NCBI GenBank assembly: GCA_037445735.1
Contig: JBBIJY010000009.1
Span: 35,241 to 99,240 of the forward strand
Reading direction: 5' to 3'
Source of the DNA: Armatimonadota bacterium
Lineage (GTDB): Bacteria > Armatimonadota > Fimbriimonadia > Fimbriimonadales > GBS-DC
DNA length: 64,000 nucleotides
Both the position numbers and the translations under genes were made by a program. This document shows positions 1 to 64,000 of the stretch, piece by piece. The notes below the pieces were generated by a model that did no database searches, had not been told where the DNA came from, and saw only the letters and a list, made by a program, of their open reading frames with translations. Every line of letters begins with the position of its first letter. Within the stretch, counting starts at the first letter, position 1.

Positions 1-1
1 G

Positions 2-745
2 GCAATTGTGCTGGCAGGTGGGGCGACCGATGAGCAGTGGCGGGCAGCGAGCGGCGCGGAGTCGCGCGCGCTGGTGCCCATCGAGGGCGAGCCGATGTAT
101 CGGCGGGTGCTGCGCGCGTTAAAGGGCGTGCCGGAAATCGCGCATATTCTGGTGGTGGGTGATGTGCCGCCCGGTGAGGGCTATGAGGTGCTGCCTGCGC
201 CTGAAGGCGGTCTGATGGCGAGCGTGCGCGTCGGGCTGGAAGCCAGCCCGACCGAATCGGTGCTGTTTGTAACGGTCGATGTGCCCTTTTTGACGGCGGA
301 GAGCGTGCGGTTCTTTCTGCAAGCGAGCCTGCGCAGTGGGGCGGCGCTGACCTACGCGGTGGTGCCAGCGGAGGTGTGCCGTGAGCGGTTTCCCCAGATG
401 AAGCGCACGACGGTTCGGTTGCGCGAGGGCGAGCTGACGGGCGGCAACCTCTTCTGGGCGCAGCGCTCGGTGGCGTTGCGCGAATTGCCGCGCCTGCAGG
501 CGGTCTATGCCGCTCGCAAGCAGCCGTTGCGCCTCGCGCTGATTGTGGGGCTGGGCATACTGGTGCGCTTTGTGCTGGCGCAGTGGCTCTCGCCCCGCTT
601 TTTGAGCATCAGCGATGTTGAGCGTCGCGCGGAGCGGCTGCTCGGCGTGCCCGGACGCGCCATCATCTGCCCCTACGCCGAAATCGGCACCGACATCGAC
701 ACCCTCCAGCAGTGGCAACAGGTGATGGGCGGTTGCAGGAATTAA
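2..745 (+). CDS. MobA-like NTP transferase / nucleotidyltransferase family protein (5' end outside window)
   Basis: Frame open from the window start: AIVLAGG...RALVPIEGEPM, VDVP and DIDT motifs. Confidence 0.75.
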   Translation, partial: AIVLAGGATDEQWRAASGAESRALVPIEGEPMYRRVLRALKGVPEIAHILVVGDVPPGEGYEVLPAPEGGLMASVRVGLEASPTESVLFVTVDVPFLTAESVRFFLQASLRSGAALTYAVVPAEVCRERFPQMKRTTVRLREGELTGGNLFWAQRSVALRELPRLQAVYAARKQPLRLALIVGLGILVRFVLAQWLSPRFLSISDVERRAERLLGVPGRAIICPYAEIGTDIDTLQQWQQVMGGCRN

Positions 746-763
746 CTATCAATCTATTCGAAA

Positions 764-790
764 GTAGGGGCGCGGAGACCACACCCCTAC
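764..790. repeat. GTAG-type REP-like hairpin
   Basis: GTAGGGG-cgcggagaccaca-CCCCTAC palindrome. Confidence 0.5.
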
Positions 791-828
791 TGCATAGCTA
801 AGGCAGCGCAACACCGATGCCGTCCTAA

Positions 829-3708
829 CTAAAACTCTTCCTCTTTATAGTGAACCAACGCAATCCCGCCAATGTAAAACGATCCCGGTCCTGCCGAAAA
901 AATGTTTCTAATATCTATGTAAACCCTCTCTATTTGATTGGAACAGATATACTCTGTGTTGTACCCTATAGGCTCTTCATTAACCCAATTAGAGGTATAC
1001 CGAGAGAAAGGCAGCATGATACTAAGCAGGTGCCACTTGCCATCCCCTGCGGGCACATAAGCAGTTCCAACATGCGTGATCCCATAATCCTGTCCTTGAT
1101 TATTTAGATACTCTTCCAAACTGGCACCAACTGAATACAATCGTTCTGTGCCATAGTACCAAGCCACCACTTCCGTCAACGCACGCTCAGATAGTGGCGG
1201 CAGCTGTATTGGTGGTTGCACATTGGAGTCTATCTGCACAAACACGCTCTCCTCTCTTGCTGCAGAAGGACCCAGCCCGTATCCATTCCAATCAAACTGC
1301 ACAGCTCCAAATCGATAATCTATCTTCGCAACAGCAGGTGGTGTCATGATTGGATCACCCCCTTCAAAAGTCGTCGGTGGCGCAACAAAACTCAGGCTAA
1401 ACCAAGGCGGTGGTGCGCAGCTGGGGCGATCGCTCCAGCCTCTCCACGGACGCGCCCACTGACCTACTTTAAATCGATCACCGTTTGGATTTGTTGGATT
1501 AGAAACAAAATGATCACATGACAAGCATGGATCCGGCCAGTCTTGTAGAGAACTACCCCAATCACCCGCATCTCGCCAGCTGAAAAGCAAGGTCACATGC
1601 CGTGGACCCCACTCCGCCACTATATTATTTAATAAACTATCCAGTAACTGAATTTTCTCTATTGTTACCCACTGAGTAACATCCTCAGCGGCAATCCTAA
1701 ACGGCACTAACACCGTGCCTCCTGCTGGGATTGAAACGGACCGCAAAATGGGCTGCTGTTGCCCGCTGACCCAAATAGCCGCTGTACCCTGCCAGCTCTC
1801 TTCGCTATATGATTGTAAGCGCAATGCGAACATTGGAACATCGAGCCGAGTCGGTACACTTATCTGCCCTCGCACAGGCACGATTTTGCACTCAATTGGG
1901 TTTATGACCGAGACCCAGATACTGCGGCGGCTTGCCAGGGGCGGGTCGAAGCTATTCCCCCAACCAAAAGCCAACTGTGCCTGCAACTCTTGAGATGCCC
2001 GTCGAAACCGCCATGGAAGCACTATCCGATTGCGGAACCACGCGCTATTGCCTTGCCGATTGAGGGTGAAAGTTACTGAAAGGTTTACTCCTCGCCCTTG
2101 CAACAGCAGCAGCCCTTTATCGGGAAGGGTAGGTAATCCATTGCGTGAGGTGGGAGAATAGCCCTCCACAATCAACTCCAGATTGCCTCCCGCGCGCACC
2201 ACCGCTTGCTCCGAGACACGCCACGAAATCTCTGGCAACGAGCGCGGGTGGAAACGATCCAGCAGATAGTAAAATGGTGCAGCATTATATGGTAAGGGTA
2301 AGGCATCACTCTGATCACAAGTTGTAGGGCAGCCATAAGAACCGTAGCGGATTAGGTCAGGATCATAGTATGGACACGGCATATCAAAGAAGTCTGCCCA
2401 GAGAGGAATCCGCAGAGGAACATTATCGCCCAGCGCAAAGAAGCTATTACTGGCAGCTCCGTAACCGATCAAAAGACTATATTCCTCTGCAGCTTTACCC
2501 AAGAAGTTGTACCAAACCCCTGATGCCCCATAAATGGGCAGTATTGGCGAATCTGCACCTGTGCGAACCCGTCCGTGTCGATCCCAAACCACAATCAGCC
2601 ACTCCTTGGGAGCTAAACCCGTAGGCGAATGTTTGCGCTTGCGATATATCAGCACCCATAAATCGGGATCATCCAGCCGCATCCGTGTCCAATAATCATA
2701 TTCCCAGAAAAACTTCGCGAAATTCAAAACAGAGTAATAAGCCAGTGTCTTTTGTTGCCCACGATCATCCGAGAAGAGAATCAAGGAATAATTCGTATCA
2801 CCTGCAGCATCAAAATTGTAGATATAAAGTGGTACATTGCATGCCTGATGGATTAATAGATACCGCTGTAAGTACTTTGCTGCACGCCGCACTTGCCAGT
2901 TTTCAAAATTAAGTAGCACCTCGCATGGCAACCAAGGATTATGGACTGGGTCAATTGCCCCTGGCCAAGCGTTTCCCTCGTTCGCAACTATGCCCCGCTC
3001 TTCGCCCGCATAGCGCCCGATTACCGAACGCAAATAGGCATAGTAGGGCACCAAACTTTCGGGAGTTAACAACCGATACGGGTGAACTGCTTGCACATCG
3101 CCATAGTTCCACAAACCCGCTTTATAACACTCCTCCAGATAATCGCCAAAACCATCCACCCGATGCCAAAAGACTGGCGCAGGCAGATAGAGCAATGCTT
3201 GAGCGCCTAACATACTATTCCGCAGCGGGACATGCTTTTGATAGAACGCCACCATCTGTTCTGGCTCCACCAACATCGGGCGAAACCATGCTCCCGGCTC
3301 GTTAATCAGTTCTAACCCTATCACGCGACCAGAATTACCTCCAGCTTGACTGAGCTGTGCCAAGAAATCGGCTATTTGCAACTCGCTATACTTCAATCCG
3401 CTGTCAGTCCACGGAAGTCCCCCACGCCAAAAACCGCCTCCATCTGTATACCGAAGAAACTGAAAATATGTTCCTACTTTAATCAAACCAGCAAGGTTGT
3501 TGGAATGTCCTCCTCGTGCCACGCGGAAACCAAGAGCACTCCAGTCTGGAACCCAGTTATAGTTACCACGATACCAAGGTGTTCCGGATCCAAAGAACAC
3601 TGGAATAAGCGGTTCTGTGTTTGGCGAAGTCTGTAGTTGCGCTTGCACGACTTGCAACAGCAGCAAGCCAACGCCTATCAGCCAACCAAGCCGTTTGCTC
3701 TGCATCAT
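829..3708 (-). CDS. Large secreted protein with a putative clan GH-A glycoside hydrolase-like TIM barrel
   Basis: 959 aa ORF, signal peptide, ELINEP / VHPY / IVANEG motifs, AGGAGG SD. Confidence 0.6.
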   Translation of the reverse strand: MMQSKRLGWLIGVGLLLLQVVQAQLQTSPNTEPLIPVFFGSGTPWYRGNYNWVPDWSALGFRVARGGHSNNLAGLIKVGTYFQFLRYTDGGGFWRGGLPWTDSGLKYSELQIADFLAQLSQAGGNSGRVIGLELINEPGAWFRPMLVEPEQMVAFYQKHVPLRNSMLGAQALLYLPAPVFWHRVDGFGDYLEECYKAGLWNYGDVQAVHPYRLLTPESLVPYYAYLRSVIGRYAGEERGIVANEGNAWPGAIDPVHNPWLPCEVLLNFENWQVRRAAKYLQRYLLIHQACNVPLYIYNFDAAGDTNYSLILFSDDRGQQKTLAYYSVLNFAKFFWEYDYWTRMRLDDPDLWVLIYRKRKHSPTGLAPKEWLIVVWDRHGRVRTGADSPILPIYGASGVWYNFLGKAAEEYSLLIGYGAASNSFFALGDNVPLRIPLWADFFDMPCPYYDPDLIRYGSYGCPTTCDQSDALPLPYNAAPFYYLLDRFHPRSLPEISWRVSEQAVVRAGGNLELIVEGYSPTSRNGLPTLPDKGLLLLQGRGVNLSVTFTLNRQGNSAWFRNRIVLPWRFRRASQELQAQLAFGWGNSFDPPLASRRSIWVSVINPIECKIVPVRGQISVPTRLDVPMFALRLQSYSEESWQGTAAIWVSGQQQPILRSVSIPAGGTVLVPFRIAAEDVTQWVTIEKIQLLDSLLNNIVAEWGPRHVTLLFSWRDAGDWGSSLQDWPDPCLSCDHFVSNPTNPNGDRFKVGQWARPWRGWSDRPSCAPPPWFSLSFVAPPTTFEGGDPIMTPPAVAKIDYRFGAVQFDWNGYGLGPSAAREESVFVQIDSNVQPPIQLPPLSERALTEVVAWYYGTERLYSVGASLEEYLNNQGQDYGITHVGTAYVPAGDGKWHLLSIMLPFSRYTSNWVNEEPIGYNTEYICSNQIERVYIDIRNIFSAGPGSFYIGGIALVHYKEEEF

Positions 3709-5300
3709 TGTTCACCTCCTAAGGTCCATTGCCCCTTCAGCAGAAGAGAGGGTGTGCTGCTATTCGGCGCTAACCGAACCCCTACATCCACATATCGGTT
3801 GATCAGGTCGCGCCGAAACTGCATCTGCAACTCTGTGTAAGACGGGGGGCTGCTCCCCATCTCCGTGATACAGCGAGAGGCACTCCACAGCAGGTTCCCA
3901 TATGCATCGCGCCACTCCACCAAGATGCCCCCTGCTGACTGACACGGCTGCCATAACACCCAACCAAAACTTCCGTTCTCAAATGCTTGCATCGCTAAAA
4001 CCTGTCCTGTGCTATTGGAAGGATCACGTGTCACACACACTATTCGTGTTGCTGGATTGTTCTGCGTGGGATCAAAACGCCATACCTCACTGCAAGAGGT
4101 TGAATTGTTACAACAAGGATTGTTGGGATTGTTGAAACGCAACAGTGCAATATATGCCTTATCTCCTATAGAATCTAATCCAACTAATTTACCATTAATA
4201 CCCCACTCTCCCACGATGCTGCCATCCACTAAACTAAGCGCGATTACACGAGACGGAAGCATCTCATCAAAACCAATAAATAGGTAGCTTGCCCCAAAGC
4301 GAACCCAGGTGTCTCCATCGGCTGTTAACCATTGCGCCCATCTAACAGCCCCAGACGAATCTAATAGAACTACAACGCACCCGGAATTTCCTTGCTGCTG
4401 CCGTGCACGAAGTATCATAGCCACTTCACCAGTAGCACTTACGGCAGCTGCCTTCAAATAATCAATGCTCTTCAGATTGAGTGAGGAATTAATTCTATTC
4501 AATTCCTGATAATGCAAACGAGCGCCTCCTATGACCTTGGAAGGCTGCACCGAAAGACGAATTACTTCGCCAAATCTATCTGGAAAGTTACAAGACCCTC
4601 CGGTTCCGCTACGGAACAGGAACAGCTGATTGCTCGCAAGATAAAGCCCATACGCTTGGGTATGGACAGCCCAATCATAGGCAAAAACACGCTCCAGTAA
4701 ATGCTTACCATCACTGGCACGCAACTGCTCATATACCAGAGTGCGTACAGACCAGCGGCGACAGTCATCACGATTAGAGATGTCCGCATCTCGAAACGCC
4801 CCTAACAACACATGCAACAACCCATCTTTTAGAGCTAAAGTCGGACCAGCTATCCGATTACCTTTGCGTGGATCTATACACGGATTATACGGATCAGGAT
4901 CAATGGGTAAAAAGAACGGCGCTTGAAACGCATCTATAGATACATTGCTGCCATTGCTGTCGAAACAATTTGTATTACAGCAATCTAAACCGCTCGGTAA
5001 TGGTTCTGGTGCAAAGGTGCAGTTAAAGCGATACAGCCCATCCTGCACCCAGACATCCTGCCCCGCGGCAGAAATACGCTTCACCACATTCGCATTTACA
5101 GCACTCGCCCCAGTACCACACAGAACGGTAACGGGCTGGGAGTAGTGGACATAGACCTCGCCTGACGGTCCCAACAGCCAGCTCGTCCGCGAGGGCACTT
5201 GCCGCGACCACTGCCAATCGGCATGCGCCACACCCACTATCACCGCTATCACCGCTAAGCCCATTAGTTGCTCATACACTCCGCGCTTTCTCGCTTGCAT
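3705..5300 (-). CDS. Secreted Cys-rich hypothetical protein, possibly beta-propeller
   Basis: Long ORF, GGAGG SD before ATG 5300, signal peptide ending AHA, DSSGAVRW / DAYGNLLW-type repeats. Confidence 0.6.
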   Translation of the reverse strand: MQARKRGVYEQLMGLAVIAVIVGVAHADWQWSRQVPSRTSWLLGPSGEVYVHYSQPVTVLCGTGASAVNANVVKRISAAGQDVWVQDGLYRFNCTFAPEPLPSGLDCCNTNCFDSNGSNVSIDAFQAPFFLPIDPDPYNPCIDPRKGNRIAGPTLALKDGLLHVLLGAFRDADISNRDDCRRWSVRTLVYEQLRASDGKHLLERVFAYDWAVHTQAYGLYLASNQLFLFRSGTGGSCNFPDRFGEVIRLSVQPSKVIGGARLHYQELNRINSSLNLKSIDYLKAAAVSATGEVAMILRARQQQGNSGCVVVLLDSSGAVRWAQWLTADGDTWVRFGASYLFIGFDEMLPSRVIALSLVDGSIVGEWGINGKLVGLDSIGDKAYIALLRFNNPNNPCCNNSTSCSEVWRFDPTQNNPATRIVCVTRDPSNSTGQVLAMQAFENGSFGWVLWQPCQSAGGILVEWRDAYGNLLWSASRCITEMGSSPPSYTELQMQFRRDLINRYVDVGVRLAPNSSTPSLLLKGQWTLGGEQ

Positions 5301-5334
5301 CTCTCTACACCTCCACACTTCTTATTGCAGAGGA

Positions 5335-5360
5335 TGGGGGCGTTTCACCGAACGCCCCCA
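5335..5360. repeat. REP-like/terminator hairpin
   Basis: TGGGGGCGTT-tcaccg-AACGCCCCCA perfect inverted repeat. Confidence 0.5.
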
Positions 5361-5372
5361 CCGCTGACTGCA

Positions 5373-7424
5373 CTACGGCGAGCAGCCTAATCCAAAGTTG
5401 AACAATACAATCAACAGATCATCATCATTTACTTCTCCATTGCAGTCCACATCACCTGCGCCGGGTTTGAACTGGGAAGAATAATCATATGTGGTGCCAA
5501 AGTAGAAAAGCACTTGCAACAGGTCGTCGTCGTCCACGCAACAGTTGCCTAGCAAGTAGGGAGGAGTGTCGATATTGTATGGTGCGACATCACCGTCCCT
5601 CCAGCCTACACCGTTTGGACAAACACTGTCGGAACACGGGTCAATTTTGCACCCAACACGAACAGGATAGTCCAAGGTGCCAACTTCTACAGTGGCAGGA
5701 CGCTCTGCAATCCGATCGCCCACCGGAGTAGCATAAACGGTAAAACTAGGCAAGTGGCCGGGATTATCTGTACAAACGATGCGCGGCTCAAAAGAAATAT
5801 TACACCTCCTATTTGGCATATCCAGCATCGTCTGCCGATCCCACGGCCAGAAGCCAAGAGCAGGCAAATATACGTAGCCGTTTTGGCAGTTGCCTCCTAT
5901 GGCAACATTGGTGTCGTCGCCAAAAACAATATAGCTACCCATCGTAGCAAACAGAAATGCCCTATCGCCCACATCCCAGCAGTCTGGTGAAAACATAGGA
6001 TAACAAACCGCCTGGCACTTTATCGGCGTGATACCACTGTCATCTATGGAGTAGAGAAGGCCAGGATCTCCAATCCTCCACAACCATTGCCCACCAACTG
6101 GAACACGAGCATAGGTATCGCTTGGACCAAATGGTCCAGTCGATGCCCATAGCGGATTGCCATTGGTTGCATCCACATAGGTCAGGAAGGGTGTCTGGTA
6201 GCCCCAGGCGGTCAGCAGACGCAGCCCGCTGCTATTGCTGTCATCCACAGCCACAAAAAATGCGCCTGCATACTGTGGATCGGAATAAGAACCATCTCTG
6301 TTCAGGAGGCGGTACATGCGTGCCCAGCGTACCCGACCATCTAACCTAAAGCGTACTAACACGGGGTTTCCAATCGGTCGTGATTCGTTCAGGCGTATGT
6401 TTGTGAAGAGGATGGCATACTCATCGGGTGCGCCATCAACGGGCGGCAGGGCAGCAATTGGACCCACATTCGCGCTTCCACCACCGCCTCCAAACACTCC
6501 AAGCGGGATCTCACCAGCCGAGACCCCACATATGGGTCGCGCGGGCACAACTTCATCTTCTATGAACGCGCTCAACTCCCACGCGCCTATCAGGTTGCCA
6601 TCCCCATCAAGAGCAACAAAGCGCGGCCGTGTGTAAAAGAGATTTCCTTGACCCCACACCAGTATAGACGAGATGTATCTATCCCGACGAACCACACTGA
6701 GTGGCAATATCGCTGGCTGCTGCACGAACGCCCACGCACCAAACACAGGGTGATCAGCACTGTCTGTATAGGCAAAATATTTGGCTTGGATCTGACCTGC
6801 TAACACCTGTGGACTCATCGTGTAAAACCTGTCGGGCAAGATGATGAGGAAACTACTGTGCGCGAACAGATACCATTTAGCAGGAATGATCCCGCCACTC
6901 CATATTCTCGGCGGCTGGTATACCAGCTGCGCTCGCAACGGATAGGATGGCGTTAGCGAACCACTCACGCGAGGACGAAAGGTCAGCACATTTCGGATAG
7001 TCAACCGAAGCGGCAAGCCACCGTAGCTGAAGTAAACAATGTGAATCGGAGCATAGCGCGGGTCGCGATGTACAGGGTCGTTCGGATCCTCGAAGCGTGT
7101 CCCTGAAGGATAATTCAGGTTCACAAACACCGCTAAGAACTCGTCCTCACCAGTTTCACGCGACACACCCAGATAGTGCAGATCAGTGATGTCAAGCATG
7201 TGATTGTTGTACCACATCTCCGGGTCACTGAAGATGAAGCCATAGTCGCCTGGTAAAGGTGCAGGGAGCTGGGCATAGAGACACGCAGCAAGAAGAGCAA
7301 GGACAGTACCAAGCAGCCACTTGGGGTTACCCCTTGCCCTAAACGATGCACTTGGTCGCCAAATTCGATTCTCCATCCCTTCAGCAGCTACCTGTCGCTC
7401 TGCCATCATCACACGCCGTTTCAT
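5373..7424 (-). CDS. Secreted protein with C-terminal dockerin-like duplicated Ca-binding motif
   Basis: GAGGAGG SD before ATG 7424; hydrophobic signal; C-terminal GDV...VDDDDLLQVLFYFG...GDVDCNGEVNDDDLLIVLFNFG. Confidence 0.7.
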   Translation of the reverse strand: MKRRVMMAERQVAAEGMENRIWRPSASFRARGNPKWLLGTVLALLAACLYAQLPAPLPGDYGFIFSDPEMWYNNHMLDITDLHYLGVSRETGEDEFLAVFVNLNYPSGTRFEDPNDPVHRDPRYAPIHIVYFSYGGLPLRLTIRNVLTFRPRVSGSLTPSYPLRAQLVYQPPRIWSGGIIPAKWYLFAHSSFLIILPDRFYTMSPQVLAGQIQAKYFAYTDSADHPVFGAWAFVQQPAILPLSVVRRDRYISSILVWGQGNLFYTRPRFVALDGDGNLIGAWELSAFIEDEVVPARPICGVSAGEIPLGVFGGGGGSANVGPIAALPPVDGAPDEYAILFTNIRLNESRPIGNPVLVRFRLDGRVRWARMYRLLNRDGSYSDPQYAGAFFVAVDDSNSSGLRLLTAWGYQTPFLTYVDATNGNPLWASTGPFGPSDTYARVPVGGQWLWRIGDPGLLYSIDDSGITPIKCQAVCYPMFSPDCWDVGDRAFLFATMGSYIVFGDDTNVAIGGNCQNGYVYLPALGFWPWDRQTMLDMPNRRCNISFEPRIVCTDNPGHLPSFTVYATPVGDRIAERPATVEVGTLDYPVRVGCKIDPCSDSVCPNGVGWRDGDVAPYNIDTPPYLLGNCCVDDDDLLQVLFYFGTTYDYSSQFKPGAGDVDCNGEVNDDDLLIVLFNFGLGCSP

Positions 7425-7590
7425 GTCCTTTACCTCCTCAATCACGATTATGCACGATATCGATCCGCACATCGTTGCGAAATCGTTTCATAAATTACAA
7501 TATTATCACTATATAGAGCAATACGGGATTAAATCCGTCGGCAGGAATCCATCTCCAACTGGCGAATTCCTTATGAAGCGTGGGCAGCGA

Positions 7591-7616
7591 GTAGGGTGCA
7601 GTGACTGCGCCCGTAC
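7591..7616. repeat. GTAG-type REP-like hairpin (imperfect)
   Basis: GTAGGGTGCA-gtgac-TGCGCCCGTAC. Confidence 0.35.
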
Positions 7617-7653
7617 TCCAGATTATCTCCCACGCTCAGTAAGGAGGGATAGA

Positions 7654-8886
7654 ATGATGCGACTGATACAGAGCAGTCCGAACGAGCGAGTGCGGATGGC
7701 AATCATCGGCTGTGGCGGCATCGGACGCCACCACTATCGCGTGTTCACCACACACGGCGGCACAATGTGCGAGTTCGTCGCGGTGGCAGACCCCCACCGC
7801 AAGCAGATCGCCGAGTTCCTGCAGATGGCGCAACGCCCGCTGGACACCTACACCGACTATCGCCGCATTCTGGAGCGCAAGGATGTGGACGCAGTGGTTG
7901 TCGCCACGCCCGACCACTGGCACGCGCGCATCACCATCGATGCGTGCGAAGCGGGCAAGCATGTCTATGTGGAGAAGCCCACCTCGCATAATGTGGTGGA
8001 GGGGCTGGCGATGGTGCATGCCGCCCGCGAACACAAGCGCGTGGTGATGGTCGGCTTGCAACAGCGCAGCGGCGAGCATTTCAAGGAAGCGGTCGAAATT
8101 GTGCGGTCGGGCAAACTGGGCAAAATCACGATGGTGCATTGCTGGAACATGGACAACGAGTCGCCCGACGGCATCGGCAACCCGCCCGATGGCGACCCGC
8201 CGCCCGAACTGGACTGGGATATGTGGCTGGGTCCCGCGCCCAAACGACCCTACAATCCGAACCGATGCCTTTTTAATTTCCGCTGGTTCTGGGACTACGC
8301 TGGCGGCAAGGTGACGGACTGGGGCGTGCATCTGATCGATATCGCGGTGTGGGCGATGGGCGATCACAACCCCATCGAGGTGTCGGCGTCGGGCGGCAAG
8401 TTCGCCCTGCGCGACAATCGGGAGACGCCCGACACGGTGGAGTGCCTGTTCCGCTTCAAGGACTGGCTGCTGGTCTACTCTCATCGGGCGGCGAACGCTT
8501 TTCCTGCCAACGGGCGCGGCTACGGCACGATGTTCTTCGGCACGAACGGCAGCCTTTTTGTGGATCGGGGCGGGCTGCAGGTTCATCCCGAAGGGGAGCG
8601 CATCCCTGCCTATCAGCGGGGCGGCTCGCCGCAGAGCGAACCGCACGCGGTGAACTTCCTGCGGGCGATCCGCGAGGGCGTGCCGCTGGCGTGCGATATT
8701 CTCACTGGCGTGCGCTCCACCATCGTGCCGCTGCTGGGCAACATCGCCTACCGCACGGGACGCACCATTCGGTGGGACGCGCAACGGGCGCAAATTATCG
8801 GCGACAGGGAGGCGAACGCGCTCCTTGCGCGCAACTGGCGGGCGCCGTGGGGCATCCCGAAACGCTATATCAAGCCCATCGGCTGA
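7654..8886 (+). CDS. Gfo/Idh/MocA family oxidoreductase
   Basis: IIGCGGIG, DAVVVATPDHWH, HVYVEKP, DWGVHLID; AAGGAGG SD upstream of ATG 7654. Confidence 0.92.
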   Translation: MMRLIQSSPNERVRMAIIGCGGIGRHHYRVFTTHGGTMCEFVAVADPHRKQIAEFLQMAQRPLDTYTDYRRILERKDVDAVVVATPDHWHARITIDACEAGKHVYVEKPTSHNVVEGLAMVHAAREHKRVVMVGLQQRSGEHFKEAVEIVRSGKLGKITMVHCWNMDNESPDGIGNPPDGDPPPELDWDMWLGPAPKRPYNPNRCLFNFRWFWDYAGGKVTDWGVHLIDIAVWAMGDHNPIEVSASGGKFALRDNRETPDTVECLFRFKDWLLVYSHRAANAFPANGRGYGTMFFGTNGSLFVDRGGLQVHPEGERIPAYQRGGSPQSEPHAVNFLRAIREGVPLACDILTGVRSTIVPLLGNIAYRTGRTIRWDAQRAQIIGDREANALLARNWRAPWGIPKRYIKPIG

Positions 8887-8945
8887 GGCTCACACTGTCG
8901 CATGGGCATCCTGCCCATAGCAAGCCCCCGAAAATCGGGCGAGGT

Positions 8946-9854
8946 TCACGCGCGCGGATGGGCGCGCTTGTAAACCTCCTTGAGGCGTTCAAGGTCGACC
9001 TGCGTATAGATTTGCGTGGTGGCGATGTCGCTGTGTCCGAGCAGCTCCTGCACGGTGCGCAAGTCGGCGCCGCCGCTGAGCAGATGTACGGCGAACGAGT
9101 GGCGCAGGGTGTGGGGCGAGATGTTTTTGGTGATGCCCGCACTGGCAGCGTAGAGCTTGACCTTGTTCCAGAAGGCGATTCGGCTCAGTTTGCCACCGCG
9201 CTCGTTGAGGAACACGCAGTCGGTTCCGTGCGGGCGGCGGTCGGGTTTGAGCAGTTTGGGTCGCGCTTCGCTGAGGTAGCGCTGGAGCCAGCCGGTGGCG
9301 TTCTCGGTGAGGGGCACGAGCCGCTCGCGCGACCGCTTGCCCTGCACGCGCAGCAGGCGGTCCGTTAGATTCAGATGCTCCATGCGCAGGTTCAGCAGTT
9401 CCGACACGCGCAGCCCTGTGGCGTACATCAGTTCCAGCATGGCGCGGTCGCGGATGCCGAGCGGGCTATCGAGCGGGGGCTGAAGCATCAGGCGGCGGAT
9501 TTCGCCTGGCGTGAGCGTGCTGGGCAGGGCGCGACGGGGCTTGACAGCGGTGAGCGCTTCGGGTGGCTCGTCGGTCAGCAGCCCGCGCCGATGGAGATAG
9601 CGCAGGAACGCGCGCGTCGCGCTCAGCTTGCGAGCAATGCTCGATTCGCTCATCGAACGGCGGCGCAGATAATAGAGGAAACCCTCCCAGAGGCTGGCGT
9701 CCCATTCGGCAGGCTCCAGCCGATCGGCGCGAACGAGATAATCGACAAACTGCGCCAGATCGGTGGCGTAGGCGTTCAGGGTGTGCGGCGAGAGTTGCCG
9801 CTCCCGCCGCAGATAGTCCAGAAAGCTGTCGACCCACTGCTCCCAGAGTGTCAT
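8946..9854 (-). CDS. xerD: Site-specific tyrosine recombinase XerD
   Basis: RDRAMLELMYATGLRVSEL, HTLRHSFAVHLL, LLGHSDIATTQIYT; homology begins at MTLWEQWVDSFLDYL. Confidence 0.88.
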   Translation of the reverse strand: MTLWEQWVDSFLDYLRRERQLSPHTLNAYATDLAQFVDYLVRADRLEPAEWDASLWEGFLYYLRRRSMSESSIARKLSATRAFLRYLHRRGLLTDEPPEALTAVKPRRALPSTLTPGEIRRLMLQPPLDSPLGIRDRAMLELMYATGLRVSELLNLRMEHLNLTDRLLRVQGKRSRERLVPLTENATGWLQRYLSEARPKLLKPDRRPHGTDCVFLNERGGKLSRIAFWNKVKLYAASAGITKNISPHTLRHSFAVHLLSGGADLRTVQELLGHSDIATTQIYTQVDLERLKEVYKRAHPRA

Positions 9855-9876
9855 CCCTCCCAGGTAGGCTACCAGC
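9848..9876 (-). CRISPR. Solitary degenerate CRISPR-type repeat containing the xerD ATG
   Basis: GCTGGTAGCCTACCTGGGAGGGATGACAC matches the repeat at 62843-62872 at 24/30 positions (manual alignment) and follows a homologous leader. Confidence 0.6.
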
Positions 9877-10028
9877 CAACCCCTGTAGCGGGCAGGCGTG
9901 AACACCCACCCACGCAGAGGCATCTCCCTGAACCCCAGTCGAACCCCTCACCCGATTGCAGGGTTCACACGCTCCTTTGCCCCTTTGGCGTTTATACTAT
10001 ACTTCAGCGATGACGGTGAAGTCAAGGG
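9877..10028 (-). promoter_or_regulatory. Promoter + leader module upstream of xerD, homologous to the leader before the pdxT mini-array
   Basis: TTGACT (10025-10020) -18 nt- TATAGT (10001-9996); ~80% identical to 62634-62787 by hand alignment. Confidence 0.75.
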
Positions 10029-10058
10029 ATGTCCAAAGATGTCCAGAGAGAAGGCAAA

Positions 10059-10317
10059 CCCCTCACCCCAGCCCTCTCCCCCGCTGGGGGAGAGGGAGCA
10101 TCCGAACCCCTCTCCCCCGCCTGCGGAGAGGGAGCATCCGAACCCCTCTCCCCCGCGTGCGGGGGAGAGGGTACGGGTGAGGGGGCTATATCCTGCACGC
10201 CTGCAAGAAACCCCTCACCCCAGCCCTCTCCCCAGAGGGAAAGCTAACCCCTCACCCCTACCCTCTCCCCTGTGGGGAGAGGGAGAAATAACTCCCTCAC
10301 CCCAGAGGGGAGAGGGA
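10059..10317. repeat. Cluster of CCCTCTCCCC...GGGGAGAGGG palindromic REP-like units (family A)
   Basis: About six hairpin units, many with CCCCTCACCC arms. Confidence 0.9.
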
Positions 10318-10318
10318 G

Positions 10319-13300
10319 TTATTCGCCTTTTTCCCCCGCCTGGAGCGATTGGAGCGCTGTCAGCACGGTCAGGAGCGTCTCCAGCGGCTGGGCGGTGAGA
10401 GGCAGGCTCATCTTTTCGGGGCGCGTGCGGATAAAGGCAAACTGCCGCTGCAACGCCGTCTGCCAGCGCGCTTTCAGCCGCCGTTCAGGCTTGAAATCAA
10501 CTATCAGCCGATTGCCCTCTGCCTGCAGGCTGGCGGCGCCCACCGCATGCGCCAGAATGCGCACCTCCATTATGCGCAACAGGTTGCGCACGGTCGGCGG
10601 CAACTGCCCGTAGCGGTCGCGCAGCTCGCGCACGAGGTCTTTCAGCTCCTCGCGTGTGCGGCTGCCCGCGATGCGCTTGTAGTAGCCCAGCCGTTGCGCC
10701 ACATCGGGGATGTAGTCGGCGGGGATGTAGGCGTCCACTGGCAGCTGGGCAGGCGGCAGCTCCTCCTGCAGGGGCGTATCCAGCGACCAGTGCGTCTCCC
10801 CGTTGCGCAGGTGGCGGATGGCGTCGCGCAACATTGCCTGATAGAGTTCGAAGCCGACCATACGCATCGCGCCATGCTGTTCCTCACCCAGCAGGTTGCC
10901 CGCGCCGCGGATTTCGAGATCGCGCATCGCCAGCGCGAAGCCCGAACCCAGGTGGGAGAACTCCCTGAGCGCCTGCAGACGCTCCTCTGCCTTCTCGCTG
11001 AGCTTGCCCGCTTTGAACAGGAAATAGGCGTACGCCTGGCGGTCGCTGCGCCCGACGCGCCCGCGCAACTGATAGAGCTGCGCCAGCCCGAACCGCTCCG
11101 CGCCCTCCACAATCAGCGTGTTCACATTCGGCATATCCAGCCCGTTCTCGATAATCGTCGTGCTGACCAGCACATCGTAGCGGTGCTGATAGAAGTCCAG
11201 CACCGTCGCCTCCATTCGGGCGGCAGGCATCTGCCCGTGCGCGACCGCGATTCGGGCGCCGGGCACCAGTCGCTGGAGCCGCTCCGCCACATGCTGGATG
11301 CCCTGCACGCGCGGCACCACATAGAACACCTGCCCGTCGCGCTGGAGTTCACGCAGAATCGCCTCGCGCACTGTCCACTCCGTGTAGGGCAGAACATAGG
11401 TGCGGATAGGGAGCCGCCCCGGCGGCGGGTCGGTGATGAGGCTCATATCGCGGATCTCGGTGAGCGCCATATAGAGCGTGCGCGGGATGGGCGTCGCGCT
11501 CATCGTCAGCACATCGACCGCGCCACGCAACTGCTTGAACCGCTCCTTCTGCATCACGCCGAACCGCTGCTCCTCATCGATAATCACCAGCCCCAGATTG
11601 TGAAACTGCACATCTTTAGAGAGCAGGCGGTGCGTGCCGATGACCATATCGACGGCGCCCGTCTTCAGCCCGTGCAGGATGCGCCGCTGCTCGGCAGGCG
11701 TGATGAGCCGGCTCAACAGCGCAACCTGGATGCCGAACGGTTCGAACCGCTCGGTGAAGGTCTGCCAGTGTTGATACGCCAGCACGGTGGTGGGGCACAG
11801 CAGGGCGACCTGCCGACCCGACATGATGGCTTTGAAGGCGGCTCGCAGGGCGACCTCCGTTTTGCCGAAGCCCACATCGCCCACCAGCAGCCGATCCATA
11901 GGATGGGACGATTCCAGATCGCGCTTAACCTCCTGAATCGCCTGCAGCTGGCTGGGCGTTTCGAGGTATGGGAAGCCCGCCTCCATCTCCTGCTGCCAGG
12001 GTGTGTCGGGGTCGCAGGGCGGGCGGGTCGCCTTCTCGCGCAGGGCATAGAGGCGCACCAGCTCCTGCGCCACCTCCTTCGCCCTGCGGCGTGCCTGCGC
12101 CACGCGGCGCGTCCACAGCGCACTGTTGAGCCGATGGATTTCGGGCGGCTTCTCATCGGGCGCAATATATTTCTGGATGCGGTCTAACTGGTCTGTCGGC
12201 ACATAGATGCGGTCGGGGTGCGCGTATTCAATCAGCAGGTAATCGCGCCTGACCCCATCGCGCTCCAGCGTGGTCAGTCCGCGAAAGATGCCGATGCCGT
12301 GATAGAGATGTACCACATAGTCGCCGGGCTGGAGGTCCATAATGGAGGTGATGGGCACGCCCTCGTTGAATCGGCGGGGGGGCAGGCGCAGGCGATTGCG
12401 CTCGAACAGCTCCGCGTCGGTGATGAGCGCGAACCGCTGGCTGTCCCACACGAAGCCGCCGCCCAGATTGCCCCGCCAGAGCAGCAGCGGGCGCGACGCC
12501 GCATCGGTTTGGACTGCGGAAGCAGGGCTTCCGCACTCCATATCGGCGTCCGCGAAGGGTAGCTCCGCCTGGCGCAGGGCATGCTTCACCTGATTGGGGC
12601 GGTCGGTCGCGATAACAATCTGGTAGCCTGCTTCGTGCCAGCGGCGCAGGCAGTTCCAGAGGTCAGGCAGCCGCCCGCGTGTCGTCTCCAGCGAGCGTGT
12701 GCCAATCGGAACACCCCCCTCACCACTTAGCACCAGCGTGCGCGCATGCGAATCGAGCTTCTGAATCGGCTCCAGATAGGCGTCCGCCTGGAGCGGGATA
12801 ATATCGCCGCGCGATGCACGCGATTCCAGCGCCTGCTGGAGGTCGTCCATCAGCCGCTCGTATGCCATCTGCAGGCGGAGCGGCTCCTCCAGAATCAGCA
12901 CTGCATCGGCGGGCAGGTAGTCCAGCAGGCAGGCGCGTTCCGCCACCAGCCACGGCAGATAGAGTTCCAGTCGGTCAAACGGCGCGCCCTGCGACAGGGG
13001 ATGCAGGTCCGCCTCCAGATTTTCGCGCAGAACGGCTTGCAGCGCCTTCGGCTGGAGCGCGATCCGGGTTTCCCATTCGGCGCGGATGCGTTCGGCAAGC
13101 TCCGGATTGCCCATCGGCACCTCGCGGGCGGGCGGGATGCGCACCACGCGCAGGCTGGCGACCGAGCGCTGCGTGGCGGGGTCAAAACGGCGGAGGCTGA
13201 CAATCTCGTCGCCGAAGAACTCGATGCGCACAGGCGCGTTCGCACCCATCGGGAACACATCCACAATTCCGCCCCGCCGCGCGAACTGACCTGGCAACCG

Positions 13301-13987
13301 CACTGGTTCCTGATGCTCATAACCGCTCACCATCAGCTGCTGGATGAGCGCGTCAGGGGAAATGAATGGCTGGGGCGTCCCGCCCCGCAATGCCCCCTCA
13401 CCCGTACCCTCTCCCCCGCTGGGGGAGAGGGGTTCAGTTGCTCCCTCTCCCCTCTGGGGAGAGGGCTGGGGTGAGGGGTTTCCTGCAAGCCTGCGCCCCA
13501 CAGCCCCCTCACCCGTACCCTCTCCCCCGCTGGGGGAGAGGGGTTCGGACGCTTCCTCGCCATCCTCAACGGTGGCGAGGGCTAACAGCAATTGTTCAAA
13601 CATCGCGGGGGGCATCGTGCGTTGCAGGGCGGCGGCAAGCGGAGCAATCACGATGACCGATTCGCCCCGATAGAGCGCCCGCAGCGCGCGCACCCGCTCA
13701 TGCAGAACCTCCAGCTCCACTCCCGTCGGCTCCATCACGGGCGTCAACCCTGCTGGCACACGCACCAGCCGCGATTCAGGGACGCCGAGCCGCAGCAGGA
13801 TCGCCAGCCACTGCTCGGCGCGCTCCAGCGAAGGGGTCAGAATCAGCGCAGGGGCTTGCTGGTCAGCCATCAGCGCTGCTGTCAGCACAGGCGCCGACTC
13901 CGAACACACCTCGCGCCACACCAGCGGACGTCCCCCATCCCAGTCAGGCAATCCACCCCGCAACGCCTGTAGCCAGACGGGCAACAT
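10319..13987 (-). CDS. mfd: Transcription-repair coupling factor Mfd
   Basis: [44 protein letters not shown]-terminus. Confidence 0.97.
12508..12542. repeat. Family B palindrome in-frame within mfd
   Basis: TGGACTGCGGAAGC-agg-GCTTCCGCACTCCA; encodes [12 protein letters not shown]. Confidence 0.75.
13392..13550. repeat. Family A REP cluster in-frame within mfd
   Basis: Three hairpin units; encodes [14 protein letters not shown]...[13 protein letters not shown]...[14 protein letters not shown]. Confidence 0.9.
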
Positions 13988-14169
13988 GCAACTTTAGAGT
14001 GTACCTCAGAAACTGTCCAGTAGTTCGCCCACCGAGCGAGGCGACGGGATTTTCAAACACCCTCGCCTCCCGGTGAGCAGGAGAGCGATTGTTCAACTGA
14101 CCTTTCAGTCGATTCCGGGCAGGAGAAGAGAGCGGAGGAGCGAATCATGAGCGACGGAGGTGAGCAACG

Positions 14170-14574
14170 ATGGGATTTCCATACAAGGACACGGAGCAGG
14201 CGAAGGCGTTCGTGCTGGGATTCATTGAGCGACTGCGCGAGGTGGATGTGATCCGGGAGGGCTGGCAAAAGCTCGATATGCTGATCGCGATTCACATCCG
14301 CCAGCCCGATATCGACTTCTGGATCGACACGCGCGGGGGCAAGCTCGAACTCTGCACCGAAAAGCCTGAAGGCGAAGAGGAAGCCGCGTTGACCCTGACC
14401 GCCGACCTGTTCCACAAACTCTACACGGGTCAGGAGAACGCGATGATGGCGTTCACACAGCGCAAGATTCAGCCCAGAGGGCGCGTGAGCGGCATCATGC
14501 AGCTGACCAGCACCATGCCGCAGGCGGTGGCGGTCTATCGGGAGTACCTCAAGGAGCGCGGGCTGGAACCCTAA
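14170..14574 (+). CDS. SCP2 sterol/lipid-binding domain protein
   Basis: LTLTADLFHKLYTGQENAMMAFTQRKIQPRG pattern; GGAGG SD. Confidence 0.7.
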   Translation: MGFPYKDTEQAKAFVLGFIERLREVDVIREGWQKLDMLIAIHIRQPDIDFWIDTRGGKLELCTEKPEGEEEAALTLTADLFHKLYTGQENAMMAFTQRKIQPRGRVSGIMQLTSTMPQAVAVYREYLKERGLEP

Positions 14575-14581
14575 AAAAAGA

Positions 14582-14658
14582 TGGTAGCCCCAGGGGGATT
14601 CGAACCCCCGTCCTCCTGGCTGAGAACCAGGCGTCCTAGACCGCTAGACCATGGGGCC
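14582..14658 (-). tRNA. tRNA-Glu (CTC)
   Basis: Cloverleaf with CCTGG-TTCTCAG-CCAGG anticodon arm, GTTCGAATC T-loop, encoded CCA. Confidence 0.95.
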
Positions 14659-14710
14659 ACCCGCCGTTCTGCATGATACCCACTTGATGACGGGAAAGTC
14701 AAGAGGAGAG

Positions 14711-14842
14711 GATGCCCCTCACCCGTACCCTCGCCCCCGCTGGGGGAGAGAGAGAGTTATTAGCCCCTCTCCCCCGCCTGCGGGGGAGAGGGTATGGGTG
14801 AGGGGGCTTCACACAGACGGATATGATGCCAGCGATTTTTCG
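14711..14842. repeat. Family A REP pair with tail; partial copy of the element at 27731-27900
   Basis: Shares the GGCTTCACACAG..GATATGATG..GCGA.TTTTCG tail with 27855-27891. Confidence 0.8.
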
Positions 14843-14980
14843 GATGGAGCGGAGCCATTGCAAAAAGATGGGTGTTCCACACTCACGCGCTTAAAGGCTC
14901 CTCCGGCAAGCACCGGGCGCAGGTAAAGGGTACCGCGCCCCACCGCTACCCCGTAAAAATACGGGTTTTTTGTGTTTCCC

Positions 14981-15010
14981 TTGACAGAACCGCGCATGTT
15001 GGGCTATAAT
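14981..15010 (+). promoter_or_regulatory. Consensus sigma70 promoter
   Basis: TTGACA-18 nt-TATAAT. Confidence 0.8.
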
Positions 15011-15150
15011 AGCGGTACAGGTACGCGCCCTGTTCTGATTCGGGCGGCTCCGAGGCACTGATTACATCCTAGCTCCAGACAAAATCCTTCAGCCCGAAGC
15101 CGAGAGAAGGGTGTCGTCCTGAAAAAAACCATCGAAAGGAGGTGTTTGTT

Positions 15151-15891
15151 GTGAGCCTGAAAGGTATCGCAGCAGTGCTTGTGGTAGTGTGTGCTGGCAC
15201 GCTGGCACATGCCCAGACTGTTCTGTGGGACACCGGGGCGCCACACCAGGTGGTCTTTAATAACAATCCCACCTATCTGGGCTATGTGTCAGGGAATGCA
15301 GGCGCCGGGCTGGAACAGCGCTGGGCGGCTATCCCCTTCCGTCTGCCCGGACCCATCTCCGTGATCACCCAGATTGATGTGGACTGGTTCATCGTCGCCG
15401 GTCAGGAGGCGGAAACCGTTAACTACATTATCTGGCGTCGGAACGGTTTGAATCGCCCCGTGGATGGTGACCAGGTAGCATCAGGGGTGCTTGGTGCCTT
15501 TGGCCCGGGCATCGATGATCCGCGTGTACCTGGCACCGAGGATTGGCTCCATCAGTACACGGGTTTGAATATCTCTCTGCCCGGGGGCGACTATTACCTC
15601 ACCGTTTACGGGGATGGCGGGACGGCTCCCAATGTTATTGCCTGGCTCACTGGAGGCGACCTGCAAGCCGAAGACCTGGAGCAGGGGTTTATGTGGCGCT
15701 CGGCGACCTTCCCCAATCCCGGATTCCAGCAATATGCTCCAAGCACCATTCAGCCTGCGCCGGGTCAGGACCCCGACGATCGCTGGAACCCATCCTTCAC
15801 CATCTATGGGTATATCGTGCCTGAGCCAGCAACTCTACTGGCACTGAGCGCGGGGCTGGCAGGAGTTGCACTCCGTCGACGGAAGCGATAG
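15151..15891 (+). CDS. PEP-CTERM sorting domain protein
   Basis: AAGGAGG SD, signal peptide, C-terminal VPEPATLLALSAGLAGVALRRRKR. Confidence 0.9.
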   Translation: MSLKGIAAVLVVVCAGTLAHAQTVLWDTGAPHQVVFNNNPTYLGYVSGNAGAGLEQRWAAIPFRLPGPISVITQIDVDWFIVAGQEAETVNYIIWRRNGLNRPVDGDQVASGVLGAFGPGIDDPRVPGTEDWLHQYTGLNISLPGGDYYLTVYGDGGTAPNVIAWLTGGDLQAEDLEQGFMWRSATFPNPGFQQYAPSTIQPAPGQDPDDRWNPSFTIYGYIVPEPATLLALSAGLAGVALRRRKR

Positions 15892-15912
15892 CAGCCTGCC
15901 TTCGGTCCGACT

Positions 15913-15949
15913 CATCCCACCCCCTCTGCATGAGGGGGTGGGATGTTTT
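15913..15949 (+). terminator. Rho-independent terminator
   Basis: CATCCCACCCCCTC...GAGGGGGTGGGATG followed by TTTT, between convergent genes. Confidence 0.7.
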
Positions 15950-15967
15950 ATGGGGATGCGGCGCTTC

Positions 15968-17281
15968 CTATGGGCGGGCGCGATACTTCTCGTAGAGCCG
16001 AATGTGCTTGCTGGTCATCTCGATGGGGCGTCCAGCAATCCACACCTGGCGCACCTGCGTGCGGATGTCCAGCGGGTCGCCCGTGGTGAGAATGAGATTC
16101 GCGTCTTTGCCGGGTTCGATCGTGCCGAGCCGATGCTCCAGCCCCAGAATGCGCGCAGGGTAGAGCGTGATGGCTTTCAGACCCTCTTCGTAGGGCAATC
16201 CGAAGGCGACCGCCGTCGCCACATGGTAAGGCAGGTTGCGCACATTGCTGTCATCCGCGCTGGCGATGCAGAACAGCACGCCCTTCTCGTGGAGCCGGCG
16301 CGGCTCGGTGAACGGCTCGTCATACGGCGCGTCCTCGCTGCGAGGGAGCTGATGCACGCGCTGTAAGATCACGGGCACACCCTTTTCGCGCAGTAAGTCG
16401 GCGACTTTCCATGCCTCGTCGCCGCCCACAATCACGATTCGCACCTTCTCTTCCTCCGCCCAGCGGACGGCTGCCTGAATGCCCAGCGCACTGGTAACGC
16501 GCACAAACAGTAGCAGCTTGCCCTCCAGGATGGGTAGCATCGCTTCGAAGCGCGGGTCGCGCTCGTGCAGGGGTACGCCGTCTTTGCCTTCGGTGCTGCG
16601 AGCGCGGGCGTAGCGGCGCGCGTTCTCGAAAAACTCACGCAGCGGTCGCATGCGGCTCTCCCAGTCGCGCAGGCGCGACTCCGCCGACTGACCCGCCTCG
16701 CCCGACGGCGATGGGAAGTTCACAAAGACCCCAATCGGTGTCTTGAGGCACATGTCTTCCCATGTCCAGCCGTCCAGATTGATCACGCAGCCCATGCCCG
16801 ACAGCATGCCGCCGCTGGGCGCGACCACCGCCGTGGTGATACCGTTCACACGGGCGACAGGGATCAGCTCCGAATCGGGATTGATGGCGATTTCGGCGCG
16901 CACATTCGGGTTGAACGCGCCCGTCTCGGCGGTATCGTTGGTGGCGGGCACGGAGCCGACCTCGGTCAGCCCCAGCGTGGTACTGGCATCGATGAAGCCC
17001 GGATAGAGGTGCAGCCCCTTCGCATCGTACACCTGCGCATCGGGCGGCACGCTCACCTGCGTGCCCACCGCCTCGATGCGCCCGTCGCGAATCAGCACCG
17101 TCGCGCCCTCTATCGTCGCGCCACTGATCGGATGAACCGTCGCATTAACAATCGCGTAAACGCCCTTCGTGGTGAGCGGTCGCTCGCGCGACGCCGTGTA
17201 CACGGGTCCCAGCGAGCTGCCAGACCCATCCCACGCCAAGCCACCAAGCCATAAACCCAGCATCCACAGCCATGCACGCAT
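15968..17281 (-). CDS. Amidohydrolase family protein (secreted)
   Basis: LYPGFIDA, GTIEPGKDANL motifs; signal peptide. Confidence 0.85.
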   Translation of the reverse strand: MRAWLWMLGLWLGGLAWDGSGSSLGPVYTASRERPLTTKGVYAIVNATVHPISGATIEGATVLIRDGRIEAVGTQVSVPPDAQVYDAKGLHLYPGFIDASTTLGLTEVGSVPATNDTAETGAFNPNVRAEIAINPDSELIPVARVNGITTAVVAPSGGMLSGMGCVINLDGWTWEDMCLKTPIGVFVNFPSPSGEAGQSAESRLRDWESRMRPLREFFENARRYARARSTEGKDGVPLHERDPRFEAMLPILEGKLLLFVRVTSALGIQAAVRWAEEEKVRIVIVGGDEAWKVADLLREKGVPVILQRVHQLPRSEDAPYDEPFTEPRRLHEKGVLFCIASADDSNVRNLPYHVATAVAFGLPYEEGLKAITLYPARILGLEHRLGTIEPGKDANLILTTGDPLDIRTQVRQVWIAGRPIEMTSKHIRLYEKYRARP

Positions 17282-17428
17282 AGCGAATCTTCCTTTTCAC
17301 GCCCCGAAGCCACTTTCCTGCAAAAGCGCGGCGAAAACCCGATAATTAATCGGGAACCTGACGCGCCAGCGCACCGACAGAAGGCATGTGGATGGGGTAC
17401 AATAGAATCGCATGGAGGACGAAGCGGA

Positions 17429-17833
17429 ATGAAGAAGATTCTGGTGGTAGATGACGAGCGACACATTGTGCGCCTGATTCAGGTCAACCTGGAGCGTCAG
17501 GGCTATCAGGTCGTCACGGCACACGACGGGAAGGAGGCGCTGGAGAAGGTGGCTTCCGAGAAGCCCGATCTGGTCGTGCTGGATGTGATGATGCCCTATA
17601 TGGACGGTTTTGAGGTTCTGCGCCACCTGCGGCGCGATCCGGAGACGGCGGAGCTGCCCGTGATTATGCTGACCGCGAAGGCGCAGGATATGGATGTGTT
17701 CCGCGGGTATCAGGAGGGCGTCGATATGTACCTGACGAAGCCGTTCAACCCGCAGGAGCTGCTGGCGTTTGTGCGACGGATTTTCCGCGCACGCGAGACA
17801 GGTGAAGATGGTGAAAGCCGCTACCAACTCTGA
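17429..17833 (+). CDS. Single-domain response regulator (receiver)
   Basis: ILVVDDE, LDVMMP, YLTKPF. Confidence 0.93.
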   Translation: MKKILVVDDERHIVRLIQVNLERQGYQVVTAHDGKEALEKVASEKPDLVVLDVMMPYMDGFEVLRHLRRDPETAELPVIMLTAKAQDMDVFRGYQEGVDMYLTKPFNPQELLAFVRRIFRARETGEDGESRYQL

Positions 17834-18035
17834 GGGTCGCGCTCGCTACTGGTATGGCTGGATGCTCGGCGCAGCGGTGATTACCGCCGCGATTACCGCG
17901 CTGGCGGTCTATCGGCGCGTGCAGGAGCGCCACGCGCAGCCCGAATATCGCGCGGAGCGCGCCTATCAGCGCGGGCTGAAACAGGTGCAGACGGTGGAGG
18001 AGCGCATCCCGCGCTGGCTGGCGGAGCGCAGCTGA
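17808..18035 (+). CDS. Small membrane-anchored hypothetical protein
   Basis: One TM segment, host-like codon use, fills the gap before purA. Confidence 0.55.
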   Translation: MVKAATNSEGRARYWYGWMLGAAVITAAITALAVYRRVQERHAQPEYRAERAYQRGLKQVQTVEERIPRWLAERS

Positions 18036-18101
18036 GCGCCTGCCAGAAGCCGTTCGCAACGCGACACACCCAACCCCCATCGCTATTCATGGAGGCACAG
18101 C

Positions 18102-19370
18102 GTGGCGGTTAAAGTGGTGGTGGGCGCCCAGTGGGGCGACGAAGCCAAAGGCAAAATCGTCGACCTGTTCGCACAGGATGCCGATTTCGTCGTGCGCTAC
18201 GCCGGCGGTAGCAACGCCGGACACACCGTCTGCACCGATGGACAAACCTATAAGTTCCATCTGATCCCCTCCGGCATTCTGCACCCGCGGGTGACGCCCG
18301 TGATCGCCGACGGCGTGGTGGTGGATCTGTGGGCGCTGGAGTCGGAAGCGGACGCGCTTGCCCGACAGGGCATCGATGTCTCACGCCTGCGCATCGGGCT
18401 GGGCGCGCACCTGACCCTGCCCTACCACCGTATGCTGGACGAGCTGAGCGAATCGCACGCTGATGGGCGGCTCGGCACCACCCGCCGCGGCATCGGACCC
18501 GCCTACGCCGACAAAGCCGCCCGAATCGGGCTGCGCATGGCAGACCTGCTGGACCCTGAACGCTGTCGAACCCGCCTGCTGCGCGTGCTGACCACCCGCA
18601 ACGCGACCTTTCAGCGGGTGTATCACGCGCCGCCCCTCGACGCCGACGCGCTGCTAACTGAACTGATGCGCCTTGCAGAGCGGTGGCGGGCATGCCTCGT
18701 GGATGTGCCTGCCCTGCTGATGGACGCGCTGGATGCAGGACGCGGAATCGTGCTGGAGGGCGCGCAGGGAACCCTGCTCGATCTGGATTACGGCACCTAC
18801 CCCTATGTGACCTCGTCGCATCCGGTGGCGGCGGGCGCATGTCTGGGCACGGGCATCCCGCCGCGCCAGCTGGACGAAATCTGGGGCGTGGCAAAAGCCT
18901 ACACCACGCGCGTGGGCGAGGGACCCTTCCCGACGGAGCTGGCAGACGAGGTGGGCGACTATATTCGTGAGCGCGGGCGCGAGTATGGCACCACCACCGG
19001 GCGCGCCCGCCGCTGCGGATGGCTCGATCTGGTCGCCCTGCGCTACGCCGCCCGAATCAACGGCTTTGACGCGCTGGCTATCACCCTGCTCGATGTGCTG
19101 TCGGGATTGCCGACGCTTCGAGTCTGCACCGCCTATCGGCTGGGTGGGAGGCTCACGGAGCGATTTATCCCCGACGGCTTCACCCTCGCCCGCTGCGAAC
19201 CCGTCTATACCGAGCTGCCAGGCTGGCAGGAGGACATCAGCGACTGCCAGCAGCGCGACCAGCTGCCGCCAAACGCCCAGCGCTATCTGGAGTTCATCGA
19301 ATCGTATGTGGGCGTGCCGATCCGAATCATCTCCGTCGGCGCCAGCCGCGAACAGACCATCCTCTGCTGA
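18102..19370 (+). CDS. purA: Adenylosuccinate synthetase
   Basis: GAQWGDEAKGK, GGSNAGHT, EYGTTTGRARRCGW. Confidence 0.98.
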   Translation: MAVKVVVGAQWGDEAKGKIVDLFAQDADFVVRYAGGSNAGHTVCTDGQTYKFHLIPSGILHPRVTPVIADGVVVDLWALESEADALARQGIDVSRLRIGLGAHLTLPYHRMLDELSESHADGRLGTTRRGIGPAYADKAARIGLRMADLLDPERCRTRLLRVLTTRNATFQRVYHAPPLDADALLTELMRLAERWRACLVDVPALLMDALDAGRGIVLEGAQGTLLDLDYGTYPYVTSSHPVAAGACLGTGIPPRQLDEIWGVAKAYTTRVGEGPFPTELADEVGDYIRERGREYGTTTGRARRCGWLDLVALRYAARINGFDALAITLLDVLSGLPTLRVCTAYRLGGRLTERFIPDGFTLARCEPVYTELPGWQEDISDCQQRDQLPPNAQRYLEFIESYVGVPIRIISVGASREQTILC

Positions 19371-19431
19371 TACTGTGGCAGGAGTGTCGTGCTAACCGTC
19401 GAATCGCTGGGTCGAGAGCGAGGAGAGGCAG

Positions 19432-20148
19432 ATGCTGATACCGATACGCGACCATAACCCGACGCGGCGGTTCCCTATCGTCACGGTGGCGCTGATAGTG
19501 GTCAACACCATCGTGTTCCTGATGCAGCAGTTCGACCCGCACATCACGCTCTACTACTCGGCGATACCTGCGGAGGTGCTGCGCAATCAGCCCGGCGTCC
19601 TCTATGTGCCTGTGGAGGTGATGCCGGGCATCGTTCAGCGTGTGCCCATCGAGCGCGAGGTTGCGCCTCAAATCACCCTCTTCACCTCGATGTTTCTACA
19701 CGGTGGCTGGCTGCACCTGATTGGCAACATGTGGTCGCTGTGGATATTTGGCAACAATGTGGAGGACACGCTGGGGCACTGGCGCTATCTGGTTTTGTAT
19801 ATCGTGTGGGGCTATCTGGCGGCGTGGTCGCACATTTTGCCGAACATGAACTCCACAGTGCCGGTGGTGGGCGCGAGCGGCGCGATTGCGGGCGTGATGG
19901 GCGCGTACGCGCTCCTCTTTCCGCATGCGCGACTGGACTGCATGCTGCTCTTTTTCGTGCTGACCTTCGTGGAGGTGCCCGCGATCTTCTTTCTGGTGTT
20001 CTGGTTCGTGTCGCAGTTCTTTGTGGCGTCGCCCGGGATTGCCTATCTGGCGCATATCGGGGGTTTCGTGGCGGGCTGGGTGACCATCAAACTGCTGGGT
20101 GGTCGCGACGCGCTGCTGCCCCACCGCCGCTACTGGGACGATTACTGA
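19432..20148 (+). CDS. Rhomboid family intramembrane serine protease
   Basis: SMFLHGGWLHLIGNM, GASGAIAG, AHIGGF. Confidence 0.93.
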   Translation: MLIPIRDHNPTRRFPIVTVALIVVNTIVFLMQQFDPHITLYYSAIPAEVLRNQPGVLYVPVEVMPGIVQRVPIEREVAPQITLFTSMFLHGGWLHLIGNMWSLWIFGNNVEDTLGHWRYLVLYIVWGYLAAWSHILPNMNSTVPVVGASGAIAGVMGAYALLFPHARLDCMLLFFVLTFVEVPAIFFLVFWFVSQFFVASPGIAYLAHIGGFVAGWVTIKLLGGRDALLPHRRYWDDY

Positions 20149-20251
20149 TTCAGACGGAAAAAAAAACCCGAATCGGGACTAAAGCCCCTTTTCCATCGCC
20201 AATTTTGGGGTATACTTTAGGTGCAGGTTCATTACCTGCAAAGGAGGCTTA

Positions 20252-23200
20252 ATGAACAACCATATGATTCACCCGCTGCCTGGCAGCTGGGGAGCGAAGT
20301 TGCTTCTGGCAAGCTGTGTGTTCGTGATGCTGGCGAACGCTGCCCCAGAGGGAACCTGCTCTTCTAATGCTTGCGTGTTGCCTGCGACCATGCAGGCGCT
20401 GGAGCAGCAGATGCGTGAGGCGTATCAGGCGCGCAAAAGCTGCAAACCCGAACCCCCGATCGAAGTTCGGCTCGAACTGGCACAGTCGCCTGTGCGGAGT
20501 CAGCCCGTGCAGGTGGTCTTCTCCGTGTTGCCGTTTGAGTTCCTGCACAACGCCGAGATCAGCTGGGATGTATCGGAGGGCATCAGCGTGCTGAGCCGCC
20601 CCCAGCCCCTTCAGAACCTGCAGATCGACACCAAGGGCGTGTCCCAGTATCGGCTAACGGTGCAGTTCAACCGTGCGGGCAAGTACGAGATTGCGGCATC
20701 GGTGGTGGAGCGTGGCAACGGCTTCACGATGGGTCGGCGCGTGCATCTCTATTTCGATGTGCGTCCCGACGGCACGATTGAGGTGAGCCGATTGCCCTTC
20801 TGGGAGCCGCTTAAGGAGCCGCCCGCAGCGCAGGAGGTTCCTCCATCCGAACGGATTACGCCGCCTGCCCCCGATTCGCTGGCGCATCTGGGCATCCCAC
20901 CTGCCCCCCAATCCGAACCCGTGAACGACGACGAGACCGTTTCGCCTCAGGGTCCCACGGGCACCGCGCGCGTGCGCGGCTACTTCTACTATCGCCACCG
21001 CGATGGAACCCTGCATGGCGCGTACGGCGCCCTCGTGCAAATCTGGGACGACGACAGCTGGTCGGGTGATGACCTGCTGGCGGAAGCCGTCTGCGGGAGC
21101 GACGGCTTCTTTGAAACGCCCGACTTCGACAACGGCAACGATGGCGACCCGTTCGATGACGCCTCACAGGAGCCGTATGTGCGCTGGTACGCCCGCAACG
21201 GGCGCGTGAATGTGGTGCATTACACGGGCGGACATAACTTCCAGGTGAACGGACCCTCAAGCACCGACCTGCCCGATGGCGTGTGGGATATTGGCGGCTG
21301 GTTCATCGATACCGATGGCCCCGGCAACTATCCCGATGATGGCTGGGAAGCCGCCTACGAGATCTGCGACGCGCTCAGTCGCGCCTGGGCAAGCTACTAC
21401 TACGGGCTGGGCTATGACCTCGCGCTCATCAACTGCCGCTGGCAGGAGGGCGGCTCCGATGGCGCCTACTATGAGGGCGGTTCCCAGCGCATCACCCTCC
21501 GCGATGGCGACCAGCAGGACGACTCGGTCATCTTCCACGAATACGGGCACCATGTGATGCAGGTGGTCAAGGGCGGTTTCCCGCCCGGTTCTGGCGGCGC
21601 TCATAGCTGGTTCGGCTGCTACAACGGCGGACTCGCCTGGAGCGAAGGCTGGGCAACCTACTCCGGTCAAAGCTCGCTGGGCGGTACCACCTACTGCGAC
21701 ACACCCGGCGTGGGTGATTCGGCGAACTTCTGCGTGAATGTGGAGACGACCACAGGCAACTGCTTCGACGGCACCGTTGGCACGACAGGTGAAGCCTCCG
21801 TGCTGTCCTCGCTCTGGGATGTGTATGACAATCTGGCGGGCGACCCCCATCCGCGGGACCGCCTCGCGCTGGGACGCAGCGCCATCTGGGACACCTTCGT
21901 CAACGGCGGAACCCTCAACCACATGCTGGACTTTGTCAATGCATGGTTCGCGCGCGGGTACGACTACGACTCCGCCTTTCGCGATATTATGCGCGACCAC
22001 CGAATCCTGGCGGAAATCAGCAACTTCGTGACGGTGGAGATCGACCACACCTATCGGGGTGACCTGGTGGTGGATGTGGGCGTGGGCAATCCCGACGCGC
22101 CGCTTTATTCCAAGCGTATCTGGAACCGCGCAGGCGGCAGTGCGGACAACCTCTACATTCAGGAGAGCGTGGCGGACGCGCCCAGCTTCTACCTGAACAA
22201 CCCCGACGAGAGCGTGGTCTGGTTCTGCAAAGTGTACGATGCTGCGGGCCTGGATCAGGGCACCCTGCGCCGATTCAGCCTGACCACTAACAACACTTAT
22301 GTATCGGGCAATGTGCCCCAACCTGTAACGGACTTCAACGCGACCTATGCCTTCTACCCGACGCGCACCGCACGCCACGCCCTGATTGGGCTGGATCACA
22401 CATACAGGGGCGACCTCGTGGTGACGATAGGGGCTGGCGATCCGAGCAGTCCGCTCTGGAGCCGCGTGGTGGCAAACCGCACGGGCGGCTCGCTGGACAA
22501 CATGTGGTGCCAGGTGGACCTTTCGAGCGCCGCCGCGTTCCTACCCCCTGACCCGCGCACCTGCGACATGCGCGGCTGGTGGGTCAAAGTGGAGGACCGG
22601 GCAGGCGCCGATGAGGGCACGCTGCACACCTTCCTCATCAATAACAACGGCAGTATCACCGACACGAACGATGCGGATCAGCCGATTGTGGACTTCAGCA
22701 CCAGCTACCTGCGTCAGTGGGGCGACAGCGTCTGGACCGCAATTACACCCGTTACGGGCGCTTACGGACAGACCGTGCCGCTGAGCGTGCGTATGAATGC
22801 TGTCAATCTGGTCAGCTGGATCTGCAACCGCGCCATCGCCTTCTCCGTGGCGGGCAACCCTGCGGGCAGCGCGAACACCGATGTCAACGGCTGGGCAAGC
22901 GTCAACTACACCATCCCTGAAAGCCTTGCCGTCAGCACGCATAATGTGACCTTCGCCTTCGCGGGCGACTTCTTCTTCAGCGCGCGTACCGCGACCGTCG
23001 CCGCGCTGACCGTGCAGAAGGCGAACACCAGCCTCAGTGTGGTGAACCGCTCCGGCTTCATCGGGCAGACGATTCAACTGCAGGCGACGCTCCGCCGCAC
23101 CACCGATAACGCGCCGCTGACAGGCAGAAGCGTGCAGTTCCGCATCGATGGCAACCCCGTCGGCAGCGCAAACACCAACGCCTCTGGCATCGCCACGCTC

Positions 23201-23476
23201 AACTACACCATCCCGAATATCGCCTGCGACAACCACACCATTCAGGCGGTCTTTGCGGGCGACAGCTGGTACAACGCCGGCTCAGGCGACGCCACGCTGA
23301 CCGTTCGCCTGCAGGGCGATGTGAACGGCGATCACGTGGTGGATGACGCCGACCTGCTCGCGGTGCTGTTTGCGTTCGGTCAGACAGGGAGCCGCCCCGA
23401 AGATGTGAACAGCGACGGCGTGGTGGATGACGCCGACCTGCTGATTGTGCTGTTCAACTTCGGGCAGAGCTGCTAA
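20252..23476 (+). CDS. Secreted multidomain zinc metalloprotease-like protein (HExxH, two P-domain-like modules, Ig-like repeats, dockerin-like C-terminus)
   Basis: HEYGHH and SEGWA; HTYRGDLVV twice; GSANT..G.A..NYTIP twice; GDVNGD..VDDADLL twice. Confidence 0.8.
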   Translation: MNNHMIHPLPGSWGAKLLLASCVFVMLANAAPEGTCSSNACVLPATMQALEQQMREAYQARKSCKPEPPIEVRLELAQSPVRSQPVQVVFSVLPFEFLHNAEISWDVSEGISVLSRPQPLQNLQIDTKGVSQYRLTVQFNRAGKYEIAASVVERGNGFTMGRRVHLYFDVRPDGTIEVSRLPFWEPLKEPPAAQEVPPSERITPPAPDSLAHLGIPPAPQSEPVNDDETVSPQGPTGTARVRGYFYYRHRDGTLHGAYGALVQIWDDDSWSGDDLLAEAVCGSDGFFETPDFDNGNDGDPFDDASQEPYVRWYARNGRVNVVHYTGGHNFQVNGPSSTDLPDGVWDIGGWFIDTDGPGNYPDDGWEAAYEICDALSRAWASYYYGLGYDLALINCRWQEGGSDGAYYEGGSQRITLRDGDQQDDSVIFHEYGHHVMQVVKGGFPPGSGGAHSWFGCYNGGLAWSEGWATYSGQSSLGGTTYCDTPGVGDSANFCVNVETTTGNCFDGTVGTTGEASVLSSLWDVYDNLAGDPHPRDRLALGRSAIWDTFVNGGTLNHMLDFVNAWFARGYDYDSAFRDIMRDHRILAEISNFVTVEIDHTYRGDLVVDVGVGNPDAPLYSKRIWNRAGGSADNLYIQESVADAPSFYLNNPDESVVWFCKVYDAAGLDQGTLRRFSLTTNNTYVSGNVPQPVTDFNATYAFYPTRTARHALIGLDHTYRGDLVVTIGAGDPSSPLWSRVVANRTGGSLDNMWCQVDLSSAAAFLPPDPRTCDMRGWWVKVEDRAGADEGTLHTFLINNNGSITDTNDADQPIVDFSTSYLRQWGDSVWTAITPVTGAYGQTVPLSVRMNAVNLVSWICNRAIAFSVAGNPAGSANTDVNGWASVNYTIPESLAVSTHNVTFAFAGDFFFSARTATVAALTVQKANTSLSVVNRSGFIGQTIQLQATLRRTTDNAPLTGRSVQFRIDGNPVGSANTNASGIATLNYTIPNIACDNHTIQAVFAGDSWYNAGSGDATLTVRLQGDVNGDHVVDDADLLAVLFAFGQTGSRPEDVNSDGVVDDADLLIVLFNFGQSC

Positions 23477-23499
23477 CCGCAGTTAGGCAACCCTTCAGG

Positions 23500-23538
23500 G
23501 CACGGGGGGTACGCTCGCCTCCCGTGCTTTTTTTTTTT
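23500..23538 (+). terminator. Rho-independent terminator
   Basis: GCACGGG...CCCGTGC followed by a long T run. Confidence 0.75.
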
Positions 23539-23933
23539 CACAGGCGGAAAGCATGAGGGAGCAGCTCGGCTAAGGTGAAGCGTGCCACGGGGTGTTCCGG
23601 GGTGGCAATCAGCACAGGCACAGCCTGCGGGTTCGGGGCGAACTCCATCAGCACCTGTCGGCATGCGCCACAGGGTGTGCCGCCATCCATCGTGACGACC
23701 GCCAGCGCCACGATTTCGCGCGCGCCGTCGGCAACCGCGTGAAAAACGGCGGCACGCTCGGCACAGATGCTCAGCCCATAGCTGGCGTTCTCCACATTAC
23801 AGCCCGTAAAGATTCGCCCGTCGGCGGTACGGATTGCTGCGCCGACCGCATAGTTCGAGTAGGGCGCATAGGCTCGCTCGCGCGCCTGCCGCGCCCGCTC
23901 AATCAGTTCCTGCTCCTCCGGGCGAAGGCTCAT
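23538..23933 (-). CDS. cdd: Cytidine deaminase
   Basis: AYAPYS, NVENASYGLSICAER, PCGACRQ. Confidence 0.95.
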   Translation of the reverse strand: MSLRPEEQELIERARQARERAYAPYSNYAVGAAIRTADGRIFTGCNVENASYGLSICAERAAVFHAVADGAREIVALAVVTMDGGTPCGACRQVLMEFAPNPQAVPVLIATPEHPVARFTLAELLPHAFRL

Positions 23934-24265
23934 TCGTCGTCCTCTGAATCGTCCGCCGCGCCTGCCAGCTCCTCTTCGAACATGGCTTCCATCTCGGCAG
24001 GGTCTTCGTCCATCGCCGCGCTCATCTCGCGCAGGAAGCTGCGCATCGTGCGGGGATCATCGGGGTCGCCTGCCATCTCCATGCGGTCGGCAAGGTCGTC
24101 CAGCATCTGGTCTTCGGTGCGCAGGCGGGCGACGCGCGATACGAGCCGTCGCGACTGCTGCGCCCCGCAGTGCGGGCAGGTCTGCGGCTCGTCCCGCTCC
24201 GCGATGCTCAACAACAGCGTGAACCGTCGCCGACACGCCTGACACCGATACTCGTACAGCGGCAT
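23930..24265 (-). CDS. FmdB-family zinc ribbon protein
   Basis: MPLYEYRCQAC...CPHCG. Confidence 0.85.
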   Translation of the reverse strand: MPLYEYRCQACRRRFTLLLSIAERDEPQTCPHCGAQQSRRLVSRVARLRTEDQMLDDLADRMEMAGDPDDPRTMRSFLREMSAAMDEDPAEMEAMFEEELAGAADDSEDDE

Positions 24266-24266
24266 A

Positions 24267-25193
24267 TCAGCCCATCACCTTCTGGATGGTCTCTTTCAGC
24301 ACGCCTGCCGAGCTTTGCAACGCCGTCCGCTCCTCGTCGCTGACCGAAATCTCGACGATTGCCTGCACGCCCGTGCGTCCCAGTCGTGTGGGCAGGGAGA
24401 AGCACACATCGCGGATGCCGAGCGCGCCCGTCTGCAGGGTGGACACAGGCAGAATCTGGCGGCTGTCCTGCGCGATCGCGTTCACCACCTCGCAGATGGC
24501 GACGCCGACCGCATAGCCCGCGCCACCCTTGAGCCGAATGACCTCCGCGCCGCTGCGCCGCGTGAAGTCGAAAATCTCGTCCATCTTCTCCCGGCTGTAG
24601 CCCGGGTAGTCTTTGAGAGGCACGCCCGCGATGGTCGCGCTGCTCCAGATGGGCACCATCGAGTCGCCATGCTCGCCCAGAATGAGCGCGTTCACATCGG
24701 TGGCTGCCACCTGGAAATACTCCGCTAACAGCGAGCGGAATCGGCAGGTGTCCAGCACCGTGCCCAGCCCGATCACGCGCCCGGCGGGCAGTCCCGACTC
24801 TTTGACCGCCAGATAGGTCAGCACATCAACGGGGTTGGACACCACCAGCAGGATGGCATCCGGGGCAAGCGACACGGCGCGCAACGAGCCGAGAATCTCG
24901 CGGAACAGCCCCACATTGCGATTGATCAGCTCCAGTCGGCTCTCGTCGGGTCGGCGGCGCAGCCCGGCGGTGATAATCACCAGATTGGCGCCATCGAGCG
25001 CGTCGTAGTCGCCCGCATAGATTCGGATGGGTTGCGACATGGCGGCGCCGTGCCGCAGGTCTAACGCTTCGCCTTCCGCCGCCTCGCGATTAATGTCCAG
25101 CAACACGATTTCGGAGACCGCGCCTTTGAGTTGCAGGGCATAGGCGGCGTTGGAGCCGACCCGCCCGCCTCCGCCGACAATACCAACCTTCAT
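24267..25193 (-). CDS. ldh: L-lactate (lactate/malate family) dehydrogenase
   Basis: GIVGGGGRVG, SNPVD, GTVLDTCRF, GEHGDS. Confidence 0.8.
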   Translation of the reverse strand: MKVGIVGGGGRVGSNAAYALQLKGAVSEIVLLDINREAAEGEALDLRHGAAMSQPIRIYAGDYDALDGANLVIITAGLRRRPDESRLELINRNVGLFREILGSLRAVSLAPDAILLVVSNPVDVLTYLAVKESGLPAGRVIGLGTVLDTCRFRSLLAEYFQVAATDVNALILGEHGDSMVPIWSSATIAGVPLKDYPGYSREKMDEIFDFTRRSGAEVIRLKGGAGYAVGVAICEVVNAIAQDSRQILPVSTLQTGALGIRDVCFSLPTRLGRTGVQAIVEISVSDEERTALQSSAGVLKETIQKVMG

Positions 25194-25221
25194 CCCATAG
25201 CCCTCCAGAAAAGGAGTATAC

Positions 25222-25384
25222 CCGATGCTGCAGGCTGGTGTGCAGCACCAGAATTGCAGCTCGGCTGGCGTTTTCCGGCAGAGTGGAAGCGGCTAAAGCC
25301 GTTCGCCGGCAAACGATGCCCGCATGCGCCGATTTGAGCTGACGCGAGTCCGCTCCGTTTGCCCAGGAACGGCTTCAGCCGCTA
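25222..25384. other. Intergenic region with two long imperfect hairpins
   Basis: CCGA-TGCTGCA..CTGGTG..CACCAG..TGCAGC-TCGG; AGCGGCTAAAGCCGTTC...GAACGGCTTCAGCCGCT. Confidence 0.5.
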
Positions 25385-25417
25385 TAGAACCCCCATCGGG
25401 ATGGTTGTATGGGAACT

Positions 25418-25630
25418 TTATGCTGCCTTGCGTTCCAGCACATTCACATTCACGATGCGGTCGAGCCGAATCTCGCCGTAATCGGTGATCAGGCACAGCC
25501 CGTAGAGGGGCACGAAGGTCACATCGGTCACGAACACCTGCTTCGTCTGTATCTCCCCGTGGCGGTTGCGCCATGCCACCTCGCAGGTGGTACCAACATA
25601 CTGCTGGGCTTCCTTGAAGCTCATCGTCAC
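25418..25630 (-). CDS. Small hypothetical protein
   Basis: 70 aa ORF, GGGAGG SD, host-like codon use. Confidence 0.65.
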   Translation of the reverse strand: MTMSFKEAQQYVGTTCEVAWRNRHGEIQTKQVFVTDVTFVPLYGLCLITDYGEIRLDRIVNVNVLERKAA

Positions 25631-25713
25631 AGCCTCCCCTGAAAGTGATATGCTATGGGGGATTCTGCCGCGCCGATGGGCAACTCTTTTCGGTCAAAAT
25701 ACGGGTTTTGGGG

Positions 25714-26736
25714 TTATCGTCCGACCTTTTTCTCCAGCTCGTCCACGCGCTTGACCAGTTCGGGCAGTTTATAAAGATGCGCCAGGATCTGCAGCCATTC
25801 GCGGTGGGCAATCGCGGGTGTGCCCCAGTAGACTCCGTTCGGGGGCAGATTTTTGGACACACCGCCCTGTGCGCCCACCACCGCGCCGCGCCCGATGCGC
25901 ACATGGTCCTTCACACCCACCTGCCCCGCCAGCACCACATGGTCTTCCAGCACCGTGCTGCCCGCAATCCCCACCTGCGACACCAGCAGGCAATGCTCGC
26001 CAATCTCCACATTGTGCGCAACCTGAACCAGATTATCGATTTTGGTGCCGCGTCCGACGCGGGTTGCCCCGGTCGTTGCCCGATCGATGCAGGTGTTGCA
26101 GCCGATTTCCACCTCGTCCTCAATAATCACTGTGCCAATCTGCGGGATTTTGTGGTGGACGCCCTCGTGCTGCACATAGCCGAAGCCATCGCCACCGATG
26201 ACGGCGCCCGGGTGGACAATCACGCGCTGACCAATCTGCACGCGCGGCATCACCACCACATGCGGGTACAGCACCGTGTCGTCGCCAATCTGCACATCGT
26301 CGCCGATATAACAGAAGGGATAGACCTGCACGCGCGCACCGAGTCGCACGCGATTGCCCAGCACCACATAGGGCATCAGCGCCACTTCGTCGCCCAGCTC
26401 GCAATCGTCGCCCATCACGACCGTCGGGTGAACGCCGGGCGCGGGGGTCTCAAACGGGCTGAAGAGGGTCAGCAGCTGGGCAAATGCCAGTCGTGGCAGG
26501 GGATGGAGCAGCAGGCTCTTCTCACAACGCAGGTTCTCCACCAGGTTCGGGCGGGTTATAATCGCGGCGGCAGGCGACTGGAGCGCAAGACGCAGGTTAC
26601 GCTCATCTTCCGCAAAGGTCAAGCCGCCGTCCGCCACATCGGATAGCCCGCCGATGCCCGTAATCATCAGGTCGGGATCGCCCCGCACCACGCCGCGCAC
26701 ATGTTCTGCCAGCTCCACCAGCCGATAGCGTGCCAT
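25714..26736 (-). CDS. lpxD: UDP-3-O-acylglucosamine N-acyltransferase
   Basis: Hexapeptide repeats, GGDGFGY, KIDNLVQVAHNV. Confidence 0.95.
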   Translation of the reverse strand: MARYRLVELAEHVRGVVRGDPDLMITGIGGLSDVADGGLTFAEDERNLRLALQSPAAAIITRPNLVENLRCEKSLLLHPLPRLAFAQLLTLFSPFETPAPGVHPTVVMGDDCELGDEVALMPYVVLGNRVRLGARVQVYPFCYIGDDVQIGDDTVLYPHVVVMPRVQIGQRVIVHPGAVIGGDGFGYVQHEGVHHKIPQIGTVIIEDEVEIGCNTCIDRATTGATRVGRGTKIDNLVQVAHNVEIGEHCLLVSQVGIAGSTVLEDHVVLAGQVGVKDHVRIGRGAVVGAQGGVSKNLPPNGVYWGTPAIAHREWLQILAHLYKLPELVKRVDELEKKVGR

Positions 26737-26744
26737 CAGCGGGT

Positions 26745-27065
26745 ATGATACCCCTTCGAGCCGTGCAAAGCCTGACGGAGCAGGTGTACGCGCTGGTGCG
26801 GCAGGTGCCAGCGGGTCGTGTGGTCAGCTATGGGCAGATTGCAGAGCAGTTTCCCCCTCTGAGTGCGCGTCAGGTCGGGCGGTGGATGGCGCTGGCGCCC
26901 GACGATGTGCCCTGGTGGCGCGTGGTGGGCGCGGACGGCACTTTGCGCATCGCCCGCCGCGACCCAATGCTGGCAAATCTCCAGCGCGCCTATTTGCAGG
27001 CGGAAGGCGTGCCGTTCGACGAGCAGGGGCGTGTCTGCATGCGGCTATGCCAGTGGGAGCTCTGA
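26745..27065 (+). CDS. Alkyltransferase-like (MGMT family, Atl/YbaZ-type) protein
   Basis: SYGQIA, ARQVG, PWWRVV (no catalytic Cys); start may be GTG 26763. Confidence 0.85.
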   Translation: MIPLRAVQSLTEQVYALVRQVPAGRVVSYGQIAEQFPPLSARQVGRWMALAPDDVPWWRVVGADGTLRIARRDPMLANLQRAYLQAEGVPFDEQGRVCMRLCQWEL

Positions 27066-27072
27066 AAACTTT

Positions 27073-27101
27073 TCCCCCTCCCGAAAGCCTTCGGGAGGGG
27101 G
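27073..27101. terminator. Hairpin between convergent genes
   Basis: CCCCCTCCCGAA-agcc-TTCGGGAGGGGG. Confidence 0.6.
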
Positions 27102-27113
27102 TGCATACCACGC

Positions 27114-27629
27114 TTAGCGTCCACCAGAGCGAGAGAACACAGCGATATCGCCGCGTTTCACCTCGCCTGAGTAGGTGAACACGGTGTTGCCATCCTCGTC
27201 GGTGAAAGTTACCTCCAGCGTGTCGGGGTCGCCACTGCCATCGCGCGAGCGATTATCGGCGACGCTGACCTGCACCGTGCCACGAACGCGCTCGAACCCC
27301 GTGCGCGAACGCACGGTCAGCACCGCCTGACCGCTGAAACTCGCCGTGCGATTGTCAAGGTCAACCGTCAGGTCCTCGAGGCGGAACATCAGCACCGAAA
27401 CGAGCTGGGTATCCTGGCGTGTGGTCAGGCTGAACCAGCCCCCTTGCCAGGAGCGCGCACCGAAGGTGAACTCAACCACGGTGAACGAGAAGAAGGCATT
27501 CGGTTGATCCGAGTCGGGGGCGCCAGCCGAGCCAGCGCCCGATGCGCCTTTCACGCTAAAGGTCTGTGCCAGCGCCAATGCGCTCGTCAGCACCATCAAC
27601 GCGCCAAACCACACTGCTCTTCGCATCAT
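27114..27629 (-). CDS. Secreted beta-rich hypothetical protein
   Basis: AAGGAGG SD, signal peptide ending ALA. Confidence 0.7.
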   Translation of the reverse strand: MMRRAVWFGALMVLTSALALAQTFSVKGASGAGSAGAPDSDQPNAFFSFTVVEFTFGARSWQGGWFSLTTRQDTQLVSVLMFRLEDLTVDLDNRTASFSGQAVLTVRSRTGFERVRGTVQVSVADNRSRDGSGDPDTLEVTFTDEDGNTVFTYSGEVKRGDIAVFSRSGGR

Positions 27630-27730
27630 CCATCCCTCCTTCGTCAGTGCTGGCTACCTCAGCGATCCATCTCGCTCATGGTAGCCTCTTTTATTATACC
27701 CTATCGAGGACAAAGAAGCCAAGGAGTGAG

Positions 27731-27900
27731 GAGGGTGTTCGAAAAATCCAACCAGCGGCAAGGATGCCCCTCACCCCTACCCCCTCCCCAGAGGGGAGAG
27801 GGAGAAAATAAACCACTCTCCCCCGCAGGCGGGGGAGAGTGTACGGGTGAGGGGGCTTCACACAGGCAGATATGATGTCCGCGAATTTTCGAACACCCTC
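27731..27900. mobile_element. MITE-like element with 15-bp terminal inverted repeats enclosing a family A REP pair
   Basis: GAGGGTGTTCGAAAA ... TTTTCGAACACCCTC perfect TIR. Confidence 0.65.
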
Positions 27901-27987
27901 CGGGGTGAGGAAGCCACCTCTATATCCCTCTCAAGTGCGGAACAGCGGGTATAATGGGGCAGTCCAACCAGTGGAGGTGCATGCAAA

Positions 27988-28833
27988 GTGCAATGTCCGA
28001 ACTGTCGGCAGCCGTTGCCAGAGAACGCGCAGTTCTGTCTGCGCTGCGGTCGCCCGCTCACAGCCACGCTGATGAGCAGCCCGCCCGTTAGCTCCAGCAG
28101 TAGTCGCGCGCTCCGGTGGCTCGCGCTCGCGCTGGGAGTGCTGGTGCTGCTGGGGGCTGTCGCCTTCATCGGCATCCACAGCGGACTGCTCACCCGGGCG
28201 CAGGTGAAAAAGCCCGCGGGTCCCAGCGTGCTGGAGGCGGAGGCGCCCAAGCCCCCAGCGCCCAGCGTGCTGCAAGCCGAAGCGCCCAAGCCGTCGGGTC
28301 CCAGCGTGCTGCAAACCGAGACGCCCCAGCCCAAACAGGCGCCCCAGCATGTGATCAACTGGCTCGAACACCTGCGCCGTATCGAAATGAAACGCCGCAC
28401 AATGGAGCGCAACTTCAATCCCGCACTGGAGATGCTTAAAGACGCACTGGCGCTCAAACTGGAACTGGACGAGGAGAAGCAACAGGAAAAAATGCAAAAT
28501 CTGCAGCAGGGCTATCAGCGCTATCAGCAGGATTGGGCAGGGCTGCTGCGCGAATATCGCTCCGTGCCGCCGCCCGCTGAGTGCCGCGTGTTAGCCGACA
28601 CCTACGACGCCGCACTGAGCAGCTATGTTACCTTCATGCTCCAGATCGAAGACGCCATGCAGAAGCAGGACCTCAACCGCCTGATGAATATGCGTGGCAC
28701 GGCTCAATCCGATGTGGATCAGAAGCTCATTAATGCCGATGTGGAGCTGATGAAGGTGTGTGAGAGCTACGGCGTGCGCAAATATTTTGACATTCGCCCG
28801 TCGGGCGCCGTCGAAACACTGTTCGGGTTTTAG
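27988..28833 (+). CDS. Zinc-ribbon membrane protein
   Basis: CPNC...FCLRCG, one TM, helical C-terminal domain. Confidence 0.8.
   Translation: MQCPNCRQPLPENAQFCLRCGRPLTATLMSSPPVSSSSSRALRWLALALGVLVLLGAVAFIGIHSGLLTRAQVKKPAGPSVLEAEAPKPPAPSVLQAEAPKPSGPSVLQTETPQPKQAPQHVINWLEHLRRIEMKRRTMERNFNPALEMLKDALALKLELDEEKQQEKMQNLQQGYQRYQQDWAGLLREYRSVPPPAECRVLADTYDAALSSYVTFMLQIEDAMQKQDLNRLMNMRGTAQSDVDQKLINADVELMKVCESYGVRKYFDIRPSGAVETLFGF
28213..28332 (+). repeat. Three 39-bp in-frame tandem repeats (PxxPSVLxxExPx linker)
   Basis: CCCAGCGTGCTG recurs every 39 bp. Confidence 0.7.
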
Positions 28834-28835
28834 CC

Positions 28836-29471
28836 ATGGAACTCTATCATCCGCAACTGATGCCGTATTTAGAGTCGCTGGTGCCGGTGCGCCATCCCGT
28901 TCTGCAGGAGATGGAGCGTCGGGCAGCCGAAACGCGCTTCCCGATAGTGGGTCCCGTGGTGGGGCATCTGTTCTATCTGCTGACCCGCCTGACGGGGGCA
29001 CGGCGCGTGTTCGAACTGGGTTCCGGCTACGGCTATTCCACTGCCTGGTTCGCGATGGGCGTGCGCGAGAACGGCGGTGGCGAGGTCTACCATGTGGTGT
29101 GGGATGAATCGCTCTCGCGCGATGCCCGCGAATATCTGGGGCAGCTGGGGCTGGTGGACCTCGTGCGCTTCGAGGTGAGCGAAGCCATCGCCTGCCTGCA
29201 ACGCACCGAAGGACCGTTCGATATCATCTTCAACGACATCGATAAGGAGATGTATCCCGACTCTTTGCCCGCCATCAAGCCGAAGTTGCGTTCGGGCGGT
29301 TTGCTGCTGGTGGATAACGCGCTGCGGCATGGGGAGATTTTTGACCTGGAGAACCGCTCGCCTGCCACCGAAGGCGTGCGCACGCTCACCCACATGCTGA
29401 TCGCCGACTCCGACTTTATCACCAGCCTTGTGCCTGTTCGCGACGGCGTGCTGCTGGCATATAAGCGATAG
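28836..29471 (+). CDS. O-methyltransferase (Methyltransf_3-like)
   Basis: ELGSGYGYS, FDIIFNDIDK, VDNAL. Confidence 0.9.
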   Translation: MELYHPQLMPYLESLVPVRHPVLQEMERRAAETRFPIVGPVVGHLFYLLTRLTGARRVFELGSGYGYSTAWFAMGVRENGGGEVYHVVWDESLSRDAREYLGQLGLVDLVRFEVSEAIACLQRTEGPFDIIFNDIDKEMYPDSLPAIKPKLRSGGLLLVDNALRHGEIFDLENRSPATEGVRTLTHMLIADSDFITSLVPVRDGVLLAYKR

Positions 29472-29472
29472 T

Positions 29473-30495
29473 TTACAGGTGTGCGAGCAACCGTTCCGTT
29501 GCCTCAATCACCGCCTCTTCGCGGAGTGAGGCGACACAGGTGGTGGGGTGATGCTGGCAGCGTATGCGTGTACAACCGGGGCAGTGCTCGTCGGGCACGA
29601 CAGTCTCGCTGGGAACCTGCCACGCATGCCACTGATGGGGCGGATAGTCGCGCCGAAAGTGGAGGGTGACGCAGGGCGTGCCGACCGCCGCTGTTAGATG
29701 CACCACGCCCGTGTCCACACTTATCAGCAGCCGTGCCCGCCGCAACACCTCCGCCAGCTCCAGAACTGTGATCGCGCCCACCAGATTGATGGCGTTGCTC
29801 TGGATGCTCTGCAGGCACCGCTTTGCCATTGTTATATCGCCTGGTGCCCCCGTCAGCACCGGCAGCAGGTGGTGCTGACGGGCAAGCCAGTTCGCCACCG
29901 CAGCAAATCGCTCTGGTAACCAGTGAGGCTGAACCCCGCCTGTACCCAGATGCAGCACCGCATAGCTCCTTTCGGGCAGAGCGCGAATGGCTGCCGGGAG
30001 CGCTGCTAACTCGCGCGGCGCGAAGTGGAGCGGATAGCGCGGCAGTGCGTGCCCTACCACCGCTTCCGCAATCGCCAGATTGCGCTCCACCTGATGCATT
30101 TTCGGCTCCAGCTTCACAACATGCGTGAGCAATCGCCTCACCGAAGGGCGCCCCTGCACCGCGCCCACCCGCAGGCAAACCCCTGCCTTCTTCGCAATCC
30201 AGGCGAAACGGCGCGTATCAGGGCGTAAAATCAACACCGCATCGGGACGCTGACGGTGCAGCTCCAGAGCAAGTCGCCAGCAGTGGAGCCACGAAGGGCG
30301 ATAAGGAACCCCGCGCACCGCATCAATCCACGGTGAAGCCTCTACCAGCGAGCGCCAGCGCGGGTTGAACCACGCCTCTATATAAAGCCCATCGACGGCT
30401 TCTTTCAGAGCCTGGAAAACAGGCGTCGCTAAAAGCGTCTCGCCCAGCTTGTCATCGGAGCGAACCACAATAATTCGCTTGATGGAGTTGTTCAT
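29473..30495 (-). CDS. Glycosyltransferase family 9 (heptosyltransferase-like)
   Basis: DKLGETLLATP, DTGVVHLTAAVGTP; start MNNSIKR. Confidence 0.88.
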   Translation of the reverse strand: MNNSIKRIIVVRSDDKLGETLLATPVFQALKEAVDGLYIEAWFNPRWRSLVEASPWIDAVRGVPYRPSWLHCWRLALELHRQRPDAVLILRPDTRRFAWIAKKAGVCLRVGAVQGRPSVRRLLTHVVKLEPKMHQVERNLAIAEAVVGHALPRYPLHFAPRELAALPAAIRALPERSYAVLHLGTGGVQPHWLPERFAAVANWLARQHHLLPVLTGAPGDITMAKRCLQSIQSNAINLVGAITVLELAEVLRRARLLISVDTGVVHLTAAVGTPCVTLHFRRDYPPHQWHAWQVPSETVVPDEHCPGCTRIRCQHHPTTCVASLREEAVIEATERLLAHL

Positions 30496-31486
30496 TGACA
30501 GCCTCCAGCACATCCTGCACAGCGATGGCTTGCATACAGGCAAGACGGTTATGACAGGTGCCGATGCGGCATGTCGGCGCGCAGAGCGAGGAGCGATCAA
30601 TAAACAGATGCCCCTCGCCAATCGGGGCGAAGCGGCGGGCGGAGCTGGGTCCAAAAAGCCCCACCACGCGCGTGCCCATCGCCGCCGCCAGATGCGCCGG
30701 TCCCGTGTCGCCACTGACGAGCACATCGAGCAGACCCAGACATACAATCAGCTCATCCAGGCTCAACTGCGCGGCAAGATTGATCGGCGTCTGATGCATC
30801 GCCTGCAGAACCGCCTGCACCTGCGGCAGGTCCGACCCCGCACCGAACAGCACCACATGCACCCCCGATTCAAGCAGGGCGTCGGCAACCTGGGCGAACC
30901 GTTCGGGAAACCATCGCTTGTTGGGCGCGCTGGCGCCTGGATTGATGCCCACCAGCGGTCGCTCCCCGCGCCAGCCTGCCTGCTCCAGCTTGCCCCGTGC
31001 CGTCTCCTCCGCTTTGGGATCGGGGAACAGCTCCAGCCGCCAGTCCGACACCTCACAACCCAGCCGCGCCACAATCGCCCGATTGAGATCGTTGATCTGG
31101 TGCGCATCGAGGTCCACAGGCACAGCATCGGTCAGCAGACGGCTGAAGTAGCGCTTGGCGCCGCCCACCCGACGCGGGATGCCCGCCAGAAAAGTGTGCA
31201 GGGTCTTCTCGTCGCTGTTGTCCAGGATCACGGCGAGGTCATAGCGTCCCCTGCGCAGGCGTATAATCTCGCGCAGCTTGCCTGTCAACCCGTTGCCGAG
31301 ATGCCGCAAATAGAGCGCGTCCAGATAGGGGCATCGCTGGAGCAGCGGGTAGCCGCGATTGCCTGTGATGACCGTGATGTGTGCCTGCGGATAGCGACGC
31401 CGCAGCGCCCGCAACGCCGGGATCACATAGACGGCATCTCCTAACCCCGCCCGTGTCAGCACCACAATCCGCTTCGGCTCGCCCAC
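30452..31486 (-). CDS. Glycosyltransferase family 9 (heptosyltransferase-like)
   Basis: GLGDAV, NPGAS..KRW, DTGPAHLAAAMG; GTG start. Confidence 0.9.
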   Translation of the reverse strand: MGEPKRIVVLTRAGLGDAVYVIPALRALRRRYPQAHITVITGNRGYPLLQRCPYLDALYLRHLGNGLTGKLREIIRLRRGRYDLAVILDNSDEKTLHTFLAGIPRRVGGAKRYFSRLLTDAVPVDLDAHQINDLNRAIVARLGCEVSDWRLELFPDPKAEETARGKLEQAGWRGERPLVGINPGASAPNKRWFPERFAQVADALLESGVHVVLFGAGSDLPQVQAVLQAMHQTPINLAAQLSLDELIVCLGLLDVLVSGDTGPAHLAAAMGTRVVGLFGPSSARRFAPIGEGHLFIDRSSLCAPTCRIGTCHNRLACMQAIAVQDVLEAVNEQLHQANYCGSLR

Positions 31487-31525
31487 AACCGCTATTGTAC
31501 CTCGCTGTTCGAGTACTATCAAACC

Positions 31526-31900
31526 ATGCAAAGCAAGCAGGTCAGGGTTGAGCATGGCAAACGCACGCGGCGGCAAGAGGCACTCTATCAGCGGGTGCAG
31601 GCGCTCTATCGGGAGGCAGGCATCGCGGTGCCGTCGATCCATCACGCTTCGCGGCTGATCGGCGCGCCGCCCGATGCCATCCGCGCGATGATTCAGATGG
31701 GCATCGAACGGGGCGAGTTTGTTGATGCGGGCGAAGGCATCTACTTCCCCATCGACACACTCCAGCAACTTGCGGAGCAGCTGCGCACGCTGCCAGAACC
31801 TGTCACCGTCGCGAAGGTGCGCGACCTGACCCAAAGCTCGCGACGCTATGCTGCTGCCGCCCTGCGCTGGCTCAAACGCAACGGCTGGATTCGCGGGTAA
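31526..31900 (+). CDS. Stand-alone SelB C-terminal winged-helix-like protein
   Basis: TVAKVRDLTQSSRRYA..L resembles the SelB WH4 'TVA.FRD..G.SRKYA..LL' pattern. Confidence 0.6.
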   Translation: MQSKQVRVEHGKRTRRQEALYQRVQALYREAGIAVPSIHHASRLIGAPPDAIRAMIQMGIERGEFVDAGEGIYFPIDTLQQLAEQLRTLPEPVTVAKVRDLTQSSRRYAAAALRWLKRNGWIRG

Positions 31901-31921
31901 AATAGAACTGGAGGTGCGCAG

Positions 31922-32251
31922 GTGCGAATCGAACTGCTGTACTACCCTGAATGCCCCTCGCACGAGCGGGCGCTGGAGCTGTTGAGGGAGGCACTGCGAG
32001 CCGAGGGCGTCGATGCGCCGATCGAGATTATCCGCATCGACACGCAGGCGCAGGCGGAGCAACACCGCTTCATCGGCTCGCCCACCATCCGCATCAACGG
32101 CATCGAGGTGGACCCTCACCCCGAACTGCCCTACCGCCTGACCTGTCGCACCTTCGTCCACGAGGATGGACGCCTGTCGCCCCTGCCCTCGCTGACCATG
32201 CTCCGACAGGCAATCCGTCAAGCGAAGGAGGTGAGCAACGATGGCACTTGA
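31922..32251 (+). CDS. Thioredoxin-fold protein (DUF2703-like, CPS motif)
   Basis: IELLYYPECPS, FIGSPTIRING, CR motif. Confidence 0.75.
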   Translation: MRIELLYYPECPSHERALELLREALRAEGVDAPIEIIRIDTQAQAEQHRFIGSPTIRINGIEVDPHPELPYRLTCRTFVHEDGRLSPLPSLTMLRQAIRQAKEVSNDGT

Positions 32252-32771
32252 AATCGGTCATTCGGCTTACGACTTTTCACTGCCTGGTGTGGATGGCAAG
32301 ACCTATTCGCTGAAAGACTTTGCCGATAAGCCAGTGCTGGTGCTGTTCTTCTGGTGCAATCACTGCCCTTATGTGAAAGCCTACGAAGATCGCGTGATCG
32401 CACTGGCGAAGGAGTTCGGCGACCGCGTGGCTTTCGTCGCGATTAATTCGAACGACCCGACGCAATACCCCGAAGACAGCTTCGAGGAGATGAAAAAACG
32501 CGCTGAGGAGAAGGGCTACCCCTTCCCCTATCTGTTCGACGAGACCCAGAGCGTGGCTCGCGCTTATCAGGCAACGCGCACGCCCGAGTTCTTCGTGTTT
32601 GACGAGGAGCGCGAGCTGAAATATCACGGACGCTTCGACGACAACTGGGAGAACCCTGACCAGGTACGGCAGGAGTTCGTGCGCGACGCGATTATCGCCC
32701 TGCTGAATAACGAAGTACCCCACTACTCCCAGACCCCACCAATCGGCTGCACCATCAAGTGGAAGGTGTAG
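32241..32771 (+). CDS. Thioredoxin/AhpC-TSA family protein
   Basis: CNHCPYV, AINSND, YLFDETQ, GCTIKW. Confidence 0.92.
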   Translation: MALEIGHSAYDFSLPGVDGKTYSLKDFADKPVLVLFFWCNHCPYVKAYEDRVIALAKEFGDRVAFVAINSNDPTQYPEDSFEEMKKRAEEKGYPFPYLFDETQSVARAYQATRTPEFFVFDEERELKYHGRFDDNWENPDQVRQEFVRDAIIALLNNEVPHYSQTPPIGCTIKWKV

Positions 32772-32794
32772 CTCTCACCCGCAGTTTCTGAACT

Positions 32795-32941
32795 CCCTCT
32801 CCCCCGCAAGCGGGGGAGAGGGTACGGGTGAGGGGGCTTTTTATCCTGCCAGGCTGAGAAAACCCCCACCCCGACCCTCTCCTTAGCAGGGAGAAACTAA
32901 GCCCCTCTCCCCCAAAGGGGGAGAGGGTACGGGTGAGGGGC
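32795..32941. repeat. Family A REP cluster
   Basis: Three CCCTCTCC...GGGAGA hairpin units. Confidence 0.88.
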
Positions 32942-33045
32942 TTAAAAACCCCTCGCGGACACCACAAACCCCTTCTGTCAACCCCAACATATCGGAAATT
33001 CGGGGTGATTTCGCCCAAATCTGGGGGTTTGTGGGGCTTAACCCC

Positions 33046-33074
33046 TTGACAAACGCGCATTCATGTGCTATAAT
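33046..33074 (+). promoter_or_regulatory. dcw operon sigma70 promoter
   Basis: TTGACA-17 nt-TATAAT. Confidence 0.85.
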
Positions 33075-33082
33075 ATATCCCA

Positions 33083-33120
33083 GTGGAGGATTGGTGGAGA
33101 CTCAGTGGTAGATCGGTGGT
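33083..33120 (+). promoter_or_regulatory. Putative MraZ operator, four GTGG boxes
   Basis: GTGG at 33083, 33094, 33105 and 33116 upstream of mraZ. Confidence 0.7.
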
Positions 33121-33148
33121 AAACGGACGCAAGCGACGGTGACGCGAC

Positions 33149-33592
33149 ATGGCGAAGTTTCAGGGCGGAAGCTACTATGCGGTGGATGACAAGGGGCGCA
33201 TTGTGATCCCGATGCGCTTCCGCTCGATGCTCGGCGAGCGGTTCATCATCACGCGCGGCTTCGGCGGCTGCCTGTTTGTTTTCACCACCGACCAGTGGCA
33301 GCGACTGGGCAGCAAGTTCGATGACGGCGCACTGTTTGACCCCCGCAAAATCCGCCTGCAACGCTTTCTGTACACCAACGCGACCGAAGTGATGCCCGAT
33401 AGTCAGGGTCGCGTCGCCATTCCGCAGGAGCTGCGCGAATGGGCGCAGATCGAGCCGAACTCGGAAGTGCTGATCGCCGGCTGTGCGAACTGGGTCGAAA
33501 TCTGGAGTCGCCCACGCTACGAAGCGCTCATGCGCACTGAGCTGGAGCAGGGCGACGAACTGATGGAGTTAGCCGTGCAGATGAACATCTGA
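33149..33592 (+). CDS. mraZ: Transcriptional regulator MraZ
   Basis: DDKGRIVIP and DSQGRVAIP repeats. Confidence 0.95.
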   Translation: MAKFQGGSYYAVDDKGRIVIPMRFRSMLGERFIITRGFGGCLFVFTTDQWQRLGSKFDDGALFDPRKIRLQRFLYTNATEVMPDSQGRVAIPQELREWAQIEPNSEVLIAGCANWVEIWSRPRYEALMRTELEQGDELMELAVQMNI

Positions 33593-33599
33593 GGTCGAT

Positions 33600-34535
33600 A
33601 TGCACAAGCCCGTAATGCTGGAACAGGTGCTTGGATTGCTGGAGCCGCCGCCCAAAGGCGTGGTGGTCGATGGAACGGTGGGGGCGGGCGGGCACGCGCG
33701 CGCCCTCGCCGAACGAATCGGACGGAGCGGAACCCTGATTGCCATCGACCGTGACGAAAGCATGCTTGAACTCGCCTACCAGCACCTGTGCGACCTGCCC
33801 ATCACACTCCACCTGATCCACGGGGATTATCGCCACCTGCCCGACATCCTGCACGAGCTGGGCATAACGGAGGTGGACGCGATTTTAATCGATATGGGCG
33901 TCTGCTCGGCGCAGCTGGACGACCCGCAGCGCGGGCTGGCGTTCCGCTACGACGCCCCGCTCGATATGCGCCTCGATCGCTCCCAGACGGAGACGGCAGC
34001 CACGCTGTTGCAGCGGGTCTCAGTGGGCGAGCTGGCGCGAATCCTGCGCGAATATGGGGGCGAACGCTGGGCGAACGCCATCGCGAAAGCGATTATCCGC
34101 CGACGCGAGGCAGGACGCATGAACACCACAGGCGACCTCGTTGCCGCCGTGCTGGAAGCCATCCCGCGCAAATATCAGGATAAACGCATCCACCCTGCTA
34201 CACGCACCTTTCAGGCGATTCGCATCGCGGTCAATCGCGAGCTGGATCGGCTTCAAGAATCGCTGGAAGCCATCTGCGGTTGCCTGCGCGTGGGCGGGCG
34301 CATCGTGACGCTGGCGTACCACTCGCTGGAGGACCGCGCGGTCAAGCACGCCTTCCGCAATCTGAGCGTGCGCCAGCCTGAACATGCGCTGGTGGGCGGC
34401 ACGCGCACGCCGTCATCCCCACGCCCGCAACTGCAGGTGCTGACGCCCAAACCACTGGAGCCAGCGGATGAGGAGATTTGTCAGAATCCGCGCGCCCGCA
34501 GTGCCAAACTGCGTGCAGCACAGCGCGTGGCATAG
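33600..34535 (+). CDS. rsmH: 16S rRNA m4C1402 methyltransferase
   Basis: HKPVML, DGTVGAGGH, HPATRTFQAIRI, NPRARSAKLR. Confidence 0.97.
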   Translation: MHKPVMLEQVLGLLEPPPKGVVVDGTVGAGGHARALAERIGRSGTLIAIDRDESMLELAYQHLCDLPITLHLIHGDYRHLPDILHELGITEVDAILIDMGVCSAQLDDPQRGLAFRYDAPLDMRLDRSQTETAATLLQRVSVGELARILREYGGERWANAIAKAIIRRREAGRMNTTGDLVAAVLEAIPRKYQDKRIHPATRTFQAIRIAVNRELDRLQESLEAICGCLRVGGRIVTLAYHSLEDRAVKHAFRNLSVRQPEHALVGGTRTPSSPRPQLQVLTPKPLEPADEEICQNPRARSAKLRAAQRVA

Positions 34536-34544
34536 CGAGAGGAC

Positions 34545-35012
34545 ATGGAGGTGCAACCCGTGAAGACCTTAACGAAACCAGGAACGGTACAGCACAGGAC
34601 GCATCCTGCCCCGCCATCAGGCGCGTGGGCGCCTGCTCGCGCTCGCCCTGCCAGACCCCCCCACACTCGCCGCAGGAGCAATCGGCTCGCGTTCATACTG
34701 CCCGTTGTGCTCTGCCTGCTGTTCGTTGCGGCGCATCTGACGGGGATTGCCCTGCTCAACTACGAGAGCGCGCGACGCACCGCTCTCGAAAAAGAGATTC
34801 AGCAGCTGCAGCAGCAGAATGAGGCGCTGCGAATGCGCCTGAACGCGCTCACAGCAGAGCCAGTCATCCAGCACTGGGCGCAGGCACAGGGCATGGTGCG
34901 TGCTGAGACCCAGAGCGCGGCGGTTGTCTCTGTTACCACCGTCGCTGCCGTTGACCATCCGCTGGCGATGGTCGCGACAGCGGCACGACCTTCACAGGAG
35001 GGAGAGATGTGA
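34545..35012 (+). CDS. ftsL: FtsL-like cell division protein
   Basis: Position between rsmH and ftsI; TM followed by coiled coil. Confidence 0.6.
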   Translation: MEVQPVKTLTKPGTVQHRTHPAPPSGAWAPARARPARPPHTRRRSNRLAFILPVVLCLLFVAAHLTGIALLNYESARRTALEKEIQQLQQQNEALRMRLNALTAEPVIQHWAQAQGMVRAETQSAAVVSVTTVAAVDHPLAMVATAARPSQEGEM

Positions 35013-36817
35013 AACAGCGGGGCACAGCGGTCGTGTATACAGCGGGCGAGGCGCGCCAGCGTCAGCAGGAGTCGCAGCGCCTCGCGGTCGCGGGCGGGCT
35101 GATGGCGCTGGGCGGCGTGCTGATTGTCGGGCGGCTCTTCACCCTGCAGGTGCTGCAGGCGCAGGAGATGCGTGAGGCAGCCCGCATCCGTCGTGAGCGC
35201 ACGCGCCCACTGCTCGCCCGACGCGGCGCGATCCTTGACCGCTATGGACGATCCCTCGCCCGCACCACTTTCCATTATCACCTGGCGATCGACCCGCGGA
35301 GCGTGCGCGATCCTGCCGCGACCGCTCGCTGGCTTGCGCACGGGCTGCAACTCGACGCGAACCGCCTGCAGGCTGCCATCGAAGGGGCACAGGCGAGCAA
35401 TGCCCGCTACCTGCGCATCGCCACCTTCGTGCCGCAGGCGCGTGCCGAACCGCTCCTGCAAGCCTATCGGCGCACACCCACCCGCGAGCGGCTCGCCATT
35501 CTCACGAGAGAGGTTGTGCCCTCGCGTGAGCTGCCCGAAGGGCGGCTCGCTGCGCAGGTCGTGGGGCTGACCACCCTCGAAGAGAACCGTGAACAGGGCA
35601 ATATGCTCAAGCCCCTTTGTGGGCTGGAGCTTTCGATGGACGCGCGACTGAACGGCAAAAACGGTCAGGAAGAGGGTGAGGTCGCGCCGAACGGCGCCAT
35701 CATTCCCGAAACTCTGCGCCGGCGGGTGCCGCCCGTCGATGGCGAACCCGTGCGACTCACGCTCGATATCGAAATTCAACAGGCTGTGGAGGATGCGCTG
35801 GACGACCTGATGCGCCGACATCAGCCTGCAGGCGCGCTGGCGATGGTGCTGAATGTGCGCACGGGCGAACTCCTCGCGCTCGCCAACCGCCCCACCTTTG
35901 ACCCCATCACGCGCAAAGGGCTGGAGCGTAGCGCCGAACCGCTGCGCAACCGCGCCATCACCTTCCTGTACGAGCCTGGCTCCACGCTCAAGCCAGTCGT
36001 GCTGGCTGCCGCGCTCGACGCGGGCATCGTGCGCCCAACAGACCGATTCTACTGCCGCAACCGTTTTGTGGTCAGTGGCAAACGCATCAATTGCGTGGTG
36101 CATGGGCGCTCGCACGGCTTGCAAACCGTTGAGGCGGTGCTGAAGAACTCCTGCAATGTTGCCTGTGCGCAGATTGGCTTGCGAATGGGGCTGGAGCGGT
36201 TGTACAGGGGGCTACAGCGGTTCCACCTGCTGGAGCCGACGGGCATCGAGCTGCCTTCGGAGTGGACGGGCTGGACGGAGCCACCCCAGCGCGTGCGATA
36301 TGGGCGTACCCTGCGCGAGGCGAACCTCGCCTTCGGGCAGGGCGTGTTCGTGACGCCCCTCGCGCTTGCCGCCGCCTACGCCGCGCTCGCCAACGACGGA
36401 CGCTGGATCCAGCCACACCTGCTCTACGGACGCACCGACCTGAAAACCACACAGGTGGTTCAGCCCGCAATCGCGCGGCTCATCCTGCACGCGCTGGTGC
36501 AGGCAGTGGAGGAGGGCACGGGCAGGCAGGCACAGATACCCGGCTACTGGATCGCGGGCAAAACGGGCACAGCGCAGAAAGCTATCCCCGAACGCGGCTA
36601 TGTGCGCGGCAAATATATCGCCTCCTTTATCGGCATCGTGCCCGCCGATGAGCCGCGCGCCGTCATCATGGTGCTTGCAGATGAACCGCGCAACGGCTAC
36701 TACGGTGGCGAGGTCGCAGCGCCCACCTTCCGCCGAATCGCCCAGTTCCTGCTCTGGTACTGGAAAATCCCGCCCAGCAGAGAACTTAAAAGCAGAGCGA
36801 GGTCTAACCGGGTATGA
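35009..36817 (+). CDS. ftsI: Class B penicillin-binding protein (FtsI)
   Basis: RGAILDR, EPGSTLK, SCN, KTGTAQ. Confidence 0.9.
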   Translation: MKQRGTAVVYTAGEARQRQQESQRLAVAGGLMALGGVLIVGRLFTLQVLQAQEMREAARIRRERTRPLLARRGAILDRYGRSLARTTFHYHLAIDPRSVRDPAATARWLAHGLQLDANRLQAAIEGAQASNARYLRIATFVPQARAEPLLQAYRRTPTRERLAILTREVVPSRELPEGRLAAQVVGLTTLEENREQGNMLKPLCGLELSMDARLNGKNGQEEGEVAPNGAIIPETLRRRVPPVDGEPVRLTLDIEIQQAVEDALDDLMRRHQPAGALAMVLNVRTGELLALANRPTFDPITRKGLERSAEPLRNRAITFLYEPGSTLKPVVLAAALDAGIVRPTDRFYCRNRFVVSGKRINCVVHGRSHGLQTVEAVLKNSCNVACAQIGLRMGLERLYRGLQRFHLLEPTGIELPSEWTGWTEPPQRVRYGRTLREANLAFGQGVFVTPLALAAAYAALANDGRWIQPHLLYGRTDLKTTQVVQPAIARLILHALVQAVEEGTGRQAQIPGYWIAGKTGTAQKAIPERGYVRGKYIASFIGIVPADEPRAVIMVLADEPRNGYYGGEVAAPTFRRIAQFLLWYWKIPPSRELKSRARSNRV

Positions 36818-38397
36818 GACGCTTGAGCGAACTGTTGCAGGAGGCTGGCGTGGCGCATCGGCTGTATGGCGACAGCTGGATTCGCGCCATCCAGGTCGAT
36901 TCGCGTCAGGTGCAGGCGGGCGATCTGTTCGTTGCGCTCAAAGGCACGCGCCATGACGGGCATCAGTTCCTGCAACAGGCGATTGAGCGGGGCGCCGCCG
37001 CGCTGCTGGTGAGCAACGCGAGCGCCATCCCGCCCAACGCACCCGCATGGGCACAGGTGGACGACACACGCGACGCACTGTGGCGGATTGCCCGGCAATT
37101 TTACGGGGACGCGAGCCGCCAGCTGAGGGTGGTGGGCGTCACGGGCACCAACGGCAAGACCACCACCACGCACCTGATGCGCGCGATTTTCGAGGCGGCA
37201 GGTCTGCCCTGTGCGCTGATTGGCACGCTGGGCGCCGCGCTACCCCACCTACTGGAAGATGCCCCCTCACCCGTACCCTCTCCCCAAAAGGGGAAGAGGG
37301 GTATAGAGAATCCCCTCTCCCACGCTGTGGGGGAGGGGGCAGGGGGCGAGGGACCTGCCCTGACCACGCCGGAGCCGTTTGTGCTGCAGGCGCTGTTGTG
37401 CCGTGCGCTGGAGCGGGGCGCCCGCGCCGTCGCGATGGAGGTCTCCTCGCACGCGCTCGACCAGCGCCGCGCCGATGGCATCCGCTTCGACGCAGGCATC
37501 TTCACCAACCTCACGCCTGAACATCTGGACTATCACCCCACGATGGAGGCTTACGCCGCCGCCAAACTGCGTCTGTTCACCGAGCTGGCACGCCAGTCGG
37601 GCAAGCCGTTCCGCGCCGTTATCAATCTCGATGCGGAATGGGGCGGGTGGTTCGCCGAGCGTGCCGAAGGCGAGCTGTGGACTTACGGCACACAGCCGAA
37701 CGCGCGCGTGCGAGCCACCGAGGTGCAGATTCACACCGATGGCATCCAGTTCATCGTGCAGGCGGATGCCGGCAAGCCGTTGCGCTTCCCTGCCCGCATT
37801 CGGCTCAGTGCACCGTACAACCTGCAGAATGCGCTGGGCGCGATTGCCGCCGCGCTCAGCCTCGAACTGCCGATTGAAGCCATTCAGGTGGGTCTGCTGC
37901 GTGTGGAGCGGGTGCCCGGGCGCTTCGAGCGCGTGCCCATCGATGCCCCCTTCACCGTGATTGTGGACTACGCGCACACGCCCGACGCCCTCCGACGCCT
38001 GCTGGAGGCGGCGCGGGCGCTGGAACCCACACGCCTCACCATCCTGTTCGGCTGCGGGGGCGACCGCGACCCGACCAAACGCCCCGTGATGGGCGCCATC
38101 GCCACTGAACTCGCTGACCGCGTGATCCTGACCTCCGATAACCCGCGCACCGAACCACCCGAACGCATCCTTGAGCAAATAGTGGCAGGCATCCCGCCCG
38201 AACGACGCGAGAAAGTGGTGGCGATTGAACCCGATCGGCGCACCGCAATCGCGATTGCTCTGGAGCAGGCGATCGCGGGCGAGCTGATCCTGCTAACAGG
38301 CAAGGGACACGAGAACTATCAGATTATCGGCACGACAAAGTTTCCGTTCAGCGATCGTGAGACCGTGCTGGAGTTGATGGGAGCGAAGCGAGCATGA
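36814..38397 (+). CDS. murE: UDP-MurNAc-tripeptide synthetase MurE
   Basis: GTNGKTTT, MEVSSH, DYAHTPD, DNPR. Confidence 0.96.
   Translation: MRRLSELLQEAGVAHRLYGDSWIRAIQVDSRQVQAGDLFVALKGTRHDGHQFLQQAIERGAAALLVSNASAIPPNAPAWAQVDDTRDALWRIARQFYGDASRQLRVVGVTGTNGKTTTTHLMRAIFEAAGLPCALIGTLGAALPHLLEDAPSPVPSPQKGKRGIENPLSHAVGEGAGGEGPALTTPEPFVLQALLCRALERGARAVAMEVSSHALDQRRADGIRFDAGIFTNLTPEHLDYHPTMEAYAAAKLRLFTELARQSGKPFRAVINLDAEWGGWFAERAEGELWTYGTQPNARVRATEVQIHTDGIQFIVQADAGKPLRFPARIRLSAPYNLQNALGAIAAALSLELPIEAIQVGLLRVERVPGRFERVPIDAPFTVIVDYAHTPDALRRLLEAARALEPTRLTILFGCGGDRDPTKRPVMGAIATELADRVILTSDNPRTEPPERILEQIVAGIPPERREKVVAIEPDRRTAIAIALEQAIAGELILLTGKGHENYQIIGTTKFPFSDRETVLELMGAKRA
37261..37351. repeat. Family A REP pair in-frame within murE
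   Basis: Encodes [31 protein letters not shown]. Confidence 0.85.
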
Positions 38398-39794
38398 GAG
38401 CGATGACCTTACGCGAGGTTGCGCAGGCGTTGCATGCGAGCCTGCCTGTGCTGCTGACGGGCGAGGAGCGCGTGCAGGGCGTCACGACCGACAGTCGCAC
38501 GGTGCAGGCGGGCGACCTGTTCTTTGCGCTGCGGGGCGAACGCACCGATGGACACATGTACCTGCAGGAGGTGTTCGCGAAGGGCGCGGTCGCTGCGGTG
38601 GTGGAGTATATCCCGATTGGCGCGGAAGGGCTGCCCCTGCTGCGCGTGCCCTCCACCCTGCAGGCGCTGGGCACGCTGGCGCACCACTACCGCATGCAGA
38701 TGCCCGATCTGGTGGTGATCGGCATCACAGGCAGCACGGGCAAGACCACCACGCGCGCGATGACCGCCGCCGCGCTTGAAGCGGGCTATCCTGGCGCCAT
38801 CCAGAGCAGCCCGGGCAACTTCAACACCGAGATTGGCGTGCCGCTCACCATCTTCGGGCTGGAGGCGCACCATCGGCTGCTGGTGCAGGAGATGGCGATG
38901 CGCGGGCGCGGGCAAATCGCCTACCTTGCCGGGATCGCCCGCCCGCAAATCGGCGTCATCACTCAAATCGGCTGGTCACACATCGAGCTGCTGGGCAGCC
39001 GTCAGGCGATTGCGGAGGCGAAGGGCGAGCTGCTGCTGGCATTGCCACCCGACGGGTGGGCAATCCTGCCCCGCGACGACAGGTTCTATGAGTTCCTGCG
39101 TTCGCTGGCGCCCTGCCCCGTGCTGACCTTCGGACGCCATCCCGAATCGGACGCCTGCCTGCTCGAAACGCGCCTTGCGCCCGACAGCACCACAGGCGTC
39201 ATCCAGATTCGGATACCCGCCACCGGCGAGCGAGCGATTGTCGAACTCACCCTGCCCTATCTGGGCGAGCATCTGCTGATGAACGCGACGGTCGCCCTGC
39301 TGGTCGCTGCCGTGCTGGGTGTCGATCTGGAGCGGGCTGCCCGCGCGCTGGCGCAGGTGCAACTGCCCGAGATGCGCATGAACATTCAGCCCCAGCCCGG
39401 CGGCTGGACGCTCATCAACGACGCCTACAACGCGAACCCCGATTCGATGCGCGCGGCGCTGCAGGTGCTGCTCTATCAGGCGCCTGCTAAACGCCGGATC
39501 GCCATTCTGGGCGATATGAAGGAGCTGGGCGCCTACAGTATGCGCCTGCACTGGCAACTGGGGCGCTGGCTTGCCACTCAGCCGCTCGATTACCTGATTC
39601 TGGTCGGCTACGATGTGCTATGGACGGCGGCTGCCGCCAGGGAGGGCGGGTTCCCCCCTCAGCGCGTGCTGCACTTCGAGAACCCGCTGAGCGCAGGGGA
39701 GTGGCTCTGGCGCAATGTGCAAAAGGGCGACTGGGTACTGCTCAAAGGCTCCCGCGCCATCGGACTGGAACGCATCATGGGCGTGAAGGCGTAA
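38394..39794 (+). CDS. murF: UDP-MurNAc-pentapeptide ligase MurF
   Basis: GSTGKTTT, NTEIGVP, NDAYNANPDSM, KGSR. Confidence 0.96.
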   Translation: MRAMTLREVAQALHASLPVLLTGEERVQGVTTDSRTVQAGDLFFALRGERTDGHMYLQEVFAKGAVAAVVEYIPIGAEGLPLLRVPSTLQALGTLAHHYRMQMPDLVVIGITGSTGKTTTRAMTAAALEAGYPGAIQSSPGNFNTEIGVPLTIFGLEAHHRLLVQEMAMRGRGQIAYLAGIARPQIGVITQIGWSHIELLGSRQAIAEAKGELLLALPPDGWAILPRDDRFYEFLRSLAPCPVLTFGRHPESDACLLETRLAPDSTTGVIQIRIPATGERAIVELTLPYLGEHLLMNATVALLVAAVLGVDLERAARALAQVQLPEMRMNIQPQPGGWTLINDAYNANPDSMRAALQVLLYQAPAKRRIAILGDMKELGAYSMRLHWQLGRWLATQPLDYLILVGYDVLWTAAAAREGGFPPQRVLHFENPLSAGEWLWRNVQKGDWVLLKGSRAIGLERIMGVKA

Positions 39795-39880
39795 TCAGCC
39801 TCCCTCTCCCCCTTTGGGGGAGAGGGTACGCAATCAGCCTCCCTCTCCCCCAGAGGGGGAGAGGGTACGGGTGAGGGGGC
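39794..39880. repeat. Tandemly duplicated family A REP units between murF and mraY
   Basis: AATCAGCCTCCCTCTCCCCC....GGGGGAGAGGGTACG occurs twice. Confidence 0.85.
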
Positions 39881-39893
39881 AACATTAAGCAAG

Positions 39894-40955
39894 ATGATGA
39901 TAGAGATGGTGATCGCGGCACTAACGGCGCTGGTAATGGGCAGGCCGATAATCGGTGCGCTGGCGCGACTGAACATTCGCCAGAGCATCTATTCCTACGC
40001 GCCTGAAAGCCATCGGGTGAAGGAAGGCACGCCCACGATGGGCGGGTTCATTATTCTGCTCGGCGTGGCGGTCGGGCTGCTCGCGTTCGCCTTTCTGCCC
40101 CATCCTGCACAACCAGTAGCTGGGGCATCCATGCCCCAGTCTATCCCCAGAGGTAGCCTGTACCTTGTGCCGTTGCTCACCTTCTTCGCCGCGGCGGGGC
40201 TGTTCGCCCTGCTGGGCTTCCTCGACGACTATCTGGTGCGCCGCTGGCTGGGGCGGCGCGGGCTGGAATGGAAAACGAAACTGCTGCTGCAGGCACTGAT
40301 GGCGGCGGTCGCACTCTATGCAACAGCGAGCATGCCAGCGCAGTTGCTGAGCGCCCCTCATGCCGATGGAGCAAACGCGCCTGCTCTTCCCTCCCCTGCT
40401 CTGCCCCTCTCCGTCTGGCTGCTGGCGCTGGTGTGGGTGGTCGGCTGGGTGAACGCTTTCAACCTGACAGATGGGCTGGACGGGCTGGCAGCGGGGCTGA
40501 GCGTGATTGCGTTCGGTATACTCGCCGCGCTCTGTCGCGACACGCTGAGCGTCATCACCGCGATGCTCTGGTGCGGCGCCGCGCTCGGCTACCTGTGGTG
40601 GAACCTTCATCCCGCGCATGTGTTCATGGGCGACACCGGCTCGATGGCGCTCGGCGCAACCTTCGCGCTAATCACCTGGCGCGAACTGATGCTCGCTGGG
40701 AGCCTGTCGGGTGAATGGCTCCCGCGCGCCGCGCTGTTCGTGCTGATCGGGCTGATGTTCGCGATCGAAATCATCACCGTGATAATTCAGTTGAGCGCGG
40801 TGAAGGTGCTCAAGCGGCGCATCTTCCGCGCGACGCCCATCCATCACCATTTTGAGCTGATGGGCTGGCAGGAGAGCCTGATTGTGGGTCGGTTCTGGAT
40901 TGCAGGTGCGCTGACGGGACTGATGGCGTACGCGCTTTCGGGAGGGTTGCGATGA
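39894..40955 (+). CDS. mraY: Phospho-MurNAc-pentapeptide transferase
   Basis: GTPTMGG, NLTDGLDGL, FMGDTGS, PIHHHFEL. Confidence 0.96.
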   Translation: MMIEMVIAALTALVMGRPIIGALARLNIRQSIYSYAPESHRVKEGTPTMGGFIILLGVAVGLLAFAFLPHPAQPVAGASMPQSIPRGSLYLVPLLTFFAAAGLFALLGFLDDYLVRRWLGRRGLEWKTKLLLQALMAAVALYATASMPAQLLSAPHADGANAPALPSPALPLSVWLLALVWVVGWVNAFNLTDGLDGLAAGLSVIAFGILAALCRDTLSVITAMLWCGAALGYLWWNLHPAHVFMGDTGSMALGATFALITWRELMLAGSLSGEWLPRAALFVLIGLMFAIEIITVIIQLSAVKVLKRRIFRATPIHHHFELMGWQESLIVGRFWIAGALTGLMAYALSGGLR

Positions 40956-42493
40956 ACTGGAGCGAGATGCGGGTGGCAATCGTTGGCACGGGGCGTAGCG
41001 GCATAGCCGCTGCCGCCGCACTGCTCCAGCGCGGCGCCACCGTCGAACTGTATGACCGCAACATGCAGCTGGATGCACTGGAACAGTTGATGGCGCATCT
41101 GGAAAACGCTCAGCTCGATCCCGATATGGAGATCACTATTGCAGGGTTCCCGCAACAGGATGTGCCTGACTGGGAATCGCCGCCCGATCTGATTATCGTC
41201 AGCCCTGCCCTGCCCCCGTCGCATCCGCTGTTTGAGGGCGCCCGCGCGCACGGCGTCCCCGTCTGGAGCGAGATCGAGCTGGGCTATCGCCTCGCAAAAG
41301 CGCCCATTATTGCCATCACGGGCACAAACGCCAAAACGACGACCGCCGCGCTTGTCCACCACCTGCTGACCCATGCGGGCATCCGGGCGCACCTGTGCGG
41401 CAATATCGCGGGCACCGAAAGCGACCAGACGCTTACCACCGCCGCGCTCAAGGCACAGCCCGACGAGTGGCTTGTGGCGGAGGTCAGCTCGTTCCAGCTG
41501 CAAAACATCCATCAATTTCGCCCGCACATCGCGGTCATCACCAATATCACGCCCGATCATCTGGACTATCATGGCAGTTTTGAGGCGTACGCGCGGGCGA
41601 AGGGGCGATTGCTGGAGAACCTGACGCCCGACGACTGGGCAGTGCTGAACGGCAACGATGCGGGCATCCAGCAGCTTCTAAAATGGCTGCGTGCCGAGAA
41701 CTGCCCCGGATTGCTGAATGTGGAGCGCGCGGGGCATCTGATCCTGAATCCCGCTTCCCTGTGGGGAGATGAAGAACCCAAATCCCTCTCCCCCTCTGGG
41801 GGAGAGGGGGTTGCTGAAGCCCTCTCCCCCGCCTGCGGGGGAGAGGGTACGGGTGAGGGGGCTGTTCCCAGCGGTGAAGAGAGGAACCCCTCACCCCAAC
41901 CCTCTCCCCAGCGGGGAGAGGGGGTTTCTGACGCCCTCTCCCTTTCTGGAGGAGAGGGTATGGGTGAGGGGGCACTTTTAGCAGCAGCTGTCGCACGGAT
42001 AGTGGGCTGTAGCGAGGCACAGATTCAAACAGCACTGACAAGCTTTCGTGGCGTGCCCCACCGCATGGAGTTCGTCGCCGAAATCAAAGGCGTGCGGTTC
42101 ATCAACAACTCGATGTGTACCAACGCCGCCGCGCTGGATTACTCCCTGCGCCTTGCACCCAAGCCCTGCATCGTGATCGCGGGCGGTGTCGATAAGAACG
42201 ATTCAGCGGAGCAGCTCGCCGATGCAATCCGCCGATATTGCCGCGCAGCGATTCTGATCGGTCAGGATGGCGAGCGCATCGGTGCATGCCTGAGCGCGGC
42301 GGGCTACACGAACTGGCGCTATGCAGGCACGCTGGAACGCGCTGTGGAGCAGGCGTTCGCGCTGGCGCAATCGGGCGAAACGGTGATTCTGGCGCCAGGC
42401 TGCGCCAGCTTCGATCAGTTCCGCAACTTTATCGAGCGCGGCGAGCGGTTCCGCGCATGCGTGCGAACACTGAGCGAGAGAGGTCAGGGATGA
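40952..42493 (+). CDS. murD: UDP-MurNAc-L-Ala:D-Glu ligase MurD
   Basis: ITGTNAKTTT, EVSSFQL, DHLDYH, HRME, PGCASFDQF. Confidence 0.93.
   Translation: MNWSEMRVAIVGTGRSGIAAAAALLQRGATVELYDRNMQLDALEQLMAHLENAQLDPDMEITIAGFPQQDVPDWESPPDLIIVSPALPPSHPLFEGARAHGVPVWSEIELGYRLAKAPIIAITGTNAKTTTAALVHHLLTHAGIRAHLCGNIAGTESDQTLTTAALKAQPDEWLVAEVSSFQLQNIHQFRPHIAVITNITPDHLDYHGSFEAYARAKGRLLENLTPDDWAVLNGNDAGIQQLLKWLRAENCPGLLNVERAGHLILNPASLWGDEEPKSLSPSGGEGVAEALSPACGGEGTGEGAVPSGEERNPSPQPSPQRGEGVSDALSLSGGEGMGEGALLAAAVARIVGCSEAQIQTALTSFRGVPHRMEFVAEIKGVRFINNSMCTNAAALDYSLRLAPKPCIVIAGGVDKNDSAEQLADAIRRYCRAAILIGQDGERIGACLSAAGYTNWRYAGTLERAVEQAFALAQSGETVILAPGCASFDQFRNFIERGERFRACVRTLSERGQG
41783..41973. repeat. Family A REP cluster in-frame within murD
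   Basis: Four hairpin units encoding ~63 aa of a G/E/P/S-rich insert. Confidence 0.9.
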
Positions 42494-43767
42494 TAAAGGC
42501 TATATCGCGCCGGCGTATGGGAGCGATCATCCAGCCGCTGACATTTCGGCACAGACGGCTGGCAAGTAAGGACGCAATAACCGCGCCCTTGCCGCGAGGT
42601 GAGCGTGAGCGGGCAACGCTCCAGAGTGTACGGCACGCGCTGTTCTGGCTGCCCCTCACGCTCTGCCTGATCGGGCTGGTGTTTCAGACCAGTGTACAGA
42701 TTGGCGACATTCTGAAAGCCAGCGCCGCCTCACCGATGGAGCCGTTTCGACCCGTGATATTGCAGGCGTGCTGGGTGCTGCTAAGCGCGGGCATGATGCT
42801 GATACTGGCTCATATTCCGTCGCGTTTCTATCAGGCGAGCGCGTGGTTCTGGCTGGTGCTGAGCGCCCTGGTGCTGATCGCGCTCTGGCGAATACCGGGG
42901 CTGGGTGTGGAGCGCAACGGCGCAGTACGCTGGTTCGAGTTCACGCTGCCCGCGCTGGGACGCATCAGCGTTCAGCCCTCCGAGATGTTCAAACTTACAA
43001 CTCTGCTCTATTTCGCTGCGCTCTATAGCCGGCGCAGGGCGTGGAGCAAAGCTGCTTACGGGCTGATCGCGCTCTGGCTGATTGCGCTGATTGCGATTGA
43101 GCGTCAGCCCGACTTCGGCACGATGGCGCTTATCTTCGCGCTGGGTGTGGGCGTGGCGTTTCATGGTGGGGCGAGCCTGACCCGAATCGCCTTGCTGGGG
43201 CTGGCAAGCCTGATGGCGTTTGCGCTGCTCATCTGCCTGCCCGCCATCAAAGCAGCATTCACCGATAAGCCACACGCCATCGACGAGACGGGCTATCGGC
43301 TGAAACGCATCCTGGTGATGCTGAACCCGTGGGAGTATGAGCATGACATCGGCTACCAGATGGTATGGTCGCAGATCGCAGTGGGCAGCGGCGGCATTGG
43401 GCGACTCGCGATTGGCGAGGGGCGCGGGAAACGCTACCTGCCCGCCGCTGAGAACGACTACATCTTCGCCACAATCGCTGAGGAGACGGGCTTCGCGGGC
43501 AGTGTGCTGTGCATCGGGCTGTTTGCGTGGCTGGTGGGCGCGTGCCTGAAGCTGGCGGCGCGGGCGCCCACACGGTTCGGACGGCTGTTCGCGGGCGGAC
43601 TGGCGCTCTGGATTGGACTGCAGGCGCTGATTAATATCGGCATGGCGATAGGGCTGTTGCCGACGGTGGGATTGCCGCTGCCGTTCGTCAGCGCGGGCGG
43701 CTCCGCCCTTGTGAGCCTGATGGCGGCGCTGGGCATCGCGCAGGCGATCGCGAGGGAGACGCGATGA
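42490..43767 (+). CDS. ftsW: SEDS peptidoglycan polymerase FtsW
   Basis: QPSE, QPDFGT, DYIFATIAEE, LPFVSAGGS. Confidence 0.9.
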   Translation: MIKAISRRRMGAIIQPLTFRHRRLASKDAITAPLPRGERERATLQSVRHALFWLPLTLCLIGLVFQTSVQIGDILKASAASPMEPFRPVILQACWVLLSAGMMLILAHIPSRFYQASAWFWLVLSALVLIALWRIPGLGVERNGAVRWFEFTLPALGRISVQPSEMFKLTTLLYFAALYSRRRAWSKAAYGLIALWLIALIAIERQPDFGTMALIFALGVGVAFHGGASLTRIALLGLASLMAFALLICLPAIKAAFTDKPHAIDETGYRLKRILVMLNPWEYEHDIGYQMVWSQIAVGSGGIGRLAIGEGRGKRYLPAAENDYIFATIAEETGFAGSVLCIGLFAWLVGACLKLAARAPTRFGRLFAGGLALWIGLQALINIGMAIGLLPTVGLPLPFVSAGGSALVSLMAALGIAQAIARETR

Positions 43768-44882
43768 GGGTGGCGATAGCGGGCGGTATCACAGGCGGGC
43801 ATCTGTTCCCTGCGCTGTGTGTGGGCGAGGCGCTCCAGCGAGAGGGCGCCAGCGTGCTGTATCTGGGCGCCCAGCATGGGCTGGAAGCACGGATCGCCCT
43901 GCCCTTCCCTGCCCTGCTGCTCGATATGAGCCACCTGCGACCCGCTGCGCGTGTCCCGTGGCGACTGCCGTTCACATTGCTACGCCTGTGTGCCGAAGCC
44001 CGACGCGCTCTCGATCGGTTCGACGCCGAGCTGCTGTTCTGCACGGGGGGCTACTCCGCACTGCCGATTGCATTCGCCCAGCGCAGCCGCCGCAAGCCGA
44101 TGGTGCTGCTGGAACCCGATGCCCGCCCTGGTCGCGCCAACCGCTATCTGGCGCGGTTCGCAGCGCGAATCGCCATCAACTTCGAGGAAGCTGCCGCCCA
44201 TTTCCCGCGCGGCAAAACCGTTCGCACAGGCTTGCCCGTGCGCCTGGAGGTGTGTCGCCCCGATGTACCGGTGGCAACCGCTCGCGAATCGTTCGGGCTG
44301 GCGCTGGCGCGATTCACCGTGCTGGTCATTGGCGGCAGTCAGGGTGCGCAGTCGCTGAACGAGGCGGTACTGAACACCGTGCAATATATGCCCGCCACAT
44401 CGATCCAGTGGTTGCACATCACGGGCGAGGCGCACTACGAGATGGTTCGCGCGACGGCGGACCGCCTCGCGCTCAACGGCAACTATCATCCTCTGCCCTT
44501 TTTGAGTGCAGAAAAGATGGGGCTGGCGTATCGCGCGGCGGATGTGGCTGTCGCGCGCGGCGGCGCGGGCACCATCACCGAACTCGCGCTGAACGGTCTG
44601 CCCGCTGTGCTGATCCCCTACCCCTTTGCCGCCAGCGCCCATCAGCGGTATAATTGTGAGGCGATGGTGCAACGGGGAGCCGCGCTGATGATCGAACAGT
44701 CTGCCCTCTCACCGAGTCTGCTGGCACAGATGCTGACCGCTCTCCACGAATGCCCGCAACAGCGGGAGGAGATGCGCCAGCGTGCCCGCCAGTGGGCAAT
44801 CCCCGACGCCACCCAGCGCGTGCTGCAGATCATCCGCGACACGCTCGTAGACTGGGCGTCTCACCCAGCGAGACCCCGATAA
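43764..44882 (+). CDS. murG: MurG glycosyltransferase
   Basis: GGITGGHLFP, GGSQGA, RGGAGTITE. Confidence 0.95.
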   Translation: MRVAIAGGITGGHLFPALCVGEALQREGASVLYLGAQHGLEARIALPFPALLLDMSHLRPAARVPWRLPFTLLRLCAEARRALDRFDAELLFCTGGYSALPIAFAQRSRRKPMVLLEPDARPGRANRYLARFAARIAINFEEAAAHFPRGKTVRTGLPVRLEVCRPDVPVATARESFGLALARFTVLVIGGSQGAQSLNEAVLNTVQYMPATSIQWLHITGEAHYEMVRATADRLALNGNYHPLPFLSAEKMGLAYRAADVAVARGGAGTITELALNGLPAVLIPYPFAASAHQRYNCEAMVQRGAALMIEQSALSPSLLAQMLTALHECPQQREEMRQRARQWAIPDATQRVLQIIRDTLVDWASHPARPR

Positions 44883-44894
44883 GGAGGAGCCACC

Positions 44895-47507
44895 ATGCAG
44901 TCCCCGACGGGCATCCCGCTGACGACCGACCGCGAACCCAGCCTCCAGACGCGATTCCATTTTGTGGGCATCGGGGGCGCGAGCATGTCCGCGCTGGCAC
45001 GCTGGCTCGCCGAAAAGGGCGCAACGGTCAGCGGCTCCGACCTTGCCGACTCACCTGCGCTGGAATCGCTGCGCACGCGCGGTATCCATGCCTACGCGCC
45101 TCACGACCCCGCACGGATGGGTGAACCCGACTGGCTGATTGTGTCCGACGCCATCCATCCTGATAACCCCGAAGTGATGGAAGCACAGCGTCGCCACCTG
45201 CCCATCTGGCGACGCTCGCAGCTGATGGGCTGGCTGCTGAAGCCCTATCGCGTGATTGCCATCAGCGGCACGCACGGCAAAAGCACCACCACCGCGCTTG
45301 TTGCTGCCATTCTGGAAGCGGCTGGCTACGACCCGCTCGTGCTGCTGGGCGCCGACACGCCGCTCACCACGCCCCCATGGGCGGGCAATATCCGACTGGG
45401 CAGCGGCGAATGGGCAGTCGTCGAAGCCTGCGAAGCCTACGAGTCGTTTCTGGACTTCCAGCCCGACATCGCGCTCATCACCAGCATCGAACCTGACCAC
45501 CTCGATTATCATGGCACTTTTGAGAATCTGCTAACGAGTTTTGCCCGCTTCCTGCACCAGCTGAAACCCGAAGGGTGCTGGATTGGCTGTGGGGATCATC
45601 CGGGGGTACAGCGGCTCTGCGAGCGTGGCGATGTGCCGCGCCCGCGCCTGCTGTACGGCTTCACTGTGGACTGCGGAAGCCCCGCTTCCGCAGTCCAAAC
45701 TGCTGAAATCATCGAGCGAACGCCCTCCATCACCCGCTTCCGCGTGAAGAATGAGCCCCTCTCCCCCACAGGGGCGGAGGGCGAATCCAGACCCCTCTCC
45801 CCCAGTGGGGGAGAGGGTACGGGTGAGGGGGTTTTTTATCCTGCATCTGCGATCAACCCCTCACCCCAACCCTCTCCCCAGAGGGGAGAGGGGGTTTCTG
45901 AAGCCCTCTCCCCCTTTGGGGGCGAGGGTACGGGTGAAGGAGTGCCATCTCCAGCCGATTGGGACTTCGCCCTGCCGCTTGTGGGCGATCACAATGTGCT
46001 GAACGCGCTGGGCGCGATTGGCATCGCCCAGCTGCTGAACATCCCGATGGAGGTGGCACAGCGTGCACTAACAGGGTTTCAGGGCGTTCGGCGGCGGCAG
46101 GAGCTGATTGGCGAGGCGATGGGTATCACGCTCGTAGACGACTACGCGCACCACCCGACGGAGATCGACGCCACGCTCGCCGCGTTGCGCCAGCGGTTCC
46201 CCAACCGCCGCCTGATCGTGCTTTTCCAGCCGCATCTGTACAGTCGCACGCGCGACCTGCTGGGAGGGCTGATCCAGAGCCTGCGCGGCGCCGACATGGT
46301 GGTCATCACCGATATTTATCCCGCTCGCGAGAAGCCAATACCAGGCGTGAGCGCGTCGCTGATTGCCGATGGCTTGCTGGAGGGCGATCAGCCACCCACG
46401 CTCTATGTGCCCATCAAAGAGCAGATCCCTGCGCGTCTCCTGCCCCATCTGATGCCGGGCGATGTGGTGGTCACGATGGGCGCAGGTGATATCGATAAGG
46501 TGGCGCCCGCCCTGCTACGCATGCTGGAGGCGCGGGGTCAGGTGCGGCGACTGCGCATCGCTGTGCTGATGGGCGGCGACTCGCCCGAACGCGATGTGTC
46601 GCTGCTCTCTGGCTCGCGTGTGCTGCAGGCGCTCGACCCCGACCGCTACATCGGCATCCCGGTGGACCCTGCCCTGATGCGCGGCCGGGAGGGCGTCTGG
46701 GGACTGCTCGATTTATTGCAAAGCGAACGCCCCGATCTCGCTTTCATCGCTTTGCACGGTCGGCACGGCGAGGACGGCGCGATTCAGGGTCTGCTGGAGA
46801 TGCTCGGCATCCCCTACACGGGTTCGGGTATCCTGCCCAGCGCACTCGCCATGAACAAATACGCTGCCAAAATCGTGTTGCAATCGGCGGGCATCATCAC
46901 GCCGCGCGGCGTGCTGGTGTCGCGTGCGGAACTGAACGAACTGCTAACGCCTGCTGCCAGCCCGAAGCTTGCCGGGCTGAAACCACCGCTGATTGTGAAG
47001 CCCAACGAGGGCGGCTCCACGCTGGGCACAACGCGCGTGTGGGAGTGGGAGCAGTTGCCCCGTGCCCTGCGGAAGGCGTTCGCCTACGACGAGCGCGCCT
47101 TGATCGAGGAGCTGATTGAGGGTGTGGAGGTCTCCGTGCCCGTGATTGGCACGCGCCATCCGCGCGCGCTGCCCCCTGTGGAGATTGTGCCCCGCGGCGG
47201 CTTCTACGGCTTTCAGGCAAAATACACCCCCGGCTGGACAGAGGAGATTGTGCCCGCTCGCCTGCCCGATGAACTGCTGGATGTGCTGATGGCGACCGCC
47301 CTGCAGGCGCACCTCGCGCTCGGCTGCCGCAGCATGAGCCGTGTGGATATAATCCTGCGCGAGCGCGTGCCCTTCGTGCTGGAGGTGAACACGATTCCGG
47401 GCTTGACCCCCACCTCGCTTCTGCCGCGCAGCGCGGAGGCGGCGGGCATCCCCTTCCAGCAACTGATCACTTTGCTGATAGAGGACGCGCTGGAGGGTTC
47501 CTCATGA
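44895..47507 (+). CDS. murC-ddl: Bifunctional MurC / D-Ala-D-Ala ligase fusion
   Basis: N-terminal GIGGASMS, GTHGKSTTT, DDYAHHPTE; C-terminal GGDSPERDVSL, LHGRHGEDG, EVNTIPG. Confidence 0.93.
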   Translation: MQSPTGIPLTTDREPSLQTRFHFVGIGGASMSALARWLAEKGATVSGSDLADSPALESLRTRGIHAYAPHDPARMGEPDWLIVSDAIHPDNPEVMEAQRRHLPIWRRSQLMGWLLKPYRVIAISGTHGKSTTTALVAAILEAAGYDPLVLLGADTPLTTPPWAGNIRLGSGEWAVVEACEAYESFLDFQPDIALITSIEPDHLDYHGTFENLLTSFARFLHQLKPEGCWIGCGDHPGVQRLCERGDVPRPRLLYGFTVDCGSPASAVQTAEIIERTPSITRFRVKNEPLSPTGAEGESRPLSPSGGEGTGEGVFYPASAINPSPQPSPQRGEGVSEALSPFGGEGTGEGVPSPADWDFALPLVGDHNVLNALGAIGIAQLLNIPMEVAQRALTGFQGVRRRQELIGEAMGITLVDDYAHHPTEIDATLAALRQRFPNRRLIVLFQPHLYSRTRDLLGGLIQSLRGADMVVITDIYPAREKPIPGVSASLIADGLLEGDQPPTLYVPIKEQIPARLLPHLMPGDVVVTMGAGDIDKVAPALLRMLEARGQVRRLRIAVLMGGDSPERDVSLLSGSRVLQALDPDRYIGIPVDPALMRGREGVWGLLDLLQSERPDLAFIALHGRHGEDGAIQGLLEMLGIPYTGSGILPSALAMNKYAAKIVLQSAGIITPRGVLVSRAELNELLTPAASPKLAGLKPPLIVKPNEGGSTLGTTRVWEWEQLPRALRKAFAYDERALIEELIEGVEVSVPVIGTRHPRALPPVEIVPRGGFYGFQAKYTPGWTEEIVPARLPDELLDVLMATALQAHLALGCRSMSRVDIILRERVPFVLEVNTIPGLTPTSLLPRSAEAAGIPFQQLITLLIEDALEGSS
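45666..45700. repeat. Family B palindrome in-frame within murC
   Basis: TGGACTGCGGAAGC-ccc-GCTTCCGCAGTCCA; encodes [12 protein letters not shown]. Confidence 0.75.
45755..45940. repeat. Family A REP cluster in-frame within murC
   Basis: Encodes [46 protein letters not shown]. Confidence 0.9.
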
Positions 47508-48400
47508 GGCGTGCATCGCGCGGGGTTCGACGGGCGATTCGGGTTCCGTCCCCACGGACGGCTGTTCAGATGCGGCGTCGCCGGCTGGCGTCGCGCGTCC
47601 CTGCCCTGCCCCGCCGCCGTCGCCCGCTCATCGCCGCGCGTCATCTGGAATATCTGCTCTGGCTGATGGTCGGGTTCGCTCTGATAGCGAGTTTGTGGGC
47701 GTCGCCCCGCATGCAGCCGCGTCAGATTGTCATTCATGGTGTGCCGCCTGCCGCGCAGAGCGAACTCGAACAGCAGCTGCGCCAGCTCTGGCAGGAGCCG
47801 TTTGGCATTCGGCTCGGTGTACGCCCCGTCGAGACCACACTTCGGCAACACGACTGGGTCGAAGCCGTGCAGGTTCGCCCCACAATTCCCACCCGGCTGC
47901 AGATTCAGGTGCGCCCGCGGGTGCCACTGGTGGAGATTCGCACATTCAGCGGTGATCGGATTTTCGTCGATTCGGCAGGAATCGCCTTTCGTGCGCCGAA
48001 TCCACCCGAACGGGCAGCAGGCGGAATCATCTCCCTACCTGCCAATATGCCCCTGCCGACCGGGGGCGACCTGAAAACCGACACTCCGCTCTGGCGTGCC
48101 TTTGCGCTGTTGAAAGAACTCGCGCGGACAACACGAGCGACATACCATGTGCAAATAGACGCGGATAGCGAGCTGTGCCTGAGCTGTCAGCTGGAGGGCG
48201 GTGTGGTGATTCGGTTCCGGCTGGGCGATGCGACACTCTGGCGGCAACAGCTCCCGATTGTGCAGATGCTGTTGCAAAGTGCACCGTTGCAGGCGGCTCA
48301 ATGGGACTATATCGATCTCACAAGCCCGCACTACCCCGCGGTCAAGCCGCGCAGGGGCAACGGGTACACTCCTGCAGGGCACTCACAGGCGGTTCAATAG
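47504..48400 (+). CDS. ftsQ: FtsQ/DivIB-like protein
   Basis: Position, basic N-terminus + TM + POTRA-like region, YIDL near C-terminus. Confidence 0.7.
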   Translation: MRRASRGVRRAIRVPSPRTAVQMRRRRLASRVPALPRRRRPLIAARHLEYLLWLMVGFALIASLWASPRMQPRQIVIHGVPPAAQSELEQQLRQLWQEPFGIRLGVRPVETTLRQHDWVEAVQVRPTIPTRLQIQVRPRVPLVEIRTFSGDRIFVDSAGIAFRAPNPPERAAGGIISLPANMPLPTGGDLKTDTPLWRAFALLKELARTTRATYHVQIDADSELCLSCQLEGGVVIRFRLGDATLWRQQLPIVQMLLQSAPLQAAQWDYIDLTSPHYPAVKPRRGNGYTPAGHSQAVQ

Positions 48401-48414
48401 GGAGTGACAGATAC

Positions 48415-49173
48415 ATGCCAGGCGACAACAAGCGATTACAGATGCTGATCTTCTTCATCATCTGGACGGTGGTGGGCGTGCTGCTGGGCATCGCGCTCAA
48501 AGCCCAGTTCCGTCTGCACACGGCGGAACTACCCAGCACCCGCCTGCCCGAACTGGCACGCGCCTATGTGCAGGAGAAGCGCGCTGTGCAAATGATGGAA
48601 ACCGAAATCCGCCAGCTGCGCCAGAAAACCACCGAACTCGAAAACGCGCTCGCCACGGGCACCAAACAGGCGAAAGTGCTTAACGATAGCCTGCAGACCG
48701 CTAAAATGCTGGCTGGGCTGGTGGAAGTCGAGGGACCGGGCATCGAGCTGGTGCTGCGCGATAGCACGCGCCGCCCCACGCCCGGCTCCACCGAATCGCT
48801 GCTGATCGATCTCTACATTATTCACGACTATGATCTGCTGCGCGTGGTGAATGAACTGCGTCAGGCGGGCGCGGAAGCGATCGCCATCAATGGGCAGCGA
48901 CTGGTCGCCAACAGCGCCATCCGCTGCGTCGGACCCGTGATCTATGTGAACGACATCAAGATGGCGTCGCCCTTTGTGATCCATGCGATAGGCGACCCGA
49001 ACACGCTTTTAGGCGCGCTCAAGACGCCCGGCGGCGTGCTGAGCGATATTATGGAGGCAGACCCCAAAATGGTGGAGATGCGTGCACTGGAGCGGGTGCG
49101 TATCCCCGCCTACACTGGCTCCACGCAGTTCCGCTTCGCTCGACCTGTGCCTTCAGAGGAGGTTGCCCCGTGA
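48415..49173 (+). CDS. DUF881 family protein
   Basis: GPGIELVLRD, VVNELRQAGAEAIAING.R, AIGDP. Confidence 0.88.
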   Translation: MPGDNKRLQMLIFFIIWTVVGVLLGIALKAQFRLHTAELPSTRLPELARAYVQEKRAVQMMETEIRQLRQKTTELENALATGTKQAKVLNDSLQTAKMLAGLVEVEGPGIELVLRDSTRRPTPGSTESLLIDLYIIHDYDLLRVVNELRQAGAEAIAINGQRLVANSAIRCVGPVIYVNDIKMASPFVIHAIGDPNTLLGALKTPGGVLSDIMEADPKMVEMRALERVRIPAYTGSTQFRFARPVPSEEVAP

Positions 49174-49529
49174 TTGCGATTGGCATGCTCGGACTGTTGC
49201 TCGGACTATTGCTGGCGTATCTGCTGCTGGACATCCCAATTCCAGCGGAGTGGGCGTCCTATCTGTCGCTGGCGGCGCTGGCGGGGCTGGATACCGCCTT
49301 CGGCGGCTGGCGAGCTGCCCTCGAAGGGCGGTTCCATCCCGATGTGTTCGTGTCGGGCTTCATCGTGAACGCCCTGCTCGCCTCGCTCCTGGCTTATCTT
49401 GGCGACCGCATGGGTGTTGACCTCTTCCTTGCCGCGGTCGTCACGCTCGGCGGACGGATGTTCCTGAACCTGTCGATTATCCGACGCTACTATCTGAACC
49501 AGTTATCGCTGAGGAAATCGCGCGGATGA
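49170..49529 (+). CDS. sbp: Small basic protein (Sbp/DUF1290)
   Basis: YLSLAALAGLDTAFGG...FVSGF...NLSIIRR. Confidence 0.85.
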   Translation: MIAIGMLGLLLGLLLAYLLLDIPIPAEWASYLSLAALAGLDTAFGGWRAALEGRFHPDVFVSGFIVNALLASLLAYLGDRMGVDLFLAAVVTLGGRMFLNLSIIRRYYLNQLSLRKSRG

Positions 49530-50761
49530 ACCCGATTGTAGCGCTGGATGTGGGCACGACGAAGGTCTGCTGCCTGATCGCTCAGCCGATGCCGGAGCGG
49601 TCGCTGCAGATTATCGGCTATGGCGTCTGCCCCTCACGCGGGCTGCGTCAGGGAACGATTATTGACCTTGACCAGACCGTCGCAGCCATCGAACACGCCG
49701 TGCAGGACGCCCAGTCGATGGCGGACACGCCCGTCACCGCTGCCTATGTGGGCGTTACAGGGGCGCATATCGAGACCATCCAGCGCCGCTCCGAAATCGT
49801 GATTGCCCGACCCGACCGCGAAATCACCGAAGAGGACATCGAACGCCTCCGCTTTCAGGTGCAACAGGTGGCACTGCCACCCGACCGCGAGCTGCTGCAC
49901 ACCCTGATCCGCCACTACAGCGTGGACGGTCAGCGCGGGATTATGAACCCTATCGGCATGAGCGCCACGCATGTGGAGGCGGAAGCGCTGCTGGTGACAG
50001 GAGGAGTGACCTTCTTGCAGAATCTGCGCCGGTGTGTGGAGCGGGCGGGGCTTCAACCGCTTGCGCTGGTGGTGGAACCCTACGCTTCGGGGCTGGCAGT
50101 GCTGAGTCCCGAAGAGCGCGAGGTGGGCGTCGCTCTGCTCGATATCGGTGGTGGCACCACCGATGTCGCCATCTTCATCGAGGGCAGCCTCGCCTACACT
50201 GGCGTGGTGCCACTGGGCGGCAACCATGTGTCGCGCGATGTATACTTAATGTTCCGCATCGCCTCCCCCGAGGAGGCGGAACGGGTCAAACGGGAGTACG
50301 GGTGCGCCCTTGCTGAGCGCGTGCCCGACGATGAGCTGGTGAGTTATCAGGAGATGGGCACAATGCAGCAGCGGCGGGTGCCCCGCCGAATCTTGACCGA
50401 AGTGATCGAGGAACGCATGCGCGAGATTCTGGAGCTGGCATACCAGGAAATACAGCAGTCCGGGCTTGCCGATCGACTGATGGCAGGCGTGGTGCTGACC
50501 GGCGGCGGCGCCTGCCTGCCCTGCACTGCCGAACTGGGGCGGCAGATTTTCGGCGCACTGCCCGTGCGCATCGGCACACCGATGCTCAAGGGCGACGCGC
50601 GCGCCAGCCTGAACCTGAGCCTGCAGCAGCCACCCTTCGCCACCGCCATCGGGCTGCTGCTCTACGCCCTGCACGAACTGCAACACCATCCCGATGAAGG
50701 CTGGACGCTTCGCCTCTGGCAACGGTTCATCCAGTCGTTCAAACGCCTGTTCAAACGCTAA
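49526..50761 (+). CDS. ftsA: Cell division protein FtsA
   Basis: LDVGTTKV, DIGGGTTD, VVLTGGGA. Confidence 0.96.
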   Translation: MNPIVALDVGTTKVCCLIAQPMPERSLQIIGYGVCPSRGLRQGTIIDLDQTVAAIEHAVQDAQSMADTPVTAAYVGVTGAHIETIQRRSEIVIARPDREITEEDIERLRFQVQQVALPPDRELLHTLIRHYSVDGQRGIMNPIGMSATHVEAEALLVTGGVTFLQNLRRCVERAGLQPLALVVEPYASGLAVLSPEEREVGVALLDIGGGTTDVAIFIEGSLAYTGVVPLGGNHVSRDVYLMFRIASPEEAERVKREYGCALAERVPDDELVSYQEMGTMQQRRVPRRILTEVIEERMREILELAYQEIQQSGLADRLMAGVVLTGGGACLPCTAELGRQIFGALPVRIGTPMLKGDARASLNLSLQQPPFATAIGLLLYALHELQHHPDEGWTLRLWQRFIQSFKRLFKR

Positions 50762-50810
50762 GCGGGCACTATCAGCCCACCCAACAAAGTCATGAACAAG
50801 GAGCACAGCC

Positions 50811-51998
50811 ATGGCAAAGGATAGCACCCAAACGAGCAGACCGAACACGGAGCCGACCGGGATCCGTGAAGCGCGTATCAAGGTTGTGGGCGTCGGTGGC
50901 GGCGGCAGCAACGCCGTCAACCGCATGATTGAAGTTGGCATTCAGGGCGTGGAGTTTATTGCGATGAACACCGACGCGCAGGTTCTCAACCTCTCACGGG
51001 CGTCCCAGAAACTGCAGCTGGGTCCCAGTGTGACGCGCGGGCTGGGCGCAGGCGGCAACCCCGAAGTGGGGCGCAAAGCCGCCGAAGAGAGCCGCAACGA
51101 AATCGCCCACCTTCTCGAAGGGGCTGACCTCGTGTTCGTCACCGCCGGTCTGGGCGGCGGCACGGGCACTGGCGCCGCCCCCATCGTCGCCGAAATCGCC
51201 CGCGATATGGGCGCCCTCACCATCGCCGTCGTCACCAAACCCTTCCGATTCGAAGGACCGCGCCGCGCCAGAGTCGCTGACGCCGGCGCCCAGCAACTCC
51301 AGGAGTTCGTCGACGCCATGATCGTCATCCACAACAGCCGCCTCGTCGATATCGCCGACCGAACCACCACCATGACCGAAGCCTTCCGCCTCGCCGACGA
51401 TGTGCTGCGCTACGGCGTGCAGGGCATCTCCGACATTATCCAGAAACCCGGTGAGATCAATGTCGACTTCGCCGATGTGCAGACCGTCCTGCGCAACGCC
51501 GGCACCGCCATGATGGGGCTGGGCAAAGGCACAGGCGAACAACGCGGACTGCAAGCCGTTCAGAGCGCCATGACCAGCAAACTGCTGGAAACCTCCATCG
51601 ATGGCGCTACGCGCGTGCTGGTCAATGTCACCACCCCGCAGGATATGGGTCTCCACGAGTTCGAAGAGGCACTGAGCCACCTCTACCAGCGGGTGGACCC
51701 CGAAGAAGCCAACATCATCGTGGGCTGGGTCAAGGACCCCAATATCGAAGATGTGGTCTATGTGACTCTGCTGGTGGCGGGCTTTCCGTCCACATCGCGC
51801 GATCAGGCGGTTGCCCAGTTCGAGCCGAAGGAAGAGCCACTGCCCCCGGTGCTGCTGCCGCCCAACACACGTCCATCGACGCCGCGTCCACCCCAGCCGT
51901 CCACCAGCAACCCGCCTGGCAACATCAGCCGCGACCGCAAGCTGGACTCCGACGAGTACGACATCCCCGCCTTCCTCCGCCGACACAATCTGCAATAA
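50811..51998 (+). CDS. ftsZ: Cell division protein FtsZ
   Basis: GGGTGTG tubulin signature, C-terminal DIPAFLR. Confidence 0.99.
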
Positions 51999-52009
51999 CC
52001 TGTTGCTGT

Positions 52010-52038
52010 GGGTGCGACGACAGCCGTCGTCGCACCCT
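52010..52038. repeat. REP-like/terminator hairpin after ftsZ
   Basis: GGGTGCGACGAC-agcc-GTCGTCGCACCC. Confidence 0.55.
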
Positions 52039-52115
52039 GCCCGCAACGCCTGTGTGCTATAATTCCATAGCCATTTCAGGCACGGCGTGGAATAATCTGC
52101 CTGAGGGAACCAGCC

Positions 52116-53087
52116 ATGCGAATCTTTCTCACAGGGTGCGCAGGCTTTATCGGCGCAAAGACGGCGCAACTGCTGCTGGAGCAGGAGGCGCAGGTCATCG
52201 GCGTGGACAACCTCAACGACGCCTATGACCCCCGCCTCAAACAGTGGCGACTGACCCAGCTGGAACGCTTCCCGAACTTCCAGTTCCATCAACTGGACAT
52301 CAGCGACTGGGAGGCGACACGGGCGCTGTTTGAAGCCTATCGCCCCTACGATGCGGTGATTAATCTGGCGGCGCGGGCAGGCGTGCGCCAGAGCGTGGAG
52401 AACCCATGGGTCTATATCGCCACCAACATCACGGGCGCGCTGAACCTGCTGGAACTGTGCCGGCGCCACGATGTGCCCAAATATATTCTGGCGTCCACCT
52501 CCAGCCTGTACGGCAATAACGAACGCCCCTTCCGCGAGGATCAGCCGACCGACCAGCCGCTCTCCCCTTACGCCGCCTCCAAAAAGGGCGCGGAGGCTCT
52601 CTGCCACACCTACCACCACCTCTATGGGCTGGACATCACGGTGCTGCGCTACTTCACCGTGTACGGTCCCGCCGGGCGACCCGATATGAGCATCTTCCGA
52701 TTCGTGCGCTGGATTGCGGAGGGCGAGCCGATTCAACTGTTTGGGGACGGTTTGCAGGAGCGCGACTTCACCTATGTGGACGACATCGCGCGGGGCACGA
52801 TCGCCGCGCTCAAACCGCTCGGCTACGCCATCATCAATCTGGGGGGCGACCGCCCCGTGTCGCTGCGCTGGGTGATTGAAACGCTGGAGCGCCTGCTGGG
52901 CAAGCCCGCCCGCTGGGTTCAGGCACCGATGCACCCCGCCGATGTGAAAGCCACCTGGGCGGACATCACCCGCGCGCGCACCCTGCTCGGCTGGGAACCG
53001 CAGGTGCCCCTCGAAGAGGGACTGCGCCGCTGCGTCGAATGGTACCTCCAGAATCGCGACTGGGCAAGGGAGATTCAACTGCCATGA
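52116..53087 (+). CDS. NAD-dependent epimerase (UDP-glucuronate 4-epimerase-like)
   Basis: TGCAGFIG, AARAGVRQS, YAASK, RPDM. Confidence 0.9.
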   Translation: MRIFLTGCAGFIGAKTAQLLLEQEAQVIGVDNLNDAYDPRLKQWRLTQLERFPNFQFHQLDISDWEATRALFEAYRPYDAVINLAARAGVRQSVENPWVYIATNITGALNLLELCRRHDVPKYILASTSSLYGNNERPFREDQPTDQPLSPYAASKKGAEALCHTYHHLYGLDITVLRYFTVYGPAGRPDMSIFRFVRWIAEGEPIQLFGDGLQERDFTYVDDIARGTIAALKPLGYAIINLGGDRPVSLRWVIETLERLLGKPARWVQAPMHPADVKATWADITRARTLLGWEPQVPLEEGLRRCVEWYLQNRDWAREIQLP

Positions 53088-54388
53088 CAGAGAAGACAGT
53101 CTGTGTTGTGGGACTGGGCTATGTGGGCGTGCCACTAACGGTGGAGTTCGCTCGCTGGATGCCCACCATCGGCTACGACATCGATGCGGAGCGAGTACAG
53201 GAACTCCAGCAAGGCTATGACCGCAACGGGGAAATTCCCGAATCGGCACTGCGCCAGCCGAATCTGCGCCTGACCACCGACCCCACCGCCATTCGGGAAG
53301 CCGACTTCGTGATTATCACCGTGCCGACCCCCGTCGATAAAGCGAAGCGTCCCGACCTCCGCTACCTCAAAGAAGCCAGCTTCACCGTCGGACAGAACCT
53401 CAAGCGCGGCGCCATCGTGGTCTACGAATCGACCGTGTATCCTGGCTGCACGGAAGAGGAGTGTGTGCCGGTACTGGAAGCCGCTTCGGGCATGCGCTGT
53501 GGCGTCGATTTCAAGGTGGGCTACTCACCCGAACGCATCAACCCCGGTGACCCTGAGCATAACCTGCGCACGATAGTGAAGGTGGTCGCCGGGCAGGATG
53601 AAGAGACCACCGAGACGCTGGCGCAACTCTACGGGCTGGTGGTTGAGGCTGGTATTCACAAAGCACCAGATATTCGAACCGCCGAAGCTGCCAAAGTGAT
53701 CGAAAACACCCAGCGCGACCTGAACATTGCCCTGATGAATGAGCTGGCGTTGCTGTTCCATCAGCTGGGGCTGAACACGCGCGAGGTGCTGGCTGCCGCC
53801 CGCACCAAGTGGAACTTCCTGCCGTTTGAACCCGGGCTGGTTGGTGGACACTGTATCCCTGTCGACCCCTACTATTTGACCCACAAGGCGCAGGAGATAG
53901 GCTTCCACCCCGAAGTGATTCTGGCAGGACGACGCATCAACGACCAGATGGGCATCTATGTGGCGCAGGAAACTGTCAAGTTGCTTATTCATGCCGGGCG
54001 CTCGGTGCTGGGTGCGCGCCTGCTGGTGATGGGACTAACTTTCAAAGAGAATGTGCCCGATGTGCGCAACTCGCGCGTCGTTGAACTGATTGCCGAGTTG
54101 CAACGCTTCGGCTGCGAAGTGGAGGTGTGCGACCCGCTGGTGGTGGAAAGCGAGCGTCGCCGCCTGCCCTGCACCTTCATCGACAACCCGTTCGAGTGTC
54201 GACGCGGCGCCTATGATGGGATTGTGCTGGCTGTGCCGCATCGTATGTTCCGTGAACGCCCTCTGCGCGACTATCTGGCTCTCCTGCGCGAGCGCATACG
54301 CGGCGTCTTTGTGGATGTGAAAGGTGTTTACCTTGCTGAAGCCCGCGACAGCACCGTTAACTCCCAAATTTTATACTGGAATCTGTAA
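53084..54388 (+). CDS. UDP-N-acetylhexosamine dehydrogenase (WbpO/TviB-like)
   Basis: GLGYVG, YSPERINPG, GGHCIPVDP, FKENVPDVRNS. Confidence 0.9.
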   Translation: MTEKTVCVVGLGYVGVPLTVEFARWMPTIGYDIDAERVQELQQGYDRNGEIPESALRQPNLRLTTDPTAIREADFVIITVPTPVDKAKRPDLRYLKEASFTVGQNLKRGAIVVYESTVYPGCTEEECVPVLEAASGMRCGVDFKVGYSPERINPGDPEHNLRTIVKVVAGQDEETTETLAQLYGLVVEAGIHKAPDIRTAEAAKVIENTQRDLNIALMNELALLFHQLGLNTREVLAAARTKWNFLPFEPGLVGGHCIPVDPYYLTHKAQEIGFHPEVILAGRRINDQMGIYVAQETVKLLIHAGRSVLGARLLVMGLTFKENVPDVRNSRVVELIAELQRFGCEVEVCDPLVVESERRRLPCTFIDNPFECRRGAYDGIVLAVPHRMFRERPLRDYLALLRERIRGVFVDVKGVYLAEARDSTVNSQILYWNL

Positions 54389-55538
54389 TATCAGGTGATG
54401 TGGGGTGACCGCCCTGAAGCAGGGCTTCATACAGGGCTTCGTAGCGGCGCACTGTGTGGCGGATGTCGAAGTGGGCAACGGCACGCTGGCGTGCCGCGAT
54501 GCCCATCTGTTGCCGCCGCCCAGGCTGATCGATGAGCGTCTGCAGCGCATGGGTCAGTGCCGATTCATCCTCGGAGGGCACCAGTAGTCCACTGATGCCA
54601 TCCTCAACCAGTTCGGGCACACCCCCTACCGCCGTCGCGACCACAGGCAGCCCGCTCGCCATCGCCTCCTGCACCGACAGCGGGTTGCCCTCCACCCGCG
54701 AGGAAAGCACAAAGATGTCCGAAGCGTTCAGAATAGCGGGCACATCGGAACGCTGTCCCAGCAGGCGAACTCGCTCCGAGAGCCGCAACGCCTCGACTTG
54801 CTGGCGGATGGCAACATCCTGTTCGCCCGTGCCCACAATCAGCAGATAGAGAGGCACAGATGCCCGCAGCTGGGCAAAAGCGCGCATTAGCAGCGCATGG
54901 TTCTTGAGCGCCACCAGCCGCCCCACTGTGGTGATGACCATCGCGTGCGGTTCCAACCCCTGCTCGGCTCGCCAGCGCAGACGCCGTTCCATATCGGGCG
55001 CGTACTCATCGGTGGGGATGCCGTTGGGTATCAGGGGCGCATTCCGATAGCCGTAAAGCTGCTCTATGGTTCGCTGAACCCCCGCTGCCACAGCAACGGG
55101 CACGACGCGCCCGATGCGATAGCGGAACGCCAGCAACCGCACCCACTTGCCCACCCGAACCCCCATCTCTTTTGGCGCTAGGCTGTGAATCGTATGCACA
55201 CGCACGGGCGTGCGATAAAGCAGCATCAGGGGATAGGCATAGTTCAGCCCGATAATGTGCGTGTGCACGACGGTGGGGCGATACTGGCGAAACAGCGCCT
55301 GCAGCTGACGATAGACACGCGCGTTAGCCCCACTGCCCTTGCCCAGAAAATAGAGCGGAATGCCCGCCTGCTGCAGCGCTGTCTCATAATGCGTGCCCAG
55401 CGGCTTTTCCAGGCAAATCGCCACTGGCGCATAGCGCCGACGGTTCAGGTGCAGTAACAGGTTCACCACCAGCCGCTCCGCACCGCCGACCACCAGACTG
55501 GGCACAATCTGAAAAAGGGGCTGAGCCTCGCCGTGCAT
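54357..55538 (-). CDS. Glycosyltransferase family 4
   Basis: GGAER, EGNPLSVQEAMASG. Confidence 0.9.
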   Translation of the reverse strand: MHGEAQPLFQIVPSLVVGGAERLVVNLLLHLNRRRYAPVAICLEKPLGTHYETALQQAGIPLYFLGKGSGANARVYRQLQALFRQYRPTVVHTHIIGLNYAYPLMLLYRTPVRVHTIHSLAPKEMGVRVGKWVRLLAFRYRIGRVVPVAVAAGVQRTIEQLYGYRNAPLIPNGIPTDEYAPDMERRLRWRAEQGLEPHAMVITTVGRLVALKNHALLMRAFAQLRASVPLYLLIVGTGEQDVAIRQQVEALRLSERVRLLGQRSDVPAILNASDIFVLSSRVEGNPLSVQEAMASGLPVVATAVGGVPELVEDGISGLLVPSEDESALTHALQTLIDQPGRRQQMGIAARQRAVAHFDIRHTVRRYEALYEALLQGGHPTSPDITDSSIKFGS

Positions 55539-55588
55539 TGTCCCAAGTGTACCTGAGGTGGTGGGCAGTTTTATGGTACAATCGGCAT

Positions 55589-56695
55589 GTGCAGCCCAAG
55601 GTGCTGTTCTATCTCCGCAATCTGGCGGCTGGTGGCGCTGAGCGGGTGATGGTTATCCTTGCCAATAACTTCGCCCGCATCGGCGCGGAGGTGGTGATGG
55701 TTATCATGTCACCACCCGACACCCTCGCCAAGGAGCTGGAGCCAAACATTCGGCTTATTAATCTTGGCACGGGGCGCTACGCCGTTGGCGGACTTCGCCT
55801 GGCGCGGGTGCTGCGTCAGGAACGCCCCCATGCCCTGCTCAGCTCCCAGCACGGCACAAACTTCTGGGCAATTCAGGCACGGCGTCTGGCGCGCGTGCCT
55901 GTGCGCATCGTGCTGCGCGAAGCGACCACACCCACTGAAGCGATGAGATACTATCGCAGGCTGAAAAACCGCCTGCGCACTCTTCTCTTCATTCGCAGCG
56001 CTTACCCCAAAGCGGATGCCGTCGTTGCCCCCTCGCAGGGCGTGCGCGAGTCGCTGGCTGCCCTCACCGGCTTACCCATCGAACACATCCATCTCATCTA
56101 CAACCCCACCATCACACGGCAGATGCCGATGCTCATGAAAGAGCCTCTGAACCATCCATGGTTTGCTCCAGGGGAGCCGCCTGTGATTCTGGCGGTGGGA
56201 CGGCTGGTGCCGCTCAAAGGCTATGCGACACTGATTCGAGCGGTTGCACGGGTGCGCCAGCAGCTCCCCGCTCGCCTGCTTATTCTGGGTGAAGGAGAGG
56301 ATCGCCCGCGCCTGGAAGGGCTGATCCGCCAGCTGAATCTGGAGCCTTATGTTCAGCTGCCCGGCTTTGATCCGAACCCGTTTCGCTATATGGCACGCGC
56401 GAGCGTCTTCGTGCTATCCTCGGAATATGAAGGGATGCCCAACGCACTGATTCAGGCGCTGGCGTGTGGCTGCCCCGTTGTCAGCACGGATTGCGTCAGC
56501 GGACCGCGTGAGGTGCTGCACAACGGTCGCTATGGGCGGCTGGTGCCGGTGGGGGATGCCGATGCACTGGCTGCTGCTATCATCGAAACCCTCAGCAGTG
56601 AACCGCCATCGGTGCCTGAATCGTGGCTGGATCAGTTCCGCGAGGAGCATGTGTTCGCCCGCTACCGCCAGCTACTGCTACCGGAGGGAAGCTGA
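55589..56695 (+). CDS. Glycosyltransferase family 4
   Basis: GGAERV, EGMPNALIQALACG; GTG start inferred. Confidence 0.9.
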   Translation: MQPKVLFYLRNLAAGGAERVMVILANNFARIGAEVVMVIMSPPDTLAKELEPNIRLINLGTGRYAVGGLRLARVLRQERPHALLSSQHGTNFWAIQARRLARVPVRIVLREATTPTEAMRYYRRLKNRLRTLLFIRSAYPKADAVVAPSQGVRESLAALTGLPIEHIHLIYNPTITRQMPMLMKEPLNHPWFAPGEPPVILAVGRLVPLKGYATLIRAVARVRQQLPARLLILGEGEDRPRLEGLIRQLNLEPYVQLPGFDPNPFRYMARASVFVLSSEYEGMPNALIQALACGCPVVSTDCVSGPREVLHNGRYGRLVPVGDADALAAAIIETLSSEPPSVPESWLDQFREEHVFARYRQLLLPEGS

Positions 56696-58158
56696 TGGAA
56701 AGTCAGAAGGTATCGGAAAGTCTGCGCCAGAAAGCCTTTAAAGGGGCTGCTTATCTCACTGTGCGGCAGGCAATTCTGACCGTAGTCAGGGTGGCAGGTG
56801 CCTTCTATCTGGCTCGGGTGCTGGGACCGGAACCCTATGGACTTTATGGAGCCGCTTTTGCCATCTTTACCTACCTGCAAACGGTGGGATTGATGGGCAT
56901 CGATATCTACCTGATTCGGGAGCTTTCAAACCGAAACCTGTTCCATATGGTGTTCTGGTGGTTTCTCCTGTACGGCACAGGGATCATGCTGGTATCACAG
57001 GGGCTGCTAATACTGATAGGGCATTACTGGATACGCACGGAGGGATTTGTTGCTCTTTCGCTCATTCTCTGTCTCAATCTGCCCGTCGCGTTGCTTACCC
57101 GTATCCCCACCGCTCTGCTGGAGCAACAGCTGGACTATCGGCGGGTCGCCGCAATTGAGGTCAGCAGCCAGCTGGTTTACTATCTAACGGCAATACCGGG
57201 AGCACTTCATGGCATGGGGGCGTGGGCGCTGGTGCTTGGCTTCTGGGTCAGTCAGCTGACCGCCGCGGTGGTGGCGTTCCTTGCTGCGCGCTTCCGCCCA
57301 CGCTGGTACTGGGATAAGCGTCAATTAAAGCCAATGCTCTCGTATGGTTTCGGTCAGTTTCTTTATCAGGGCTTAACTAACCTTCAAAACATCGTGCCTT
57401 CTCTGGTTTTACTACCTCTGGCTGGCAAGGAAGCAATGGGGCACTGGGCAATGGCGGAGCGAATCATCGCCATGCTTTCCTTCATAAAAGGGGTTGCTGG
57501 GCGTCTCTCACTGCCTGCTTTCGCGCATCTTCAGCACGACTTGGCGCGGTTATGCAAAGCAGTCAATGATACTGTTCGTCTACAGGCATTTATTATGGGA
57601 TTAACTTATTCTGTATGGAGCTTAGTAGGTGTTGTAGCTGTACCCGTGATACTGGGCTCCCGCTGGAACCACCATCTACTTCTTTCTCTGATAGCAATTT
57701 TGGCGATTCGATCGTTGTTCTCTGCCCTAACGGCGGCTCAATCCTCTGCTCTTGCCGTACGCAAGCACAATGCTGCCGTCGTGATCACTGTGCTCATCTA
57801 TCTGGTGGGCTTCACTCTCTTGGGATATGTGCTGGTGGCATGGTTACCTCCTGCATGGAAGGTAATCGGTTTTGGTGTCGCTTCGCTGTTAGCTGTTCTA
57901 CCCAGCCGCCTCGTACGGCATATGGCTTTCGTTCACTATATCGGTCGCCCAACCTATACGGATAGTTTTCTTTTTGGTGCAATTACAGGTTGCCTGCTTT
58001 TTGCACCGCTGACAACCCCCTGGCTTTACGCAGTTGCTGCCTTAGTCCTTGCCCTTCCGATCACTCGCCGTGCAATCAAAGAGACCCTGCAGTCTCTGCG
58101 TACTCAGAATCCTCTCAGATGGCGCAAAAGGCATGCGAACCGCTCGGAAACGGTGTAG
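56695..58158 (+). CDS. Wzx-like polysaccharide flippase
   Basis: Multi-TM, LARVLGPEPYG, GAWALV. Confidence 0.85.
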   Translation: MESQKVSESLRQKAFKGAAYLTVRQAILTVVRVAGAFYLARVLGPEPYGLYGAAFAIFTYLQTVGLMGIDIYLIRELSNRNLFHMVFWWFLLYGTGIMLVSQGLLILIGHYWIRTEGFVALSLILCLNLPVALLTRIPTALLEQQLDYRRVAAIEVSSQLVYYLTAIPGALHGMGAWALVLGFWVSQLTAAVVAFLAARFRPRWYWDKRQLKPMLSYGFGQFLYQGLTNLQNIVPSLVLLPLAGKEAMGHWAMAERIIAMLSFIKGVAGRLSLPAFAHLQHDLARLCKAVNDTVRLQAFIMGLTYSVWSLVGVVAVPVILGSRWNHHLLLSLIAILAIRSLFSALTAAQSSALAVRKHNAAVVITVLIYLVGFTLLGYVLVAWLPPAWKVIGFGVASLLAVLPSRLVRHMAFVHYIGRPTYTDSFLFGAITGCLLFAPLTTPWLYAVAALVLALPITRRAIKETLQSLRTQNPLRWRKRHANRSETV

Positions 58159-58207
58159 TTTCATGACTGGATATGGTATAATCGTGACAACGCAAGGTGA
58201 GAGGCAC

Positions 58208-58700
58208 ATGCTGAGTAAACTGAGAAGGTACCTGATTGGGATACCGATTTGTAATGCGCTATTATGGTGGTCTGTTTTTGCTTTCCCTGCCAGCCTCTCG
58301 AGGAGCATCTGGACACGCGGTGAGCGATTTCGAGCAGAGGATCTGCAGTTTTCAACCCGTCTGTTGCGCCCTGGTGATGTCTTCGTGGATGTGGGTGCTA
58401 ACATTGGCACACATACAGTATATGTCTTGGGCGTCTTGTTGCTCCCACTGGCTGGGTCTATTCCTTTGAACCGCACCCTCGTATTTTCCACTATCTGGAA
58501 CAAAATGCGAAGCTTAACTCCCTGCGCAATGTATCCTCTATAATGTTGCGCTTGGAGAGAGTGAAGGCGAGGCGATCATGACGGACATGCGTGCCGATGA
58601 CATTAACTATATCGCATCCAGCGTTTCGGAGGGGGTCAAGGTCCCTTTACACCGCCTTGACTCGTTCGAATGGGCAGAATCACCTATAACGCTAACGGTG
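58208..58700 (+). pseudogene. FkbM-family methyltransferase, frameshifted and truncated
   Basis: VFVDVGANIG, then VYSFEPHP and YNVALG in other frames; no KIDVEG motif. Confidence 0.75.
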
Positions 58701-58725
58701 TATTTATCAAATATTATAAAGTTTT

Positions 58726-59859
58726 CTATGATTTTATTTGAGCAATGGTCAGGATTGACTCCACATAACGCTCAGGATGATGGCGCTCCACCACCAGCTG
58801 ATAGCTGCGTTCACCCATCGCGACCATTCGATCCCGATCCACGATAATTGCCTCGATTTTCACTGCCAGATCGTCCACATCATCCGTTCGAAAGATATAA
58901 CCATTCTGCCCCGGTTCGATGTAGCATCGGGTGCCGCAGGTATCGCTGCAAATCACAGGCAGACTGTTCGCCATCGCCTCCACAGGCGAGACCGCTGCAG
59001 GCTCATCCCTGCTGGGCAATACAAACAGGTCATGGTGAGCATATTCCTGGAGCATCTCGGCAAAAGGAATGTTGAGCCGAATATCGACCAGCGACTGCAT
59101 GCCATGCTCGCTGATAAACTGCTGCACCTGCTCGAGAACCGCTCGTCGATGCGCCTCTGTGCAATCACCTATAAGGGTCAGGTGCAGGGGGTAGGTGTCG
59201 CGCAATCGCTCAATCGCCTGCAATAGTAGCAGGTGATTTTTTCGCCGCTCAAACTTGCCAACCATAACAATATTAATCTTATCATTTCGGAACCACAACT
59301 TGAGCTCGGGAGGTGTCACAGGTGGGACAACAAAGGGTACGTAGTGAATCAGGTCTGATGATGGACGGTTCGGCTCAGGTTCTCCCAACACAGGGGTCAT
59401 CCACTGTGCCTGACACCAGCGGGTCAAACGCTCTACACGTGGACTTAAGACGCTGTATCGGGGAAACTGTGCATAAAAGATGAGGCGCGATCGGTTAAGC
59501 TTGGCCATAATGATACTTAATCGCCCATACATAGTCGTTATGGGATCGCGAATAATCGTTATGGTCGGGCGAAATTGGCGAAACAGGCGCCCGAGTCGTC
59601 CCACAGGGGGCAGATAGTACCTCAAGTAGGCATGGTATGACTTTTGCTTGATATGGAAGTATCGATCAACTGCTTTGAAAAACCATGACGGACCCAATAT
59701 CTGCGGCTGCAACACGCGGTAATCCTCGCTGCTACCCTGAAAAAGAGCAAAGAATTGAACTTGATGCCCCGCCTCAAGCAGAGCTTTCACCGCATAGTAC
59801 TGATTTGTATGAAAGCGGGGTGCCGTGAACACAATTCGCTGTGCGGAAGGCTCCTTCAT
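58726..59859 (-). CDS. Glycosyltransferase family 4
   Basis: FVLPSRDEPAAVSPVEAMA. Confidence 0.85.
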   Translation of the reverse strand: MKEPSAQRIVFTAPRFHTNQYYAVKALLEAGHQVQFFALFQGSSEDYRVLQPQILGPSWFFKAVDRYFHIKQKSYHAYLRYYLPPVGRLGRLFRQFRPTITIIRDPITTMYGRLSIIMAKLNRSRLIFYAQFPRYSVLSPRVERLTRWCQAQWMTPVLGEPEPNRPSSDLIHYVPFVVPPVTPPELKLWFRNDKINIVMVGKFERRKNHLLLLQAIERLRDTYPLHLTLIGDCTEAHRRAVLEQVQQFISEHGMQSLVDIRLNIPFAEMLQEYAHHDLFVLPSRDEPAAVSPVEAMANSLPVICSDTCGTRCYIEPGQNGYIFRTDDVDDLAVKIEAIIVDRDRMVAMGERSYQLVVERHHPERYVESILTIAQIKS

Positions 59860-61532
59860 CCCATCACCTCTGCGGGCGATTCTGCAGCCGCTGGGGGCGC
59901 AACCGCGAGCTGATTCGTGCGCTTCCAGTGGAACGCCAGCTCTACCACTGACCATAGTAAAACCACCGGCAAGGAGGTCGTAGCGTCCAGCAAATCGGAA
60001 TGGACAGAATCATAGGCAAGCACCGAGACCATTGCTGCTGCCACGGCCACCACCAATGAACGCGCCCAGGGATCATGACAGCTGAAAAATGCCACAGCTG
60101 CACGAATGAAAAAGCCTATCAGAAGCAGCGCCAGCAAGCCCGTGCCTATCAAACCGATATGAAGCTGACGCGCCAGCCACGGAAAGTGCATTTGAGTTTT
60201 CAAAATATATACATTTGTAAAACGAGGGTTCCTGATTCCCGCTTGAGTGAGTGAAACATACCGTCCATAATCGGCTTCAAGCCCGGCTCCGAAAAGGCGC
60301 TGCCAGAGGGTGAGTCGCTCCATGCGTATCTCCCACGCTTCGCGTTCACGCACACGCGCCAGATAGGATGGGTCGCTGCGCGGGTCGCCTCCAAACGCAT
60401 AGTTGCGCTCCCAGCGCTGAACCGCCTCTGAAACAATTCGATTTACTACCCCGCTCACCACAGGATGCAGCATTAGTACCAGCCCAAATAGAATCGCTGT
60501 TAAACCGATCTGTAGCTGACGCAGCAACGCCTGCGGCGGCTTCCAGAGCAGCACCAGCGGCATCACAGCCATCATCCCCCCCCATAATGCACGATTTTTG
60601 GTTGCCAGAACCGCATATAATGCTAACGCAATGTAGACGACCGCAACCGCCGCTTTCCAGCCGCGGTAGTAGCCCAGTGAATAAAGCGCAAAAAAGAAAC
60701 CCAGCACAACAATATAAAGCCCAGCAGGGTCGCGAATACGATAGCCCTCTTCTGTCTCCCCAGCCGCTCTCAGCTGAAAGAGAACCTTCCAGAAGAAAGG
60801 CAACGGCGCGAAATATTCCCAGAGAATCGAAAGAAGCGCCACCGTCAGCACAATGCCGATCGCTGCTGCGACACGCTTCATCCGCTGTACATCCCTTAGC
60901 AAAACTATAAGAGGAAGAATGCCTATCCAGAGCATGTGCGCATCAAAGTAACGAAAAATTCCCTTACCAGCATATCCCAGCACAACCTCAGCATTGTCAT
61001 ATGGAAGCTTATCTTGTAAAAAGATGTAAATATAGCCTACATGGAGCATATAATAGCCCCAGAAAATCAACAATAGGGCGATAAACCACGAGAAGATGTG
61101 TGGGCGTTCCGCACGCGGGATGCGCACATATTCATAAATCGCACGCGCCGAAACAATCCCAAAAAAGAGCAGAATAAGCGTGCGCTCTCCTGTGCCACCG
61201 CCGGGGCCTGCAGCAAAGTACATCGCGTTGACGAACAATCCTGATCCTGCTGTGATAAAAACCACCACACTCAATTCAGGAACAAAAAACGCCAGCGGCG
61301 CCAGCAACGCCAGAATCGTGAACGCGATCGCGCGGTTGTCCTGACCCTGCAGCAGAAAGATCAGGACCACCAGATTCGCCAGCACCACCACCCCGATTGT
61401 GAGCAGGTTCGTCCAGCGCTCCTGTGTCATCCAGCAGCTGATGCGCGCGGTTAACGCAGACACCCACTCCAGCGGCAGTGTTAGCACATCGCGCAACCCT
61501 GTAAGCCGCTCCCGCGTTGTTCCCAGTGCCAT
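59856..61532 (-). CDS. O-antigen polymerase/ligase-like membrane protein
   Basis: Many TM segments, periplasmic loop with FGAG...H...GLIG, context. Confidence 0.65.
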
Positions 61533-61612
61533 CGTCGCCTCGCTATATATTATGGCACATTCGACACCCCGAATGGAGCAATCCCCTGCCCTTCAGGTAT
61601 AATCTTGTTGCT

Positions 61613-62545
61613 ATGGAGACGCTGGACAGAAGCCTGCAAAGCGAAGCCGTCAGTCGCTATGAGGTTCAGAAAGCCACCTGGCGCGTGAAGGTCGGTCTGG
61701 CGGAGATGTTGCGCGGTGGCGTGATTATGGATGTCACCGACGCCGAGCAGGCGCAGATTGCCGAGGAGGCGGGCGCCGTCGCCGTGATGGCGCTGGAGCG
61801 CGTGCCCGCCGACATCCGACGCGAGGGCGGCGTCGCTCGCATGGCGGACCCGCTCAAGATTCTGGAAATCAAGCAGGCTGTTACCATCCCCGTGATGGCG
61901 AAGTGTCGAATCGGGCACTTCGCCGAGGCGATGATTCTGGAAGCGCTCGGCGTCGACTTCATCGACGAGAGCGAGGTGCTGACCCCCGCTGATGAGGAGC
62001 ATCACATCAACAAGCACGCCTTTCGCGTGCCGTTTGTGTGCGGGGCGCGGGAGCTGGGCGAGGCGCTGCGCCGAATCGGGGAAGGCGCCGCCATGATCCG
62101 CACCAAAGGCGAGGCGGGCACAGGCAATATCGTGGAAGCCGTGCGCCACATGCGCGCGATTATGCGCGACATCCGTCGCATCAAAAGCGCACCCGAAGAC
62201 GAGCTGATGAGCATCGCCAAACAGCTGCAGGCGCCTTACGACCTCGTGGTGGAGATTCACCAGACGGGTCGCCTGCCCGTGCCGAACTTCTCGGCGGGCG
62301 GCATCGCGACGCCTGCCGACGCCGCGCTGATGATGTGGCTCGGCGCGGAGGCGGTGTTCGTCGGGTCGGGCATCTTCAAATCGTCTAACCCGCGCGCTCG
62401 CGCCCGCGCCATCGTGGACGCCGTGACCTACTATCGCGAGCCAGAGATCCTCGCGGAGGTCTCCAAAGGGCTGGGCGAGGCGATGCCCGGCATCGATGTA
62501 CGCCGCCTGGCTGAAGAAGAGCTGCTTGCCGTGCGCGGCTGGTAG
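61613..62545 (+). CDS. pdxS: Pyridoxal 5'-phosphate synthase lyase subunit
   Basis: [31 protein letters not shown]. Confidence 0.98.
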
Positions 62546-62633
62546 CTACAGGAGCGTGAAGGCTATGCCTGCTATCCGAGCGAAGAAGATGAGCGCGGCG
62601 GACTTTCAGGTCCGTTGGCGCATTTAGACGGAC

Positions 62634-62787
62634 CCCTTGACTTCGCTGTCATCGATGGGGTATAGTACAAGCGCCATCGGGGCAAAGCTGTGCGTGCACC
62701 TTGACAATCGGGCGAAGGGTCCGATTGGAGTTCAGAGCTGTGCCTCTGAGCGGGTGGGCGTTCGCGCCTGCCCGCTGCAGGGGGTTG
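62634..62787 (+). promoter_or_regulatory. Promoter + putative CRISPR leader
   Basis: TTGACT (62637) -18 nt- TATAGT (62661); hairpins; abuts the first repeat; homologous copy upstream of xerD. Confidence 0.7.
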
Positions 62788-62872
62788 GTTTGTAGCCTAC
62801 CTCTGAGGGATTGAAAGAATCGTTTGTAGCCTATTCGAGAAAGTTTGTAGCCTACCTCTGAGGGATTGAAAC
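62788..62872 (+). CRISPR. Orphan CRISPR mini-array (2 repeats, one aberrant 25-nt spacer)
   Basis: GTTTGTAGCCTACCTCTGAGGGATTGAAA(G/C) at 62788-62817 and 62843-62872; 30 bp, ATTGAAAC end typical of type I-B/III repeats. Confidence 0.78.
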
Positions 62873-63435
62873 TCGGCGTACTGGCGTTGCAGGGCGATTT
62901 CGAGAAACACGCGGCGATGCTGGAGCGCATCGGCGTCGACTGGCGCGAGGTGCGCAAGGTCGCCGATCTCCACTCCGTCGACGCGCTGATTATCCCCGGC
63001 GGCGAAAGCACCACCATCGGGCGGCTGATGGCACGCTATGGACTCGATACCGCCATCCGCGAGCGGGCACAACAGGGCATGCCCATCTACGGCACCTGCG
63101 CTGGCATGATCCTGCTGGCAAAAGAGATTGCCGGCAGCCAGCAGGAACGGCTGGGGCTGATGGATATTGAGGTTATCCGCAACGCCTTCGGCAGCCAGAT
63201 CGAAAGCTTCGAAGCCGACCTGCCCTTCAAACCACTGGGCGACCGCCCTGTGCGAGCGGTTTTCATCCGTGCGCCTGTCGTGAGCCGCGCGGGCGCCCGT
63301 GTGGAGGTGTTGAGCGAGTTTGACGGCAAAATCGTGGCGGTTCAGCAGGGCAAGCTGCTGGCGACGGCGTTCCACCCGGAGCTGACCGACGACGAGCGCG
63401 TTCACCGCTACTTTTTAAGCCTGCTGACCCGATAA
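62866..63435 (+). CDS. pdxT: PLP synthase glutaminase subunit
   Basis: GVLALQG, PGGESTT, GTCAG, FHPEL; TTG start inside repeat 2. Confidence 0.96.
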   Translation: MKLGVLALQGDFEKHAAMLERIGVDWREVRKVADLHSVDALIIPGGESTTIGRLMARYGLDTAIRERAQQGMPIYGTCAGMILLAKEIAGSQQERLGLMDIEVIRNAFGSQIESFEADLPFKPLGDRPVRAVFIRAPVVSRAGARVEVLSEFDGKIVAVQQGKLLATAFHPELTDDERVHRYFLSLLTR

Positions 63436-63438
63436 AAA

Positions 63439-63516
63439 TGGTCGGGGCGCCCGGATTCGAACCGGGGACCTCCTGCACCCAAAGCAGGCGCGCTAACCAT
63501 GCTGCGCTACGCCCCG
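63439..63516 (-). tRNA. tRNA-Pro (TGG)
   Basis: CGGGGCG acceptor stem, CCTGC-TTTGGGT-GCAGG arm, GTTCGAATC, CCA. Confidence 0.95.
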
Positions 63517-63534
63517 ACGCTCCTGATTATACCT

Positions 63535-63945
63535 TAGCTGGCTCCGGGCGAGTGTGAGCGTGGTTTGCGCTGCATCGAGCGGCTGATGCGACACATAGCC
63601 CTTCTCGTGCAGGGATTGGACACGCTCATAGTTGCGCTGGGCTTCCTGCAGGCGGGCTTCGGCGTCGCGCACGGCGTTCGCCACCTCGATGCGCTCCTGC
63701 GGGTGCTTCACCGGCTCCAGCATGCGAAGGTTCTCCTGTGCGCTCTGATAGGCGGCTTCGGCGGCACGGAGGGCAGCCTATGTGAGCGCGGACTGCGCTT
63801 TCGGCTCGCGCTCCATCGGCTCCACGCGCAGCTGCGCCTGACGCACGGCGAGGCGAGCCTCTTTCGCCTGCATCTAGAGTGCAAGTTGCGCCTGTGCGGT
63901 GCTGAGTCGCGCCGATTCGACCGGCGCACGGCCCTGCTCCACCTG
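63535..63945 (-). pseudogene. Degenerate HlyD/efflux adaptor-like coiled-coil fragment
   Basis: One frame reads ...AQENL...EAQRNYERVQSLHEKGYVS..LDAAQ with in-frame TAGs at 63874-63876 and 63778-63780. Confidence 0.6.
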
Positions 63946-64000
63946 TCACCAATCCAACCACAACACCTCGTATCCACACAACCCGATTGCCGTCGATCAC

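Follow-up and report, generated by a model that had tools for sequence, protein, structure and literature searches.

Fragments of a type I-B CRISPR locus at the starts of pdxT and xerD in an Armatimonadota genome: possible scars of self-targeting

In this work we describe a CRISPR leader and two CRISPR repeats that lie between pdxS, encoding a PLP synthase subunit, and pdxT, encoding the glutaminase subunit, together with a diverged leader and repeat at the start of a xerD-type recombinase gene. Both loci occur in one stretch of 64,000 nucleotides (the window), corresponding to C9:35241-99240 of a metagenome bin (G000; 2.78 Mb in 59 contigs, 99.2% complete). The segment 62300-63440 occurs in 4 DNA runs from a single study of subsurface metagenomes, and the best match of PdxT is a protein of an uncultured Fimbriimonadales bin (Armatimonadota), at 80%.

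All features of the pdxT locus lie on the forward (+) strand unless stated otherwise. The pdxS gene (61613..62545; Pfam SOR_SNZ, 360.8 bits) probably starts at ATG 61613, where a TATAAT box stands 9 nt 5' of the codon, and its mRNA too may be leaderless; a longer pdxS reading frame with a TTG start at 61517 in the list of open reading frames is probably wrong. It is followed by a 38-nt 5' remnant of a Uma2-like gene (62565..62602), at the end of which homology to a sister strain stops, and by a 29-nt filler at the left joint (62603..62631) that is unique in the genome. A copy of a CRISPR leader (62632..62787) carries a promoter-like sequence, TTGACT-18-TATAGT, at 62637-62666, which fits at 10 of 12 positions and is the sole such site within 62300-63000. 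Repeat copy 1 (62788..62817), which has one mismatch (final base G), is separated from repeat copy 2 (62843..62872) by a 25-nt pseudo-spacer (62818..62842) composed of AATC, nucleotides 1-12 of the repeat and TTCGAGAAA. The last 9 nt of this pseudo-spacer equal pdxT 62899-62907, and the 35 nt behind repeat copy 2 end with these 9 nt. The pdxT gene itself (62866..63435; 189 aa; Pfam SNO, 219 bits) begins within repeat copy 2, and directly behind it lies a tRNA-Pro gene on the reverse strand (63439-63516).

Repeat copy 2, GTTTGTAGCCTACCTCTGAGGGATTGAAAC, is an exact copy of the 30-nt repeat of the genome's type I-B CRISPR system and scores 43.3 bits against the Rfam family CRISPR-DR2 (gathering score 37). 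Two copies were observed in the window where none was expected (100 shuffles); a further match at 52328 to nucleotides 1-12 of the repeat, inside an epimerase gene, was dismissed as chance. Elsewhere in the genome the same repeat has 17 matches on other contigs (at most 3 mismatches), with arrays on contigs C20, C41 and C45, and an intact type I-B cas operon is present at C2:49277-57196, comprising cas6 (C2:49277-50068), an open reading frame at the cas8b position (487 aa, which matched no NCBIfam model), cas7, cas5, cas3, cas4, cas1 and cas2. The 185 nt at 62632-62816 match the C45 array without a difference over its leader and first repeat; this array lies ~1.37 kb downstream when C9 is connected to C45 through a 55-nt contig overlap and a read-supported joint. 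The stretch 62788-62872 thus shares several properties of a CRISPR array: direct repeats like those of the genome's arrays, ending in ATTGAAAC, a promoter-bearing leader 5' of the first repeat, and cognate cas genes in the same genome. It departs from one in its spacer content, since its sole spacer measures 25 nt, of which 12 nt are repeat, and typical unique spacers are absent; among 81 spacers read from the genus, 70 measure 35-37 nt. Judged by its sequence, the element is a fragment of the genome's own type I-B locus, consisting of leader with promoter, repeat, 25-nt pseudo-spacer and repeat.

The TTG start codon of pdxT occupies nucleotides 24-26 of repeat copy 2, such that both the start and the second codon are repeat-derived. 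TTG 62866 is the first start after an in-frame TAG at 62848, position 1 of the SNO profile aligns at residue 5 of the open reading frame, and no alternative start retains the conserved N-terminus MKLGVLALQG, so that TTG 62866 is by prediction the only usable start of pdxT. Translational coupling was considered and rejected, as the frame ending at TGA 62867 contains no start codon. The gene is single-copy, with a pN/pS of 0.12 against the nearest relative (G002), and xerD has a pN/pS of 0.075 in the same comparison; both are intact genes under purifying selection.

The first-pass annotation had drawn attention to purine-rich, Shine-Dalgarno-like motifs lying only 1-2 nt before the start codon in both modules. 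This short spacing is borne out, because both modules show it and the genome has normal spacing: at pdxT, GAGGG (62860-62864) is followed by A 62865 and TTG 62866-62868, leaving 2 nt after GAGG or 1 nt after GAGGG, and at xerD the motif GGGAGGG abuts ATG on the reverse strand. Genome-wide, GGAGG peaks at -15 to -11, with no enrichment at the positions that correspond to a spacing of 1-2 nt (-6/-5), and the spacing in the modules is therefore atypical. A second claim, that other genes in the window appear to be leaderless, holds for one class of start and not for the others: a TANNNT box is enriched 6-10 nt 5' of candidate ATG starts genome-wide (an excess of ~185), with no such signal for GTG or TTG. 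Within the window the box precedes eight candidate starts, including ATG 61613 of pdxS. A search with a strict -35/-10 pattern produced no clear leaderless peak genome-wide, whereas the -10 box alone gave one. Neither pdxT nor xerD has a -10 box 6-10 nt 5' of its start, and their promoter-like sites lie ~200 nt and ~140 nt upstream, respectively. For its transcription pdxT is now predicted to use the promoter in the leader, to which read-through from pdxS may add. Folding predictions indicate that the repeat itself is essentially unstructured, and the fold of the pdxT 5' UTR is not distinctive (z-score -1.58).

Comparison with related genomes provides an indication of what preceded the module. 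Among the pdxS-pdxT regions of 18 relatives, read by eye, none contains a repeat. In six of them pdxT follows pdxS after 7-9 nt, in five a Uma2-like gene of ~190 aa lies between the two, and in the remaining seven the gap measures 44-158 nt, some with decayed Uma2-like remnants. Such remnants of 136-158 nt were seen in at least two relatives (G003 and G006), and the slot appears to be decaying independently in several lineages. In G002, which is 97-98% identical, the intervening Uma2-like gene encodes 193 aa (beginning MPAIRAKKMSAAEF...), and the start of pdxT reads ATGACCA/TCGG(TG), where the slash marks the joint seen in G000. Homology to the relatives stops at 62602 and resumes exactly at 62873, where the repeat has just ended, and in a contig of a sister strain from run X2 the positions equivalent to 62602 and 62873 are joined through 553 other letters. 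These alignments show that this lineage has exchanged ~553 nt, made up of the bulk of the Uma2-like gene and the initial ATGACCA (7 nt) of pdxT, for the 29-nt filler, the leader, repeat copy 1, the 25-nt pseudo-spacer and repeat copy 2. As a result the N-terminus of PdxT has changed from MTIGVLALQG to M(UUG)KLGVLALQG. The remainder of the Uma2-like gene was not found in the 99.2% complete assembly, and neither was a reciprocal joint. Further downstream, at 63536-64000, G000 carries other DNA with a second leader and array, and G002 has an amine-oxidase-like gene (475-aa open reading frame).

A joint between a gene and an array could in principle be created during assembly, if a self-derived spacer had led the assembler to connect an array to pdxT. 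The source is a metagenome bin and its contigs break at the 185-nt leader-plus-repeat copy, circumstances in which such an artefact could arise. The reads of run X1 speak against it: a Logan unitig (k=31) runs unbranched over 62843-63507 at a depth of 18.2, a unitig spanning repeat, 25 nt and repeat covers 62787-62871 at a depth of 15, and a third, from pdxS to the leader (62083-62661), bridges the filler at a depth of 22, which compares with neighbouring genome depths of 16.6-22 and a depth of 0 for the ancestral joint. This check covers the pdxT joint only, and unitigs of k=31 cannot tell which spacer precedes the pdxT repeat. In addition, the deleted segments are missing from the whole assembly, and we regard an artefact as extremely improbable.

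At the second locus, on the reverse strand, a diverged copy of the leader (9877..10028; 80% over 178 nt) with a promoter-like TTGACT-18-TATAGT at 10025-9996 is followed by a degenerate 29-nt repeat, GCTGGTAGCCTACCTGGGAGGGATGACAC (9848..9876), which agrees with the genome's repeat at ~22 of 30 positions and has one base missing. The xerD-type tyrosine recombinase gene (8946..9854; 302 aa, beginning MTLWEQW; Pfam Phage_integrase, 166 bits) starts at an ATG (9854-9852) that occupies the position of the TTG in the pdxT repeat. In G002, xerD begins ATG TGG GAG and has no module, the matches of relatives to xerD begin 3' of the start (query 213-241) with none reaching into the leader, and no leader copy was seen in the regions upstream of xerD in 9 relatives. 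A reciprocal joint was likewise not found at the G002-type xerD neighbour on C8. We infer that the two modules are of one kind, the one at xerD being older and decayed. From the comparisons available both modules appear to be recent and lineage-specific; they are absent from the relatives, and therefore do not represent conserved regulatory devices. In G002 (contig C26) a 26-nt palindromic repeat-like sequence, GTTTCAACCCGTTAAGGGGTTGAAA, lies directly 5' of TGTGGGAG, just upstream of xerD, such that in this genome, too, the xerD ATG arises at a repeat-like end. The sequences of G001 and G003 are different again, so that within the genus the 5' edge of xerD is a hot spot of change.

We collected all joints at which a solitary or last repeat meets non-array DNA (n=11 in G000) and, for each, sought the corresponding DNA in the nearest relative that has no repeat there. 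What is new here is that CC stands at positions -3/-2 of the flank in that relative in all seven joints at which the alignment reaches the joint. The relative reads CCA at the pdxT joint, CCT at the end of the C45 array, CCC at the joint in anmK (CCT in G003, CCA in G001), CCG both at the C21 joint and at the C10 joint at the 3' end of uvrA, CCA at the C18 joint and, upstream of an mlaD-like gene on C13, CCA in both G001 and G003. The frequency of CC genome-wide is 0.079, which for seven joints gives 0.079^7, or ~2e-8. The other four of the eleven comprise the xerD joint, which is compatible with CCN only when shifted upstream by 2 nt (G001 and G003 read CCT/CCC, then TG/TGGGAG), two joints that have no usable homologue among the 3 genus relatives (the C20 and C41-start flanks), and one that was left out. 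For Clostridioides difficile, excerpts of PMC8406132 and PMC8482600 give 5'-CCN, located 5' of the protospacer, as the PAM of type I-B adaptation and interference, and the same sources give CCA, CCN and CCT for other I-B repeat clusters; CCN is thus taken here from other I-B systems and may not be the PAM of G000 itself.

Loss of DNA was also found to be asymmetric with respect to these joints. On the PAM side, 553 nt are lost at pdxT, 784 nt at C21, 817 nt at C18 and 529 nt at anmK, and synteny is kept further out. In place of the lost DNA stand leader and repeats (pdxT), leader and repeat (C21), one repeat (C18) and repeat-spacer-repeat (anmK), and in none of these four cases was the lost segment found elsewhere in the assembly. 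At the C10 joint the left neighbour has been relocated to C41. The anmK case, at G000:C45:4385-4480, is a leaderless repeat-spacer-repeat that replaces the first ~529-nt region and leaves the gene 5'-truncated; anmK is intact in G002, G001 and G003. On contig C13 (16042-16109) TTGACT-18-TATAGT is joined straight to a repeat variant without the body of the leader, 16 nt 5' of the mlaD-like gene, and this module is older, because G000 and G002 (C8) share it.

One explanation for such units is that an ordinary orphan mini-array landed at pdxT through illegitimate recombination or gene transfer, the in-frame start being a product of chance and selection. In its favour, the genus has many short arrays that carry this leader, a large number of which end in gene fragments, and a gene start is supplied at only 2 of the ~11 joints. 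Weighing against it are the CC at -3/-2 in seven of seven testable joints, the location of the losses on the PAM side and the pseudo-spacers that echo the flank, and we consider this origin improbable. Aberrant spacers number just 2 of 81, namely the 25-nt pseudo-spacer at pdxT and a 21-nt spacer before the last repeat of C45, and each ends with the last part (9 and 17 nt, respectively) of the 35 and 36 nt that follow the next repeat.

Taken together with the PAM pattern, these features lead us to favour, with moderate confidence, a scenario in which the modules are scars of CRISPR self-targeting and in which the genes later came to use the promoter of the leader and the start codon of the repeat. 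A spacer would have been acquired from the cell's own pdxT, the putative former protospacer being the 35 nt at 62873..62907 (+), which CCA precedes in the nearest relative. Cascade-Cas3 would then have damaged the PAM side of this target, and survivors may have repaired the gap on the template of the CRISPR array through the 35-nt homology between spacer and target; alternatively, the second step may have been the joining by the integrase of a PAM-trimmed DNA end to a repeat. With its PAM side turned into repeat, the site would have ceased to be a target. A by-product would have been the loss by pdxT of its own start and ribosome-binding site, and the UUG within the 8-nt handle would now have to be used. 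Only those events that spared the function of an essential gene would have persisted, and at pdxT and xerD the end of the repeat would have happened to provide an in-frame start.

Several observations sit uneasily with self-targeting as the origin of the modules. A simple crossover leaves the complete repeats at the left edge, the fillers and the pseudo-spacers unexplained, and the xerD joint agrees with CCN only with its 2-nt offset. When 81 spacers were compared with G000 by BLAST, one spacer of G001 matched 33 of the 36 positions of G000:C3:48680-48715, where the 5' flank reads ATT and not CCN. The match on C3 could also reflect targeting across strains or of a mobile element. One further spacer of the 81 matched a tRNA-like piece in G000. 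Two G000 spacers yielded no matches in viral contigs, two spacers compared with 228 genomes of the order matched only within their own arrays, and no PAM could be derived from these searches or from the 81 spacers compared with G000. The intact self-spacer was not found either: a metagenome scan for TTCGAGAAA followed by the start of the repeat returned one contig, with an unrelated spacer. This contig carries an array with a sister repeat, and its spacer (1521-1556) ends in GATTTCGAGAAA, which equals pdxT 62896-62907 (12 nt) and is probably a chance resemblance. An unrelated spacer thus shares 12 nt with pdxT, and therefore part of the 9-nt echo in the pseudo-spacer could also be chance. For short arrays in G001 and G002, alignments of the flanks to G000 and to 5 other genomes did not reach the joint.

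The arrangement of a repeat, a short spacer and a repeat also recalls a CreA/CreR-like regulatory mini-array, in which the pseudo-spacer would guide Cascade to repress a promoter. The characteristic features of CreTA/CreR, which are degenerate repeats, seed complementarity and adjacent cas genes, were not found at the pdxT module. Its repeats are not degenerate, the cas genes lie on another contig, and the seed (5') part of the pseudo-spacer is repeat sequence with only the last 9 nt matching pdxT, all of which makes this function very hard to credit. Beyond the individual loci, we tentatively entertain, with more doubt than confidence, a stereotyped form of repair in this lineage that follows the acquisition of self-derived spacers, in which DNA on the PAM side of the target is replaced by a repeat, sometimes with the leader, copied from an array, disarming the target and scattering leader promoters and Cas6 sites through the genome; pdxT and xerD would thereby be wired to CRISPR transcription and to the RNA handling of Cas6 and Cascade, and Cas6 cuts could even set their translation.

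The last of these ideas bears directly on the first-pass annotation, which had proposed that cleavage of the repeat by a Cas6-type enzyme exposes the start codon as a leaderless or nearly leaderless mRNA, and that cleavage could switch translation on or bound Cas proteins could block it. The proposed geometry is sound. Type I-B Cas6b cuts repeats of 30 nt and 37 nt to produce crRNAs with an 8-nt 5' tag, AUUGAAAC (PMC3479195, in excerpt), and by analogy the handle at pdxT would be the 8-nt ATTGAAAC (62865-62872), with a predicted cut on the + strand between 62864 and 62865 that would leave a 5'-OH and A-UUG as the first nucleotides. The equivalent cut at xerD is predicted to give 5'-AUG. On this analogy the exact pdxT repeat is very likely to be cut by Cas6b 1 nt before the UUG; recognition of the xerD repeat by Cas6 is uncertain because that repeat is degenerate.

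That such a cut turns translation on is a separate proposition. In its favour are the agreement of the geometry with the 8-nt tag of I-B Cas6b, the absence of a normally spaced Shine-Dalgarno motif and of an upstream reading frame for coupling, with the sole promoter-like site ~200 nt 5', the predicted lack of pairing over the initial 11 nt of the pdxT RNA after the cut, and the presence of a leaderless-like class of genes in the genome. A 5'-terminal AUG, the usual first codon of leaderless mRNAs (rarely GUG), would be found on the cut RNA of xerD; that of pdxT would begin A-UUG. Leaderless initiation strongly prefers AUG, with UUG much less efficient in E. coli (PMC9031893, in part), and in Caulobacter it falls ~2-fold with each extra 5' nucleotide (a passage of PMC8459731). 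The pdxT RNA would combine three such handicaps, namely a UUG codon, an additional nucleotide 5' of it and a 5'-OH end, and the genome's -10-proximal class has no TTG or GTG signal. Work by Giliberti in 2012 reportedly found that a 5' phosphate is required for leaderless initiation. In type I complexes, Cas5 and Cas7, which are subunits of Cascade, bind the crRNA handle, and the start codon would lie inside the very handle they would bind. Considering also the degenerate repeat of xerD and the status of the modules as recent, probable scars that are not conserved, we view an on-switch as distinctly unlikely.

The opposite outcome, repression, would arise if a cut by Cas6b and loading of Cas5 and Cas7 onto the handle hid the start codon, so that PdxT and XerD fell when CRISPR is highly expressed. 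An exact repeat stands behind a CRISPR leader, cas6, cas5 and cas7 are intact, and in the I-B system of Haloferax Cas5, Cas6 and Cas7 stabilise crRNAs (PMC3945376, in excerpt). Strong repression would be costly for a gene that is under purifying selection, as pdxT is, and we judge such control to be unlikely. The effect of the cut on pdxT translation is expected to be neutral or inhibitory and not that of an on-switch, and most likely Cas6 cutting has no designed role at the fused genes.

Elements resembling parts of these modules have been described in other systems. Orphan or isolated mini-arrays and solitary repeats, as presented in parts of PMC8616872, are similarly fragments of leader and repeat away from cas genes with 1-3 repeats; here, by contrast, the repeats abut chromosomal sequence that carries a PAM in relatives, and two of them supply a housekeeping start codon. 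Routes of escape from self-targeting include mutation or deletion of the target, PAM, spacer or cas genes, and anti-CRISPRs (PMC6990116, in excerpt). Shared with these routes is the loss of the PAM and of DNA next to the target, the type I system of the host being intact; here, by contrast, the lost DNA has been replaced, exactly at the edge of the protospacer, by a repeat or by leader and repeat, and replacement templated by an array is not among the escape routes in the portions of PMC6990116 drawn on. Recombination between spacer and target, through which a CRISPR locus becomes connected to the targeted DNA (Varble 2019 and Watson 2018, cited in an excerpt of PMC8616872), would rely on the same substrate, a spacer-protospacer identity of 30-40 bp; those studies concern phage DNA and transduction, whereas the present case would involve the cell's own chromosome and a fixed product.

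With respect to translation, the model in which MazF generates leaderless mRNAs by cutting at AUG sites (Vesper 2011, via part of PMC9031893), which other laboratories did not reproduce, likewise invokes an endoribonuclease that cuts just 5' of a start codon, although here the predicted nuclease is Cas6b and the start is UUG. Engineered Csy4 sites in mRNAs (PMC4604432, in excerpt) also place a repeat in the 5' region where an endoribonuclease alters the fate of the mRNA; those sites are synthetic, with a hairpin repeat and a start codon outside it. Among the titles and abstracts found on Cas6 and leaderless mRNA and on orphan arrays driving genes, no natural fusion of a repeat to a start codon and no case of a leaderless mRNA made by Cas6 was encountered. 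Escape from CRISPR self-targeting is said to have been treated by Vercoe in 2013.

If self-targeting did give rise to the modules, genomes would record escape from CRISPR autoimmunity in which an array served as repair template and the PAM was converted to repeat. The origin of orphan leader-repeat units would be explained, and a purely genomic readout of PAMs and of past self-targeting would become available. More generally, promoters and start codons of core metabolism genes can originate from an immune locus, and the pdxT and xerD fusions provide natural test cases for the action of Cas6 and Cascade on mRNAs. In addition to these modules, the window contains a family of palindromic repeats, CCCTCTCCCC...GGGGAGAGGG, with many intergenic copies (10043-10318, 13378-13561, 32812-32940, 39790-39876, 41750-41973 and 45757-45943).
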